This document shows, piece by piece, positions 1 to 64,000 of a stretch of 64,000 nucleotides of DNA. The notes beneath the pieces were generated by a model that did no database searches, was not told where the DNA came from, and worked only from the letters and a program-made list of their open reading frames with translations. This stretch comes from Nitrospirota bacterium. GTDB lineage: Bacteria > Nitrospirota > UBA9217. A program made the translations under genes and the position numbers. How positions within the stretch are numbered: the first letter of the stretch is position 1; the number at the start of each line of letters is the position of its first letter. The stretch spans positions 2,208,001-2,272,000 of the forward strand of contig CAWFSF010000006.1 of the NCBI GenBank assembly GCA_963818475.1, read 5' to 3'.

Positions 1-258
1 CTTGACGTCGCCCGTCAGGAGGTTCCGGGCCCGCTTGACCCAGAACTTCTGCTCATCATCGATCCCGAACCTGCCTTCGCGCTCGTTGTTCCTGACGAAA
101 TAGGGAACGCTGTCGAGCACGACCACGTCATCGTAGTCCACACGGAAGAAATCCGACGTGTCCTTCACCTTGACACGTTTGGGCACGCGCTCGCGAGGTA
201 TCCATTTGCGGATCATGCGGATGAGTTCTTTTTCTGAATAGCCGCTTGTTTCTGCCAT
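1..258 (-). CDS. N-terminus of a putative Ser/Thr protein kinase-like protein (runs off window)
   Basis: Manual translation MAETSGYSEKELIRMIRKWIPRERVPKRVKVKDTSDFFRVDYDDVVVL...EGRFGIDDEQKFWVKRA; open to position 1; resembles N-termini of kinase-like proteins of sulfate reducers (recalled, not searched). Confidence 0.55.
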   Translation of the reverse strand, partial: MAETSGYSEKELIRMIRKWIPRERVPKRVKVKDTSDFFRVDYDDVVVLDSVPYFVRNNEREGRFGIDDEQKFWVKRARNLLTGDVK

Positions 259-371
259 CATAATTCTCCGATATGAAAACATTATACCATTTTCGTACCT
301 TATGAGAAGAGGGCGCGATTGGGAGCTTTTTATGCGGAGAAAGGTTTTGACAAAGGATGGAAAACGATATT

Positions 372-965
372 TCACACAGAACGGAGAGTCTTCCGGAATA
401 CGTCAAGGGACTGCGCGCCGACAATGGACCTTTTTTCATTGATGAAGAACGTGGGCACGCCGGTCACGCCCAGACGTGCGGCATCTTCCTTCGTCTTTTC
501 GAGCATCGGCAGATACTTCCCGCTTTTAACAGCTGCTACAAGTGCGTCTGCGTCTATCCCGATATCGGTTGCGATCTGCCTGAGGACATCGAGGTCGCCG
601 ATATCGAGGCCATGAGAAAAATAGGCTGCGAACACTGCTTCGTGAAACGCCTGGAATTTGCCCTGTTCCCTGGCGAATTCCGCTGCCAGGAGGGCCGGGC
701 GGGAGTTGGAAAGGATGGGGCGGTCCACGAAGGTGATCCCGAAGGGCGCGCCCATGGTGCGAAGGTGCTCCATCATGCGCTTGATGTCCTCGGCCCGGAA
801 CCTCGCTGTCATGAGCGTCCCTTCCGGCGGTGTCTCAGGATGGATTTCCATGCCTTGCCATTCGACCTCGAGGTCGAATTCCTGTTTCAACTTTTCGACG
901 ATGCCCTCGCCGATGTAGCAGAAGGGTCAGATGTAATCGGAAAAGACCTGCATGCGGATGGACAT
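372..965 (-). CDS. DsbA/FrnE-family thiol oxidoreductase, probable selenoprotein (UxxC)
   Basis: ORF 372..890 extends in frame to ATG 965: MSIRMQVFSDYI-UGA(929-927)-PFCYIG; UGA occupies the first Cys of the DsbA CPxC motif; C-terminal GVTGVPTF cis-Pro loop. Confidence 0.85.
900..913 (-). promoter_or_regulatory. Candidate bacterial SECIS hairpin (5' arm and loop; 3' arm extends to about 895)
   Basis: UCGGCGA-GGGCA-UCGUCGA 7-bp stem starting 13 nt after the UGA, with G-starting apical loop. Confidence 0.55.
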
Positions 966-994
966 GGGAACGACCTCGTTTTCAAAAAAATTTC

Positions 995-1273
995 GTAACT
1001 ATTCAGCATAAATGAAATACTCTTCTCCCGCAGAGGCGCAGAGACGCTGAGAAAATCATTCTTCAAGGCCATTGACATACCGGATAATTCCGGATTTCAT
1101 CAAGGCCTCGCCGAAATTCAACAAGTAGTCAAGCTTGCATGCTCTTAGAGTCGCAAGTACGTCTGAACTTGCTTCTTGTGCGACGCCGTCTCGTTTTCTG
1201 TCATTCTCTGCGCCTCCGCGTCTCTGCGCGAGTTCAGCCCTCTATTCCAACTGTGAATATGCTGAATAGTTAC
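995..1273. mobile_element. MITE-like non-autonomous element
   Basis: Perfect 16-bp terminal inverted repeats GTAACTATTCAGCATA (995-1010 / 1258-1273); 8-bp flanking direct repeat AAAATTTC (987-994, 1274-1281). Confidence 0.8.
1056..1204 (-). pseudogene. Internally deleted GxxExxY (PD-(D/E)XK) protein remnant
   Basis: MTENE..SHKKQVQTYLRL/..KLDYLLNFGEALMKSGIIRYVNGLEE matches the GxxExxY C-terminus; flanked by CGCAGAG-type inverted repeats (1029-1053, 1204-1228). Confidence 0.7.
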
Positions 1274-1351
1274 AAAATTTCATTAGTAAAATTGTAGCAC
1301 AATTCATATGCGCTCTTTGTCGCCTTTCTTTGAGCGCCCAACATTAAGACC

Positions 1352-1710
1352 GCCCCTCACCCCAGCCCCTCTCCCTCGGGGGGAGAGGGAAAAAGGGAGA
1401 AGGTGCTTTATTACTGGTCGAGTGGACGTAACCTTAGACGGGTCCAAAATTTCGCCTGTACTCCGCGAGTGTAGGTCCGTTCCGTGGACGTGCGGGGTTT
1501 GAGGTAAAGATTAGAATCGGAGCTTCTTGCATGGCTCCCATGCGAAAATTTAGCCGGGCGACCGAGTCCGAGGGTGAAGCATTTCGGACTGTCTGAGCCC
1601 GAAGGGCGAGTTTCCGAAATGTACCGAGGACGACCGAGCCTGGCGTTAAGAATTTTCGCCGGGTGCCCTTCTTTGGCGTCACCTTGCTTGGGCACGCAAG
1701 AAAGGTGACA
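1352..1710. repeat. Cluster of palindromic intergenic (REP-like) elements
   Basis: CCCTCACCCCAGCCCCTCTCCC..GGGAGAGGG hairpin; ATTTCGGA..TCCGAAAT and GTCACCTT..AAGGTGAC stems; no credible ORF. Confidence 0.5.
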
Positions 1711-1758
1711 AACCGAGTTAAAGGCTGCAGGAATCATTATATTTTGGTTGTTCAGGGC

Positions 1759-2088
1759 TCAGACTTTTTCCAGGATTGCGCGGGAGGCTTTCACGAAACA
1801 GACGCCTTCAGGCAGTTTGCAGTTGCCTGCCTTCTTCTGGCCAGCGGGATTCGTGGCATTTACAAGGCCTGCCAGGCGGTTGCGGGTCTCGGTCAGGAGC
1901 GCCGCCGCCTCGGTCGAAAGGTCGCGAAGTTCGGCCGCATGTTCCGCTTCGAACTGCTTCAGCGCTTCCCGCGTGTTGTTCAGCGTATTGTTCCATGCGC
2001 TGCATTGACCGCAGAAAAGATTGTGCTGCTGGCCTGCCAGGACACCGGCCAAATAATGATAAGCGCGGAGATGATTAAGGAGTTCCAT
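1759..2088 (-). CDS. Small hypothetical protein with 4 Cys (CxxC ... Cx6C), possible metal binding
   Basis: 109-aa ORF, GAGG RBS, helical middle. Confidence 0.65.
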   Translation of the reverse strand: MELLNHLRAYHYLAGVLAGQQHNLFCGQCSAWNNTLNNTREALKQFEAEHAAELRDLSTEAAALLTETRNRLAGLVNATNPAGQKKAGNCKLPEGVCFVKASRAILEKV

Positions 2089-2111
2089 GGAGAACCTCGA
2101 TTAGCCTGACG

Positions 2112-2354
2112 TTATTGCGCGCTCGCGCAAAAGTACTTCTTAAACAACAACTCTGAACGCTGCGCCGCTTCCGTCGTAAGCGCAACAGACTTAGCCTTGG
2201 ACCGGGGATCGCTGACAAGACCTTTTTCATGCAACCGATTCATCGTTTCCCAGTCAAAGCCCTTCCAGGCGCGCTCTTCGCCTTCCCTGCCGTGCATGAC
2301 CAGATACAGAAGAGCGAGCGTCATTTCGTCGACCTTGTCCTTGTCATATTCCAT
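2112..2354 (-). CDS. DUF6429-family small protein
   Basis: MEYDKDKVDEMTLALLYL...RAWKGFDWETMNRLHEKG...KAKSVALT signature; GGAG RBS. Confidence 0.8.
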   Translation of the reverse strand: MEYDKDKVDEMTLALLYLVMHGREGEERAWKGFDWETMNRLHEKGLVSDPRSKAKSVALTTEAAQRSELLFKKYFCASAQ

Positions 2355-2583
2355 GGCACACTCCCTGGCAACAAAGAATGATTTACAGAGTATGAGATTA
2401 TCCGCTGAATACATTTTCAGAATAGCAAATTGGAGCGAGGGTGTCAAACTGAGCGAGTTTCCGAAGTGTGGTAGAAAAAGATTTTTATTGAATAAGAGGT
2501 GGCTCGCCACGTGTCAACGTCCCCTATGTTCTTGTAGTCCGCCAGATCTCGGAACACCAAAATAAAAGACGTGACCCTATAAT

Positions 2584-2731
2584 TCTTGTAAGAGCCCTTC
2601 GTATGCGATGCCTTTTACATCAGCGCTCATCACCGACCAGTTTTCCTTATCGATCAGGTCGACAACAAGCCGCCGCAGCTTTGAAGGGTACTGGAACTTG
2701 TTCTGGGATTTGTTGAAGATCAGGCCGAGCA
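2584..2731 (-). pseudogene. hsdM: Internal fragment of type I R-M methyltransferase HsdM
   Basis: LGLIFNKSQNKFQYPSKLRRLVVDLIDKENWSVMSADVKGIAYEGLLQ matches the HsdM N-terminal region; no start or end. Confidence 0.75.
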
Positions 2732-2764
2732 AAATCAATACCTCCCATGTTGATCAATTACAAG

Positions 2765-3496
2765 CTATATCGGCTTTTTCTTTCTTCTTTGGATACCCCT
2801 TTTACGTTTCGCAATTTGACTTTTTTCATAATCATCATATTTTCTAGTTTTTAAATTAGTTTTTGTGGTTTCAATTTGCCTATAGTGTTTGTTAAAATCG
2901 CGCTCGAATGTTGGAAGAGACACCACTAAGTCATGTATAATGTCCGACAGTTTATTCACAAGATTGAACTTAAATTGGAGCGATAATAAGTTTTCAAGAT
3001 TGATCAGTCTATATTTTTCCGTTTCAATATCGCTATTATCGCTATTGAAGGGATATATCCATTGCCCATGTGCAAGTTTATTTCTAATTTCTATTATCAA
3101 CCTCAATTCGTTACTAAGAAGATCTGAGAGAGAACTATACTGGGCATACGCCGTAAATGGGATCGTAGTGGAATCGAGGTGAGCATGGGGGACGTTATAA
3201 TGTTTACGAAATGCAATTTCGATAGCTTTTTGCCATTGAATAAGCTGTGCATCTTGACTTAAAATCCGTTTTCTCTCATCTGGCGTGTAGCCTCCCTTTT
3301 CAAAAAGAAGCTTTCTTAGGCGTGTTTCGGCCCAAGCACCTATCAAAAAAGAAAACAGCCTAACAAATGATGCTGTGGCAGGCTGATTTTCATCTGAAAT
3401 CGCTCTGCGTGCAGAAAGAGCAGCATTTTGGATTGCTATCTCTATAGAGCGGAGATTTTCAACATGATACTTATATGTTTTTTCGTCGGTTAAAAT
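2765..3496 (-). CDS. HEPN-motif (RxxxxH) protein, putative RNase toxin/effector; start uncertain
   Basis: Frame open upstream of 3346 to ATT at 3496 (about 243 aa; ATG 3521 is off by 1 nt); helical; IIEIRNKLAHGQW motif. Confidence 0.7.
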   Translation of the reverse strand: MLTDEKTYKYHVENLRSIEIAIQNAALSARRAISDENQPATASFVRLFSFLIGAWAETRLRKLLFEKGGYTPDERKRILSQDAQLIQWQKAIEIAFRKHYNVPHAHLDSTTIPFTAYAQYSSLSDLLSNELRLIIEIRNKLAHGQWIYPFNSDNSDIETEKYRLINLENLLSLQFKFNLVNKLSDIIHDLVVSLPTFERDFNKHYRQIETTKTNLKTRKYDDYEKSQIAKRKRGIQRRKKKPI

Positions 3497-3523
3497 TGCA
3501 GCCCTTTTCTCTCGATTTCATAT

Positions 3524-3565
3524 CGCCAAAAAGCACTTAACAATAATATTAAATGCCCTTTGGCG
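3524..3565 (-). terminator. 19-bp hairpin containing a terminator-like stem with U-run
   Basis: CGCCAAAGGGCAUUUAAUA-UUAU-UGUUAAGUGCUUUUUGGCG; all 19 positions pair (4 G-U), which favours the minus strand. Confidence 0.7.
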
Positions 3566-3631
3566 GTAGGGAATCGAACCCCCACTATACTCTCACCTTT
3601 CGGCAAGCGTGTTTCCATTACACCATCGCCC
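3561..3631 (-). ncRNA. tRNA-like RNA with anticodon loop replaced by a GAAA tetraloop
   Basis: GGGCGAUG-GUGU-AAUGGAA-ACAC-G-CUUGCC-GAAA-GGUGAG-AGUAUA-GUGGGGG-UUCGAUU-CCCUAC-CGCCA: D-arm with GG, canonical T-loop, GGCG/CGCC acceptor-like stem; starts at the predicted +1. Confidence 0.7.
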
Positions 3632-3637
3632 GAAAAC

Positions 3638-3666
3638 ATTATACCAAGCCAGTCTATCATTGACAA
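3638..3666 (-). promoter_or_regulatory. sigma70 promoter for the tRNA-like RNA
   Basis: TTGTCA-17 nt-TATAAT with extended -10 TG; +1 predicted at about 3631. Confidence 0.75.
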
Positions 3667-3806
3667 CTTCTTATTAGAAATAATTCGTTTTCAGTATATT
3701 CATATTGTATAAAGAAGATAATAACGACTTCCCTGGTGCGCCTGTAGCGGCGGTTGAGAGCTCCAATACCGAAACCTACCCCCACCCACCCCAACCTCCT
3801 ACCGCC

Positions 3807-3862
3807 TAGTTCCCTATTTATGAACTTTTATTATTGACTTTTATTGGGAACTACTATAATAT
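3807..3862 (+). promoter_or_regulatory. higBA promoter with candidate inverted-repeat operator
   Basis: TTGACT (3834) and TATAAT (3855)/TAATAT (3857); inverted repeat TAGTTCCC (3807-14)/GGGAACTA (3846-53). Confidence 0.55.
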
Positions 3863-3906
3863 AGCTCTTATGAAAGACTATACCTTCAAACATGCAAAGG
3901 ACTTCC

Positions 3907-4191
3907 ATGGTACTAGTTGGTCGAGAGAAGCTACGGCAATTCACTAATGAACATGCAGATGCACGTGGTTGGATAAATACGTGGATTGCAGAAACAAGAG
4001 TTGCTCAGTGGAAGAATCCCTCAGATATAAAAAAACAATATTGTACCGCGAGCCTTTTGGCAGGTACTGTTGTTATATTTAATGTTAAAGGGAACAGTTA
4101 TCGCCTAGAAACACAGGTCGATTTCAATGCCGGCGCCATCGCCGTAAAGTGGATTGGAACGCATGCTGAATATACCAAACGATATAGATAA
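3907..4191 (+). CDS. higB: HigB-family mRNA interferase toxin
   Basis: W..P.DIK..Y..AS...VIFNVKGNSYRL...KWIGTHAEYTK. Confidence 0.9.
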   Translation: MVLVGREKLRQFTNEHADARGWINTWIAETRVAQWKNPSDIKKQYCTASLLAGTVVIFNVKGNSYRLETQVDFNAGAIAVKWIGTHAEYTKRYR

Positions 4192-4201
4192 AGGGATTAC
4201 G

Positions 4202-5423
4202 ATGATACCTAAAGTTATTGACACTGATAAAAAATATCGGGAAGCACTCGCAGAGGTTGAGCGGCTTATCGCAATTAGTCCAAAACCAGGAACAACTGAT
4301 GCAGATCGATTAGCGCTTTTAGCGACCCTTGTTGAAGTATATGAAACTAAGCATTATCATTTTGAGATGCCCACTCCTATTGAATCAATACGTTTTCGAA
4401 TGGAAGAACAAGGGTTAATGCAGCGAGATTTAGTTCCATTTATAGGCAGTAAAAGCAAGGTTTCCGAAGTTTTGTCGGGCAAGCGACCTCTTACTATCCA
4501 AATGATTCGTGCGCTAAATGCGGGATTAGGTATTCCTGCTGAAGTCTTGTTGCAGGAACCTCAAAAAACAAAAGGGACCAAATGCACTGATGTCGAAATA
4601 GATTGGCAAAAGTTCCCCATAGTAGAAATGGTTAAGCGCGGTTGGATTGTGACCAGAAGTCAGAATTTGCAAGATGGATCAGAAGAACTAATGCAAAAGT
4701 TTTTTTCACCACTAGGTGGTACGATTCCCGCTGCGGCTATTTGTCGCCGCACAATACATGAACGTTCTAGCACGGAGATGGATAAATATTCGCTTATTGC
4801 CTGGACAACGCGCGTACTGATCCGATCAAATGATGTCAGTTGTTCTGGAGAGTATAAACCAGGGACAGTTACAAAAGATTTTTTAAAAGAAGTGTCTCGC
4901 TTAAGTTGGTTTAAGCAGGGCCCTCATTTGGCTCAAGAATTTTTGGCTAAAAATGGCATTGCAATTATAATCGAACCCCACTTGCCTCAGACACGTCTTG
5001 ATGGCGGGGCGATGCAAACAAAAGATGGAAGACCAGTTATCGGCCTCACTCTAAGATATGATCGTATCGATAACTTTTGGTACACACTTCTACACGAGTT
5101 AGTACATATTGCTAAACATTTGAAAACGGGAGATGATGCATTTGTCGATGATCTTGATACTGAACAACAGGATGATCCACAGGCAGAGAGAGGCAGATAG
5201 AATTACGCGGGAAACATTCATTCCACGATCTGTCTGGATAAGAAGCGATGCGTATCTAAAAAGAACTGAGCAAGCAATCAAAGACCTTGCCGAAGAACTT
5301 CGAATACATCCGGCAATAGTGGCTGGTAGAATACGTCAGGAAACCAGGAATTATGCACTTTTTCATGAATTAATTGGACAGGGCGAAATTAGAAAATTTT
5401 TTCCTGGATACAAATGGAATTAG
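4202..5423 (+). CDS. higA: HigA-type HTH antitoxin fused to ImmA/IrrE metallopeptidase (frameshift near 5185)
   Basis: PTPIESIRFRMEEQGL..DL...SKSKVSEVLSGKRPLT HTH; RYDRIDNFWYTLLHELVH (HExxH); C-terminus EREAD..HPAIVAGRIR in ORF 5133..5423. Confidence 0.85.
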
Positions 5424-5434
5424 GAGAGCAAGCA

Positions 5435-6508
5435 ATGTTCGACCACAAACATTATGTCCCAATTCTTAAAGCGAAGGAAGGTGAATTTGGCGCTCTTTCT
5501 GAGCTTACAGAAAAAGTAAAAAAGCAAATTACACCCGTGATTGACATATACAAGGAGGACAATTCCGGTAAGGCACTGGACGTTTATCTTCATAAAATTG
5601 GGAACAAAATACTTTCTTCATGGGGAGATACTCACCCCATCTTCGTAGACCTTTTCGGAATTAACTTAAAGGACCGCGTTTCAGATGGGAGCCATCCATT
5701 GACGTATCTATTTGATCACCTTCGAACGATTAAAGTTAAGGCAATTCCTTTAACAGGTTTTGATCGTGATGAAGCCTACAACGAAGCCTTGTCGAGTATA
5801 ATAAAAAACGATGAAATGGGTTTTTGTGTTCGCATCTTAGCCGACGATATGGTGGACACTGATGATCTTTCGGACAACCTGAATACGCTGCTGGTTGACT
5901 TAAATGTTGCTGAAAAAAGTATTCATTTATTGCTTGATTTCAGAGAGCTGAAAATCGACAAAGTTCCTTGGGCGGTGGCCACTGCGATTAACACAATCAA
6001 CAATCTACCTTCAGTCAATACCTGGAACACGCTCACGGTCGCGGCGTCCGGTTTCCCAGGTTCACTTGCTGATGTTGGTACGCAATCAGTGAAAAAAATA
6101 CCTAGGACTGAATTTCTCTTATGGAAAGCGCTATTCGGTCGAAAAAGTGAAATTAACAGGATGCCTGCTTTTGGCGACTATGGAGTTGCTCACCCGGATC
6201 TCTTGAGTCTGGATTGGAGAAAGGTCCGACTCGTACCTAATGTACGATATACTCTGCCAACAGAATGGTTAGTTTTGAGGGGTGGAACTAACAAAAAATA
6301 CGGAAGTAAGCAGACGCATAAGCTTTCCGGTGATCTTGTTAAAATGAGCGAATATTATGGTGAAAGTTATTGCTGGGGAGACAACTATATTAAATCATGT
6401 GCAGGGGAGAACATAGGACCTGGGAATATGAGCACATGGCGGAAAATCGGAACCAATCATCATCTTACCCTTGTTGCTTCACAGATCGCCATTGCTGCCG
6501 TTTCTTAA
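5435..6508 (+). CDS. Beta-family protein (P4 beta-like)
   Basis: HYVPILKAKEGE, ASGFP, FGDYG, VRYT, WGD, WRKIGTNHHLT motifs; GGAG RBS right after the higA stop. Confidence 0.85.
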   Translation: MFDHKHYVPILKAKEGEFGALSELTEKVKKQITPVIDIYKEDNSGKALDVYLHKIGNKILSSWGDTHPIFVDLFGINLKDRVSDGSHPLTYLFDHLRTIKVKAIPLTGFDRDEAYNEALSSIIKNDEMGFCVRILADDMVDTDDLSDNLNTLLVDLNVAEKSIHLLLDFRELKIDKVPWAVATAINTINNLPSVNTWNTLTVAASGFPGSLADVGTQSVKKIPRTEFLLWKALFGRKSEINRMPAFGDYGVAHPDLLSLDWRKVRLVPNVRYTLPTEWLVLRGGTNKKYGSKQTHKLSGDLVKMSEYYGESYCWGDNYIKSCAGENIGPGNMSTWRKIGTNHHLTLVASQIAIAAVS

Positions 6509-7043
6509 TCCTATTTCTTACTTCGCAACGCAATTCCTTAAGAGGCAAGCGCGATATAATGCGATCCCACAATACATCTCGAGGTTTGCTAACAATTCCT
6601 TTATGTAAGTTTCTTTCCTTTAGAATTTCAAGAGCTTCTTCTCGCCACAACAGTTGAACTAGTGCTTTCGGATCGATAGCGGTATTTTTTCTACAAAGAC
6701 GAACGTCCACCAAATTGATCTTTCCGTCGCTGTATTGCGCTTCCTTTAGCCCCCACCACTTTGGCACCTGCCTTCTTATCTCTGCAACATGGCATGAACT
6801 AGCGACAACTGTTACACAATCAAATATTTTACAATAAATATCTTGTTGGGCAGATAATCTATTTAAAGTATCTCGTTCGCTTTTGATCTCATATCCGTGA
6901 ATTGAACCATTAATAACTGCAAGATCGACGCGTGAGTCGCCTTGGCATAACCCGAGCTCTTCTATAATCAATGTATCAATATCATCATTGTATTTTTTTT
7001 GAAGAGTTAACAGCAAAAGTTTTCTGATATCGATGTCGCGCAT
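6465..7043 (-). CDS. sce7726-family PD-(D/E)XK-like protein
   Basis: IIEELGL...RVDLAVING..HGYEIKSERDTL.RL..Q...Y; PKWWG; QLLWREEAL. Confidence 0.85.
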   Translation of the reverse strand: MRDIDIRKLLLLTLQKKYNDDIDTLIIEELGLCQGDSRVDLAVINGSIHGYEIKSERDTLNRLSAQQDIYCKIFDCVTVVASSCHVAEIRRQVPKWWGLKEAQYSDGKINLVDVRLCRKNTAIDPKALVQLLWREEALEILKERNLHKGIVSKPRDVLWDRIISRLPLKELRCEVRNRIKKRQQWRSVKQQG

Positions 7044-7208
7044 GTATCCTTTGTCATTTTTGCTTCTTAATTTCAATTTTTTCTCGTTGTGTTAAGTGAT
7101 TGGATTATAGGTACTGTACACTTTATTGTCAATAGCAGAAAGCAGGCATCCTCTCCAATTGGATAGTGGCATCAACCGGCCGAGGTGGCTGAGCGCGAGG
7201 TTAGTCGC

Positions 7209-8040
7209 TTATGTCGCTAGTCGTCCCATGAACCTCCTCCCGTACAACTCCCATGGAGTTAAGCCTTCAAACATCATGCTTGTGATGTTTTCTAAAGGAC
7301 CATCGGTCGCGAAAACTGCAGTCGGAGTATACTTCAACATAAATCCTTGAAGACCAGAGGTGGAGATAACCGGGAAGGAGTTAAATATATCAGGTATGAA
7401 TCTCGCTACCCGAGAAAGATGAAGTTCTGGGGGGATCCCATCAGCAAGTAGCTCTCTACGACGAGCAGGACTAATAATGTCATTTACGTCAACTGTCATG
7501 GTCTGAAATTCGGCTGCAAGAACCTTATCTGGAAGATACGCAAGCTCACCAATCCCATAGGGTTGTTGTTTGACTGAAATGTCCACAACGGTATACGGCG
7601 GGACAAAGAGCCAAGCATGGCCTGCAAAAAAATCTCCATGATCAACTGACCAAAAGTACCTTGTGTCGATTCGTGACTCAAGCGGGAACGATATTGTAAG
7701 GGAACCCTTAATGCAACAATTCCAAACTCCTTCCTTGTCCAATATACGTGAAAGGATTCCTGAAATATCTATGCACGCGCCTTGACGACCATGCCGTACC
7801 AATTCCTGATGTAGTAAAGAGGCAGCAACTTTAATTTTTTGTTTAGTCACCCGCAAGTACTCGGTCGAATAGGGTCTTTTGGCAACAAAAGCAGCTGGAA
7901 TAATTGTTTAAATATGCCGGGTTAAGGCGTTCTACAGACAAGAAGTTTGGATGATCACAAAAGCCTGGAGAATCAATCGGTATTCCTCGTGTAACAAAAT
8001 CTTGTTCGAGATATGCATAGTCAGCAGAAAAATCATTCAT
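7209..8040 (-). CDS. Hypothetical protein with putative Cys-His-Asp (transglutaminase/papain-like) triad; frameshifted near 7860-7900
   Basis: ORFs 7843..8040 and 7209..7856 are consecutive; GACIDIS...GHAWL...VVDIS. Confidence 0.55.
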
Positions 8041-8095
8041 AGTCTATTTCCCATCTTTGCAATTTTATTTCGCATTAGATAAAGCAAATATTGGA

Positions 8096-8395
8096 TTAAG
8101 GTCTATTCCATTTTTCTACATTTGTTTTTCTAAAATGGATATTATGGCTCGCCTCTTTAGTATTTTGCTGTCGGACTAACGAATTCATTTTCGCAAGTTC
8201 TCTGGCTAAATCAGAATGTAACAGCCTGAACGGCTCAGATTTGGACATGTATTCATGAAACAGTGTATTGATATATAGATGAGGTTGTTGTTTTACAAGT
8301 TCCCCAATGAATGCATGGCTATCGAATTCCTGATCCATGTTCGCAATTACGTTTGGCAGTGTTGCAATTAGTTGAGAAAAGTATGTCCCTGACAT
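8096..8395 (-). CDS. Hypothetical protein
   Basis: 99-aa ORF with AGGAG RBS. Confidence 0.65.
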   Translation of the reverse strand: MSGTYFSQLIATLPNVIANMDQEFDSHAFIGELVKQQPHLYINTLFHEYMSKSEPFRLLHSDLARELAKMNSLVRQQNTKEASHNIHFRKTNVEKWNRP

Positions 8396-8415
8396 TCAAT
8401 CTCCTTTATAGCAAT

Positions 8416-9027
8416 CTAGTTATTAGTTTTGCAGAATTTTTTAAGCTTAATAAAATAGAAGGCAGGTAAAATTATCGTCAGAAGGGTTGAAGCAGCGATA
8501 AATAAAATAATTACAGTTAAGAACTTGTTGCAGTTGGCCACTTGGAATATGAGTGATGCTTTGTCAACATACAAATATATAATGATGATTTGGAAAATCG
8601 GAAATATTAGATAGAATAAAGCAAGTATGTCCGGCATCCAAGACAAACAATTCTTACTCGCAATAAATGTGCACGGATTGTAACTTTCAGGAAAGATTTG
8701 GTTTTTTCCTATGGCCCCACTTTCTTTTCGAATCTTGGCATTAACATATTGGTCTCTTCTGAAACTATAAGATATTATAGTAACGGCTCCAGCACCGAAA
8801 GATAACAATAACTCACTTACTAGCGTTGCATATGATAATTTATTTAAGTCATAACCATGGTTCTCATAAACATATACAAATCCGAGGACAACAGCGCCAA
8901 GAAAACCGATTATTTTCAGGAAGAGTTGCTGATTAGAACGCTGATTTTCTGCAAATTGCGTATGGAAACTTTTTAAAATTTCTCTTCGCAGCTCTCGATC
9001 TGGTGTAGTCATAATTTTTTTCCTCAT
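8416..9027 (-). CDS. Membrane protein (about 4 TM helices)
   Basis: Four long hydrophobic segments in 203 aa. Confidence 0.7.
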   Translation of the reverse strand: MRKKIMTTPDRELRREILKSFHTQFAENQRSNQQLFLKIIGFLGAVVLGFVYVYENHGYDLNKLSYATLVSELLLSFGAGAVTIISYSFRRDQYVNAKIRKESGAIGKNQIFPESYNPCTFIASKNCLSWMPDILALFYLIFPIFQIIIIYLYVDKASLIFQVANCNKFLTVIILFIAASTLLTIILPAFYFIKLKKFCKTNN

Positions 9028-9087
9028 GCCACGTGGTAATTTCGTAATCAGCGACCATTTTTTTAAATTGCCCGGGACGGGATTTAC

Positions 9088-10449
9088 TTATTCGTGCTTG
9101 AGAAGTCTTTCAAGATAATTACTTCCATGCACCTTAGAATAATTCAGCAATTCCCTACGGACTTCGTCAGGAATTTCATCCTTTCTTTCACACCAGGTTC
9201 GTGATGCGTCCCATGAAGTTCCATAGATTTGTCGTCCTTCCGGGTCCATAAAAAGTGAAACATCGTCTAGCCTGTCGCTGAGGTATCGCAATAGTGACGG
9301 ATGCGTCTTTTCGAAGGGCAGATTAATCAGTATATCCAGCAGCACATTCAGATAACGATCATAATATATAAAACCACCACTACTTCTTGCCCGCGTCCAT
9401 ATTGGATCTAAGACTGAATTCAAAAAATTTATAAGTGTGTGTACATCATAATATCTTGGGAATGAGCTTAGGGCATTGATAAGCTTTTGCCTCGCATTTG
9501 GATTCTCGGCAATTAGCTCTGCTCTGTGTTCTGGCGTTAGCAACCTCTTTAATTTCTTTTTAGCTTTCTGCTGATCCTTTATTGATTCCTTGATTACATC
9601 GCGAACTTCTTCGAGAAAATCGCATATATCTGATATTTCGATAATAACCTCACCGCTATCACCCACATATGGTTCTATCTTTGCATTTTTATTAACATAT
9701 AAAGCTTGCACAACTAACGCTTGATATTTTTCACTAGTCAACCGGTGCTTATCTTTAAATGTACGCGACCAATCAACAGCTGCCTTAACATTAATATCAC
9801 CAAGGCTATAGCCCAACATCAGTGTAGTTGATTCTGTCATCAGTAAATTTAGTTTAAGCTGGCGATACTCTGTTGGACCCATTAAGTTAATGTAGTCTGA
9901 TTCTGTAACCACTATGCTCGTTGGCGCTCGTCTATGTCCATGTAGATGGTAAATTGGCACAAAATCTGATCGTTCATTAAGGAGATGTTCGGGCAGAAGA
10001 TAGACGGAATTAAGTATAGCGTCTTCTAATAGAAAGTCATAATTGGTTGTAATAATCCACTGCATAGGAATGTCACGAAAAATATCACGGTACTTATCAG
10101 ATTTTCGTTTGTCCGGCTTGAGGTCACAAATCTTACAGATCGCTCGCTTCAATTTACCTTCGGCTTGTTCATGTGATAGGTTCAAGCTTTTTTTCTTATC
10201 GGCCACCTTGATCAAACTTACAATTTCCTGAGCTATGCGTGGATATGATTTTCCCTTGACCGCCTTAATATCGTTCAAGTTAAACTTGATCTTAAGCTCT
10301 TTGCAAATTGCTTTCAATAGCTCATCAAAACTAGGAGCTTCATCATTGGTCATATCCTTAGAAAAGCCTGTACCGACGAATAATCCGAACGATCCGAATA
10401 AGGCTGCATTCGAAATTTCCAACAATAATTTATCTCTTGTCCACTTCAT
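9088..10449 (-). CDS. SIR2-family (SIR2_2) protein, putative NADase defence effector
   Basis: GLFVGTGFS, IITTNYD, YHLHG, LGYSLGD motifs; uncharacterised helical C-terminus. Confidence 0.9.
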   Translation of the reverse strand: MKWTRDKLLLEISNAALFGSFGLFVGTGFSKDMTNDEAPSFDELLKAICKELKIKFNLNDIKAVKGKSYPRIAQEIVSLIKVADKKKSLNLSHEQAEGKLKRAICKICDLKPDKRKSDKYRDIFRDIPMQWIITTNYDFLLEDAILNSVYLLPEHLLNERSDFVPIYHLHGHRRAPTSIVVTESDYINLMGPTEYRQLKLNLLMTESTTLMLGYSLGDINVKAAVDWSRTFKDKHRLTSEKYQALVVQALYVNKNAKIEPYVGDSGEVIIEISDICDFLEEVRDVIKESIKDQQKAKKKLKRLLTPEHRAELIAENPNARQKLINALSSFPRYYDVHTLINFLNSVLDPIWTRARSSGGFIYYDRYLNVLLDILINLPFEKTHPSLLRYLSDRLDDVSLFMDPEGRQIYGTSWDASRTWCERKDEIPDEVRRELLNYSKVHGSNYLERLLKHE

Positions 10450-10482
10450 GTATATTTCCTACATCCCCGCATGGATTGGCTT

Positions 10483-10761
10483 CTACGCCACATTAGAAAC
10501 TTCAATATTTCGCTCGCACACGCCCACGACATCGACGATGATGAAATGATCCTTGGCCTTAGCATCGGGAGTGACTGCCTTCAAGTCTTCGTCATTGATC
10601 ACGCGCACGCCGCGGCCTTTCATCTCCTCGAAGAGGCTCCGTCGACGGACCGTGCTGCCGGCGTGATCGAGGCAAAGAAAGCAGGCTCCAACAGCCCACC
10701 CTGCCGACGCAAGCATGCGGTCGATCTGTTCCCGGGCTATGTCTTCGGGGCCAAGGGGCAT
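10483..10761 (-). pseudogene. hsdR: Internally deleted type I R-M HsdR remnant
   Basis: N-terminal PEDIAREQIDRMLASAGW joined to the helicase motif-VI region FEEMKGRGVRVI..VTPDAKAKDHFIIVDVVGVCE. Confidence 0.75.
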
Positions 10762-10912
10762 GCCCTATTCCTTTAATTGGCAATGTGCACAAAAACATTA
10801 TGCAAACACGAAGTACAGGAAATGGACTCAAAAGGCAAGGCTAATGAACCTTTCCTCCCTTCGATGGGAGGAACCAAGGGGAGTGTGAAGCATTTCAACA
10901 ATTTATTGCAGG

Positions 10913-10961
10913 ATTGTAATCGTTTTTTCGCACGCTGTCACCTGTCAAAAGTGACAGGTGC
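10913..10961 (-). promoter_or_regulatory. sigma70-like promoter with palindromic operator (copy 1)
   Basis: GTGACA-17-TACAAT; CACCTGTCA-N4-TGACAGGTG palindrome overlapping the -35. Confidence 0.6.
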
Positions 10962-11072
10962 GATGCAGTGCGGATTTCCCGATAAATCGGGACAGGTCTC
11001 CTTGTGGAATGGGGAATGGCAACCCGGAATCCCAATAGTGGCAAGATCCCGGGTCTTCTGTTCTGCTGAGAT

Positions 11073-11106
11073 AAAAAAGGGGTTACAGATTGCACTGTAA
11101 CCCCTT
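11073..11106. terminator. Intrinsic terminator-like hairpin
   Basis: AAGGGGTTACAG-ATTGCA-CTGTAACCCCTT preceded by an A-run (U-tail on minus strand). Confidence 0.6.
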
Positions 11107-11268
11107 GAGGCGGTTTATTAAATTCTCCAGTCAACTGATATGATTTATCGACACCTTGAACTCAAAACTTATGGATTTGATGTGAAGCGCATCGCATTTA
11201 TGTTTAAGGCTGTTGGGCAAGGCGGATCATTTGTCCAACCTACGAACCTTAATATCTCTTTGCGATAA

Positions 11269-12345
11269 TTATTCAAAAAGCCCGAATGCCGTACCAACGA
11301 AAACACTTGCGGTAACATCATGCGTGTCATCACGCCAGCCTAACTTGATTCCAGCATTGAATTTCCCCTCCTTGTCTTTCACGAAATACACGGGTAGCTC
11401 GACACCCCAAACCCGTCCCTCAAGATCATAAGTAGCCGTTAGTCCTACGCCGGCAAAACCCAGGTCTCGACGCGTCTCGAGTGAAACCAGGTTTTTCTTC
11501 GTCGCCTTCGCCTTTCCGATCGGCCCAGTAAGGCAACTGAGCGGCGAGCCGGATCCGTCACGCGCCGGGCAGACAGTTCCGCTTGTGGATTCCTTGAACG
11601 TATCCTGATACTGCACATTGAGAATGAATATTGTTCGCAAAGCATCAGGGTTGTAGGCAAGGAAGGTTCCGACCGTCCAAGGTGTTTCATCCTGTTTTTG
11701 CTTTTTTACGGAAGAGACGTCAATGAATTCGTAATTCTGGTAGCCAAGCTTGGCGTTCGCACCATAGATCCAACGATTCGATTCTTTTTCGAGATCCCAG
11801 AATTCACTCGCGTAATCGTACTTATCTTGTTCTGTACCATATTCGTCAACCAGGTTGGAATCGCACCCTGTCTCATCACCGTCCTTTTTATCTGTCTGCT
11901 TCTCTTTTTCTTCATACATGCGTTTGCAGATCGCGTCGAGTTTTGTGATTGATCTACGTGCTGCCAATTTATTACGCTTGCCGGGGACCAGAAACTGACT
12001 GTACTTCAGTTCCAGGCTTGCCGCATTCACCATGCCGTCGAGGCTGGCAACATCGGAATCACCGTTTTTATTGAGTGGGGCACTCGCAGTCAGACTCCAT
12101 ACGGAAAAGGAGGCCGTACCGGTTCCATCGCTCTCCACCGACTCAGTGAAGGATGATACGAGCGAAGCCTTTACAGACACATTGCTTGAGCCCTTAGCTG
12201 CAACCACCTGAGCACCAGTGAGAGCTGACACCGCGCTGTCCAATTGAGCACCGCCATTGGCACTACTAACTCGATCGGCGATACCACCGGCAATACCAAC
12301 GGATGGTATCAAAACTGCCATGATCACTAATAGAAAATTTCGCAT
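11269..12345 (-). CDS. Secreted/outer-membrane hypothetical protein
   Basis: Signal peptide; alternating beta-strand patterns; C-terminal aromatic (AFGLFE). Confidence 0.7.
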   Translation of the reverse strand: MRNFLLVIMAVLIPSVGIAGGIADRVSSANGGAQLDSAVSALTGAQVVAAKGSSNVSVKASLVSSFTESVESDGTGTASFSVWSLTASAPLNKNGDSDVASLDGMVNAASLELKYSQFLVPGKRNKLAARRSITKLDAICKRMYEEKEKQTDKKDGDETGCDSNLVDEYGTEQDKYDYASEFWDLEKESNRWIYGANAKLGYQNYEFIDVSSVKKQKQDETPWTVGTFLAYNPDALRTIFILNVQYQDTFKESTSGTVCPARDGSGSPLSCLTGPIGKAKATKKNLVSLETRRDLGFAGVGLTATYDLEGRVWGVELPVYFVKDKEGKFNAGIKLGWRDDTHDVTASVFVGTAFGLFE

Positions 12346-12350
12346 GTCGG

Positions 12351-12629
12351 TTATACCTCGAATTTCCGATAACCGCTCCCCTTGCTGGAGCCGACCGGAA
12401 TCTTGCTTTCTTTCACCTTCACTACTTCACGTTTTCCCGTTGTTCCCACAATACTGAGCGAACCTCCAGAGTTGCCGATCATCCACCAGATCAGCACGTG
12501 TTCTTCCGATTCCTCTAGGTTAAGTCCGCCTACCCCATTCAGTAGATTCACGTCACGGTCATCCACAGCCAGCCAATAACGCAAATCATCAGATGCTGTC
12601 GTCTCGAACTTTACATATTGCATTGCCAT
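12351..12629 (-). CDS. Hypothetical protein
   Basis: 92 aa, GGGGG RBS, 5 nt upstream of the next gene. Confidence 0.65.
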   Translation of the reverse strand: MAMQYVKFETTASDDLRYWLAVDDRDVNLLNGVGGLNLEESEEHVLIWWMIGNSGGSLSIVGTTGKREVVKVKESKIPVGSSKGSGYRKFEV

Positions 12630-12727
12630 GTTGCCCCCTTAAATAGATATAAATACCCTTAATGTCGCAAACAACACTCCGAGATATTGCATATAATCAA
12701 TAGCACCAATCTATCATTCCGACATTC

Positions 12728-13050
12728 TTACGGCGCGTCACAGACCGCCTTCACATCCAGCAAATACGCGCACGGAAACCCACTCGGCCGCAAGGTATCG
12801 GGTCTCGTGGTGCACGATACATCTTCGATGATGCCCTCCTTTCCGTCCTTCGAGCACACCAGGATAACACCCACTTCTTCCTGAATCCGCGCCTTAAGAA
12901 GATAGTTGCTGAACGGTTCCAATAATTTTGGATTCCCGCTTCGTTCACTTGCTGCTTTGAACAGCTCCTCGTCCCTGGCGTCTGGCGGCAAGCTGTCGGC
13001 AATGACATCGACGGCTTTTGACAGCGGGATCAGATAGTCGTCGTTGTGCC
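12728..13050 (-). pseudogene. Hypothetical protein, 5' end truncated or frameshifted
   Basis: Open frame ..DDYLIPLSKAVDVIADSLPPDARDEELF..VCDAP with no clear start. Confidence 0.4.
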
Positions 13051-13117
13051 CCTCCCAGTGCCAGGTCTTTTATTTTGGTGTTGCATTCTTTTTTTTACAA
13101 GACACACCTACATCCCG

Positions 13118-13188
13118 GTAGCCTGCGCGGCATCGTTGATGACGACATACATTGCATCGAAATCGCTCTGTGTGCACTGCCGGATCAC
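13118..13188 (-). pseudogene. N-terminal remnant of a GNAT acetyltransferase
   Basis: GGAGG RBS + GTG: MIRQCTQSDFDAMYVVINDAAQA, then truncated. Confidence 0.55.
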
Positions 13189-13350
13189 GGATGCACGCCT
13201 CCTGCTGCGAATTGCCGCATTGTTCGGGGGTAACCGATGGGATTAGAACTTAAAACTTGAATTTTTCGCCCAAACGCCTAATCCCATTGATCAGGTTTAC
13301 TTTCTCGCCACGCCCGCCAGATCGAAGCACCCTCGACAATTTTATTAGGG

Positions 13351-13399
13351 AGTGTATATGATTTTTTGTGCCCTGTCACCTGTCAGAACTGACAGGTGC
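13351..13399 (-). promoter_or_regulatory. sigma70-like promoter with palindromic operator (copy 2)
   Basis: GTGACA-17-TACACT; same CACCTGTCA-N4-TGACAGGTG palindrome. Confidence 0.6.
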
Positions 13400-13653
13400 T
13401 TTCGGCTATCCAATTTGGTTAAATAAACCTGTTCCAGGGTCGTAGTGAGGTAAATTCAAACGAATGCGGCTTTGGCCATTCGAAATTCACGATCATCGGC
13501 AATTACAGCCCTTCATTCCGCAATCCGCGATCCGAAATCAACAATCAGACCGTGTTTTTTCTTGACTTTTCGGGCTAATAACGCTAATTTCTCTGTATCA
13601 ATTTTCCATGGCCCGGACCCATCGGTACCATGCACAGAGGGGCACAGCCACCC

Positions 13654-14421
13654 ATGTCGTATCAGATCAAGCTCGAGATCTTCGAAGGTCCCATGGACCT
13701 TCTGCTGCACCTCACCAAGAAGCACGAACTCGATATCTACTCCATTCCCATCGCGGTCATCACCCAGCAGTACCTCGAATACATCGAGCTCATGAAGAGC
13801 CTCGATATGGAGATCGCCGGTGAGTTTCTCGTGATGGCGTCGACGCTCACGCTTATCAAGTCCCGGGAAATGCTGCCGCCTCCCGAGAGCCCTGAAGCCG
13901 ACGACGACGGCGTCGACCCGCGGGCCGAGCTTATCCGCCGGCTGCTCGAGTACAAGAGCTTCAAGGAAGCCGCCTCCTCCCTGGAGGGCAAGGAAGAGAC
14001 GTGGTCACAGATCTACACCCGGTCGGCCGAGGCCGCTCCCGACATCCCCGAGGAAGATCAGCCCCTGCTGTTCGATTTTCATCTCTTCGATCTCCTTGCG
14101 GCGCTGAAGGACGTCATGGCGCGCGTGCCCGATGCGAGCTTCGAGGTCACGCCCGAGGCCGTCTCGATCACCGAAAAGATCTCGCAGATCCTGGCGCGCT
14201 TCGAGACCACCGACAGTCTGCTCTTTACCGATCTCTTTGACAATACCACCAGTAGGGCCCAGGTCATCGGCACCTTCATGGCCCTGCTTGAGCTGCTCAA
14301 AACTCGGGTCATCAAGGTCTTTCAGATGGAGCAGTTCGGCGTCATCCGGATCATGAAGGCCGTGATCGATGCGCAGGACAAGGACACGGCAACCGGGAAC
14401 CTCTTTGACAAGCTTCAGTGA
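13654..14421 (+). CDS. scpA: Segregation and condensation protein A
   Basis: FEGPMDLLLHL, EFLVMASTL..IKSR.ML, FMALLEL. Confidence 0.95.
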   Translation: MSYQIKLEIFEGPMDLLLHLTKKHELDIYSIPIAVITQQYLEYIELMKSLDMEIAGEFLVMASTLTLIKSREMLPPPESPEADDDGVDPRAELIRRLLEYKSFKEAASSLEGKEETWSQIYTRSAEAAPDIPEEDQPLLFDFHLFDLLAALKDVMARVPDASFEVTPEAVSITEKISQILARFETTDSLLFTDLFDNTTSRAQVIGTFMALLELLKTRVIKVFQMEQFGVIRIMKAVIDAQDKDTATGNLFDKLQ

Positions 14422-14478
14422 TCTGAGAAACTTAGTTAGTTACGAATCAAATTCTACTCAAAACGGCAAGAATATTTT

Positions 14479-14579
14479 GCCACGAAGGCACGAAGACACA
14501 AAGTACGGCCTTAATCCAATTATTAAAACAGTATCTTAGACAATTTTCGTTTTTCTTCGTGACTTCGAGTCTTCGTGGC
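14479..14579. repeat. GCCACGAAG..CTTCGTGGC inverted-repeat element
   Basis: Arms of repeated CACGAAG units; same family at 15498-15593 and 21391-21489. Confidence 0.7.
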
Positions 14580-14620
14580 AAATTTTGGTTCCGGCTTGCC
14601 CGGGTTAGGGAACTGCTCCT

Positions 14621-15469
14621 ATGAAACCTGACATCAAAGCACTGGCATTTGAAAAAAAGTTCGGCGAGATCGAGACGGCGGTCTACGCGGACCGCTCGCT
14701 CATCGGCGACCTGGTCGCCCTGCTCGGCGAGAAGAACGGCGATGTGCGCTCCGGCGTATTGAACCTGCTGTCGCGCGTGGGTTTCGACTACCCCAACGAT
14801 ACGCGGCGCCATCTACCGACCCTGATCGGGCTTTTGGACGACCCGGACATGTTCATCAAGATCGATGCTGCCAATGCGGTCGGGAACCTGGGTTTTAATT
14901 TCAAGGAAGCGGCAACAGCGGCAGCGCCCAAGCTCAAGGCGCTCCTCGAACATGAGCAGAGCCTCGTGCGCCAGGAAGGGGCCTACGCCCTCGGCAACAT
15001 CGGCTTTGCGCACACGGACCTGGTCCGGGACGCGGTCCCGCGGCTGATCCGGATGCTCGAGACCGGCGACGACGACGAGCGCGAAGCGGCATCCCATGCC
15101 CTGGGCAAGGTCGGCATCAACGCGCCGGAGCTGATCCGCGGCATCCTGCCGAAGCTCGTGGAAGTGCTCGAGTTCTCCAAAGAGGCCACCTGCGGCGGCG
15201 TGCTCTTCGCCCTGGGCGCCATCGGCCTCCACTATCCCAACGAGGTGGCCAGCCTGGTGCCGAAGCTCATGGCCTATCTGGACAGCGGACATCCCAACGC
15301 GGTCAAGAACGCGGTCGCCGCCATCGGGAACATCGGCAGTTCCAATCCGGAGTTCGTGAAGGATGCGATCCCGAAGATACGAAAGATCATGGAAACCGCA
15401 ACGGACATCGATGTGAAGATGAACGCCAAGGTTGCGCTCGGCAGGCTGGGCGATCCGATGGCGATGTAG
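14621..15469 (+). CDS. HEAT-repeat protein
   Basis: Repeated P.L..LL....VR..AA.ALG.IG units. Confidence 0.85.
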   Translation: MKPDIKALAFEKKFGEIETAVYADRSLIGDLVALLGEKNGDVRSGVLNLLSRVGFDYPNDTRRHLPTLIGLLDDPDMFIKIDAANAVGNLGFNFKEAATAAAPKLKALLEHEQSLVRQEGAYALGNIGFAHTDLVRDAVPRLIRMLETGDDDEREAASHALGKVGINAPELIRGILPKLVEVLEFSKEATCGGVLFALGAIGLHYPNEVASLVPKLMAYLDSGHPNAVKNAVAAIGNIGSSNPEFVKDAIPKIRKIMETATDIDVKMNAKVALGRLGDPMAM

Positions 15470-15497
15470 CTCTTGCCCCGGACAGACAGAGTCTTTT

Positions 15498-15593
15498 GCC
15501 ACGAAGACGCGAAGGCTCGAAGAAAAACCGTAGAACTTTACGATCTCATTGACCAGGTCTTAAGCTGTCTTCGTGCCTTAGTGCCTTCGTGGC
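15498..15593. repeat. GCCACGAAG..CTTCGTGGC inverted-repeat element
   Basis: Second copy flanking the HEAT gene. Confidence 0.7.
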
Positions 15594-15660
15594 AGGGCTC
15601 ATGTTCTTTTTTTGCATTTCAAGGACTCAACACTTATAATTTTTATTAGAGGTTCTGAAA

Positions 15661-16359
15661 TTGGAAGATCAACAATTGAAATCAGCGCTTGAGGCGCTGC
15701 TCTTCGTCTCGGGCAACCCCCTGTCCATGGACAAACTGAAGGGCATCTTCGATGAGGCCACGGTCGAACAGATCGACATGCAGCTCGCCGTGCTCAGACA
15801 GGAATACGACGACCGCAACGCCGGCATCATGCTGGCCGAGGTGGCGGGCGGATACCAGCTCGCGACGCGGCCGGAGCACTTCGGCTGGATCAGGAAGTTC
15901 AAGGCCGTCAAGGTCTCGACCAGGCTGTCGAAGCCGGCGCTGGAGACGCTGGCCATCGTCGCATACAAGCAGCCCATCACCCGCACCGAGGTGGAAGCGG
16001 TCCGCGGCGTCAACATCGGCGGCATCATGCGGAACCTGATGGAGCGCAGGCTCGTCAAGATCGTGGGCAAGAAGGATGTGCCGGGCAAACCCATGATGTA
16101 CGGCACCACCCAGGATTTCCTGCAGTATTTCGGATTAAAGGACCTCTCGTCCCTGCCGACGCTCAAGGAGTTCCAGGAGCTTGAAGCGGGCGAGGATGTC
16201 ATGGAAGAAGTTCCCGCAGGCGAAGCCGGGCAGCACCGGCCAGTGAGGCGGAGATCCTCGAGGAAGAGGCCGCGTATGCGGACCTGGCCCCGGAGGAGGA
16301 GTCCCCTTCAGCAGAGACAACGGAAACCGCGGCCACGCGGGGAGAGCCAGGCTGAATGA
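15661..16359 (+). CDS. scpB: Segregation and condensation protein B (C-terminal tail probably frameshifted)
   Basis: LEALLF, VAGGYQLAT, LSKPALETLAIVAYKQPITR, YGTT..FL.YFGL. Confidence 0.95.
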   Translation: MEDQQLKSALEALLFVSGNPLSMDKLKGIFDEATVEQIDMQLAVLRQEYDDRNAGIMLAEVAGGYQLATRPEHFGWIRKFKAVKVSTRLSKPALETLAIVAYKQPITRTEVEAVRGVNIGGIMRNLMERRLVKIVGKKDVPGKPMMYGTTQDFLQYFGLKDLSSLPTLKEFQELEAGEDVMEEVPAGEAGQHRPVRRRSSRKRPRMRTWPRRRSPLQQRQRKPRPRGESQAE

Positions 16360-17302
16360 TAGAGTTCCAGGACGCCCTGCGCAAAAAAGAGATCTGGGCC
16401 GTCGGCGGCGGCAAGGGCGGCATCGGCAAAAGCCTGATCACCGGCAATATCGGCATCACCCTCGCCCGCCTGAAGAAGCGGGTCCTGCTCGTGGACGCCG
16501 ATCTCGGCGGAGCGAACCTGCACACGACGCTCGGCATCGGCGTGCCGGAGATGACGCTCTCCGATTTTCTGAACCGCCGCGTCGAGACCATCCAGGACGT
16601 GATCATCAAGACCAGCATCCCGAACCTGAGCCTGGTGAGCGGCGCCCAGGACTTCCTCGATGCGGCCAACCCCAACTTCGCACAAAAAGCACGCCTGTTG
16701 CGGCACCTCGAAACCCTTGATGCCGACTACATTCTCCTGGACCTCGGCGCCGGAACGTCCTTTAACATCCTCGATTTTTTCCTGTTCGCCGACCACGGCA
16801 TTCTCGTGGTGCTGCCGGAGCCCACGGCCATCGAGAACGCCTACCGGTTCATCAAGAGCGCCTTTTACCGCCGGTTCAAGAAGGATCGTGACCGGCCAGA
16901 ACATCAAGGACCTGATCGATGCGGCCATGGACCAGAAGAACAGCATGGGGATCCGCACCCCCTACGACCTGATCGAACGCATCAAGCAGCTGGAGCCGGA
17001 AAGCGGCGAGACCCTGGAGCTCGAAGATGATGAAGTTCAGGCCCAAGCTCATCGTGAACCAGGTGCGGACCAAGAACGACATCCAGATCGGTTTTTCAAT
17101 GAAGAGCGCCTGCCAGAAGTACTTCGGCATCAACCTGGAATATCTGGGCTATGTCGAGTACGATGACTGCGTCTGGCAGTCCATCCGGAGCAAACGGCCG
17201 CTGTCGATCGAATATCCCTATTCGCGGCCGGCGCGCTGCATCGAGCGGATCGTCCATAACGTGCTCAGGAAAGAACAGCTTACCGCCAGCATGCTCTATT
17301 GA
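16356..17302 (+). CDS. MinD/FlhG-like P-loop ATPase (frameshifted)
   Basis: GGGKGGIGKS, LVDADLGGANL, LDLGAG, PEPTAIENAY; continues in ORFs 16660.. and 17027.. Confidence 0.85.
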
Positions 17303-17453
17303 AAGGGTAAATTTCCAAACAACGAGCACCAAATCGCAAATAATTCTCAAATGGTAAATTTCAATTTCCGAAACGTTTGAAGTTTTATCCTTACTTGGTG
17401 TTTGAAATTTATTTGATATTTGGTGTTTGTGATTTGGTATTTGGGGGAATTTC

Positions 17454-18149
17454 ATGATCAAAAAAATAGAGGACCTGAACTACTACGAACTCCTCGAGAT
17501 CAGCACTGACGCCTCGTCGCAGGAGATCCACCGGGCCTACGACCGGTTGCGCAAGATCTATGAACCGAACTCCATCGCGCTCTATTCCCTCTTCTCGGCA
17601 GACGAAGACCGCATCGATCAACCAGCGCATCGAAGATGCCTACCGTACGCTGGTCTACGAGGAGACCCGGAAGCGCTACGACGCACTCCTCCGCCAGAGC
17701 AGCGAACCGCCAGCGCCGGTTGCGATGCAACCTGCCGAAAAACGCTATCAGGCGCAGCCCCAGCAGCCGTCGCTGTCCCTTGCAGCGAACAATCACTATC
17801 TCAAAAGTGCCGAACCGATGCGGAGCCGCCTGCGCCGCCGATGCCGACCGCAGTGATGCCGACGCCCCAGCCGCTTCCTTCAACGATCACTGAATTTACC
17901 GGCTCGGTGCTCAAGGTCCTGCGGGAACAGCACAACATTACCGTGCGCAATATCGCCGACATGACGAAGCTCAGCTCGCGTTATATCGAGTTCATTGAAG
18001 CGGAGCACTTCAGCAAGCTTCCCGCCCGGCCCTACCTCCGCGGCTTCCTGGTCCTCTACGCAAAAGCGCTCGGGTATGAACCCGAGCGCCTGGTCAGCGA
18101 CTACCTGAAACGCTATGATGCCGCTATGAACCCGCCGAAGCAGAAGTAA
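17454..18149 (+). CDS. J-domain-like + C-terminal HTH (RodZ-like) protein (frameshifted)
   Basis: YYELLEI..AS.QEI..AY (no HPD); C-terminal LRE...IADMTKLS..YIE.IEAE.F..LP...YLRGFL..YAKALG. Confidence 0.75.
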   Translation: MIKKIEDLNYYELLEISTDASSQEIHRAYDRLRKIYEPNSIALYSLFSADEDRIDQPAHRRCLPYAGLRGDPEALRRTPPPEQRTASAGCDATCRKTLSGAAPAAVAVPCSEQSLSQKCRTDAEPPAPPMPTAVMPTPQPLPSTITEFTGSVLKVLREQHNITVRNIADMTKLSSRYIEFIEAEHFSKLPARPYLRGFLVLYAKALGYEPERLVSDYLKRYDAAMNPPKQK

Positions 18150-18203
18150 GTAAAGAGTTCGGAGTTCGGAGTGTTCATCGGAGCTTCTGACTCTCCTACT
18201 TCG

Positions 18204-21200
18204 TCATTCCGAACTCCTACTCCGCACTTTCCTCAGTTCCCGTTCCTTCCAGATCACGTAGATCGCCGGATATATGATGAGCTCCAGGATGGTCGAGGTG
18301 ATGACGCCGCCGACCATGGGCGCGGCAATGCGCTTCATCACGTCGGCGCCGGTGCCGGTCGACAGCATGATCGGCACCAATCCGGCCAGTATCACCGACA
18401 CGGTCATGATCTTGGGCCGGATGCGTTTCACCGCCCCTTCCATGACGGAATCCTCGATATCGCGCAGCGTTTTGATCCTCCCGTCCTTGTGCCATTGGTT
18501 GTACGACAGATCGAGATAGAGCAGCATCACGATGCCGGTCTCCGCATCGAGCCCGGCCAGGGCGATCACACCGACCCAGACGGCAGTGCTCATGTGATAA
18601 CCCAGCAGGTACAGGAACCAGACCGTGCCGACCAGCGAGAACGGCACCGCCAGCAGCACAATAGCGGTCTTGGTCCACGATGCGGTGTTGAGATAGATCA
18701 GCACGATGATGAGGAGGAGCGTGAGCGGTATCACGTAAAAGAGCTTAGCCTTCACGCTCTCCATGTACTCGTACTGGCCTGACCAGAGGAGCGAATACCC
18801 TGCTGGTATTTTTATTTTTTCCGCGATCGCCTTCCGCGCCTTTTCCACGTAGCCGCCGAAATCGCTTCCCTCGATATTCAGCGTCACCGCCGCCGTAAGC
18901 CTGCCGCCCTCGCTCTGCACCATGCCCGGCCCGCGCGTTACCCGAATATCGGTCAGCTGGCCAAGCGGCACCTGGGCTCCCTCCATCACCGGGACCAGCA
19001 CCCGTTTGAGCTTCTCCACGTCGTCGCGCAGTTCGCGTCCGTATCGGACGTTGACGGGATAGCGTTCCCGGCCTTCCACCGTGGTCGTTAAATTCATGCC
19101 TCCGATGGCTGACTGGATCACTTCCTGCACATCCTCGATCCTGAGATCGTAGCGGGAGATCTCGTCGCGGTTGATCGTGAAATCGAGGAAATATCCCGTA
19201 TTCGCCCGTTCGGCATAGACCGCTCGCGTACCGGGCACCTCGCGCAGGACCTTCTCCACATCCAGCCCGATGCGTTCTATTTCATCCAGTTTCGGACCGA
19301 AGATCTTGAGGCCCAGCGGGGTCCTGATGCCTGTGGAAAGCATATCGATCCTGCCGATGATCGGCATGGTCCAGTTGTTGCCCACTCCGGGGATCGCGAT
19401 CGCAGCATCAAGCTCGTCGCGCAAATCCTCCCACTTCTTGAACTGGGGACGCCACTCGCTCAGGGGCCTGAGCGTTACATTGGTCTCGATCATCTCGAGC
19501 GGCGCCGGGTCTGTCGGTGTTTCCGCTCGGCCGGCCTTGCCGAAGACCTGCTTCACCTCGGGAAACTGCTTCATGATCCGGTTCTGGGCCTGGAGGATGC
19601 CGGACATGGTCGTTATTGATGCGCCGGGGACCGCTGTGGGCATGAACAAAAGGGTGCCTTCGTAGAGGGGCGGCATGAACTCCGATCCGAGCTGCAGGAA
19701 CGGAAGGATCGTGATCAGCACGATTACGATGGCAACGATGATCACGGTCTTTCTGAACCGGAGCGAGAACTCCGCCACCGGATGATAGATCCTGGCCAGG
19801 AAATGGCTGATCGGATTATCGTCCTCATGCCTGATCTTCCCCTTGATGAACAGGGTCATCAAAACCGGCGTGAGCGTGATCGCCAGAAAGCTCGCGAACA
19901 GCATGGAGAACGTCTTGGTATAGGCAAGGGGTTTGAACAGCCGTCCGGCCTGGTCCTCGAGCGTAAAGACCGGCAGGAACCCGACGGTGATCACCAGAAG
20001 CGAGAAAAAGAGCGACGGCCCCACTTCCTGCGCCGCCTGGATGATCACGTCAACACGGGAACCGTGGACACGGCCCGTCCGTTCCCACTCCTCCAGTTTC
20101 TTATGCGCGTTTTCGACCATGATGATCGAGGCGTCGACCATGGCGCCGATGGCGATGGCAATGCCGGAGAGGCTCATGATGTTCGAGCTGATCCCCAGAT
20201 AGTACATGCAGATAAAGGAGATGAGGATGGCGATCGGCAGCGTCAGGATAACCACGAAGGCGCTGGGCAGATGGAACAGAAAGACGAAGCAGACCACGCT
20301 CACTGCCAGACCGAGCTTGACGATTTCTTCCTTGAGCGTATCGACCGACCGGTGGATCAGCTCCGACCGGTCATAGGTGGTGACGATCTTCACGCCTTCG
20401 GGCAGCGAAGGTTCGATCTCCTTGATCCGGGCCTTGACGCGGTCGATGACGGACAGCACGTTCTCGCCGAACCGGACGACCACGATGCCGCCCACGGCCT
20501 CTCCCCTGCCGTCAAGGTCGGCGGCGCCGCGCCTGATCTCGGGGCCGAGCTGTACCGCCGCGATATCGCGCAGCAGGATCGGGCGTGCCCTTGCCGTCGG
20601 TGCCGACAGCGATCTTTTCAATGTCTGCCTTGTCTTTGATATAGCCGCGGCCGCGCACCATATACTCCCGGCCGGACCACTCCACCACCCTGCCCTCGAC
20701 GTCCCGGTTGCTCCTCCGGACCGCTTCCATCACCTTCATCAGCGAGAGTTTGTAGGCAAAGAGCCGGTTCGGGTCAACGGTGATCTGGTACTGTTTCACG
20801 AAACCGCCCACGCTCGCGACCTGGGACACGCCCGGCACGGATTCGACAGCGTACTTGAGGGTCCAGTCCTGGAGCGAACGGAGCTGGGCAAGGTCGTGTT
20901 TGCCGGTCTCGTCCGTGACGGCGTACTGGAAGCCCCAGCCTACCCCGGTGGCATCAGGGCCGAGCACGGGCGTCACTCCCTGGGGAAGCCTGCCGGCCAC
21001 GCCCTGGAGATATTCAAGCACCCGGCTCCGCGCCCAGTAGATGTCGGTGCCGTCTTCGAAGATCACATACACGAAGGACAGGCCAAGGAAGGACTTGCCG
21101 CGCACCACGCGTACCTTGGGCGCCGAAAGCATGGACGACACGATGGGGTAGGTGATCTGGTCCTCGACCAGGTCCGGGCTCCTGCCTGCCCATTCGGTGA

Positions 21201-21348
21201 AGACGATCACCTGCGCGTCGGAGAGATCGGGTATCGCATCGAGGGGCGTATGGTAAACGGCCCAGACGCCCCACGCGGTCAGGAAACCCACGACGAGGAA
21301 GACGAGGAATTTATTCCGGGCGGAGAGTTCTATTATTTTCGCAAGCAT
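18204..21348 (-). CDS. cusA: CusA-family heavy-metal RND efflux permease (frameshift near 20590)
   Basis: PLDAIPDLSD, GPDATGVGW, NIMSLSGIAIAIGAMVD, GSEFMPPL, RIAAPMVGG. Confidence 0.92.
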
Positions 21349-21543
21349 CTAGCGCTCCATCCATAACAAGAGAAAATGACAAACCCTTTCACCGCGAAGG
21401 CGCGAAGGTCGCGGGGAAAGCTTATGAAGCTTGAATTAAGGCAATATCCTTTGTTTTTGAAGTCCTCGCGCTCTTCGCGCCTTCGCGGTAAATGCTTTCG
21501 CTTTTCATTCCGCAATCCGCAATCCGAAATCCGCAATAGAAGC

Positions 21544-22716
21544 TTATTGTCCGCTCCTCAGCTGGCTCTCGGAGTCGATCAGAAAATTGCCGGAGGTCAC
21601 GACGCGTTCGCCCTTTTTTATGCCTTTGACCACTTCGACGTCATTTTCACCGCGTACGCCGAGCATCACGGTGCGCATCTCGTAAACGCCGGGCTTTGTC
21701 TCAACATAGACGATCTGGCGCGTGCCGGAATCGATCACCGCTTCCCGGGGAATGACCAGACGCGAGCCCGAGGCAAGCCTGATCTCCACGTTGACGAACA
21801 TGTCCGGTTTAAGGAGCAGCCCGGGATTGTTCACCGCGATGCGCACCTTGACCGTTCTCGTCATAGGATCGAGCACCGGGTTGATATAGCTCACCTCGGC
21901 GTGCAGCACTTCGTTCGAGGAGTACGGCAGGGTGACCCGCGCCTGCTGTCCGACCTTCACCAGGGGAACCTCGTATTCGTAGATATCTGCGATGATCCAG
22001 ACCCGGGACAGGTCCGCGATCTTGTACAGGTTCATGCCGGAAGTGACGTAGGCGCCGTCGAACACCATTTTTTCGAGTACAATGCCGCTTAAGGGCGCCT
22101 CGATGGTCATGTCGGTCTGGCGCTTATCAGCTTTCTCGAGCTCCTCGATCTGGCGGGGTGATATATCCCACAGCAGCAGCCGCCGCTTCGCTGATTCAGC
22201 CAAGGATCGCTGCGACGATTCCACTTCCGGAAGGCCGCCCGTACCGGTCGACAGGGAACGCAGCGCCAGGAGATACTCTTCCTGGGCGGTCACGAGGTCC
22301 GGGCTGTAGATCGAAAGCAGCGGCTGGCCTTTCTCGACCCGGTCGCCGGTAAAATTCACGTACAGTTTTTTTACCCATCCCGAGATCTTTGTGTTCACGA
22401 AGGCGAGCCGGGTCTCATCGACCTCCACTTTTCCGACCGTGCGGATCTGCTTGTCCAGCGAACGGTACGCGGCAACCGCTGTGCGAACACCGATGAGTTG
22501 CACCTTGTCGGGCGTGAGCGTGATGACAGGAGCTGCTGTTTGTTTTTTCTCAACCGTTCCCTGGCCCCTGGCAGTCCCCTGACCCTGCTGATGTCCTGCA
22601 TGGTCCTGGGAAAACACAGGAACACCATACAGGCTCGCAACGAGAACGACCATTAATATGCGCATTATGCCCGTCATTCCGCAATCCGCATTCCGCAATC
22701 CGCATTTCTTACTCAT
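21544..22716 (-). CDS. cusB: CusB-family RND periplasmic adaptor
   Basis: GWVKKLY, IYSPDLVTAQEEYL, SGNFLIDSESQL. Confidence 0.9.
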   Translation of the reverse strand: MSKKCGLRNADCGMTGIMRILMVVLVASLYGVPVFSQDHAGHQQGQGTARGQGTVEKKQTAAPVITLTPDKVQLIGVRTAVAAYRSLDKQIRTVGKVEVDETRLAFVNTKISGWVKKLYVNFTGDRVEKGQPLLSIYSPDLVTAQEEYLLALRSLSTGTGGLPEVESSQRSLAESAKRRLLLWDISPRQIEELEKADKRQTDMTIEAPLSGIVLEKMVFDGAYVTSGMNLYKIADLSRVWIIADIYEYEVPLVKVGQQARVTLPYSSNEVLHAEVSYINPVLDPMTRTVKVRIAVNNPGLLLKPDMFVNVEIRLASGSRLVIPREAVIDSGTRQIVYVETKPGVYEMRTVMLGVRGENDVEVVKGIKKGERVVTSGNFLIDSESQLRSGQ

Positions 22717-23956
22717 GTTCTTCCCCCGTGATCTCCCCGAGCATGGACTGGGCCTTGCTCAGGTTCACCAGCTCCTCCTGTTCCATGAGCTGGTATTTGA
22801 GCAGCGTGTTCTCTGCCTCGAGCAGCGACATGAAATCGGTCTTTCCCACCTGGTAGTTCGACGAGGTGGACTGAAGCGCCATCCGTGCCTGGGGAATGAT
22901 CCCGGATTCGTACAAGTGGACGTGATGCTCCGCGGTATTCACCATGGCATAGAGGTCACGCATACGGGCCAGAGTGGCAAGTTTTTCCGCTTCATACTCG
23001 TACCGCGCCGCATGCAGGTCGGCGTTCGCAGCCCTAACGCCCGTAGACTTGTTCCAGAAATAGAGCGGGACCTTGAACATCAGGCTTGCCTGCCAGACGT
23101 CCTTGAAGTCTCCTCGCGTGAACATGCCGGCGGACACCACCATGTCGGGCAGATATTCCCTGCGGCTCATCGACAGCTCCTCTTCGCTCTGCTCGACCAT
23201 CTGCTGCTTGCCCTTGAGCATAGGTGAATGGGCCTGGACCTGAGCCGCCATTTCATCCAGGCTTTTGTTCAGTGCACGGCGGGGCGGTTCTGCAGGCTTC
23301 CCCAGCGGCATCAGCGGGTTCCGGCCCACGAGGCTGCTGATCAGTGCGGCCTGGGTCTCTTTTTTCCGGTCCTCTTCCGCGACCTTGTCCAGAAGCATGG
23401 AAACCTCAAGCTGCGCCCTGATCACATCCTGCTGCATGCCCTGACCGGTCGCATAGCGGGTTTCGGCGATACGCTGAAAATTTTTCATGAGCTCTTTGGT
23501 CTCATTCAGGATCTCTGCGGACCGGTATGCCAAAAAGTACTCATAGTAAGCAGTCCTTAAACTGTTCAGCACCCTGAGTCTGGTCTCCCGGGAATTTTCC
23601 TGCTCCCGACCCGCCATTTTTGCAGCAGCCCTGCCCTTGACAGACAGCTTGCCCGGGAACGGGATCTCCTGCGTGAACACCACGCCCTGCATGCTCATTT
23701 CTTCCTTGCCCACGGTCGAGGTGCCGAGAGCGCCGACATTCTGGATCATGACGCCTACCATGGGGTCCGGCATGGCGGAAGCGAGCGATTTCCGCTCATC
23801 GGCAGCCTCGGCTTTTTTCACGCCCATACTGATCTCGGGATTATTATTCAGCGCCTCCAGCTCCAGGTCCTTGAGTGTAACACCGACCTCCTGAGATGGA
23901 GCGTTTACGGGCAGGAAAACTGCAAAAAAAATAAATACGTATACCAGGTTCCGCAT
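22709..23956 (-). CDS. cusC: TolC/CusC-family outer-membrane efflux protein
   Basis: NNPEI, MPDPM, QEIPFPGKL, RYATG..QQDV. Confidence 0.85.
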   Translation of the reverse strand: MRNLVYVFIFFAVFLPVNAPSQEVGVTLKDLELEALNNNPEISMGVKKAEAADERKSLASAMPDPMVGVMIQNVGALGTSTVGKEEMSMQGVVFTQEIPFPGKLSVKGRAAAKMAGREQENSRETRLRVLNSLRTAYYEYFLAYRSAEILNETKELMKNFQRIAETRYATGQGMQQDVIRAQLEVSMLLDKVAEEDRKKETQAALISSLVGRNPLMPLGKPAEPPRRALNKSLDEMAAQVQAHSPMLKGKQQMVEQSEEELSMSRREYLPDMVVSAGMFTRGDFKDVWQASLMFKVPLYFWNKSTGVRAANADLHAARYEYEAEKLATLARMRDLYAMVNTAEHHVHLYESGIIPQARMALQSTSSNYQVGKTDFMSLLEAENTLLKYQLMEQEELVNLSKAQSMLGEITGEEHE

Positions 23957-23980
23957 TGCGTGCCTCCTGTCCAATACTAT

Positions 23981-23996
23981 AGCAAGGCGTGCGCCA
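23981..23996 (-). promoter_or_regulatory. sigma54 (-24/-12) promoter of cusCBA
   Basis: TGGCGC-ACGCC-TTGCT, 25 nt upstream of the start. Confidence 0.7.
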
Positions 23997-24169
23997 AACA
24001 GCGCAATTGCTAATATTTAGATTATATAATAAAATCAGCAGAATAGAGATGAAATTCGAGGAAGAATATGCAAGATTGGAGCGTCTGCTCAAAGCAGTGT
24101 AGTATTTCATACAGCTGTATATAGCACGGCTTTTGCTTTCGGGGTACAAAAAGTCGGCGATTCTCCGTC

Positions 24170-24440
24170 GGTGAACTATTGACATCGCCGATACCGCTCT
24201 CAGATATTGTCTCGCCATCTGTCTTGTTTGCCAGAAACAGATAAGGAGTAGTTATACTTAAATCATATCGCGGTGCCACATAGCCAAGCGTCGGTGAGAC
24301 GTAGTACAATTCCGACCTCGTCGGCGTGCCGAAATCTCCCGTCTTATACCCGCCGGTCATTTCTAGATAGGAACGCCCCTCCTCCGCACCGGCTGCAAGC
24401 GGCGACAATAAAATCAGCAGCAGTGCAACGACCCCGTGAA
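24170..24440 (-). pseudogene. Truncated outer-membrane (transporter/porin-like) protein
   Basis: Signal peptide + GGYKTGDFGT..LSITTPYL..SGIGDV, then loses coding character. Confidence 0.5.
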
Positions 24441-24561
24441 CGACTGGAAAGTAATCCCGCGCCCCGCCCACAAAACCTCCGAATGCACTCCTTCTGAGCT
24501 TTCTCTGACAGGAGTCTTTTCTGTTCCGGCCTCCCCGTCCATGCACGGGTCGTTACATTTT

Positions 24562-24999
24562 TTATTTAGCACTCTTTTGCATTGCATCCAGTTTTTGGTT
24601 CATTATCTGCAAATTTTCATGCATCTTCTTGACCGTGCCTTGGTCCATCTTCCCCTGCTCCATGTGCATTGCCATCTCGTTCATCTGCCCCGCCATCTCG
24701 CGCATCATCTTGCCCATGTCCTGCATCATGGCATGGTCCGTAACGGTCTTGTGTTCCATCGCGTGGGACATCTTCTGCATCGTTTCGTTCATCTGCTTCA
24801 TCATGCCGGACATGTCGCGCATCATCTCCTGGCTCATCATCTGGCTGCCAATCATTTGCTGGGACTGCTGAGAGCCCATCATGCCTCCGCCGGGCTGTTG
24901 TTGCTGGCCTCCGGTTCCGCCGCTGCCGCCCATCTGGGCAAATGCCGCCGACACCGCCAAACCAATTAACGCTGCTGTTACTACCAGGATCTTTTTCAT
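24562..24999 (-). CDS. Periplasmic Met-rich protein, probable Cu(I) binding
   Basis: Signal peptide (AFA); extreme Met density in helical repeats. Confidence 0.8.
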   Translation of the reverse strand: MKKILVVTAALIGLAVSAAFAQMGGSGGTGGQQQQPGGGMMGSQQSQQMIGSQMMSQEMMRDMSGMMKQMNETMQKMSHAMEHKTVTDHAMMQDMGKMMREMAGQMNEMAMHMEQGKMDQGTVKKMHENLQIMNQKLDAMQKSAK

Positions 25000-25060
25000 G
25001 ATTATTTCCTCCTTTAGGGTAAAAAGATATATCAAGTATATCGCGTTTCTTCCTGCATAC

Positions 25061-25450
25061 TTATTTATTTGCTTTTCTCAGACTGGTAATGTAATTAACA
25101 AGATGCCACCGCATCTCCTCCGACAGATCGTTCCCGAACCCTTTCATGGCCGTTCCCGCTACGCCGTCTGCAATAACATGAAACATCTCGCCGTCAGTGC
25201 TGCCGTGAATCCGACCCGGAACCGTTAGATCAGGGCCTATGCCCCCTTTTCCTGCTTCTCCATGACAGGCTACGCAATGCTTCTCATAGAGTCTCCTGCC
25301 TTCGGCAACAGATTTTTTTGTCTTTGCAATGGGATTTTTGATCTTTGCGTATTCCGGGTGCCCATGCTGCTCACGCTTGTGATGTTCTTCTTGAGCCCAC
25401 CCAGTAAGAGACACGAGTAATACTATAAGCAAAAATAAGATATTTCGCAT
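25061..25450 (-). CDS. Monoheme cytochrome c
   Basis: Signal peptide, CVACHG, GPDL, GTAM. Confidence 0.85.
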   Translation of the reverse strand: MRNILFLLIVLLVSLTGWAQEEHHKREQHGHPEYAKIKNPIAKTKKSVAEGRRLYEKHCVACHGEAGKGGIGPDLTVPGRIHGSTDGEMFHVIADGVAGTAMKGFGNDLSEEMRWHLVNYITSLRKANK

Positions 25451-25533
25451 GACCTTGTCTCTTGCCTTTTCATTGCGTACTATCGCTAATTTTATGACTG
25501 ACCTGAGATTTTTATTCAACGACCTCATTAAGT

Positions 25534-26553
25534 TCATCCATGGTCACAAGTGTCGCATACCGCCCATACGAAGAAATGAGCGCCCCATTTCTGTCCGACC
25601 CCTACTGCCCCTTTGCTAAGGTACAAGGCCCACGCCCAGTCGGGCTCGAACATGCTCGTGGTGGATGACCAGTATCCTTCCCTGACTTCCGTGAACGGAT
25701 GCTCTGCCGGCAGCGCGGGAGAGTGCGTGCTGCAGTCCACGAGGGACTCCAGTTCGTTGATATTCGGAAGCCGCCAGACAGCCTCCTTCACGTTTTGATT
25801 CAATTCTGCCACTGCGGCGAGAGCCTGGCTCCACGTTACCTGTTGTCCCGTGAGATCGGCAGTTCGGAGCCAGCAAAGACCGGTAAGCCGGTCTATGACG
25901 GCATCGCCCATGACTTCAAAGCGGGGCGAGGGCCATGCCAGACCGAAGAGAAACTCACCGTCCTGGCCAGTGCCGCCGCAGGGGATATGCCCTCCGCTTG
26001 CATCGTAACACCGCGTCTGTCCGGTGGCAGGGAGCACCCCGTACCCCTGGCCGCGGACCGGCCAGAGCAGAAAGAATTGTTCCTTATTGCCGTAAAACAT
26101 GCGAGCGCCTTCCATTTGAATATACCAGGCATAAGCGGTGTTGATTGCAGCAGTTGTGGACGTCCAGTACCAGCCGGGGAAAACATTCCGAAAAGGATGC
26201 CCCTCGGGCAGGGCAGGCTTCCTGGTCTGATGACTTATAAGGCTTCTGAGCTCCCGGCGGTTCGGAAGTCGCCAGTCCGAGCAGCCGAAGGTCCTTTCGC
26301 GATTCATCCCGGCAATGTAGTTCAACGCTTCCTGCCAGGCCATGGGAAATTCGGTAAGGTTTGCATCCATTGCCCAGATGAGGCCGGTGAGACGGTCGAG
26401 CACGGTATCGCACTCCGGTTCGAAACGCGGAACAGGCCAGGGAAAGCCTTTCCTGTACTCACCGTCCTGACCGCTGCCGGGACAGGGGATTTCATTTCCC
26501 GCAGTATCGTGGCAGGTGATCTGGCCTGTATCAAGGTATGTCCTGATCTTCAT
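25534..26553 (-). CDS. Tandem DUF1566 (Lcl) domain protein
   Basis: Two repeats TGQ.TC.D..G..IPC.G.GQDG, DRLTGL.W, WRLPN..EL.SL, YW.STT. Confidence 0.85.
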   Translation of the reverse strand: MKIRTYLDTGQITCHDTAGNEIPCPGSGQDGEYRKGFPWPVPRFEPECDTVLDRLTGLIWAMDANLTEFPMAWQEALNYIAGMNRERTFGCSDWRLPNRRELRSLISHQTRKPALPEGHPFRNVFPGWYWTSTTAAINTAYAWYIQMEGARMFYGNKEQFFLLWPVRGQGYGVLPATGQTRCYDASGGHIPCGGTGQDGEFLFGLAWPSPRFEVMGDAVIDRLTGLCWLRTADLTGQQVTWSQALAAVAELNQNVKEAVWRLPNINELESLVDCSTHSPALPAEHPFTEVREGYWSSTTSMFEPDWAWALYLSKGAVGVGQKWGAHFFVWAVCDTCDHG

Positions 26554-26630
26554 AATAAAAGAATCGCGGTAGACAACGCGAATAGCATGCAAACACGGAG
26601 GCCTTGTTCCCGGACAATCATGCCTCCCAC

Positions 26631-29047
26631 TTATATTCTCGCCCTCTTGAGACGCAGGGCGTTCCCGATCACCGACACGGAGCTGAAGCTCATTGCAGCG
26701 GCTGCGAAGATCGGGCTGAGCAGGATGCCGAGGAACGGGTAGAGCACTCCCGCTGCTACAGGGATGCCCAGGGAGTTGTAAACAAAGGCGAAGAACAGGT
26801 TCTGTTTGATGTTCTTCATCGTGGCCCGGGAGAGGAGCCGCGCGCGCAGGATCCCGCGAAGGTCGCCTTTGACGAGCGTCACACCCGCGCTCTTCATGGC
26901 CACATCCGTGCCGGTCCCCATGGCTATGCCGACCTGAGCCTGGGCCAGAGCCGGTGCGTCGTTAATACCGTCGCCTGCCATTGCCACAAACCGTCCTTCG
27001 CTCTGGAACCGCTTCACGACATCTGCTTTCTGGTCCGGCAGCACTTCGGCGACCACGTCGTCTATGCCCAGCTTTCTTCGCCACCGTTTCGGCGGTGGTC
27101 CTGTTGTCGCCCGTGAGCATCACGATCCGGATGCCGTCGTCATGAAGAGCTTTAATTGCTTCGAGCGTTGTTTCCTTTATCGGATCGGCCACACCCAGAA
27201 GTCCGGCTGCTTTTCCGTCAACGGCGACGAACATCACGGTCTGGCCGTCCTTCCGCAGGTCCTCGGCCTTCACGGATAATCCGCCAGGATCGATGCGAAG
27301 CTCATCGAGCAGCGCACGGTTGCCGAGCGCGACAGCATGACCGTCCACCTTGCCGACGACTCCTTTACCGGTCTTGGATTGGAAGTCCTCGGCATTCTTC
27401 GGGCGTGACGCCTTTTTCCTGTGCGCCGGCCACGATGGCTGCCGCAAGGGGATGTTCGCTGCCCCGCTCAATGCTCGACGCGTACAGGAGCAGCGACTTC
27501 TCGTCGTATCCGTCATTCGAAACCACAGAATTCAATTTCGGCTTCCCCACCGTAAGCGTTCCGGTCTTGTCCACCACGAGGGTGTCCACTTTTCTCATCA
27601 GCTCGATGGCTTCGGCGTTCTTGAACAGCACGCCGCCTGTGGCGCCCTTGCCCATGGCGACCATGATGGACACGGGCGTCGCGAGCCCCAGGGCGCAGGG
27701 GCAGGCGATGATCAGGACTGCGACGGCATTCACGAGAGCATAGACAAAGCGGGGCTCGGGCCCGACCCAGGCCCAGACGATGAAGGTGACTATCGCGATC
27801 GCAACCACGATCTGGACAAAATACCCGGCGATGATGTCCGCCAGCTTCTGGATCGGCGCGCGGCTCCGCTGGGCCTCGGCCACCATGTGCACGATCTGCG
27901 CAAGAAGCGTCTCGGAGCCGACCTTCTCGGCCCTCATGATGAGCGAGCCTGTCCCGTTCACGGTGGCGCCGACAACGCGGTCGCCTGCGTGTTTTTCAAC
28001 GGGGATCGGTTCGCCGGTGATCATGGATTCGTCCACGCTGCTGGCTCCCTCTACCACGGCGCCGTCCACGGGGACCTTTTCGCCGGGCCGCACGCGCAAA
28101 AGATCTCCGGGCATTCACCTGCTCGAGCGGGACATCCTCTTCATTTCCGTCCTTCACGCGGCGCGCGGTCTTCGGCGCAAGCCCGAGCAGGGCTTTGATC
28201 GCGGCCCCCGTCTTGCTCCGTGCCCGAAGTTCCAGAACCTGGCCCAGAAGCACGAGCGTCGTAATTACGGCAGCGGCTTCGAAGTAGGTCCCCACTTCGC
28301 CGCTTTTACCACGGAAGGAGGAGGGAAAAATCTGCGGGAACAGAGCGGCTACGATGCTGTATCCGTAGGCCACACCCACGCCGAGGCCGATCAGGGTGAA
28401 CATGTTGGGGTTCCAGGTAACGATCGACTTCCACCCGCGCACGAAGAACGGCCAGCCGCCCCACAGAACCACCGGGGTCGCCAGGATCAGCTCCAGCCAC
28501 TTCAGCATCTCCATGGGAATGAACTTCTCCGGCGAGATTGCAGGGATGTAGCCGCCCATCGCGATATACACCAGCGGGATCGTGAGAACAGTACTGATCT
28601 TGAACCGCCTGGTCATATCGATGAGTTCGGGGTTCTCCTCTTCCTCAAGAGAGACCGTCCTCGGCTCCAGCGCCATGCCGCAGATCGGGCAGCTTCCCGG
28701 CGCATCGCGCACGATCTCCGGATGCATGGGACAGGTCCACTCTGTCTTGGACGAAGCAATAATCGGCTCGACCGGTTCGAGGGCCATACCGCACTTGGGA
28801 CAGGACCCCGGTCCTGGTTGCCGAACCTCTGGGTGCATGGGGCAGGTGAACACTTTCCCGAGTCTGCGGCTCGTCGGTTTTGAGTGGAAGGCCCGCCTTT
28901 CACAACGATGTACGATTCCGGATTTTTGTCAAAATCCTCTTTGCAGGATGGTGAGCAGAAATAATAGGTCATGCCTTTATACGTTGATGTGGCTGCGGCA
29001 TCGGAATCTTCTATAGTCATTCCGCATACAGGATCTTTGACCTTCAT
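26631..29047 (-). CDS. copA: Cu-translocating P1B-type ATPase with YHS and TCPMHP domains (multiple frameshifts)
   Basis: KDPVCGM/YFCS, TCPMHP x2, [41 protein letters not shown]. Confidence 0.92.
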
Positions 29048-29103
29048 CGCTTCCTCCCGTCGCCGGACAGATTAACGTCGTTTGTCTTGTTTGCTGAAAC
29101 CGA

Positions 29104-29817
29104 TTAAAACTTAAACGTCCTCTCTTTCACGCCAGCGACATCCTTTATCACGATCTCTACTTCTTTAACCTTCGGGTTATCGAACTCAATTACGGCAGAC
29201 CGGTGATGCCCCGATCCTTCCCGCGACACTACCTTGCCTTTATATTCTTTGCCGGCTGCCCTGAGAATGACGATTTCGTCGAAGTTATACTTCTCAAGAT
29301 CGACTGAATGCGTTTCGAGGGCCACTTTAAAAGTCGCGGTTCCGTCCATGCTTTCAAGAGAAACCTTCGCCGTAACTCCGGCCTCTGATTTTTCCTGCGT
29401 TTTCTTCGGGCCTCCTGTTTGTTCTTCTTTCGTCGGCTCGGCAGAGGCCGATCCGCCCATCATCCCCTGCATCATCATGCCCTGTGACATCATTCCCATC
29501 ATGTCGGCCATCATCTTGTCCATCTTCTCCTGCATGCCGGACAGCTCCTTCACCAGTTGCTTCTTCTCCGCAGGCTTTACGCCTTCCACGATTTTCTGTT
29601 GGACTTCGATCATCTTCTTCATCGTCTGCATCATGTCCTGCATCATCATGCCGTGGCCCATCATGTTCTTCATCATGGGCATGTGCTCCTGCTCGCAAGG
29701 CATTGTGCCGGGACCTGCCTGACCTTTTTGCTCGCCCATCATGCCGCCCGTCTGTGCATGTGCAGTAATGCTTGACAGAAACAGCATCGCGAAAGCTACT
29801 ATTGTCTTTTTCTTCAT
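29104..29817 (-). CDS. Periplasmic Met-rich protein with C-terminal THSVDL/GHH domain
   Basis: Signal peptide; Met-rich N-half; ETHSVDL and SGHHRS motifs. Confidence 0.75.
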   Translation of the reverse strand: MKKKTIVAFAMLFLSSITAHAQTGGMMGEQKGQAGPGTMPCEQEHMPMMKNMMGHGMMMQDMMQTMKKMIEVQQKIVEGVKPAEKKQLVKELSGMQEKMDKMMADMMGMMSQGMMMQGMMGGSASAEPTKEEQTGGPKKTQEKSEAGVTAKVSLESMDGTATFKVALETHSVDLEKYNFDEIVILRAAGKEYKGKVVSREGSGHHRSAVIEFDNPKVKEVEIVIKDVAGVKERTFKF

Positions 29818-29833
29818 GATATTCCTCCTTTGA

Positions 29834-30064
29834 TTAAGTAAAGTGCCGATGCCCGATCAGTTTATGTCCCAATTTATCTAGACTGTCACTTGTTAGCCTG
29901 ATCAGATCTTCATCAGGCATCTTCGATTCATCGAAAATGACGGCAATCTCTCTCTTTTCGACGTCAATGGATTCTATCCCTTCCATATGGCCGATAAATC
30001 TTCGCAGAGCCAGGGCGCATTCGTCGCAGAATTGATCCTCGACTTTAAACAGAAGCTTTCGCAT
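29834..30064 (-). CDS. HMA-fold (copper chaperone-like) small protein
   Basis: FKVEDQFCDEC..GIESIDV. Confidence 0.7.
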   Translation of the reverse strand: MRKLLFKVEDQFCDECALALRRFIGHMEGIESIDVEKREIAVIFDESKMPDEDLIRLTSDSLDKLGHKLIGHRHFT

Positions 30065-30342
30065 TGTGTTTTCCTCCTAATTCCGGCATGAACATCGGGG
30101 GCACTTCCATGTACCTCCGGTACTCGTCCAGCGTACGAGTATATCCGCTGTCTCCTTTTTCGTCGTAATGCCCACTTAAACTCCTTCCCTGTCACGGGCT
30201 GAAAGGAGCTATGATATCTTGCACAAGGCGTTCTTTGAAAAATGAGAGCTCCTTATACGTATGATTATATACCCTCTTGGAGCTGTTGAAGACGTTCTTG
30301 AATACCCACCTCAGGCCGGATAGTACTTTACTCTCCGGCGTC

Positions 30343-31428
30343 TCACGCCGCGCAGACAGCTACGTCTTTTTTCTTTCTAAGGTCCAAGAGGTACTGCCTT
30401 GCCGCAAGTGCCGCCTTCGCTCCCTCGCTGGAGGCGATGATGATTCTTTTTCCATAGGCATTCGTGATGTCCCCCGCAGCGAATATTCCAGGGAGGGAAG
30501 TCGAACAGTCGGGATATATGACTATCTCGCCCTGCGCATTCAACTCGACCAGGTTAGAGACCAGAAAAGAATTGGGCTGAAAACCGATCGCGATAAATAC
30601 CCCCGCAACCAGGAGGCTGATCGTTTCTTCTCCTGCCATCTTTCTTATCGTGATTCCTGAGACCGCGTTGTTGCCCGACAACTCAATCACTTTATACTCT
30701 TCATAGATATGCAAGTTATCAAACAACCTGATGCGCTCGATGACTACCGGGTCCGCCGTCAGTTTTGTTGCGGAGACGAGATGCACGGTCCCGGCAATGC
30801 TCTGAAGATTCTCGACCAGTTGGAGCGCCGAATTCCCGCCGCCGATTACGGCAACGTCCCTGTCCTGCGCAAAGGAAAGGTCCTGGATGTTCCCGTAGAA
30901 TACGCCTCTTCTCTGAAATCTTTCTTCTCCTGCCACGCCCAGTTTCTTTCTCGTCAATCCAGTGGTGACGATTACGGCCTTGGCAATATACGTTATCAGC
31001 TCGGATGTTGTTATCCTGAAACCGCCATCCCCTGGTTCTATCTTTTCCACTTCGCTGATTACGTGGTCGATATAATGGGAGCGGACAAGCTGCTCTTCGA
31101 ATTTCCCGACAAGCTCCGGCCCGGTGATGAAATCGAAGCCCATGTAGTTTTCAATCTTGGTGCTGTCCACGGCTTGACCACCCAGGTCCCTTGCGATAAG
31201 AAAGGCGTCCATCTTCATCGTCGAAGCGTATACCGCCGCCGTGAGGCCCGCGGGGCCGCCGCCCACGATTACAAGATCATACGAGGTGCGAGGTCGCCTA
31301 CAGGATTTATCGTGGAGAAACTTGTCCCGGCACCCTTCTGAGCAGAAATAGAAGATCTCGCCGTCACACTCGGCCGTTATGCCGGCGTCTTCATGCACCT
31401 CCATATCGCATATTGGATCTCTTTTCAT
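30343..31428 (-). CDS. YHS domain + thioredoxin-reductase-like flavoprotein lacking the CxxC
   Basis: DPICDM..YFCSEGC; GGGPAG; GGGNSA; GIFAAGD; GVFYGNIQD in place of GVSYCxxCD. Confidence 0.85.
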   Translation of the reverse strand: MKRDPICDMEVHEDAGITAECDGEIFYFCSEGCRDKFLHDKSCRRPRTSYDLVIVGGGPAGLTAAVYASTMKMDAFLIARDLGGQAVDSTKIENYMGFDFITGPELVGKFEEQLVRSHYIDHVISEVEKIEPGDGGFRITTSELITYIAKAVIVTTGLTRKKLGVAGEERFQRRGVFYGNIQDLSFAQDRDVAVIGGGNSALQLVENLQSIAGTVHLVSATKLTADPVVIERIRLFDNLHIYEEYKVIELSGNNAVSGITIRKMAGEETISLLVAGVFIAIGFQPNSFLVSNLVELNAQGEIVIYPDCSTSLPGIFAAGDITNAYGKRIIIASSEGAKAALAARQYLLDLRKKKDVAVCAA

Positions 31429-31459
31429 GAAACATCATCTCCCTTCATGTTTTAATAGC

Positions 31460-31475
31460 AGCATATCCCGTGCCA
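31460..31475 (-). promoter_or_regulatory. sigma54-type promoter at the head of the copper island
   Basis: TGGCACG-GGAT-ATGCT, 32 nt upstream of the start. Confidence 0.6.
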
Positions 31476-31882
31476 ATATTTTTTCATTTTATATCAGTCG
31501 GTTCGATGATTGGCTGAAGCCTGTGATCCTATGTCTAAATGATATGCTACAGCGATCGGACTTGAAACCACGTTGCTCGTTTTTATTATAATTCTGTGAT
31601 TTCTGACGGTAGGGCAAAAGATGTATAATCCAGAATTACGAGGGTCTTTACAGAACGGTCCGTGAGCACAGTGGCATATACATTCCTCCAGCACATGGCG
31701 TAACAATGACCACTTGAAATGACCGCGCCACATACAAAGAAAACAGAACGATAATTAAGGGTACGTGAGCTGGAAAAGGATGGGTGGAGGGTCTCTTGTA
31801 CTACGATGGTAGCATTTACTGCTCTAATTGTGAGAGGACTGCATGAGAGGTTGGTGGTCCCTAAAAACGAGCGAGCACATCG

Positions 31883-32725
31883 CTATTTTCCGAGTTTCTG
31901 GAGCCGGCTCTTTGCGATATCAGCCTCTTTGGTGCCGGGATGCTCCGCAATGACCTTGTTCAGTGCTTCCCTGGCCTTTGCCTTGTTCTTTTCGTTCAGA
32001 TAGGACAGGCCGATCTTGAGCCTTGCTCCGGCAACCTTGTCGCTCTTGGGGTAGGTGTTGATAAGCAGGGCAAAGGCATCAATGGCCTTCTTGAATTCCT
32101 TTAGTGAATAGTGGCATTCACCGATCCAGTACTGGGCATTATCTACCTGGCTCGCATCGGGAAACTGCTCGAGGTAGTTCTGGAACCCGGCAATCGCAAG
32201 TTCGAAGTTGCCTTTATCGTAGTCGCTCTTGGCCTGACGGTACGCTTCGGAAGGCTCGATCCTGACTGCAGGCCGCTGATCCTTTACCGTTGCTGAAGAC
32301 GCAGAGGACACAGCACCGGTTGCCTGCGCCTTCACCCTGGTGTCAAGGTCGTCAACGCGCGCCGCAAGCTCTGAGATCTTAAAGCCGCGATCATCGATCT
32401 TCTGCGCAAGGTCGGAAATACGGTAATTGTTCTCCTCCAACTTGCCCTGGATCAGCTGGATGTCGGTGGAGAGCTGGTCAGAGCGGGCGCCAGCATCGGC
32501 TACGGCCTTCTCCATGTCGCTCGCGCTCTTTGCAGACCTTTCCGCGGCCTCTTGCCGCTTTTCGAGGGCAGCCAGCCGCTTCTGCAGGTCCTGCACCGTT
32601 GACTCAATTGCCCTGGTGCCGGTCCGGACATCGGAGAGCTCGGAGCGGGTCTTCACAAGCTCCGCCTGCGGCGCACAAGCTGCCACGAGAAGGAGAACGG
32701 AGATGGTCACTGTTTTTTTTATCAT
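31883..32725 (-). CDS. cpoB: Tol-Pal protein CpoB/YbgF (lipoprotein, TPR)
   Basis: Lipobox VAAC, coiled coil, NAQYWIGE TPR; downstream of pal. Confidence 0.9.
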   Translation of the reverse strand: MIKKTVTISVLLLVAACAPQAELVKTRSELSDVRTGTRAIESTVQDLQKRLAALEKRQEAAERSAKSASDMEKAVADAGARSDQLSTDIQLIQGKLEENNYRISDLAQKIDDRGFKISELAARVDDLDTRVKAQATGAVSSASSATVKDQRPAVRIEPSEAYRQAKSDYDKGNFELAIAGFQNYLEQFPDASQVDNAQYWIGECHYSLKEFKKAIDAFALLINTYPKSDKVAGARLKIGLSYLNEKNKAKAREALNKVIAEHPGTKEADIAKSRLQKLGK

Positions 32726-32791
32726 AATGTCGTGAATAAGCTCAAGCGGCGCTCTGCAGCGCCGCTTGAGCGGTGGGTAGGTGTTACACTA

Positions 32792-33385
32792 TCACTGCGC
32801 GACGAGTTCGCCCCGCCGGTTATTCTGCCAGCATTCTTCGGTCTGCTCGCTGCAGACCGGTTTTTCCTTGCCGTAACTGATGAGTGAAATCCGGCTCGAC
32901 GCAATGCCGAGGTCCGTAAGATACTTCTTGGCTGCTGCGGCGCGCCGCTGACCGAGCGCCTGGTTGTACTCTATGGTGCCGCGCTCATCGCAGTTTCCTT
33001 CGATCTTGACCTTCGCGTTCGGGTTCGCCTTGAGCCATTCGGCATTGGCCTTCATCACCGGACGCGCATCATCGCGGATAAAGGAGCGGTCGAAGTCAAA
33101 ATAGATCGGCTTGAGACCGGCGCCGGCTAGTGCAGCAGCTGCGCGTTCTTTGGCCTCGGCCTCTTCGCGGGCCTTGGCTTCTGCAGCTGCACGCTCCCTT
33201 TCAGCCTGCGCCAGCGCTTCGGCCTTAGCGGCCTCTGATTGCTCAGGTGCAACCGTGGGTGCAGGCTGCGTTTCGGGCACGGACGTTACCTCAGCGCTCT
33301 TGGCGCAACCCCAGAGAACGAACATGCTTACGAGCAGGATGAGTGCAAATGATAAAACTGTGCTGATCTTTGAACGATTCTTCAT
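32792..33385 (-). CDS. pal: Peptidoglycan-associated lipoprotein
   Basis: Lipobox LWGC; IYFDFD, IEGNCDERGT.EYN.ALG.RRA, SYGKEKP, NRR. Confidence 0.95.
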   Translation of the reverse strand: MKNRSKISTVLSFALILLVSMFVLWGCAKSAEVTSVPETQPAPTVAPEQSEAAKAEALAQAERERAAAEAKAREEAEAKERAAAALAGAGLKPIYFDFDRSFIRDDARPVMKANAEWLKANPNAKVKIEGNCDERGTIEYNQALGQRRAAAAKKYLTDLGIASSRISLISYGKEKPVCSEQTEECWQNNRRGELVAQ

Positions 33386-33631
33386 GGTAATTCCTCCTTT
33401 TTTGAAAAGCAAGATTCATTCGACTCTTGTTTGGTTTTAAAACCATCTGAAACAATCTGTCCTGCTCGCTGCATGAACCTGTATAGGCATCGAAGGCAAC
33501 ATAGCATACTCCCAAAACCTTGTCAACATTTCTTGGTTTTCAACAGGCCCCCTACCGATATACATCGAGTCAGGCAGTTTTTTTTTGTCGTTCACCTCTG
33601 CTCCGATAATTTAATTTGCGAAACTGGTTGC

Positions 33632-34141
33632 CTACCATCGGTTTTCGTGCACCCGCGAAGCATCGAAGCGGTCGCCTGCTTTTTTCTCTTCCGCGGGAAA
33701 ACCGAGGGGGATCAGGGAAAAGGGAATGACCTGTGCGGGAAGCTCAAGCAGTGCGCGCATATTCACCACACGGTCCGCCGTGGGGTACACGCCGCACCAG
33801 ACCGCACCAAGCCCCTTCGCATGGGCCGCAAGCAATATATTTTCGGTCGCTGCTGCGCAGTCGAGAACCCAGTATCCCTGGTGCTTTTCGATCGTCGGAT
33901 CGCCGCAGACCAGGATCGCAGCGGATGTGTGCTTCAGCATGGCGGCATAGGGATGGAACTTCGGGATCCCGTCGAGCAAGGCTCGGTCGGTCAGGACCAC
34001 GAAATGCCAGGGCCGTTCGTTCCCGGCCGAGGGCGCGCACATGGCAGCCTCCAGGACCTCCTGGATCAGTTCGCGCGAAACGTGCTTGGGGGTATACACC
34101 CTGATGCTTTTCCGGGTCAGGAGAGCGTTCATCGCGTCCAT
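33632..34141 (-). CDS. Nitroreductase family protein
   Basis: TRKSIR, APSAGNERPW, NILLAAHAKGLG. Confidence 0.9.
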   Translation of the reverse strand: MDAMNALLTRKSIRVYTPKHVSRELIQEVLEAAMCAPSAGNERPWHFVVLTDRALLDGIPKFHPYAAMLKHTSAAILVCGDPTIEKHQGYWVLDCAAATENILLAAHAKGLGAVWCGVYPTADRVVNMRALLELPAQVIPFSLIPLGFPAEEKKAGDRFDASRVHENRW

Positions 34142-34202
34142 CGTCGATACTCCTTTCGTTTCGTGAACCGTTTAAAACAGGAGGATTGCGCCGGCAGGAT
34201 CA

Positions 34203-35168
34203 TCAGCAGAACCTGCGATGCTGCCGAACCATGTCCTCCACACCCCGGTTGAAGTTCTCCTGCGGATCCCAACCGAGAAGCTCTTTCGCCCTGGCAGGAT
34301 CGAACAGGAGGTCAGAGGTCAGGTAGCGTACATACTTGTTCAGGCCGAGCTTCACGCCGAGGGGGCCGAGGAAAAGGTCAACGAAGCGCCCGCCCCCCAG
34401 CATCAGCTGCGACGGCAAGGGAAGGATCCGGAACCGTTTATTCGACGCCTCGGCAATCGCCTTGAAAAAATCGAACCAGCTGTGGAGCAGGCCATCGGTG
34501 ATGTTAAAGACCTGGCATATGGCGTGGGGGTTTGTGCCCGCAAGACAGATTGCCGCAGCAAGATCATTTACGTGTACGAAGGGAGCAGCATGCATGCCGT
34601 TGCCGATGTACGGAAAGCCGATAGGGCCCAGGCGCTGCACCGACGATACCAGGCTTTCGAGATAGCGTGAACCCGGCCCGTAGACCATTCCGGGCCTGAT
34701 GATAACCGATGCGGCATGGGACTGGTCGGCAAGGATCTTCTCGCAGGTCCGCTTGTACCAGGTGTAATGGTCATCCAGCTCCACTGCAGGCTTCGTCTCC
34801 TCCGTAGCCGGCACCTGCGAAGGGATGCCGGCAACGCTTAAGGAACTGATGAACACGATCCGTTCTATGCCTGCCTGCGAGAGCTCGTCCACGACCCACT
34901 CCAGTGCCCGCACGTTCAATTCGGCCGCATGGCGCGACGTGTTCCGGATCTCGCCGATGTGGTACACCACATCCATGCCTTCCATGGCATCGAGGAGCGA
35001 GGCCGGATCGCCCAGGTCTCCGCGATACAGCGTCACCCCTTTGCCCTGGAGGCGGCGCGGGAGTTCCCGCTGCCTCGAAAAAAGCCGAACGATCTGTCCC
35101 TGCTTCAGAAGAAGATCGACGACCCGACTGCCGATAAATCCGGTACCGCCGGTTACCAGGGCTCTCAT
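34203..35168 (-). CDS. NAD-dependent epimerase/dehydratase
   Basis: VTGGTGFIG, YxxxK, RPGMVYGP. Confidence 0.88.
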   Translation of the reverse strand: MRALVTGGTGFIGSRVVDLLLKQGQIVRLFSRQRELPRRLQGKGVTLYRGDLGDPASLLDAMEGMDVVYHIGEIRNTSRHAAELNVRALEWVVDELSQAGIERIVFISSLSVAGIPSQVPATEETKPAVELDDHYTWYKRTCEKILADQSHAASVIIRPGMVYGPGSRYLESLVSSVQRLGPIGFPYIGNGMHAAPFVHVNDLAAAICLAGTNPHAICQVFNITDGLLHSWFDFFKAIAEASNKRFRILPLPSQLMLGGGRFVDLFLGPLGVKLGLNKYVRYLTSDLLFDPARAKELLGWDPQENFNRGVEDMVRQHRRFC

Positions 35169-35605
35169 ATGCCGACTCCCCGCAGGCATGGAACAACAAC
35201 CTACCGTTTACCAGGGCCAAACAGAGGTTCACCACGCGTTCTCTTCATGTTCCGGGCACAACACCGCATCACTGAAGTACTGCGCGTCATCAGTGAGATG
35301 ATAGTGTTAATCATAGCATATGACACCGGCTTGTCGCGCCGCAATTCATGTTTCCTGATGTGCGCGAAAACGCCGGATGTACGATGTAAGGATAGTGGAG
35401 AACTACGTGAGGAAACCCTCTGCCCACGGATTTCCGATCAGGAACAAATTAGCATCACCAAGTATATTGCACTGATAAGATGGAGGGATTTAGGCAAGGC
35501 TGTAGTGCGATCAGGAAGATTCGTATTGAAAACGTGCAGAACATTCCGGCAGAGAACACGGGGAGTTTGAGCACCACCAGGATGATCAGACATCAGACCA
35601 TCAGT

Positions 35606-36532
35606 TCAAAACCGATCTGCACGCTGTTTGGTCAGTGTCCGCAGTTTCTGCAGCGCCTGCGTCTCGATCTGTCTGACCCGCTCCCGGGTGATCCCGAACA
35701 TTTTTCCGATGAAATCAAGGGTCTTGGGCTCGCCGTCACCCAGGCCGAACCGCAATTCGAGGACCTTTCGTTCGTTCTCGGAGATCTCGGTAAGCCATTC
35801 ATCGATCTGCTGGCGTCGCTGCAGGTCGTCAGAATGCGTTGATGGTGACGGCCGGTTCTCATCATGCAGCACGTCCTTCAGCGTATCCTCTTCCTGCTCG
35901 CCGATCAGCATGTCCAGCGAGAAGGTTTCCCGCACCACCTGGGAAATGCCCCGCATCTTGTCAACGCTCATCCCCAGCGTTTCGGCGATCTCTTCAATCA
36001 TCGGATCTCTGCCCAGATCCTGCGTCAGCCGGCGAACGGCGCGTTTGTACTGGTTCACGGACTCAGCTACATGTATCGGCAGCCTGATGGTCCTCACCTG
36101 GTTCACGATAGCACGCTCAATGGATTGCTTGATCCACCACGAAGCATAGGTGCTGAACTTGAATCCCCGTTCGTACTGGAATTTTTCGACGGCCCTGATG
36201 AGGCCGAGGTTTCCTTCTTCGATAATGTCCGAGAAGGGAAGGCCGCGGTTGATATATTTTTTGCCGATGGCGACAACGAGCCGCAGGTTCGCTTCGATCA
36301 TTCTGGCCCGTGCTTCCAGATCCCCCTCGGCGACCCGCTTGCCCAGTTCCTGCTCTTGGGCGAACGTCAGAAGGGGCGTCTTTCTGATCTCCTTCAGGTA
36401 ATACTTGACCACATCGAGCGTCTTCGGCGCAGGCGCTGCTTCTCCATCCTCTGATGGCTCCGTCTGCCGGTCTCCTGCTGCTCGGCATCGTAGTGTTCGG
36501 CCACCATCAGGCTGTCAACGGGCTTGTTCCAT
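35606..36532 (-). CDS. sigma70-family (RpoS/RpoD-like) alternative sigma factor; N-terminus frameshifted
   Basis: YLKEI..PLL, ANLRLVV, DIIEEGNLGL.RAVEKF, KFSTYASWWI, TRERVRQIE. Confidence 0.9.
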
Positions 36533-36633
36533 GTACTCACAATGACCTCCTTGAGCAGAGAATCCATGCTCCGGGCAATCCCGGATCATATTTGCGATGA
36601 CGCAGGGCCGCTGATTGCCGGCTCATCCGGCAT

Positions 36634-37023
36634 TCAGCATGCCTGCGCCTGTGCGAGATCGACATTCAGCTCATTTAAAATGAACTGCGCTATTTTTTCA
36701 AAGTTAAACGGTTTGAGGATGCAATGCCGTGCGCCCAGTAACCGCGCACGCCGTTCAACCGAGGGGCAGGTATCGCTGGTCATCACGTACATCGGGACAT
36801 GGGGGCAATGCCTCTTTGCACGTTCCATAAGCTCATACCCGTCCATCCCCGGCATCCGCAGATCCGTCAGCAGAAGATCAACCGGCACTGACTCCAGCAC
36901 TTTCATCGCCTTCATACCGTTTTCGGCGGTCATGATCAGGCAGTTGCGCAGCTTTGCCCGAAGCTGCATGGTCAGCCCGTCGCGCAGATATTTATTTTCA
37001 TCAACAATTAATATTTTTCTCAT
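36634..37023 (-). CDS. Single-domain response regulator
   Basis: KILIVDE, TDLRMPGMDG, KPF. Confidence 0.85.
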   Translation of the reverse strand: MRKILIVDENKYLRDGLTMQLRAKLRNCLIMTAENGMKAMKVLESVPVDLLLTDLRMPGMDGYELMERAKRHCPHVPMYVMTSDTCPSVERRARLLGARHCILKPFNFEKIAQFILNELNVDLAQAQAC

Positions 37024-37495
37024 ACACCCCGCCTGTGCCGTCAAGAGCGTTCCGCATCGTATCGTGCAATTGCTCCAGGGTGAACGGTTTCGGGAGCATC
37101 CCTTTGAAACCAAAAGCACTGAAATTCAGCGCGACCGGGTCCGTAATGTCGCCGGTCGCAAGAATGGCCCGGACATCGGGATCGAATGCAAGCAGTTCTT
37201 TCATCGCTTCTTTGCCATTTTTGCCCTGCGGTACGTGCAGATCAAGGACCACGGCGTCGAAGGGGTATCCGCAGTCCCTTGCCTTCACGTAGCTGCTGAC
37301 CGCTTCATCGCCGTTGTCGGTCCCATAGGTCCGGTAGCCGTTCGACTCAAGCATGCGGCATATGACCTGACGCGTGATCGCGTCATCATCCATAACGAGC
37401 ACCCACGTATTCTTCCTCGGACTTTCCTTTTGAGTCCGCAGACCAGGAACGGGTGTCGGTCCAGATGTTTTTTTATGCGTACTTGAAAGCGCCAT
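37001..37495 (-). CDS. Single-domain response regulator
   Basis: VLVMDDD, VVLDL, PKPF. Confidence 0.8.
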   Translation of the reverse strand: MALSSTHKKTSGPTPVPGLRTQKESPRKNTWVLVMDDDAITRQVICRMLESNGYRTYGTDNGDEAVSSYVKARDCGYPFDAVVLDLHVPQGKNGKEAMKELLAFDPDVRAILATGDITDPVALNFSAFGFKGMLPKPFTLEQLHDTMRNALDGTGGVYEKNINC

Positions 37496-37936
37496 TATAT
37501 GCCTCCCCATGGCAACCAACGAAGTAACGGGATATCCCTCTCGTTACCACGCATGGTAAAATCGTGAATCATGCAGAAGCGCCATGAGTTTAGAATATAG
37601 CGATTAAGAATGCGGAAGCATATAGGTATCTGTCTGATAATTAAGTAGGTGTTTGTCCTACAAGAATATGCGCGGTTGTGTTGAATCTGGAAAGACCCTG
37701 CACCTAAATGAAGTTTCAGCAGACATTCTGTGCGATGAATGCAGTGGAGACCGATAGTGGAAGGTAATACAATAGACTTATGATCTGTTCATGTTGGCCA
37801 GGGTGAAAATACTGAAGCGCTTGATGCTGAGAAGAGCATTTGGACGGGGGAAATCGGGAACGATGGGGAGGTGTTGCCGGCATTCCGTTTCATGTCTCGA
37901 AGTTTAAAGAAAGGGGTTGGCGCGGACAGGAAAGGG

Positions 37937-38569
37937 CTAGGACACGAGACTGTTCTGGAGCGCGTAGCGCGTTATCTCGGAATTGGTCTTCATGTGCATT
38001 TTGGCAAGGATGCGGGTCCGATAAGTGCTGATGGTCTTGACGCTCAGCGAAAGCTCCCGGCCAATATCCTTCACTGCTTTGCCCGAAGCGATCATGCACA
38101 TGATCTGGTATTCGCGATCGGAAAGCGACTCATGGGGCGATTGGTCAGTCTTGCGGTCGAACGTGAGGGCCATGCTCTCCGCCAGGGAGGCGCTGACATA
38201 CCTGCCCCCTCTGCATACCTTCCGGATGGCTGAGATCAGTTCGTCAGGCGCGCTCTCCTTGGTCAGATAACCCGAGGCGCCTGACCGCAATGCGCGAACA
38301 GCGTATTGCTCTTCCGGATACATGCTGAGCATCAGCACCGGAAGACGGGGCTGAAGATTTTTCAGCTCCTTCAGCACGTCAAGGCCGCTCCGGCCGGGCA
38401 TCGATATATCGAGCAGCACCACGTCGAAGGGCTGTTTCTGCACCTTGGCCAGGGCGTCGGCGCCGTTCGCCGCCTCACCGGCGACCTGCATATCGTCGAT
38501 GTCCGCGAGGATCTGCTTCATGCCCTCACGAACAATGCTGTGATCGTCCACAATAAGAATCCTGATCAT
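37937..38569 (-). CDS. NarL/LuxR-family response regulator
   Basis: IVDDH, LDISMPG, LSDRE..LSVKTISTYR. Confidence 0.93.
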   Translation of the reverse strand: MIRILIVDDHSIVREGMKQILADIDDMQVAGEAANGADALAKVQKQPFDVVLLDISMPGRSGLDVLKELKNLQPRLPVLMLSMYPEEQYAVRALRSGASGYLTKESAPDELISAIRKVCRGGRYVSASLAESMALTFDRKTDQSPHESLSDREYQIMCMIASGKAVKDIGRELSLSVKTISTYRTRILAKMHMKTNSEITRYALQNSLVS

Positions 38570-38655
38570 CGCCAATCTCCTCGTCGCCTGAAAGCATAAT
38601 ATCATTCTTCCTTCTTTTTTTTTTGCATCATGCCCGCGCCGCGTCGCCTGTCCTG

Positions 38656-41600
38656 TCAAGGTGCGGCCGCCGCATTGTCGAGAGGGATCCGGATGGTGAT
38701 CGACGTTCCTTCGATCGGTTCTCCACTGCGGATATCGACGTCGCCGTTAAAGAACAGGACCCGCTCCCTGATACCCATGAGGCCGAAAGACCGATGGTCC
38801 GCGCGCTGCTCCTGCGTGATCCCCTTCCCGTTGTCCTGTATCTGGAGCGTGACCTGTCCGTCAGTTTTCCTGAGCGAAACCAGGATCTTCGATGCCTCGG
38901 CGTGGCGGATCACGTTCGTCAATGCTTCCTGCAGGATCCTGAAAAGGGCGGTCGAGCGGTCACGATCCACCATAAGGTCATCGGGCGTGATAACAAGCCG
39001 GCAGTCGATGCCGGTCCGCACCTTGAACTCTTTCATCTGCCATTCTACGGCCGCGGCCAGACCAAGATGATCGAGGATCGCCGGCCGCAGCTCCGAAGCG
39101 ATCCGCTTCACCGACGTGATCGACATGTCGATAAGGCCGACCATCGAGTCGATTTTTTTCAACAGCCCGACGTGATCGGCATACCGGTCATGCAGCCAGG
39201 ACAGGTCGAGTTTGATGGCCGTAAGCGACTGTCCCAACTCATCGTGGATCTCCCGGGCGATATCCTCCCGCTCCCGCTCGAGCACAGACTGGAGGTGCAG
39301 GGAGAGGTTACGCAACTGCTCCCGCGATTGCACCAGTTCGTCCTCTGCAACCATCCGTTCCTCGATCTCGGTCTGCAGCAGGCGATTGGCCGTTGCAAGT
39401 TCTGCCGTCCGCTCCAAAACACGTTTTTCCAGTTCATCGTACGCCTGCTGCAGTGCTGTTTTGGTCCGCTCCAGTTCAGTAATGTCATGCCAGACAACGA
39501 TCGCCCCTTGCAGAACTCCGTTCGAATAGAAAGGCGCAGCCGATACATGTCCGATGATATCTCTTCCCTGAATGTCACAAATAAGCAAAGACTCACTGAC
39601 GATCGTCTCGCCGTCAAGCGCCCGTGCCGCAGGATGCCAGTCCGGGGCCAGCAGGCTCCCGTCACGGCTCCTCATCTGCAGAATCGTTTTTTTGCTTGCG
39701 ATGTCGATCAAAAAGGGGTCAAAACCCTGCAGAGAATAGGCTGCCCGATTGGCATGTACGATCTCGCCGGAATTGTTGTAAATGACGACCGGTTCCGTGA
39801 GGGTCGCGAAGATCGCCGCCAGCTCGTCTGCGCGCTGCTCCGCCACGACCCGCATCCGGTCGACCGTGTTGAGTATGGCTTCGCGTTCAAGCTCCGCCTG
39901 CTTGCGTTCGGTCAGGTCCAGCACGAACGATATGCGCAGCAGCGGATCTTTCCTGATCAGCGTCGAACCGATGAGGACCGGAATGCGGCTTCCATCGCGC
40001 CGCAGATATTCCTTCTCATGAGGCGTGCAGGCACCTTCGGTCAGCAGCTGCTGCACCTTTTGCATTTCCTGGTCTGCATATTCCGGGGGTGTCATGCGTC
40101 GCCACAGCAGCTTTCCCTGCTTCGAGGTCGGAGCGGCTGTACCCGGTCATGGCAAGAAAAATATCGTTGGCAACCAGCACCTTTTCGTCGTCCATGGTGA
40201 TGATGCCGATGATATTGGAGTCCACCAGGCGACGGAACACGGCCTGGTTTTCCTTGAGCGCCTGTTCTGCCTTCCTGCGCTCCGCAATGGTCCAGATCGC
40301 GTCCATCATTAAGCGCAGCTGCCGCACATCCAGGTCCGTGTACGGATCGTTCTTGTTCGCCACACCCACCACCGCGACGATCCGCTGCTGCAAAATGACC
40401 GGCAGCGTCATGCATCGAATAAGGGGAGCACGGCCGAGGGGATACGCATTCTGAAGCGGGTGGGTCGCCGTAAAATCGTTGATCACGATGGGCCTGCGCT
40501 GGCGTACGGCATCGCCCCAGATACCGGTCTGAGCCAGCGGATACACCGTGGCAGGGGTGGCAATAGTGGAGTTCTTCGACCACGCATACGGCATAAACTC
40601 TTCCGTGTCCTCGTTGTAGAGGTAGATATAGCCCAGTTTGCTGCCCGACAGGGCGACCACTCCTTCGAGAGCGAATTCCACCAGCTCCTGCAGCGAACTC
40701 GCTTCATGCTGCGAGATCGCCATCAGGCTCTGGAGCCGGAGATCGTCGACCCTGCGCTCATCATCCATCCGTGCTGCGCCAGGTGTTATCGCGCACGATG
40801 TCACGGGAGCCGATGACCTCGCCGTACGCCTCGATGGCCGACGAGCTCACTTCCACATCGATCAGTCGTCCGTCCCGGGTCTTCATGATGCCGATGAACT
40901 TCTCATAGCTCCCCTCGGTGTCGAGCTTCCGCAGCGTTTCCAGGGAACGAAACGCCTGGTCCGGGGGGATGACGTCGAAGATCGACATACCGATCAGTTC
41001 CTCACGCGTGTATCCCAGGAGCTCCACGGCCTTGCGGTTCACGTCGCGGTAGACGTATTCCGCGTCAACGATGAAGATCGCATCATTGGCATGCTCAAAG
41101 AGGTCGCGGTATTTCCCCTCCGACAGCTTAAGCGCCTCCTCGATCCGCTTGTGCGCCGTAATGTCCTCCACCATGGCCAGGTGCTGACGGGGGCCGCTCC
41201 CCTCGACCCAGTATTCACCCCACATGGGCACCACGGTCAGGTGGACCCATACCACGGCCCCGTCCTTGCGTACATAGCGCTTTTCCATGGTGAAATGCCG
41301 GCTCTTTCCCTCCAGCAGCCGGTCCATGTTTTCCTGGTCGTTCTGAAGATCATCCTTATGGGTGATGTCCCGGAAACTGAGCTGCAGCATCTCCTGCTGA
41401 TCGTACCCGGTGATGTCGCAGTACTTGGGGTTGACCTGCAGAAATCTGCCGGTGAGGGAGTCGAGCAGGGCAATGCCGACCGGCGAGCGCTCATAGATCG
41501 CCCGGAAGCGGCTTTCGCTCTCGCGCAGCTCCTCCTCTTTCTGCCTGAGCGTGCGATCCTGACGCGCCAGGGGTTCATCGAACCCGGAGAGGATGACGGC

Positions 41601-42323
41601 CCGGTACAGCAGGTACCAGGACAGCAACCGGACGCAGTGCCTGATAAAATCTGAGGAACTGATCGAGATTTCATCGAAGGCAGTCAACAAGGCTGCAACC
41701 GCCGAGGTGAGCAGGGCTGCAGTCAGGAGGTGAAACACCCTGATTTTGAAAATCCGGTCTTTTTGCAGCAGATTGATGATAGTAGCCTGATAGAGCAGAG
41801 CAATGCCGATTCCACCGGCATGCAGGAACATGGTGGGTTTGCCGTCGTCCGTGTAGCTGGGCGGGAACAACGGAAGGAACGCCGCACCAAGCAGCAGCGC
41901 CGTGACCGCAGCAAAGACCGCGCCGGTCTTCGCAGGGGACCCTTTCCGGCCGAGAAAGAAGGACGCAGCAAGCAGGGAAATGCTCTGGACCGCCATGGAC
42001 CCGAGCAAAAGCCGCGGCCCGAGATCGATCCCGAACTCCGGAAACATGCTTACGCCCTCGGTTAGTGCGTGGAACAGATAGAGGAGGGCGGAGGAGAGGC
42101 TGCCGTACCCGATAACCAGAAGAAAGGCATCCTCCTGCAACCGCCGCGTATTCCATGCAAAGATAAAGATGCTGAAAGACAGGAGGATGGTGAGCGCCTT
42201 GATGAGGCTGAAGGACAGCAGAAAACTGAAAAGGCTGGCGAGGTACAGTCCGAGCAGGACGGCGGCGACTGACGCCGGTTCCGCATATTTTCTTGCTGGA
42301 CCTATGGTTCGAGCAGAGAACAT
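38656..42323 (-). CDS. Membrane (MASE3-like)-PAS-PAS-GAF-PAS-PAS HisKA_3 sensor kinase (two frameshifts)
   Basis: ORFs 40761.., 40016.., 38656.. are consecutive; IAREIHDELGQ, QEALTNV.RHA, DNGKG. Confidence 0.85.
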
Positions 42324-42618
42324 CGCACTCCTGTTACTGGACGGAAAATGCAGCAAAACTCCATTGTCCGGCAAGGCATTGCCAGCCTGACCCTTCTGGC
42401 CGAAGCTCCCGCAGTGGGAAACACTTCGATCATACCGGATGCTCCCTGCTACCATGGCATATCAAACCGGCGTAATGCTGCGGGAGCAGGCTATAATATA
42501 ACATGGATTATTGCAGAAAACAGGAGTAAATTTCATGGAAATATGATTTATTTTTTGCACTCCCGTCTGCGCCGGGTTACTCCATTTACCTGAGCGACCC
42601 GCTCCGGGAGGTGGGCGG

Positions 42619-44587
42619 TTAAAACTGCTGCTGCAGTCTGCGAACGCTCGCTGCAAGCAACGTTGGATCGGTGATTGGTTCTCCGCAAAGCGTGCCCATA
42701 CAAGGGATCACGCGGCCGCCCTGGTCACCGTTGTACCGGATGACCGTATGGGCCCCGACAAATGCGCGGGCCGCCTGGGCAAGCATGCTCTCCGCAGGCG
42801 CCTCCACAGTCAGCGTCAGAAGGTGGAACCAGGCGTCGAGCCCGACGTAATAGGCGCCGGCATGGATGCCGATCTCCGCGGCAGCAGGTGCGAACAGCGA
42901 AAGCGCCCTGCCTGCTGCCTCCTGGTACCGGTCCTCTCCGGTCAGGCGATGGAGCTTGAGCAGCAGCATGATGGCCGTGCTGTTGGCCGACGGGTGCGGG
43001 ATGTCGTCAATACGCTTGAGCCGCGTGCCGAGCACCTCCTGCCCCGTATCGAAGAACCCTCCCTCGCTGTCCTGGAACGTTGCGAGGGTGAGCTGCATCA
43101 ACTCCCGGGCCTGCGCAAGGCGCCGTGCATCGCCCGTTGCTTCATAGGCCGACAGCAGGGCTTCAACAAGGTGGACATGATCATCGAGCAGTCCGGGAAT
43201 TCCCGCAGTGTGCAGAAGCTGCGAACCACTGATAATGCTCCCGCAGGATGCGGTTCAGGCTTGCGACTGAAAACTCCAGGAGCCAGGGATCCTTCAGCGC
43301 GCGGTGCGCACGGAGAAAGGACGCGATGAACATGCCGTTCAGGGAAGTGTAAAGCGTCCGATCGATAAACGGCGCCGGCCGCTCGTTTCGTGCACGGAGG
43401 AGCTTTTCCTTCCCGTCCGAGATGATTCGCTCCACGGAATCAAGGGGCAACGCGAGCTCCTGGGCGACCTCCCGGGGTTCCCGGGCAGTAAAGAGCACCT
43501 GGTGTGACGGATCGTGGTGCATGGCTCCGCGCGGATCGAGCAGGTGCCGCGACAGGACAGCATACTCTTCAGCGGTCAGGGCTTCACGGAACTCGTCATC
43601 GGTCCAGGTGAAATACCCTCCTTCGTCATCGGGTGTCACATCAGCGTCCTGGCTCGCAAAAAATCCACCTGCAGGATCGGACAGAACGTCGCGGCTGAAC
43701 CGGATGATCCCCTGTGCAACCGCTTTGAACCGCTCATCCTTGAACAGGGCATAGGCATCGACATAGTTCCGAAGCAGCCAGGCATTGTCGTCAGCCATCT
43801 TTTCAAAGTGCGGGATAGTCCATGCTTCGTCAACGGAATACCGGTGGAATCCGCCGCCCAGCTGATCATGGAATCCGCCGCGCGCCATGCTCTCCAGTGT
43901 TTTCCGGATCGCCAGTTCTACGAACGGGCCGTCTTGCGTCAGGGGATGACGGCGGATCAGAAATTCCAGGGCGCCCGGCATCGGGAACTTTGGTGATGCT
44001 CCGAAGCCGCCGTTTTTCGGATCATACTGCGTCAGGATCGTGGCCACCGCATCCGTGAGCGCCTGTTTTTGCAACCCGCCCGACTGGAATCGGTCCGGCT
44101 TCAGGGCTTCCCTGAGGCGGTCGGCAAAGTCCTCCACCTCTCCCCGCCGGGATCGATAGAACCCGCTGACCGATCTCAATACGGATTTGAAGCCCGGACG
44201 GCCGTGCAGGTCCTCGGGCGGAAAGTAGGTGCCGCCGAAAAAGGGCTTCCGGTCCGGGGTGAGGAACACCGAAAGGGGCCACCCGCTGCCGCTGCCCATG
44301 GCGGCAACAGCCAGCTGAAATCTCCGGTCGATGTCGGGCCGTTCGTCGCGGTCGAGCTTGACGCAAACAAAGAACTCGTTCATCAGCCGGGCGACCTCTT
44401 CATCCTGGAAGGATTCCTTGGCCATGACGTGGCACCAGTGGCACCAGACGGCGCCCGTGCTCAGAAAGACCGGTTTGTCCTCCTGGCGCGCCAGGTCGAA
44501 TGCTTCATCGGACCAGGGCCGCCAGTCAACGGGCTGGTCTGCGGCATGCCGCAGATAGGGCGATCGTTCGTTGGCAAGATGGTTCAT
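42619..44587 (-). CDS. YyaL/Spata20-like thioredoxin-domain protein (frameshifted)
   Basis: NHLANERSPYL, WCHWCHVM, DRDERPDID, PHFEKM, PSANS. Confidence 0.9.
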
Positions 44588-44720
44588 GGCAAAATTCCAA
44601 ATCCGAAGCACCAAATTTCAAATAATATCCAAATAGCGAAATTCGAATGACTGAAACGTTTGAAGCTTGCACTTTCGAATTTAGAATTTATTTGGAACTT
44701 GTAATTTGTCATTTGGCGCT

Positions 44721-45167
44721 TCAAAAGGTACTCGGGTCTTCCGGCGGCAGGCTGGCCTCGTCAAAGGGCAGAACGCCGAGCTGCATCATGACCGATTCAA
44801 CGCCCGCGAGCAGTTCCCGCGTGTCATATCCGTCGAGTTCCTGCTGCAGCGCTTTTTCGGTCAACTGGTCGAATGCCTCGAAATCGAAGGAGCCGTCAAG
44901 CACCCCAGACCGGACAAGCACAGCGTACAGGACCTTGCTGTCATACCTGCGCTCTCCAGGCCGGAATGCAAGCCGCGGCCCGGTCTCGGGCGATTCGGCA
45001 TAGGAAAGCATTGCGCCTTCCAGTGCGTCGTATAGCGTGACAATGCCTGCCGAGACCTTTCCCTGGCGCAATCTTCTTTTTCCACCCCGCAGATGCAGCC
45101 TCGCCCGCTGCAACGGACCTGCGACCGGCCCCAGCTCCTGCTCATTCATTAATCCGAAATGCGGCAT
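44721..45167 (-). CDS. Hypothetical protein
   Basis: MPHFGLM..LQRARLHLRGGKRRLRQGK; GGAG RBS. Confidence 0.7.
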   Translation of the reverse strand: MPHFGLMNEQELGPVAGPLQRARLHLRGGKRRLRQGKVSAGIVTLYDALEGAMLSYAESPETGPRLAFRPGERRYDSKVLYAVLVRSGVLDGSFDFEAFDQLTEKALQQELDGYDTRELLAGVESVMMQLGVLPFDEASLPPEDPSTF

Positions 45168-45314
45168 GGTCTGCTCTCCGAAACGGCACATGCGCTGATC
45201 AGACGCTCCTTCACCTGAGCCCCTGCCGCGCCTCACCGGACAATAGAAGACTTAAATAGTCCCATTATACCCGACAACTATCCATTTCTAGTATAGCACG
45301 GAGGAAGGGAAACG

Positions 45315-46619
45315 TCAGGAAGAGGTGGTTGTCATATCGCCGAACAACAGATAACCGCCTTTGCCGCCCTGCTTCACGCGGTACCTGGCCTGTTCCGCCC
45401 TGTTCAGCAGGGCCTCGGCGTCTTCGCCGTCACCAGGATAGAGGCTGATGCCGATGCTCGCACTGATCGAACATCGATGGCCCTTGAGGTCAAAGGGCTC
45501 CGAAAGAACAGCAACGATCTTGCGGGCCACGACCAGCGCGTCCTCGGCAGCCGTGATCCTGCAGCATATGCCGATGAACTCGTCGCCGCCCATGCGCGCG
45601 ATCGTGTCGGCCCTCCGGGTGGAAGACGCCATGCGTTTTGATGCCTCCTGCAGCAGCAGGTCGCCCACTTCATGGCCCAGCGTATCGTTGATCTTTTTGA
45701 AATGGTCCAGGTCCATATAGAGCAGCGCAAGCACAAAATGGTTCCGTTTCGCCAGCGCAAGGAGCTGGTCCATACGGTCGAAGAACAACGTGCGGTTCGT
45801 CAGTCCGGTGAGCGGGTCATAGAGCGCCAGGTGTTCGAGCCGCTGCGCCACCTGTTTTCGTTCGGCAATATCGCGGAAGATCGTCTGCACCGTCAGTTTT
45901 CCTTCCAGGGAAAAGGAGATGCTGGCAACCTCGACATCGATGACCGCTCCGTCGATCCGGATGAATTTTTCTTCGATCCAGGGTGCGCTGCCGGACTGCG
46001 CTTCCAGCTGCTGCATCCGCGAGCGCACCATGGCCCGGTAGTCGGGATGCACGATGTCGTAGATCGACCGGTTGGTCAATTGTTCCGGCCGTGCCGCACC
46101 GAGAATACGCGCGCCGGCGGGATTGACAAAGGAAAACAGGCCCCCGCAATGGATGGCGATCCCGTCCGGTGAAAGCTCGACCAGGCGGCGGTACCGTTCT
46201 TCGCTCTCCCGCAGGTTTTCCTGCATCTGGCGATGCTCTTTGACGAGCTGCTGTTTGTAGAGCACCTGGCCGATGACCGCCGGGAGCAGCTCCAGGTACC
46301 GCATCTCGGCGTCCTTCACCACGTAATCGGCTGCTCCGAGCTTAAGCGCCTCGACCGCTATGGACTCATTTCCTTCTCCCGTGACCATGATGATCGGGAC
46401 CGAGGACCCCTGCTCGGACAGGATCCGGATAACATCGAGCCCGCCGAGGAACGGCATGTTATAGTCGACAAGCAGCACATCAAACCGGCCTGCCGCGACC
46501 TTCTGCAGCCCGTCCTCGCCGTCCACCGCCGTATCGACGACAAATCCCTTCCGCCTCAGGCCCTTCTGCAGCAGGACGGAAAGGCCGGGGTCATCCTCCA
46601 TATACAGTACATGGGTCAT
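45315..46619 (-). CDS. REC-PAS-GGDEF diguanylate cyclase
   Basis: MEDD..DYNMP; YDPLTGL; RMGGDEF. Confidence 0.92.
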   Translation of the reverse strand: MTHVLYMEDDPGLSVLLQKGLRRKGFVVDTAVDGEDGLQKVAAGRFDVLLVDYNMPFLGGLDVIRILSEQGSSVPIIMVTGEGNESIAVEALKLGAADYVVKDAEMRYLELLPAVIGQVLYKQQLVKEHRQMQENLRESEERYRRLVELSPDGIAIHCGGLFSFVNPAGARILGAARPEQLTNRSIYDIVHPDYRAMVRSRMQQLEAQSGSAPWIEEKFIRIDGAVIDVEVASISFSLEGKLTVQTIFRDIAERKQVAQRLEHLALYDPLTGLTNRTLFFDRMDQLLALAKRNHFVLALLYMDLDHFKKINDTLGHEVGDLLLQEASKRMASSTRRADTIARMGGDEFIGICCRITAAEDALVVARKIVAVLSEPFDLKGHRCSISASIGISLYPGDGEDAEALLNRAEQARYRVKQGGKGGYLLFGDMTTTSS

Positions 46620-46748
46620 TATGATATCGGCCACGACCTTCACACCCTCCGGAATTACTTATGATTCTCGTTTGTAGTTCTCTGCGAGCTTGGCGGCTCT
46701 GCGCGAGACGCCTTGCTGGTGACCTGCATAGATACGAAGTTTCTTTAT

Positions 46749-49052
46749 TCAGTCCTCGCCGCCGGCTATTCGCTGGACGCGGTCATCCGCATTCTGCGGG
46801 TCATCCGGCTCAGGCGGGGCTGCAGGGACAGAAAAGCTGAAGGTCGTTCCGACGCCCATCTGCGATTCGCACCAGATGCGTCCGCCCAGCAGCCGCAACA
46901 GGGTCTTGACATAGGCCAGCCCCATGCCTTCTCCCGGCACATCCTGCGGTCCCACGCGGCGGAAGAGATCGAAAGCCTTGGGAACGTCCTCGCTCGCCAT
47001 CCCCCGTCCGTTATCGCAGATATGGAAGACGATGTTTCGCCCGTCGTGGTCGGCGCCCACCGTTATGCGCCCCGGCCTGCCGGGCGCAAGGTACTTTATG
47101 GCGTTGTCCAGGAGATTGCCGAAGATCTGCTCCAAAGCCGTGCGGTCCGTTATTATATCAGGGAGCGGCTCCACCATGACTTGGATCTGGCGGCTCTCGA
47201 TCTGGTGCGCCAGAGAGTTCAGGAGCCCCTGCACGAAAACGGTGGTCTGGAGCGGTTCGGGATTCAGCCTGCGCCTGCCAACGCGTGAGAGCTTCAGAAT
47301 GGCGGTAATAAGATTGTCCATCCGGCTCACCGATGTCCCGATGAACTGGAGCGCCTCGGGGATGTCTTTTTCGATGATGGAGAGATAGTTGCGCCGTCGC
47401 CCGTCATCGAGCTGGTCCAGAGAGGTCATGACCATCGGCGTCAGCTCTCTGATGCTGTAGATAAGCTCATCGGAAAAACCTCTGATATTGACGAGCGGCG
47501 CCCGAAGGTCGTGCGACACGATGTAGGCGAAATTCCGGAGGTCATCGTTGATCAGGGCCAGTTCCTCTGAATAGCTCTTGAGCTGCGCCTCATCCCGTTT
47601 ATTTTCGGTGATGTCCTGGGCGACGCAGACAATGCCCTGCACCAGACCTTGCGCATCACGCAGGACCGACGCCGAGAAGAGCACGGGGATCCTCCGTCCG
47701 TCGCTTCCCCGATACCATCGTTCCTGGTTGCTGATCGATCCCCGGGCGAGCACGCCCGCGATCCCGTAGTCCGTGCTTCCTGCATCTCCGCCAAGAATAA
47801 GGGTAAAAGGCTGTCCGACAAGCTCCTCCACCTGATATCCCAGCAGAAAACAGGCCGCTTCGTTCAGCCGGGTGATCGTGCCTTCCGGCGAGACCACGAT
47901 AAGGGTGTCCATCATGCTGGAGACGATGTTGTCCATATAATCCCGGGAAACCGTCGTTCGCTCGAGGTCGGCTGCCATGCGGTTGAAGCTCTGGACCAGC
48001 GTCTGTACCTCTCCCGTGGATCTCATGTCCACCTGCGCCGAAAGGTCCCCTTGCGCAAGCCGGTCCGCGGCATGGGCGAGCCGAACAATGGGCCGTGAAA
48101 AATAACGCGAGACATAATAGGCGATCACGGTCGAAACCACCAGGAGGAGCAGGAACACGATGAACACAAATCTGAGCATGGACCGGATATCATCAAGCAG
48201 GAGAGCATCGGGGATGCTGATTGCCACCCGCAGCAGCGGCGCTTCCGGCGTGATGAAAAAGTCCTGATACACCAGCATGCCGCCGTCTTCCACCAGCAAC
48301 TTCCGGTCCTGCTCCACACTCCGCTGCAGATGGGGCCGGGGATCGAAGATCGCCTGCTGGTGCTCGGGCTGCTTCAGTACGGTCCCCTCGGAAGTAAACG
48401 CCCAGATCGGATTTTCACCCAATATCCTGATAGCATCGAGGTACTCGAGGAATTCCTCCAGATTGTAGTCGAGAACAAGACCGCCAAGATAGTTCCCATT
48501 ATCAGCGTCGGTCTTGTCAATGCCGATGGAAAAAGAGACCTGCCCCTGGAGGTCTTCCCCCGGGGGAGACACGCGAATGGATCCGGGGGCATCGGTGGTA
48601 AGCTGCGCGAACACGCTGCGCCTGCCGGCACTCCCGGCCTGCTTCGCGCGTCCGGCCCGGCCGATCGTGATCACCTCTCTGCCTGTGGCATCCATAAGCG
48701 AGATGTTTTGATAGGAGGGAAAATAACGGAGCGATTCGCGAAACAACCGCTCGACAGAACGCGCAGCGATCTCACGTTCCGGGCCGGAGGACCGGAGGAA
48801 ATCGTCCAGGGTGGGATTGGCCGCAAGCATGCGCAGGTCGGTGGAAAGCTTGTCCCGGAGCTCGTCATTAAAATGATATCTGATCGTCACGAACTGCTGC
48901 AGGACACTTTCAATGGTTTGCTGCTCGATATGCCGTTTGCTGAACGTATAGTAGACAGCGGTCAGCAGTCCGCTAATGATAATGACAACGATCATGAACG
49001 CGATCAGGAGCTGGGAAAATATCGATAATCCTGTATACCGCTTTTCGCTCAT
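46749..49052 (-). CDS. HAMP-PAS sensor histidine kinase
   Basis: 2 TM, HAMP, VSHDLRAPL, NLLDNAIKY, GMGLA. Confidence 0.9.
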   Translation of the reverse strand: MSEKRYTGLSIFSQLLIAFMIVVIIISGLLTAVYYTFSKRHIEQQTIESVLQQFVTIRYHFNDELRDKLSTDLRMLAANPTLDDFLRSSGPEREIAARSVERLFRESLRYFPSYQNISLMDATGREVITIGRAGRAKQAGSAGRRSVFAQLTTDAPGSIRVSPPGEDLQGQVSFSIGIDKTDADNGNYLGGLVLDYNLEEFLEYLDAIRILGENPIWAFTSEGTVLKQPEHQQAIFDPRPHLQRSVEQDRKLLVEDGGMLVYQDFFITPEAPLLRVAISIPDALLLDDIRSMLRFVFIVFLLLLVVSTVIAYYVSRYFSRPIVRLAHAADRLAQGDLSAQVDMRSTGEVQTLVQSFNRMAADLERTTVSRDYMDNIVSSMMDTLIVVSPEGTITRLNEAACFLLGYQVEELVGQPFTLILGGDAGSTDYGIAGVLARGSISNQERWYRGSDGRRIPVLFSASVLRDAQGLVQGIVCVAQDITENKRDEAQLKSYSEELALINDDLRNFAYIVSHDLRAPLVNIRGFSDELIYSIRELTPMVMTSLDQLDDGRRRNYLSIIEKDIPEALQFIGTSVSRMDNLITAILKLSRVGRRRLNPEPLQTTVFVQGLLNSLAHQIESRQIQVMVEPLPDIITDRTALEQIFGNLLDNAIKYLAPGRPGRITVGADHDGRNIVFHICDNGRGMASEDVPKAFDLFRRVGPQDVPGEGMGLAYVKTLLRLLGGRIWCESQMGVGTTFSFSVPAAPPEPDDPQNADDRVQRIAGGED

Positions 49053-49104
49053 TGACTCTCCCGGCCCATCTGCTTCGCGAGATGTGCCCCCCGCACCTGG
49101 CCGA

Positions 49105-49548
49105 TTACTCCTTTTCCGGCACCTTGACGATGGCGAGGAACAATCCGAGCATCCGGATGGCTTCGGACAACTTATCGTACTCCACCGGTTTCGTGACATA
49201 GACATTGCACCCCAGTTCATAACACCGGGATATTTCCTGCGGATTATCCGTCGTTGTCAGCACAACGACAGGGATCTGCCTGGTGCGGGGATCGTTCTTG
49301 ATGATTTTCAGCACCTGGTATCCGTCCAGAACGGGAAGATTGAGGTCGAGCAGAATGAGGAACGGCGCAGGATGGGGATCGTTCTCGTACCCCGCCTTGT
49401 TGAACAGGTAGTCAACGGCCCGCTGACCGTTGTCAAGCGCGACAATGATGTTGGTTATCCCGGCGCGGCGAAGGTTTTTCTCGATCAGCAGTGCGTGACC
49501 GGGATCGTCTTCTACCAGCAGGATCGTTACAGGTTTGTGCAGATCCAT
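49105..49548 (-). CDS. Rcp1-type single-domain response regulator
   Basis: LLVEDD, LLDLNLP, LTT, CYELG.NVYVTKP. Confidence 0.9.
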   Translation of the reverse strand: MDLHKPVTILLVEDDPGHALLIEKNLRRAGITNIIVALDNGQRAVDYLFNKAGYENDPHPAPFLILLDLNLPVLDGYQVLKIIKNDPRTRQIPVVVLTTTDNPQEISRCYELGCNVYVTKPVEYDKLSEAIRMLGLFLAIVKVPEKE

Positions 49549-49718
49549 GGCTGCGGTCTCCTCTCAGGGGCGCCCGGTCGTTCATCCGCAAGACGCCGCG
49601 TCAGCATATCATATCCATGCCCTCTGCGAAACAGCGAGCACATCCACCCTGTTTCGCAGAGAGCACGTGCAGCAGCGCCGCAAGCCTGGCCGGCCGGAGA
49701 CGGGAAAACTCCTGCTGC

Positions 49719-51002
49719 TCAGGGGGACCAGGCAGGCGAGCTGTAATTGGCGTCGTTCGGCGTGATCCGCTCTAGGTCCGAACCGTCGGCGTTCATGATA
49801 TAGATATTCGACCTGCCGCCGCGGTTCGAGCTGAACACGATCTGCCGGCCGCTGGGCGACCATGACGGGTTCTCGTCGTTCCCCGGGCCGCTGGTCAACA
49901 GGCGCTGCTCGGAACCGTCGGGGTTGATCGTGGCGATCTTGAAGAGCCCGCCGACCTGAGCTACGAATACGATGCGGTCGCCGCGCGGCGACCAGTTCGG
50001 CGATGCGTTATAGGACCCCTCGAAGGTCACGCGCCGCACATTGGTGCCGTCGGCGCCCATGATATAGAGCTGCGGCGTTCCCGCTCTTCCGGAATTGAAA
50101 ACGATCTCCCGGTTGTTCGGCGCCCAGGAAGGCGCCACGTTGTCGGAGATGCCGAAGGTAAGCCGCTCCAGGTCGCGGCCATCGCTGTTCATGGTGTAGA
50201 TCTCGGTGCCGCCGTCCTTGCTGAGCGCCAGAGCCAGCCGCTTGCCGTCGGGCGACCATGCCGGCGAGATGTTCAGCCCTTCGGTCCCCGAGATCTTCCA
50301 CCGCTTGCCCGTTCCCAGGTCAAGACCGAAGAGATCGGGGTTCCTGTCCCGGTACGACACATACGCAAGGATCCTTCCGTCGGGACTCCATGCAGGAGAC
50401 AGGCAGATCGAGCGGTCAGCCGTGACCTTCAGGGAGTTTTTTCCGTCATAGTCCATGACGTACAGTTCCTTATTCCGGGTCTTGTCCGATACATAGGCGA
50501 TGCGGGTCCGGGCAACGCCCTTCTCACCCGTGTAGCGGGCAACGATCTCGTCGGCAAAGGAATGGGCAAGGCGGCGGACGGACTCAGCACTGCCGTTATA
50601 CTGCATGCTTGTCAGTTTTGAGCCTGAAGCGGCGTCATACAGTGTGCCGTTCAATCGGAGCGCGCTTCCGCTGCGCTGCATCGATGCCCAAACCACCCCG
50701 GTCAGCCCGAAAGTGCCACCCCGCTTCACGAGCTCACCGGTCGGCTCCTGCCGGCCGGAGTAGACCAAGTCGATCTTTTTCGGGTCCTGCACGTCAAAGA
50801 TCTGCGAGCGGCGCAAGTCGGTCTCAAGCACGGCCAGCGCCTCGTCACGAAGCAGAGGAGCGCCGGCTTCATCAACGATAGCCAAGACAGCGATCGGGAT
50901 CTTCTTTGCCTCGCCCTGGATCACACCGAGATAATATTCGGCATGGCCGGTAGCTGCTGCCATCAGTATACAGAGCGTTAAAATTTTCAGGATAGGTTTC
51001 AT
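49719..51002 (-). CDS. tolB: Tol-Pal beta-propeller protein TolB
   Basis: TRIAYV, MDYDG, repeated SPAWSPDG. Confidence 0.95.
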   Translation of the reverse strand: MKPILKILTLCILMAAATGHAEYYLGVIQGEAKKIPIAVLAIVDEAGAPLLRDEALAVLETDLRRSQIFDVQDPKKIDLVYSGRQEPTGELVKRGGTFGLTGVVWASMQRSGSALRLNGTLYDAASGSKLTSMQYNGSAESVRRLAHSFADEIVARYTGEKGVARTRIAYVSDKTRNKELYVMDYDGKNSLKVTADRSICLSPAWSPDGRILAYVSYRDRNPDLFGLDLGTGKRWKISGTEGLNISPAWSPDGKRLALALSKDGGTEIYTMNSDGRDLERLTFGISDNVAPSWAPNNREIVFNSGRAGTPQLYIMGADGTNVRRVTFEGSYNASPNWSPRGDRIVFVAQVGGLFKIATINPDGSEQRLLTSGPGNDENPSWSPSGRQIVFSSNRGGRSNIYIMNADGSDLERITPNDANYSSPAWSP

Positions 51003-51043
51003 AATAGGAATTCAGGGTACAGGGTATTACTGACCCTCGCTGT

Positions 51044-51797
51044 TCAATCCTTCGGTATCAGATCAACGCTAATATCCACATACTCCCGGGGATACTCATC
51101 CGGCAGCTGTGGAAAGGCTCGACAAAAGGATCGTACGGATTGCGGCCTGGTCGAAATAGAAGTTCCCGCTCGACTCCTGAAGTTTCACTTCAGCTACTCC
51201 TGCCCGAACGGAGAATCCTGAACATGACCTTGGACCTGGCTTCCCTGACACCCTGCGGAGGCTTCCAGTTACGGTTCGATCTTATTTCTCACGAAGGGAA
51301 GGTAGCCCGCGAGGCCGGGAAGCTGGTTTTGCGCTCCCGCTGACACGGCTACTGCCTCTTTTTTTGGAGCGGTCCCCGACAGGGGAAGGCTGCCCTGAGA
51401 GCGCTGCTGGTTTTTCTTTTTCCGTTGTCGCTTCAGGCTGCTGCTCGATCTTTTTTTTCGCCGCCTTTGGCGCGCCAAGATCGGGCATGGCGCTCTTTGC
51501 TGCCGCCGGAGGTTTTGCAGCCGCAGGCGCTTTGGGCGCTGTTTTTTTCTGGGCCGGCACCTCCTCGGGTTTCGGCGGAGGAGGCGAAGCTTCCTGGGGC
51601 AGCGCCGGGCCGACCGCGGTCGGGGCGCTCACCAGCGCGACCTGGTAGGAGATCGGGATCGAGATCTTCGGGGAAACTGCAAAATTGTACACCAGGACCG
51701 CGGCAATGAGAAGACCGTGGATGATGAATGAAAAAAGTATCGCCGCAGCAAGCTCCTGACCCGACTGTCCGATCCTTTTCCAGCGGATCAGCCTCAT
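51044..51797 (-). CDS. tolA: TolA/TonB-like energy transducer (frameshifted)
   Basis: SFIIH TM motif, Pro/Ala/Lys linker, C-terminal SSGN.YFDQAA..PFPQLP; lies between tolR and tolB. Confidence 0.75.
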
Positions 51798-52213
51798 TTC
51801 CCGGTCTCGCCTCCCGCAGCCGGTTCGGTCACCATGCCGAGACGGTCGATGCCCGCCCGCTTGACGATATCCATCACCTGCACCACGGCGCCGTAGGGCG
51901 CATCACGGTCGGCTCTGAGATACACATTGATCTGCGGATTGGTCTTGCGGATCGAGCCGAGCACGTCCCCGAGCTTGCTGATATCCACGCGCTCCTTTTC
52001 CACGAACAGTTCCTGCGCGCGGGTGACGGTCAGCACGATGCGGTCCTCGGGCTTGACCGTATTGGCCCCGGACTTCGGCAGGTTCACGTCGAGCCCCCGG
52101 CTCATCATAGGAGAAAGGATCATGTAGAAGAACAGCACCACGAGCAGCACGTCGATGAGCGGGACCAGGTTCAGCTCACGCATGATCGTGCTGTTCCTGC
52201 GCTCAAAGCTCAT
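51794..52213 (-). CDS. tolR: TolR/ExbD
   Basis: NLVPLIDVLLV, LRADRDAPYG.VV.VM. Confidence 0.9.
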   Translation of the reverse strand: MSFERRNSTIMRELNLVPLIDVLLVVLFFYMILSPMMSRGLDVNLPKSGANTVKPEDRIVLTVTRAQELFVEKERVDISKLGDVLGSIRKTNPQINVYLRADRDAPYGAVVQVMDIVKRAGIDRLGMVTEPAAGGETGK

Positions 52214-52932
52214 GGCTGCCTCCGAACGAGCGTCCGCTGAATGAAGCTCAGGAATTCCATGGAGAAGGAGTCCATCCTGGTCGCGATGCCCCTGATCTTC
52301 TCCGAAAAGTAGTTATAGGCGATCACGGCGGGAATAGCGACGAAGAGCCCCATGGAGGTGTTGATGAGCGCTTCGGCAAGCCCCGGCGCCAGCGCGCCGA
52401 TGTCACCCGACCCCTTCAGCCCAATTCCGTAAAAAGCATCCATGATGCCCCAGACCGTGCCGAAAAGCCCGAGCAGCGGGCCGACCGTGCCGGCAGTGCC
52501 GAGGAACGCCAGGTAGCGTTCCATGTACGAGATCTCATCCTGCGTCGTGACCTTGAGCGCCCTTTCCATCTCTTCGCCCAGCATCTTGCGGTCCTCATCG
52601 GCCACCGTTTTGTTCGGCAGCGATTTGACGATGGATTCTGCCTCCCGGTAGCCTTCCATGAACAGCGTGGCCATGGGGCTGAATTTCTTTTTTTCAGCGA
52701 ACTTCAGGAGTTCCTGAGCATCCTTGGTCCTGCGAAACTCCGTCATGAACAGCTTCGACTCCTGTTCCGCCTTCCGCAGATACTGATACTTCATAAGAAT
52801 CATGGCCCAGGTCACGACCGAGACCCCCAGAAGGATCACCACGATCACCTTGCCTACCCAACCAGACTCCAGGAACAGACCTAAGATACCGCTTCCCATA
52901 CCCGGTGTCGTACTTACCGCCAGTGCGAACAT
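52210..52932 (-). CDS. tolQ: TolQ/ExbB
   Basis: GPLLGLFGTVWGIM, APGLAEAL, GLFVAIPA. Confidence 0.92.
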   Translation of the reverse strand: MFALAVSTTPGMGSGILGLFLESGWVGKVIVVILLGVSVVTWAMILMKYQYLRKAEQESKLFMTEFRRTKDAQELLKFAEKKKFSPMATLFMEGYREAESIVKSLPNKTVADEDRKMLGEEMERALKVTTQDEISYMERYLAFLGTAGTVGPLLGLFGTVWGIMDAFYGIGLKGSGDIGALAPGLAEALINTSMGLFVAIPAVIAYNYFSEKIRGIATRMDSFSMEFLSFIQRTLVRRQP

Positions 52933-52958
52933 TCACGTACCTCCAATAATGAAAAATA

Positions 52959-53008
52959 AACTACTCCGCCGCAAGCGGCGGGGAATTCAACCCGGAGTGG
53001 CGATTAAA
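52959..53008. repeat. Palindromic element resembling IS200/IS605-type end hairpins
   Basis: CTCCGCCGC-AA-GCGGCGGGG. Confidence 0.4.
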
Positions 53009-53047
53009 AATTACGGTATTGCTATTCTGCATATTGAATCTTGAATA

Positions 53048-54979
53048 TTACGTTGGGATCACGGTTCCCATTTCCGACACATCATAGCCGCCCATATCCC
53101 TGATGTGGTCTCGGAAAGCCCTGTCTTCACGAATAATGCCGAGCAGCGCCTGCAGCATGGGATCGTGGTAGTACTCGCCCAGGATCGCGAGGTCATACCG
53201 CTCGTTCGCCACAGGCACGAAGTCGAGATCAAGCGCCTGGGCCGCCGAAAGCACGCCAAGCCCGGTATCAGCAGCGCCGGAAAGCACGGCCGCGGCCACC
53301 GCCATGTGCGTAAATTCCTCGTGATGATACCCCTTTACGGACTTTGGGTCAATTCCTAATCTCTTCAAGTACAGGTCCGTCAAGAGACGCGTGCCTGCTC
53401 CGGCCTGGCGGTTCACAAAAACGACGTCTTCACGCACCAGGTCTTCAAAGCCCCTGATGCCTTTGGGATTGCCCTTCGGCACCATGAATCCCTGTGTCCG
53501 GTGCACCAGGTTCACGAGTACGACCGGTTTGTCCGGAAGAAGCTTCTTGAGGTAGGTCACGTTGTACTCGCCCGTTTCCTCATCGAGCAGATGCGTGCCT
53601 GCACAATGGGCCTCGCCGCGCTTGAGCGCCAGAAGCCCGCCCATGCTGCCCACGTGGGCGGACGAAAAGGAAAGATCCGGATGTTTCTTCTTCAGAAAGT
53701 TCGCAAGTACATCGAGCGCGTTGTCATGGGAGCCGATACAGACGATGGTGTGCCTGATGTCGCGGGGAGACCGGAAAAGCTCCACCGGTACATCGTGCCC
53801 CGCGCCGAGGCCTTCGCTTCCTGCCGGAACGCGTACAATGCCGTCGGCACGCACCAGCGACATGAGCGCTCCTGCCCCCCGGCTCACGGGCGTTGCGATC
53901 AATTTGCCCGAGACACTGCCGACCTTCACGCGGATGAACTCCTCAGTGCCAAGCGAGGACGCAACCTGGCGGCTTAATTTCGCCAAAATGCTTACCGGAG
54001 CGGGTGACGCCAGTCCCAGTAATGCATAGATCAGGGGCTTCACAAAAAGGTTGAACGTTAGCGCTGCAGAGACCGGATATCCCGGAATGCCGATCACGGG
54101 TTTGCCCTGAACAATGGCGAGGATCACGGGCTTGCCGGGCTTGATGGCTACCCCGTGCACCAGGACCTCGCCGAGCTCCGCGATGACATCAGCGGTAAAA
54201 TCTTCCCTGCCTGCGGAAGAACCGGCGTTGATCACCACCAGGTCGGAACCGGAAAGAGCGTCAAGGATGGACTGTTTGAGAAGAGCAGCGTCATCCGTTA
54301 CGATGTTCCTGCGGACCGCATGCGCGCCGCACTCCGTTGCCATGGCCGCAAGCATGGTCGAATTGAAATCGATGATATCGCCCTTTTTGAGCTCGCTGCC
54401 GGGGTCCACCAGTTCGGTCCCGGTGGGCAGGATGGAGATAACAGGTCTTACGCGCAGCATGACCGTGGTGTGACCGCTGGCTAACATGGCTGCCATGTCC
54501 GCCGGCCGAACCGTATGGTTCTCTGAAATGATGAGCTCCGTGGCAACGATGTCCTCGCCCACCAGCCGCACATGCTGCCATGGCGTGGCCGGCTTCAGGA
54601 TCTCGATCTCGGATCCGGACAGCTTCTCCACGTCCTCGATCATGATCACGGCGTCATACCCGTCAGGCATGGGGTCGCCGGTATCGATCGCAACGGCCTG
54701 CGCCGGAACGGTGAGCCGTTTCGGCCTTGTCTCGCTTGCTCCGAAGGTGTCGATGAACCGAACAGCGTACCCATCCATGGCCGCGGAATGATAAAAGGGC
54801 GATGACAGCTTCGCGATCACCGCTTCCGACGTAACGCGCCCCAGCGCATCGCCGACCGGAACCGGCTCTCCCGCGAGCGGTCTGCCGATATTCGCTTTTT
54901 TCAGCGCAGCATCGTATTTCGCGATCGCCTCAGCGAGCGGCAGGTTGTCGAGATATTTTTTTTGTTTGAATTTCTTCAA
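53048..54979 (-). CDS. moeA: MoeA fused to a periplasmic-binding-like (PBP) domain
   Basis: AAMDGYAV, GSSAGREDF, KPGKP, PGYPVS; C-terminal GSHD, GSMGGL, NRQAGAGTR. Confidence 0.92.
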   Translation of the reverse strand: MKKFKQKKYLDNLPLAEAIAKYDAALKKANIGRPLAGEPVPVGDALGRVTSEAVIAKLSSPFYHSAAMDGYAVRFIDTFGASETRPKRLTVPAQAVAIDTGDPMPDGYDAVIMIEDVEKLSGSEIEILKPATPWQHVRLVGEDIVATELIISENHTVRPADMAAMLASGHTTVMLRVRPVISILPTGTELVDPGSELKKGDIIDFNSTMLAAMATECGAHAVRRNIVTDDAALLKQSILDALSGSDLVVINAGSSAGREDFTADVIAELGEVLVHGVAIKPGKPVILAIVQGKPVIGIPGYPVSAALTFNLFVKPLIYALLGLASPAPVSILAKLSRQVASSLGTEEFIRVKVGSVSGKLIATPVSRGAGALMSLVRADGIVRVPAGSEGLGAGHDVPVELFRSPRDIRHTIVCIGSHDNALDVLANFLKKKHPDLSFSSAHVGSMGGLLALKRGEAHCAGTHLLDEETGEYNVTYLKKLLPDKPVVLVNLVHRTQGFMVPKGNPKGIRGFEDLVREDVVFVNRQAGAGTRLLTDLYLKRLGIDPKSVKGYHHEEFTHMAVAAAVLSGAADTGLGVLSAAQALDLDFVPVANERYDLAILGEYYHDPMLQALLGIIREDRAFRDHIRDMGGYDVSEMGTVIPT

Positions 54980-56257
54980 AACAGCCTCACCTCCACGTCC
55001 TCCCCGACCTCGATCCCGATCTTATTGACCGGCACCACGACCGTGCCCACGGCCTTGACCAGGGTACTGATGAGCCCCGATGCGCCGAACACGGGCCTGG
55101 CCCAGAGGCCGTCGTCCTTTTTCTCGAGCATGACCCGCACATGGTCCTCGCGCCCCGGTGAGGAGGACAATGCTCCTGGCCAGTTTCGCTTTCACGCTGC
55201 GATATGCGGAGACACCCGCAAGCGCGGGATGAGGCACTTCTCCGGTCATGCGCGCAAGGACCGGCTTTACGAACAGTTCAAAACAGATACTGACCGCGGC
55301 AGGATGTCCGGGCAGGCCGAACACCGGCACCTGCTTTGCGGGTGTATTGAGCACGCCCATGATGAGCGGCTTGCCCGGCTTGATGGAAACGCCGTGCACC
55401 AGCACGCCGGGCCTGCCCAGATCATTGATCACCTTCGCGGTCAGGTCCATTGTGCCCACGGAACTGCCGCCGGTCATCAGAACAAGATCACAATCCCCAA
55501 GGGCGGCTTCGAGCGCTTCTCGCAACCGGCCATATTCGTCCGGGATAATGCCCCTCTTGAGCGGGATGCCGCCTGTTTGTGCGATGAGCCCTTCAAGATT
55601 GTAGGAATTGATGTCGCGCACCTGGCCGGGAGCGGGTGCAGTGTCGGCGGGAACAACTTCATTGCCGGTGTTGATGATCGCCACCCTTGGTTTTTCAAAA
55701 ACACGGATACGAGTAATGCCGACGCCTGCCAGTGCGCCCATGTCCTGCGGCCGCATCCGGTGGCCGCGGCTCAGGATGATCTCGCCTTTTTTGATATCAT
55801 CGCCGGCCTGGACCACGTTCTCGAGCGGTGCAACGGGCTTCACCACTTCGATCTGCACTGCGTCTACAGACTGGGTCTGCTCAAGCATGACCACGGCATC
55901 GGCCCCTTTCGGGAGTGCGCCGCCGGTCGCGATCTTCATGGTTTCACCTGCGGACAGGGCGCGGTCTGGCATGCTGCCCATGGCGATATCGCCCACGATC
56001 GTCACCAGTGCAGGCCGCGACTCGGCTGCGCCAAAGGTGTCCGCGCTTCGCACGGCGAATCCGTCCATGGTGGAACGGTCGAACTCAGGGAGGTCTTCAG
56101 GCGACGCGATGTCTAAAGCAACGATCCTGCCGAGGGACAGGCTGATGGAGAGTTCTTCCGGTTTGGGTGAGGCAATGGTCAGATGGAGCTCAAGCGCCTT
56201 GAACGCTTCCTCCCGGGATACTACGCCGGACCGGCCGAGCATGTCTTTCATGGTCAT
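54976..56257 (-). CDS. moeA: Molybdopterin molybdotransferase MoeA (frameshift near 55165)
   Basis: RSTMDGFAV, TGNEV, GGSSVG..D, KPGKP, LPGHP. Confidence 0.92.
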
Positions 56258-56402
56258 GAATACCCCAATGATTAAATTCCAAATCCTAATATCGAAATCC
56301 TAAATAAATCACAAAAAGCAATCATTCAAATTCGAAACGTTCATACTTGAATTTCAGCATTTCGATATTATTTAGGATTTCGGATTTTGCGTTTCGTGCT
56401 TG

Positions 56403-57335
56403 TTACTTTCCTTCCGCCTTCGCCTTGATCTTGCGCACGTATGATGCGGCCCGCATCCCGGCAACAGACCCTTCGCCCGCCGCGGCGACGATCTGCATCC
56501 CGCCGCAGGTGCAGTCGCCGGCAGCGAACACGCCGTCGAGGTTCATGCGCTGGTGCTTGTCCACGATCAGGCAACCGCGGTCGTCCGTCAGGCCGCCCGC
56601 TTTCAGGATGAGCTGCGAGATGGGGGTGGACCCCATGGCGATGAATACGCCTTCGAGTTCCAGCACGGCCTCGGTCCCATCGCGGCTGATCCTGAGCCCC
56701 GTGACCAGTTCATCTCCCACGACGGCATGGATCTTCGCCACGGGAAGGATCTCCACGTTCGGCTTGGACTTGAGCCGGGCCAGGACGGCAGTCACGATAT
56801 CAAGCTCCTTGTGCGGCACCACGGTGACCTTCTCGGCGAGGTCGGCAAGATGAAGCGCTTCCTCCGCAGCCTCGTTGTCGGATCCGACCACCGCGACCTT
56901 CCTGCCCTTGAAGAAGTTGCCGTCACAGGTGGCGCAGTAGGACACACCCTTGCCGAGGAACTCCTTGGCGCCGGGCACTTCGAGCTTTTTCCTGGCCACG
57001 CCGATCGCGATGATCACCACGTGCCCTTCATAGACCTCGTCGCGGGTGCGCACGCGCTTGATCTCGCCCGTAAGCTCCATGTCCACGACTTCCACCGGAT
57101 AGATGATCGTCGCGCCGAATTTCTCGGCCTGTTTTGCCATGATCTGGGTGAGGTCCATGCCGTTGATCGTCTCATACCCGGGGTAGTTCTCAATATGCGA
57201 GATCTTGGCGGTATAACCGCCGACAAAATCCTTTTCGAGCACTACGCATTTCTGGCCGGCCCTGCCGAGATACAGTGCGGCAGTAAGGCCCGCGGGACCG
57301 GAACCGATGATGATCGCGTCATACATTTGTGCCAT
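56403..57335 (-). CDS. trxB: Thioredoxin reductase
   Basis: GSGPAG, ENYPG, GVSYCATCDG, VFAAGD. Confidence 0.88.
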   Translation of the reverse strand: MAQMYDAIIIGSGPAGLTAALYLGRAGQKCVVLEKDFVGGYTAKISHIENYPGYETINGMDLTQIMAKQAEKFGATIIYPVEVVDMELTGEIKRVRTRDEVYEGHVVIIAIGVARKKLEVPGAKEFLGKGVSYCATCDGNFFKGRKVAVVGSDNEAAEEALHLADLAEKVTVVPHKELDIVTAVLARLKSKPNVEILPVAKIHAVVGDELVTGLRISRDGTEAVLELEGVFIAMGSTPISQLILKAGGLTDDRGCLIVDKHQRMNLDGVFAAGDCTCGGMQIVAAAGEGSVAGMRAASYVRKIKAKAEGK

Positions 57336-57538
57336 GAACAATTCCTCCTTCGTAAAACGAATGATTCATTCTATCCAAGAGCCTGAAACAAGTCAACCCC
57401 GGAATCAGCTCATGCCGTTGTTTCGCCATGCAAAAGGGCTGGGCGGACCGGTCTTCGGACCACAGGCACTTCCGTGCTTGCGCACTGCATCGTACTTCGT
57501 GTACTATATTGAAAAAAGAACGATCATTGGGAGGGATC

Positions 57539-57712
57539 ATGGATCAGGAGAGTATTATCGATGTGGTCAGGAAGGCTGCTGCCGAGAACCGGTTGTCTTG
57601 TGAAAAAGCCCGCGAACTGGCGGAGGAGTTGAAGGTCCCGGTCAGCGAGATCGGCAGGATCTGCAACGCGCTGAAGATAAAGATAACCGCATGCCAGCTC
57701 GGCTGCTTTTAG
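57539..57712 (+). CDS. Small conserved Cys-containing protein (..CQLGCF)
   Basis: 57 aa, GGAGG RBS, LSCEKA..LA..L..IG.ICN.LKIKI.ACQLGCF. Confidence 0.8.
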   Translation: MDQESIIDVVRKAAAENRLSCEKARELAEELKVPVSEIGRICNALKIKITACQLGCF

Positions 57713-57713
57713 C

Positions 57714-58847
57714 TCACTGACCGCGGCTCGGATCGGCCTCGCGCACCGGCATGCCGCAGCCCCGGGTATAGCACGTAACCTTGTTCTTTCCTTCTGCTTT
57801 TGACCGGTACAGTGCGATGTCGGCCTCATGCACCAGATCGTTCACTGATTTCTCGTTGCCCTGCCCAACCGTGGAGACGCCGAGGCTGACCGTCACCGGC
57901 TCATGAGGATGCAGCATCTTGACGGTGAAGGGATACTCATCAACGCTGCGTCGTACGCGCTCCGCCACAACAGCGGCCTCCTCCATGCCTGTTTCGCCGA
58001 GGAGGATCGAGAACTCCTCGCCGCCGTAACGGAAGCAGACATCCGTGCTGTCCTTCCGGCATGAGGCCTGCAGCACCGGCCCAATCTGGGCCAGCAGCCT
58101 GCTCCCCTCGAGGTGGCCGTAGCGGTCGTTGATCCGCTTGAAATCATCGATGTCGATCATGATAAAGGAAAACTCGCGGCCGGTCCGCGCCTGCCGCCGC
58201 GCCTCCTCATCGAGCTTTTCGAGCAGCACCCGGTAATTGAGCAGCCCGGTCAATTCGTCGACCCGCGCAAGATCGAGCGTTTTTCTGAACAGCTCGGCCT
58301 TTTCAAGCCCCACCGATATCAAATGGGAGATGGTCCGGATCAGGTCGAAGTCCTCGATGCGGAAGGCGTTGCGTTTGCTGTGGCTCAACCCGATGATGCC
58401 TACGACCTGGGTCTCGTTCTTCAAAGCGACGCCCATATAGCTTCCGGCTTTCCAGGCCTCGTCAGGATGATGGATGAAGCCATCGAACCCGCCGGCATCC
58501 GGCAAATAAAGCGGCTCGCCTGTGGCCGCAATCCGTCCCGGCGCGCCGTTATCGAAAAAGATCGAACCCAGTACCCTGCCCCGGAACAGGGGGCCTTGAA
58601 AGTAAAAAGGCTCCAGCGTGGTCATGTCCTTTCTGACCATGTAGACGAGGGCGTCCTCAAAGTTGATCGCTTTCCCTACCGCAGTGATGACCTTCTGGAC
58701 GAGGTCGTAGGGCTCAAGCTCTGAAGCGATGGTCTTCCCCACCTCATAGAACAAATGCGTTTCCATGAGCTTCCGGTAAAAAAGCGGTTTAAATTCCCGC
58801 ACAGTTTCCGGCATTGCGTCTTTAGGGGCCTTCGTTTTCCTGGGCAT
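57714..58847 (-). CDS. GAF-GGDEF diguanylate cyclase
   Basis: DELTGL, DIDDFK.IND.YGH, RYGGEEF. Confidence 0.92.
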   Translation of the reverse strand: MPRKTKAPKDAMPETVREFKPLFYRKLMETHLFYEVGKTIASELEPYDLVQKVITAVGKAINFEDALVYMVRKDMTTLEPFYFQGPLFRGRVLGSIFFDNGAPGRIAATGEPLYLPDAGGFDGFIHHPDEAWKAGSYMGVALKNETQVVGIIGLSHSKRNAFRIEDFDLIRTISHLISVGLEKAELFRKTLDLARVDELTGLLNYRVLLEKLDEEARRQARTGREFSFIMIDIDDFKRINDRYGHLEGSRLLAQIGPVLQASCRKDSTDVCFRYGGEEFSILLGETGMEEAAVVAERVRRSVDEYPFTVKMLHPHEPVTVSLGVSTVGQGNEKSVNDLVHEADIALYRSKAEGKNKVTCYTRGCGMPVREADPSRGQ

Positions 58848-58976
58848 GCACGACCTTCCTGGACTCCTTCCGGGAACGCTCCCGGAAGGATAAGTAAGTC
58901 AATACTATACCATTTTTTTTCCCGATGCAAATGGAATTATTGGCTTGCACCATATTTCACTGCGGAGGAAAAACCG

Positions 58977-61576
58977 CTATGAAACGGCTACGCTGCCGGC
59001 CCGGCTGTGGAACACCAGCCGGCGATCGTCCCGATCGATGACCACCTGCGAACCTTCCCGCACCTCGCCGGACAGGATCTTCGCAGCAAGGGGATTCAGG
59101 ATCTCCCGCTGAATGACCCGCTTGAGCGGCCGGGCGCCATAGACCAGGTCGAAGCCTTCCTCGGCCATAAGCTCCTTGGCCCCCTCGGTAAGCTCGATCA
59201 CGATCTTCTTGTCAGCAAGCCGTTTCTGCACCTGGCCCACCTGGATGACAACGATGTGCCTGAGCACTTCGGCGTCCAGGGGATGGAAAATGATCATATC
59301 GTCCACGCGGTTCAGGAACTCCGGCTTGAAATGCTGCCGCATCGCCTCCATGACCCGCCGTCCCATTTCTTCCTCGTCGTTCTGTATGTCCTGGATATAC
59401 TGGCTGCCGATATTGGAGGTCATGATGACCACGGTGTTCTTGAAGTCAACGGTCCGCCCCTGGCCGTCGGTCAGCCTGCCGTCGTCGAGCAGCTGCAGGA
59501 GCGTATTGAACACTTCGGGATGCGCTTTTTCGATCTCGTCAAAGAGCACCACGGCGTAGGGCCTTCGGCGCACGGCTTCGGTGAGCTGTCCGCCCTCTTC
59601 GTATCCCACATAGCCCGGAGGCGCGCCGATGAGGCGCGATACCGTATGGCGCTCCTGGTATTCGGACATGTCGATGCGGATCATGGCCTGTTCGTCGTCA
59701 AAGAGGAACTCGGCAAGCGCCCGCGCCAGTTCGGTCTTGCCCACGCCCGTGGGCCCCATGAAGATGAAGCTCCCGATCGGCCGGTTCGGGTCCTGGATCC
59801 CGGCCCGGGCGCGCCGGACCGCGTTGGACACGGCAACGATCGCCTCGTCCTGGCCGACCACGCGCTGACCGAGACGGTCCTCCATGTGGAGCAGCTTCTG
59901 CATGTCCCCTTCCAGCATCTTGCTCACCGGGATGCCGGTCCACTTGGAAACGATCTCCGCCACATCCTCCTCATCCACCTCTTCCTTGAGGATCTTGGTC
60001 TCGGCCTGCACTTTGCTCAGGATCGCCGATTCGGCGGCGAGCTTCTTTTGCAGTTCGATCAATGTTCCGTATCGCAGTTCGGCCGCCCGCCCCAGGTCTC
60101 CCTGACGCTCGGCTTTCTCGGCATCGATCTTCGCCTGCTCCATCTGCTCCTTGATGGTCCTGATCTTCTGGATGCCCTCTTTCTCGGACTGCCACTGCGC
60201 CCGCAGGCCACCCCGCTTCTCCGCCAGGTCGGCGATCTCCTTCTCGATCTTCGCCAGCCGGTCGCGCGATGCGGGGTCCGTCTCTTTCTTGACGGCCTCC
60301 CGCTCGATCTCAAGCTGACGGATCCGCCGCTCCACCTCGTCCAGCTCGACGGGCATGCTGTCGATCTCCATGCGGAGCCGCGACGCGGCCTCGTCGATCA
60401 GGTCGATGGCCTTGTCCGGCAGGAACCGGTCGGCGATGTAGCGGTGCGACAGAAGCGCCGCGCTCACCAGCGCCGCGTCCTTGATCTTCACGCCGTGATG
60501 CACCTCGTAGCGCTCCTTGAGGCCGCGCAGGATCGAGATGGTGTCCTCGACCGAGGGCTCGCGCACCAGCACCGGCTGGAAGCGCCGCTCCAGCGCCGGG
60601 TCCTTCTCGATGTACTTCCGGTACTCGTTCAGGGTCGTCGCGCCGACGCACCGCAGCTCGCCCCGCGCCAGTGCCGGCTTCAGCATGTTGGAGGCGTCCA
60701 TGGCGCCTTCGGCCGCTCCCGCGCCGACCACGGTATGCAGTTCGTCGATGAACAGGATCACTTCTCCCTGCGCTTCGGTCACTTCCTTCAGCACGGCCTT
60801 CAGCCGGTCCTCGAACTCGCCGCGGTACTTGGCGCCGGCAATGAGCGCGCCCATGTCGAGCGCCACCACGCGTTTGTTCTTCAGGCCTTCGGGCACGTCG
60901 CCGCTCACGATGCGCTGCGCCAGCCCCTCGGCGATGGCGGTCTTGCCCACGCCTGGCTCGCCGATCAGGACCGGGTTGTTCTTGGTCCGCCGCGACAGGA
61001 CCTGGACCACGCGCCGGATCTCCTCGTCCCTGCCGATCACCGGATCGAGCTTGCCGCGCCGCGCCGCGTCGGTCAGGTCCCTGCCGTAGCGGGTCAGAGC
61101 CTGGTATTTGTCCTCGGGGTTCTGGTCGGTCACGCGCTGGCTGCCGCGGATGTCGACCAGGACGGTGAAGATGGCGTCACTGGTCACGCCGTGACGCGCC
61201 AGGACTTCCCGTGCCGCACCGTCGCCGTTCGCTGCGGCGATCAGCAGATGTTCCGTGCTGACATACTCGTCCTTGAGCCTCTGGGCCTCTTGCTCCGCCC
61301 GCTCGAACAACTTGTTCAGACGCGGGGAGAGATAGGTCTGCACCAGCCCCTCGATCTTCGGCAGCCGGTCAAGCGCCCCGTCGAGGTCCGCCTTCAGCCT
61401 GCCGGGGTCAGCGCCCAGCTTCTTCAAAAGCGGCAGCACCACGCCGTCCGTCTGCTCCAGCAGCGCCGCAAGCAGTGCTCGGTCTCGATCTGCTGATGAT
61501 GAAGCTTGCCGGCTATCTCCTGCGCTGCCTGCACCGCTTCTTGCGATTTCAAGGTGAACTTGTCATAACGTGCCAT
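58977..61576 (-). CDS. clpB: Chaperone ClpB (frameshift near 61475)
   Basis: MARYDKFT start; [16 protein letters not shown], coiled-coil M domain, GARPLKR. Confidence 0.96.
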
Positions 61577-61684
61577 GATGTCCTCCCATTGCGTGATACA
61601 CGATGCATGCTACACGATGCATGATACAGGAAGTAAGAAATCGCTGATAGTTTTCATCATGCATCCGGCATCATGCATCCTGTA

Positions 61685-62062
61685 TCATTCCTCTCTCCTC
61701 ACCACGATACTTCTCACCTGCACACGTGCTTTTTTCCGGTTTTCTTCCTGGCGCCGCATCTCGAACAATTCCTCCTGGAGCTGCCTGATCGTCTCCTCCA
61801 TGCTCCGCTGCATCTGCTCCATCTTCTCGCGCATCGAGAGGATCACCTCGACGCCCGCAAGGTTGACGCCGAGGTCGCGCGTGAGCCGCAGCACCATTTC
61901 GAGCTTCTCGATGTCGTCTTCGGAATACAGCCGCGTATTCCCAACGCTCCGCGACGGTTTGATAAAACCTTCGCGTTCATAGATCCTGAGCGTCTGAGGA
62001 TGGATCCCCAGCATTTCCGACACCACACTGATCATATACAGCCGATGTTTTCGCTCAGCCAT
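61685..62062 (-). CDS. hspR: MerR-family heat-shock repressor HspR
   Basis: YMISVVSEML.IHPQTLR.YE, GNTRLYS, LGVNLAGV; located between dnaJ and clpB. Confidence 0.9.
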   Translation of the reverse strand: MAERKHRLYMISVVSEMLGIHPQTLRIYEREGFIKPSRSVGNTRLYSEDDIEKLEMVLRLTRDLGVNLAGVEVILSMREKMEQMQRSMEETIRQLQEELFEMRRQEENRKKARVQVRSIVVRREE

Positions 62063-62155
62063 CACACACCCCGTGGTTCAGTGCGAATTGAACATACCCT
62101 AAAACACACTTCACATTTACTCCGCACTCCGAACACCGAACACCTAACTCCAAAC

Positions 62156-63289
62156 TCAACTTCTCTTCCTGAAACCCTTGAATGACGTATCCTGACGCGG
62201 GTTGGAAGGATGCAGCTTGTCAAGCTCTCTAAGCAGCTCTTTTCCGCGGTCGCTCAACCCGGCAGGCGTAACCACCTTGATGGTTGCATACTGGTCGCCC
62301 ACACCTCCGCCGCCCAGATGGGGAACGCCTTTTCCCGTGAGCTTCAGCTGCTGCCCCGATTGAACGCCCGGCGGCAGCGTGAGCGTGACCATGCCGTCCA
62401 CGGTCGGGATCTCCACTTTGTCGCCCAATGCCGCTTCCTTTACCGTGACGCGCACATCGGCATAGAGATCGTCGCCTTTTCGCTCAAAATGATGGTGAGG
62501 CCGCACCTTGGTGATGATATAGAGGTCGCCGGAAGGCCCTCCCTTGGCGCCGGCCTCTCCCATGCCCGATACGCGGATCTTGGACCCGTTGTCAACGCCG
62601 GGAGGGATCTTGACATTGATGCGCTCGATCTTCGGCACGATGCCGCTGCCGTTGCAGGACCTGCAGGGATTCGGATTGATCGTGCCTTCTCCGCGGCAGG
62701 TGGGACAGGGCTGGGCGATCTGCATGAATCCTTTTCCCTGGGAAATGCGGCCCGAGCCCATGCAGGTGGGACAGGTCCGCCGCGAACTGCCCGGAGCTGC
62801 GCCCGACCCTGAACAGGCGCCGCACGTTGCATCCCGCCGCAGTTCTACCTGCATGGTCCTTCCATAAATGGCATCTTCAAGGTCCACTTCAACCGAGTAG
62901 GTCAGGTCCTCGCCTTTCTGAGGACCGCGTTGCCGTTCTGCGCCGCCGAAAAGATTTCCAAAGAGGTCCTCGAAATTGCCCCCCCTGAAGAAGTCTCCGC
63001 CCTGGGCCGCGCCCCCAAAGCCTCCTCCCGGCCGCTGCTGAGCATCAAAGCCCTGTTCAAAAGCTGCATGGCCGAACTGGTCGTATTGTTGCCGCTTCTT
63101 CGGGTCTGACAGGACTTCGTAGGCCTCGCTTATTTCCTTGAACTTAGACTCGGAAGCCTTGTCCCCGGGGTTCACATCAGGATGATATTTCCGGGCATAC
63201 TTTCTGAATGCCTTCTTAATTTCAGCTTCGGAAGCCGTTTTTTTCAGACCCAAAAGTTCGTAATAATCACTATTTGTACCAGTTGCCAT
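62156..63289 (-). CDS. dnaJ: Chaperone DnaJ
   Basis: HPD J-domain, G/F region, four CxxCxGxG. Confidence 0.95.
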
Positions 63290-63318
63290 ATATCCCCCAT
63301 TAACCTTACAATAGTTAT

Positions 63319-63348
63319 AATATAAAATATGAGTCAGTCATTGTCAAG
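63319..63348 (-). promoter_or_regulatory. dnaJ promoter with HAIR-like HspR operator
   Basis: TTGACA-17-TATATT; CTTGACA-N7-ACTCATA matches HAIR CTTGAGT-N7-ACTCAAG at 10/14. Confidence 0.65.
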
Positions 63349-63421
63349 TACGTTTTCATAAAAAAGCGCGTAGCTAAAATATCCCACTACACGCACTAAA
63401 CTAAGATAATTTTAATTCATC

Positions 63422-64000
63422 CTACGACGAAGCAACAATATTTCTAGCAGTATCACCCACCACAACATTAATGAAAGCATCTCCTTGGTACACCCAAATT
63501 TCGCTATTGTCATGTTTAAGCTTTTCTATAACATCCGTTGCGATTGATAAGCCGGACATGCCTTTCAATTTCCCTATCGTTTCCAGGGCATAGAAGCGGA
63601 CCAGGGCGTTCTTATCATTCAGCGCGGCTTTGATAATATCGGAATAGGGGACTACAAGGTCTGGAGCCGATTCCGCGATCCTGCTGAACGCGTAAAGAAC
63701 TCCCGGCCTGAACACATCCTCCTCGATGGCATAGACATCCGCGATCAGCGGAACAATATCGGCAAATCGCCGGGGGTCGGCACAAACGATCTCACCGATC
63801 AATTCCGGGGCCGACCATCCGATGCCGCCGGATTCATCGGACAAGGACCAGCGAAGCTTCCGGATCGTTTCGCGCAAAAAATCGTAGTTGGTCTTGACCA
63901 TTTCCCTGGCAATGACCCCAACAGCCTTGATCGCCCGCCAGCCGATCAGAGTATCTTTATCATAGGCGAGACGAACGAGCAGGGAAAGTGTCCTTCTTGA
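63422..64000 (-). CDS. DVU0298-family HEAT-like protein (5' end outside window)
   Basis: RKLRWSLSDESGGIGWSAPELIGEI; frame open to 64000. Confidence 0.75.
   Translation of the reverse strand, partial: SRRTLSLLVRLAYDKDTLIGWRAIKAVGVIAREMVKTNYDFLRETIRKLRWSLSDESGGIGWSAPELIGEIVCADPRRFADIVPLIADVYAIEEDVFRPGVLYAFSRIAESAPDLVVPYSDIIKAALNDKNALVRFYALETIGKLKGMSGLSIATDVIEKLKHDNSEIWVYQGDAFINVVVGDTARNIVASS

Follow-up and report, generated by a model that had tools for sequence, protein, structure and literature searches.

A tRNA-like leader RNA with two covarying folds upstream of a predicted HEPN ribonuclease gene: a possible type III-like toxin–antitoxin module

What does an RNA shaped like tRNA, yet unable to decode, do between a promoter and the gene of a predicted endoribonuclease? 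The question is raised by a 64,000-nucleotide stretch of a Nitrospirota genome (assembly GCA_963818475.1, contig CAWFSF010000006.1, positions 2,208,001 to 2,272,000; hereafter the window), in which a non-coding RNA lies immediately upstream of such a gene, both apparently served by one promoter as judged from consensus and spacing. A preliminary description of this DNA had proposed that the RNA is a tRNA decoy restraining a HEPN toxin. The features under study, in window coordinates and in order of transcription, are the following.

3661..3666, minus strand: -35 hexamer TTGTCA, matching the consensus jointly with the -10 hexamer at 11 of 12 positions
3638..3646, minus strand: extended -10 element TGg TATAAT (hexamer 3643-3638), with a 17-nt spacer to the -35 hexamer
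3561..3631, minus strand: tRNA-like RNA domain of about 70 nt, with 4-bp acceptor, D arm, capped stub, 6-bp T arm and A3561
3627..3630, minus strand: acceptor 5' strand GGCG, pairing with CGCC at 3565-3562, which A3561 follows
3609..3623, minus strand: D arm GUGU-AAUGGAA-ACAC (helix 2 of the covariation test)
3592..3607, minus strand: stub at the position of the anticodon arm, CUUGCC-GAAA-GGUGAG, 6 bp with a GAAA cap (helix 3)
3566..3585, minus strand: T arm GU(G)GGGG / UUCGAUU / CCCUAC, loop 3578-3572, G3583 bulged
3528..3561, minus strand: inner hairpin AAAGGGCAUUUAAUA-UUAU-UGUUAAGUGCUUUUU, made of A tract, stem and U tract, terminator-like, recognized by folding and as helix 5
3514..3527, minus strand: 3' strand of the alternative helix, GGCGAUAUGAAAUC, pairing with 3562-3575
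2765..3496, minus strand: HEPN-like gene, 243 codons plus stop, probable start ATT at 3496, AAGGG 5 nt upstream
3068..3085, minus strand: codons for RNKLAH, the Rx4H motif, with R, N and H the same in all 70 aligned homologs

The near-consensus, extended -10 promoter was found where it had been placed. This sigma-70 element (3666-3638) was the best of eight promoter-like sites within 2400-4300, a region for which shuffled sequence gave a mean of 4.5 sites. From its consensus and spacing, transcription of the leader would start at about 3631-3630. Among the relatives, a -10-like hexamer ended 4-10 nt before the first acceptor base at 44 of 69 loci, with a mode of 7 nt, compared with 23 of 69 in a control window.

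The cloverleaf of about 70 nt described earlier is present with its D arm, UUCGAUU T loop and GGCG/CGCC-A end; comparison with relatives corrected the T stem, which consists of six pairs plus the bulged G3583. The RNA scored 102 bits against a covariance model made from its relatives. Folding of the leader gave a minimum free energy of -51.8 kcal/mol (z -5.6), a stability equalled by none of 200 shuffles; in this fold the acceptor stem is open, because the inner hairpin shares the CGCC acceptor strand. The RNA is present as a single copy, no tandem repeats being found in 3500-3640. As the preliminary description had noted, the anticodon loop is replaced by the GAAA-capped stem, and in line with a non-decoding RNA, ARAGORN called no tRNA in the window. 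The Rfam comparison that it had recommended was run with release 15 at E ≤ 10 and gave nothing significant: in the window no family reached its gathering threshold and RF00005 had no match, and the matches in 3300-3900 came down to mascRNA (14.6 bits), a tmRNA T-loop fragment of 13 nt, and look-alikes of microRNA hairpins that fell on the long hairpin. A 58-aa ORF running across the RNA (3490-3666) was rejected as a protein, since the stub differs in length among relatives by numbers not divisible by three, and the frame that the closest homolog reads through here is another one.

Linkage of the RNA to the gene was assessed at 85 loci retrieved by protein similarity. Five were uninformative, three being N-terminally truncated gene matches (L004, L005 and L060) and two lying so near a contig end that just 2 and 30 nt precede the gene (L017 and L051). 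The RNA was present at each of the remaining 80, all with an intact gene 5' end and sufficient upstream DNA, as would be expected if homologous genes share it. It was also found upstream of distant homologs, namely L131 (29% identity) and those of a Rhodococcus plasmid (31%), a Raoultella plasmid (24%) and a cyanobacterial plasmid (48%), and upstream of a second paralog that the genome of the window carries (42% identity). RNA and gene occurred together in two viral-contig copies, L097 and L128, which were the only full matches of RNA-first pattern scans of viral contigs; neither these scans nor E. coli yielded an orphan RNA lacking the gene. The other viral matches were real tRNAs or members of a different phage tRNA-like family, and L104, a stub-anticodon look-alike of 47.6 bits with no gene, was discarded as an orphan copy because its folding energy does not stand out from that of shuffles (z -0.47). 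Two side observations concern phages: many odd tRNA-like genes are carried by phages in the viral collection, and the D arm of the present RNA is identical to that of phage tRNA-Gln genes.

The tRNA-like fold was tested for covariation in 72 sequences and 29 pairs, using shuffles and slid partners as controls and ignoring kinship. Of all cells, 94.1% were paired, versus 80.1% in shuffles and 44–54% with slid partners, and compensatory change on both sides was observed in 23 of the 29 pairs, a count reached by none of 500 shuffles. In the acceptor (helix 1), of 4 bp family-wide, all four pairs changed on both sides and 97.6% of cells were paired; the second pair of the D arm was UA in 51 sequences and AU in 19; all six stub pairs were compensatory, with loop and length differing among relatives; and the T arm (helix 4), whose stem has 6 bp family-wide, was 99.8% paired with four of six pairs compensatory. 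Across the 72 sequences the T loop was invariant, the G18/G19-like GG and the A14-like A of the D arm were invariant or almost so, and the elbow set as a whole (D-loop GG, T loop UUCRANY, U8/A14-like bases) was invariant or nearly. The 7-bp acceptor and 5-bp T stem of a genuine tRNA are absent from the family. ARAGORN called a tRNA in 30 of 71 relatives, 17 of them with a two-base 'anticodon' and 13 with six different amino-acid identities. The tRNA model RF00005 (cut-off 29) passed in L131 (35.9 bits) and L082 (34.2 bits), the only matches at Rfam gathering thresholds among 15 relatives.

Could the element be an ordinary tRNA gene in decay, or an att remnant upstream of a mobile gene? Such an origin would explain the tRNA-like T and D arms, the two relatives that pass RF00005 and the D arm shared with phage tRNA-Gln genes. 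It leaves unexplained the conservation of element and gene in register, which extends over several phyla and to proteins only 24% identical, the 23 compensatory pairs, the covariation of the downstream strand as well (see below), the position of the promoter at the first base of the element and the inconsistent or missing 'anticodons', and we give it next to no credence. Judged by sequence, the RNA is neither a decoding tRNA nor a decayed one, as the strong covariation in particular indicates.

The domain is followed by the inner hairpin, helix 5 of the covariation test, which was 95.3% paired. Its three outer A-U pairs, which involve the U tract, were kept in 70, 67 and 67 of the 72 sequences, in contrast to freely covarying neighbour pairs, a pattern that fits a terminator. 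The terminator-like hairpin reported earlier is thus present as a hairpin, but its terminator character is less clear: it shares the CGCC acceptor strand, a terminator scan of 2400-4300 returned no sites, and the U run after the stem counts five in the window (3532-3528; about 3–5) before GGCGG. Three of the 72 relatives (L055, L072 and L076) lack the hairpin, so that there the RNA would exist solely as a 5' UTR unless processed.

The preliminary description had overlooked an alternative helix that links the tRNA-like fold to the ribosome-binding site. The segment 3562-3575, made up of the 3' strands of acceptor and T stem together with part of the T loop, can pair instead with the strand at 3514-3527. 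Family-wide, this 14-bp helix was 83.7% paired versus 31–48% in slid controls, and nine of its 14 pairs were compensatory; among them, a T-loop base covaries with the downstream strand (UA in 34, AU in 17 and UG in 10 sequences), variation that the cloverleaf leaves unexplained. Since the 3' half of the tRNA-like domain pairs in either fold and the alternative helix covaries, the leader is two-state: its two covarying folds exclude each other, and in most relatives one of them hides the ribosome-binding site. The long-hairpin state was the more stable in 69 of 72 sequences, by a mean of 10.7 kcal/mol. Of 68 loci whose start could be identified, 56 have the Shine-Dalgarno region or start codon in or just after the helix, the start codon being no more than 7 nt beyond it. 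The three relatives that lack the inner hairpin keep the complementarity between T loop and start region, as read by eye. In the window copy 11 of the 14 positions pair, three being mismatched, and the helix ends 17 nt before the putative ATT start, with the ribosome-binding site beyond it. The leader is a new structured-RNA family with two covarying folds, absent from Rfam.

The gene assigned earlier to 2765-3496 holds as a frame, and homologs begin at about the position of ATT 3496, but a canonical start codon is missing: the open frame spans 3517 to the stop codon at 2765, its first ATG, GTG or TTG is TTG 3346, and an ATG at 3522-3520 is out of frame. Weak expression or decay of the window gene may therefore be possible. 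Together with the three mismatches in the alternative helix, the absence of a usual start near the conserved N-terminus would be expected of a dying pseudogene in which the function of the family has been lost. We consider this improbable: the frame of 243 codons is unbroken and keeps all invariant residues, AAGGG precedes ATT 3496 by 5 nt, the closest homolog (P0003, 68% identical) keeps its frame likewise without a nearby Met, and both the near-consensus promoter and the 102-bit RNA are preserved.

The HEPN identity put forward for the protein is supported, in the sense of HEPN-like, by the Rx4H motif, the ranking of folds and a predicted dimer. The structure model was all-helical and compact (pLDDT 97.2). 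In a full structure comparison the top rows were mostly HEPN proteins, at Z 5.4–7.5, which is below the level specific for helical bundles; Foldseek gave no match in the PDB at E ≤ 0.001, returning only helical noise of talin, bestrophin and BAR type. Pfam found in the window protein no HEPN match, no AbiV match and no recognizable extra (sensor) domain, and the hits from Pfam, NCBIfam and PADLOC were set aside as not meaningful (DUF6753, E 0.06; LIC13081, 18.5 bits versus a cut-off of 185; Cas13a, E 0.012). Of ten homologs searched with Pfam, one passed HEPN_RiboL-PSP (29.1 versus 28.4 bits), six more matched it below threshold and none matched AbiV. A homodimer was predicted, as a model only, with a score of 0.85 versus 0.01 for the best control; the mark applied is reached by 20 of 30 proteins solved as homodimers and by one of 23 solved as monomers. 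The runs had at least 98% of contacts in common and a partner pLDDT of at least 90, and placed the motif (residues 138 and 141-148) in the interface. The pass may reflect likeness to HEPN dimers already solved.

The protein family comprises 410 clusters at 50% identity, occurs in at least five phyla, on chromosomes, plasmids and prophages alike, and matches the phage protein family phrog_12663; it was found in 3 of 64 genomes of the window's order. The family is directly testable, since a cultured species, Serratia rubidaea, and two complete E. coli genomes carry intact copies. The location in a defence hotspot was borne out, PD-Lambda-2 A, B and C adjoining the module and a SIR2-like gene lying 6 kb away. 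Among 727 flanking ORFs at 73 loci no conserved partner gene was detected, the largest cluster covering three loci, which leaves the RNA as the only conserved partner of the small protein.

The nearest precedent for such a pair is AbiV of Lactococcus, a HEPN RNase (Rx4-6H) reported to be inhibited in vitro by the upstream abiV2 RNA, which it does not cut; the system is called 'type III TA-like', abiV2 measures about 296 nt and overlaps abiV1, and rRNA is degraded (bioRxiv 10.1101/2024.05.05.592566). In both cases a HEPN RNase, known or predicted, has an upstream RNA as its sole partner. By contrast, no tRNA-like fold is described for abiV2, whereas the present RNA is tRNA-shaped and the present protein has no Pfam AbiV match. 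The claim that no system like this had been described needs qualifying: nothing in the literature searched matches the tRNA mimic, but a HEPN RNase restrained by RNA from just upstream is reported for AbiV.

The order promoter, RNA, hairpin and RNase gene, with no conserved protein partner, fits a type III-like module. The explanation we favour, as quite possible though short of probable, is that the locus is a type III-like toxin–antitoxin or abortive-infection module whose antitoxin is a tRNA-mimic RNA. A constitutive promoter would start the transcript at the first base of an RNA with an L-shaped tRNA body. The small dimeric RNase would recognize tRNA-shaped RNA, and the leader RNA, an uncleavable mimic of its substrate, would bind the dimer and hold it inactive. 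RNA could be kept in excess over protein in two ways, part of transcription ending at the hairpin and read-through transcripts forming the long hairpin with their Shine-Dalgarno region buried. A drop in the supply or integrity of the RNA, for example upon phage shut-off of host transcription, would free the longer-lived RNase to cut tRNA or other RNA and stop growth. This is supported by the strict linkage of RNA and gene, the selection on the tRNA-like fold of an RNA that does not decode, the lack of a conserved neighbour gene, the HEPN features and predicted homodimer, the kept U tract of the terminator-like hairpin with the alternative helix as a means of dampening toxin synthesis, the AbiV/abiV2 precedent, and the defence and phage context.

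Several observations argue against an RNA antitoxin. Tandem repeats, as in ToxI, AntiQ and further antitoxins of type III, are missing from this single-copy RNA; the terminator is a weak one and the inner hairpin is absent in three of 72 relatives; viral contigs and E. coli contain no RNA-only copy; and the window copy has its three helix mismatches and a helix ending 17 nt before ATT. On full-length mRNA the alternative helix unfolds the tRNA-like domain, which a cis switch predicts and an antitoxin does not require. As to the target, AbiV, the HEPN precedent, is reported to cut rRNA rather than tRNA.

The main rival, which we regard as unlikely on balance, is that the RNA is a purely cis-acting leader, either a protein-binding 'riboswitch' or an autoregulatory operator based on molecular mimicry. 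The tRNA-like fold would be the ON state of the ribosome-binding site and the long hairpin its OFF state; a factor recognizing the elbow, for instance a tRNA-binding enzyme of the host, a protein of phage origin or the HEPN protein, would hold the tRNA-like fold and license translation, and in its absence the hairpin would close. The toxin would then be controlled through synthesis only, the RNA not neutralizing the protein. Covariation of both folds, including the T-loop base, agrees with this, as do the placement of Shine-Dalgarno region or start codon in or just past the helix at most loci, the complementarity of T loop and start region kept by relatives lacking the inner hairpin, the empty terminator scan, and the preference for the hairpin by some 10.7 kcal/mol, which implies that the ON state needs a stabilizer. 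However, a bare sequestering hairpin needs no complete tRNA body with an invariant elbow, and the near-invariant A/U tract would have no role in a purely translational switch. A partnerless small HEPN RNase would moreover be left without post-translational restraint, the AbiV precedent favours direct inhibition by RNA, and a candidate ligand is lacking. The layout, the conservation and the HEPN-like protein partly support the tRNA-decoy proposal of the preliminary description, and of the outcomes that it had named as refuting, the three examined did not occur. Given the helix linked to the ribosome-binding site, however, the support for regulation in cis is no weaker than that for a decoy acting in trans.

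The two-state design, the position in a defence island and the conserved tRNA elbow would also suit an RNA that is a sensor or substrate rather than an inhibitor, one that reports when tRNA-shaped RNA is damaged or attacked in an infected cell, and the many odd tRNA-like genes carried by phages in the viral collection would be in keeping with it. Cleavage by a phage or host nuclease, binding by a phage tRNA-handling protein or self-processing by the HEPN protein would remove or capture the tRNA-like domain, flip the leader and alter toxin output. Yet, on the folds described above, a leader that loses its tRNA-like shape has its ribosome-binding site closed, which would lower toxin, not raise it, and the reading is wholly inferential, with neither a phage partner nor a cleavage site to point to; we hold it to be very doubtful. 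Somewhat less doubtful, though still improbable, is a tRNA-shaped 'interlock', which would be a new class of RNA device, in which the same domain of about 70 nt would be both inhibitor of a tRNA-directed HEPN RNase and translation-licensing switch. Only transcripts with a properly folded or already occupied antitoxin domain would yield toxin, and attack on, titration of or a stop in supply of tRNA-shaped RNA in the infected cell would release the RNase.

Close known arrangements include the type III loci ToxIN, AbiQ-AntiQ (summarized in the AbiV preprint), CptIN and TenpIN, whose tandem-repeat antitoxins are cut by the toxin into pseudoknotted units; to our knowledge, none of the known type III toxins is a HEPN protein. 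These loci share with the present one the order promoter, RNA, hairpin, endoribonuclease gene, the lack of a protein antitoxin and a defence or mobile context, and an excess of RNA over toxin is expected here too. The present RNA differs in being a single tRNA-shaped domain without repeats, and its leader has, in addition, an alternative helix burying the ribosome-binding site. The leader of E. coli thrS, a translational operator, mimics the anticodon arm of tRNA-Thr. Both RNAs are tRNA look-alikes in a 5' UTR beside the ribosome-binding site, with autogenous control as a possibility, but thrS mimics the anticodon arm whereas the present RNA keeps all but the anticodon loop and has a competing covarying helix. 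In the type I toxin mRNAs hok and tisB, the ribosome-binding site folds back on a distant upstream segment. An inert full-length mRNA is likewise predicted here, without antisense RNA or a small hydrophobic toxin, and with half of the tRNA-like domain as the sequestering strand.

The mascRNA and MEN-beta tRNA-like RNAs come from eukaryotes, where RNase P and RNase Z release them. They share with the present RNA a cloverleaf with D and T arms, a short anticodon arm and a longer host transcript; the match to mascRNA (RF01684, 14.6 bits versus a threshold of 42.5, E 5.1) is not significant. Among HEPN proteins, several of HepT-MntA, HepS, ApeA and PrrC/RloC cut tRNA anticodon loops, and they are restrained by a nucleotidyltransferase antitoxin, a partner enzyme or the sensing of phage proteins. 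A HEPN-like helical core, the Rx4H motif, a dimer (here predicted) and a defence context are common to all, but the present family, unlike these, has no conserved protein partner. In the literature searched on HEPN proteins, tRNA-like RNAs, type III and abortive-infection systems, defence islands and structured-RNA candidates, the RNA is not described; for PMC11090510, PMC3710099, PMC10690425, PMC5737381 and PMC13092281 this applies to the article text.

For genome annotation, the family carries a warning, as ARAGORN and the Rfam tRNA model sometimes call its elements tRNAs with arbitrary anticodons. If the RNA neutralizes the RNase, it would be, as far as the literature searched shows, the first tRNA-mimicking RNA antitoxin and only the second RNA known to hold a HEPN toxin in check; it would also show what keeps small HEPN proteins of a widespread family that lacks annotation from doing harm. 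If the domain both inhibits the protein and licenses its translation, a tRNA mimic would be the infection sensor of a one-gene immune system found across many phyla. Whatever its function, the leader is a natural case of a tRNA body serving as a regulatory domain.

The module is read from the minus strand of the window and comprises a promoter, a 70-nt cloverleaf (3631-3561), a hairpin and an HEPN-like gene (2765-3496), with the following features ahead of the gene:

3666-3661, minus strand: -35 element TTGTCA, 17-nt spacer to the -10
3643-3638, minus strand: -10 element TATAAT with a TG motif; with the -35, an 11/12 match
3630-3627 with 3565-3562, minus strand: acceptor stem GGCG/CGCC, 4 bp
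within the cloverleaf, minus strand: D arm, GUGU-AAUGGAA-ACAC
within the cloverleaf, minus strand: stub, a 6-bp stem capped by GAAA, at the position of the anticodon arm
between stub and T arm, minus strand: linker of 6 nt
within the cloverleaf, minus strand: T arm with the canonical loop UUCGAUU
3561-3528, minus strand: inner hairpin (A-tract/stem/U-tract), directly following A3561

The element is a tRNA body without decoding function. ARAGORN found no tRNA across the whole window, and Rfam searches of the region at E ≤ 10 returned solely hairpin noise, mascRNA (14.6 bits) and a tmRNA T-loop fragment. Forced to assign an anticodon, ARAGORN called 30 of 71 relatives as tRNAs, 17 with two-base anticodons and 13 as His, Leu, Gln, Arg, Thr or Asp; the Rfam tRNA model was passed by 2 of 15 relatives. 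Stubs among relatives span about 3–7 bp, with caps including GAAA, GAGA, GCAA, GUGA and UUCG. The cloverleaf unable to decode that the preliminary description had proposed is thus borne out by its parts and by the two-base or mixed anticodons of relatives.

Conservation of this structure was assessed on 72 distinct sequences, aligned to a covariance model. Paired cells in the cloverleaf and inner hairpin reached 94.1%, versus 80.1% in column shuffles and 44–54% with partners slid, in an alignment fitted to the tested structure and with shuffles that ignore relatedness; slid controls and an unfitted MAFFT alignment gave the same pattern. Changes on both sides occurred in 23 of 29 pairs, with 299 compensatory cells, and 0 of 500 shuffles reached any measure. 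Compensatory pairs included 4/4 of the acceptor, 6/6 of the stub and 4/6 of the T stem. The D-loop GG, the A14-like A, the U8-like U and the T loop were invariant or nearly so, indicating that the tRNA elbow is kept.

Linkage was examined in loci gathered by protein similarity alone, five from species genomes and the best 80 of 326 from metagenomes. The RNA element lay upstream of the gene in 80 of the 85; three RNA-less loci hold truncated genes, with matches starting at query residues 44, 107 and 32 (L004, L005, L060), and two are contigs that extend just 2 and 30 nt upstream of the gene (L017, L051). The element also precedes homologs of 41% and 29% identity in related genomes (79.3 and 49.5 bits), a 48% homolog on a cyanobacterial plasmid (49.9 bits), a 31% homolog on a Rhodococcus plasmid (22.7 bits, structure judged by eye) and a 24% homolog on a Raoultella IncFII plasmid (25.1 bits), and both viral-contig copies found RNA-first carry the gene after it. 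A second complete module resides in the window's own genome (contig C5, 765579-765703, of G000), where an 80.3-bit tRNA-like RNA (L117:1501-1625, minus strand) with fully covaried stems (acceptor GGAG/CUCC, D stem GGCG/ACGC) precedes an HEPN paralog, 42% identical and with a GTG start (L117:771-1496, minus strand). Homologs therefore carry the upstream RNA, and covariation together with linkage to the HEPN gene contradicts an origin from a decayed tRNA or att site. Named hosts are Campylobacterota, Gammaproteobacteria, Verrucomicrobiota, Cyanobacteriota and Actinomycetota; within the window's own order the gene occurs in 3 of 64 genomes. No conserved neighbour was found among 727 flanking ORFs, the largest cluster covering 3 of 73 loci.

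Viral contigs also yielded other tRNA-like sequences. In 22 of 30 contigs hit by the D-arm pattern (L086-L115) a different gene was found (e.g. L086:2404-2479), with a 7-bp acceptor, encoded CCA and a 6-nt anticodon loop (NUUCCA), labelled 'tRNA-??? anticodon (tc)' by ARAGORN and directly followed by an ORF, without an HEPN gene; it may be an unusual phage tRNA. A stretch of a 335-kb viral contig (L104:6663-6724) has a tetraloop-capped stub replacing the anticodon arm and scores 47.6 bits to the model (positions 8-66), with no HEPN gene nearby and folding no better than shuffles (z -0.47).

The HEPN-like gene has an uninterrupted reading frame between 3517 and its stop at 2765 (minus strand), which includes RNKLAH and has no ATG, GTG or TTG ahead of 3346. 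Starts of homologs align at ATT 3496, which has AAGGG 5 nt upstream; because this start is non-canonical, functionality of the window copy was treated apart from that of the family. The stretch 3496-3522 (minus strand) also holds an out-of-frame ATG (3522-3520) and an in-frame AGG (3505-3503) near the relatives' ATG. The closest homolog, P0003 (68% identical), likewise has no Met close by, and the ORF call for it runs through the RNA.

Pfam, NCBIfam and PADLOC gave nothing significant for the window protein. A word-indexed search placed 651 proteins, among 1165 candidates, in its family at E ≤ 0.001, and an exhaustive search gave 410, 257 and 88 50%-identity clusters at E ≤ 0.001, 1e-10 and 1e-30, respectively. 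A strong match was obtained to phrog_12663, a phage protein family without assigned function, one homolog is named 'MAE-28990/MAE-18760-like HEPN' by one source, and one of ten homologs passed Pfam HEPN_RiboL-PSP (29.1 vs 28.4 bits), with others falling slightly under. N14, W88, R138, N139 and H143 were invariant in 70 aligned homologs. The AlphaFold2 model is all-helical (pLDDT 97.2), and exhaustive structure comparison ranked HEPN proteins at the top (Z 5.4–7.5), which for a helical bundle amounts to enrichment and is not proof. Rows titled HEPN were an HEPN toxin with MNT, an AMPylated HEPN toxin, AF_0298, ST0689 and 4nqf; other top rows, which we take to be HEPN folds, were Roquin, YutE, TT1696, HI0074, SO_3166, the AbiA C-terminus, HepS and Csm6. 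A homodimer was predicted with a score of 0.85, versus 0.01 for the best control; among proteins of solved structure, 20 of 30 one-chain pairs and 1 of 23 single chains attained the mark set by the homodimer. Between runs at least 98% of contacts agreed, partner pLDDT was at least 90, and R138 and residues 141-148 lay in the predicted interface. As HEPN dimers have already been solved, this prediction shows likeness rather than binding. The HEPN assignment made beforehand was favoured by the invariant R/N/H, the structure ranking and the predicted dimer, but not by Foldseek, which gave zero PDB matches at E ≤ 0.001; the window protein is regarded as a candidate HEPN-type RNase.

The module lies in a defence island, with these neighbours:

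3892-6508, plus strand: PD-Lambda-2 A/B/C, complete set, A being HigB-like (E 1e-38 to 2e-134)
6465-7076, minus strand: cII-like PADLOC match
9088-10449, minus strand: SIR2-like/SIR2-domain protein, PDC-S25/ThsA-like
from 13.6 kb: housekeeping scpA and scpB

A 53-aa ORF (2577-2738, minus strand) closely follows the HEPN gene; its only match is weak and TcpC-like (E 0.005), and it may be a gene fragment. Beyond it a DUF6429 protein is encoded (2112-2510, minus strand). A G/C-skewed 10-nt tandem repeat (AACCCACCCC, 2.4 copies; 3773-3796) occupies part of the interval that divides the higB-like gene from the divergent HEPN-module promoter. An intact module of E. coli NH-21 is found in a Qin-like prophage region, after IS1, its gene annotated 'hypothetical protein' and its RNA unannotated. 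The Serratia module was matched in 298 of 5426 complete E. coli genomes, as a whole module in only 2; the other E. coli matches listed cover the 3' half of the gene only (query 443-836), unannotated or adjoining IS1, and are a widespread remnant.

The promoter described earlier was the region's top-scoring promoter-like site, and the cloverleaf opening GGGCG begins seven bases after TATAAT. In 44 of 69 loci, versus 23 of 69 for a control window, a -10-like hexamer ends 4–10 nt upstream of the acceptor's first base, the distances peaking sharply at 7 nt (26 loci); this spacing is evidence, short of proof, for a transcription start at the 5' base of the tRNA-like domain, as had been predicted. 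For the terminator-like hairpin, the hairpin itself and a retained U tract were confirmed, but the tract has only 3–5 U and a terminator scan of the promoter/leader region reported none. The three outer A-U pairs are A-U in 70, 67 and 67 of 72 sequences, with adjoining pairs covarying freely, a constancy probably reflecting selection for the U tract of a leaky intrinsic terminator; three relatives lack the inner hairpin.

Beyond the inner hairpin, GGCG (3527-3524) pairs with the acceptor CGCC as the outer part of the hairpin, and the free-energy minimum therefore opens the acceptor (z -5.6). The inner hairpin is followed by a 14-nt strand (GGCGGUAAGGAAUC in many relatives) whose reverse complement takes in the 3' strands of the acceptor and the T stem together with part of the T loop. 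Scored over the 72 sequences on the cloverleaf alignment, in columns that the model took as unpaired, this alternative helix had 83.7% paired cells versus 73.2% in shuffles and 31–48% when slid, with both-sided changes in 9 of 14 pairs; one pair uses a T-loop base (UA:34, AU:17, UG:10), a variation unexplained by the cloverleaf. Middle-strand changes are matched in both partners (GGCG/CGCC/GGCG versus GCCG/CGGC/GCCG or AGGG/CCCU/AGGG), and since both folds covary, selection on both pairings is indicated. Nearest-neighbour energies favour the long hairpin over the cloverleaf by 10.7 ± 6.2 kcal/mol and do so in 69 of 72 sequences, the three exceptions being the variant without an inner hairpin. 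Of 72 loci, 68 have an assignable canonical start codon; its median distance past the helix is 4.5 nt (interquartile range 2–7), with 56 of the 68 at 7 nt or less, so that the Shine-Dalgarno region falls within the helix 3' strand. The window copy forms 11 of the 14 pairs, and its putative AAGGG-ATT start lies 8–17 nt past the helix, implying weak occlusion. A leader acting solely as a cis-acting switch, its tRNA-like state held by a putative tRNA-binding factor, would account better for this helix and worse for the U tract and for the absence of restraint on the protein; this main alternative is considered rather unlikely.

Any explanation has to accommodate a partnerless small dimeric candidate HEPN RNase, an obligatory promoter-proximal RNA with a full tRNA body minus the anticodon loop, a probably leaky stop signal between RNA and gene, and a helix by which, on predicted energies, full-length mRNA would be translationally closed at equilibrium. 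We tentatively favour a type III-like toxin-antitoxin or abortive-infection module, in which the leader RNA would be an uncleavable substrate mimic holding the RNase, and termination together with occlusion of the ribosome-binding site would hold protein levels low compared with those of the RNA; a role of the RNA as sensor or substrate seems improbable. In the literature searched, the sole experimental precedent is AbiV/abiV2, which resembles the module in combining an HEPN RNase with an upstream non-coding RNA, there reported to inhibit the RNase (bioRxiv 10.1101/2024.05.05.592566). PADLOC holds no model for the module and Rfam no family for the RNA, and the literature searched, supplementary lists aside, yielded no description of a tRNA-like RNA linked to an HEPN gene. 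We class the module as a candidate RNA-controlled toxin module, in which what is new is the RNA family and the two-state design.
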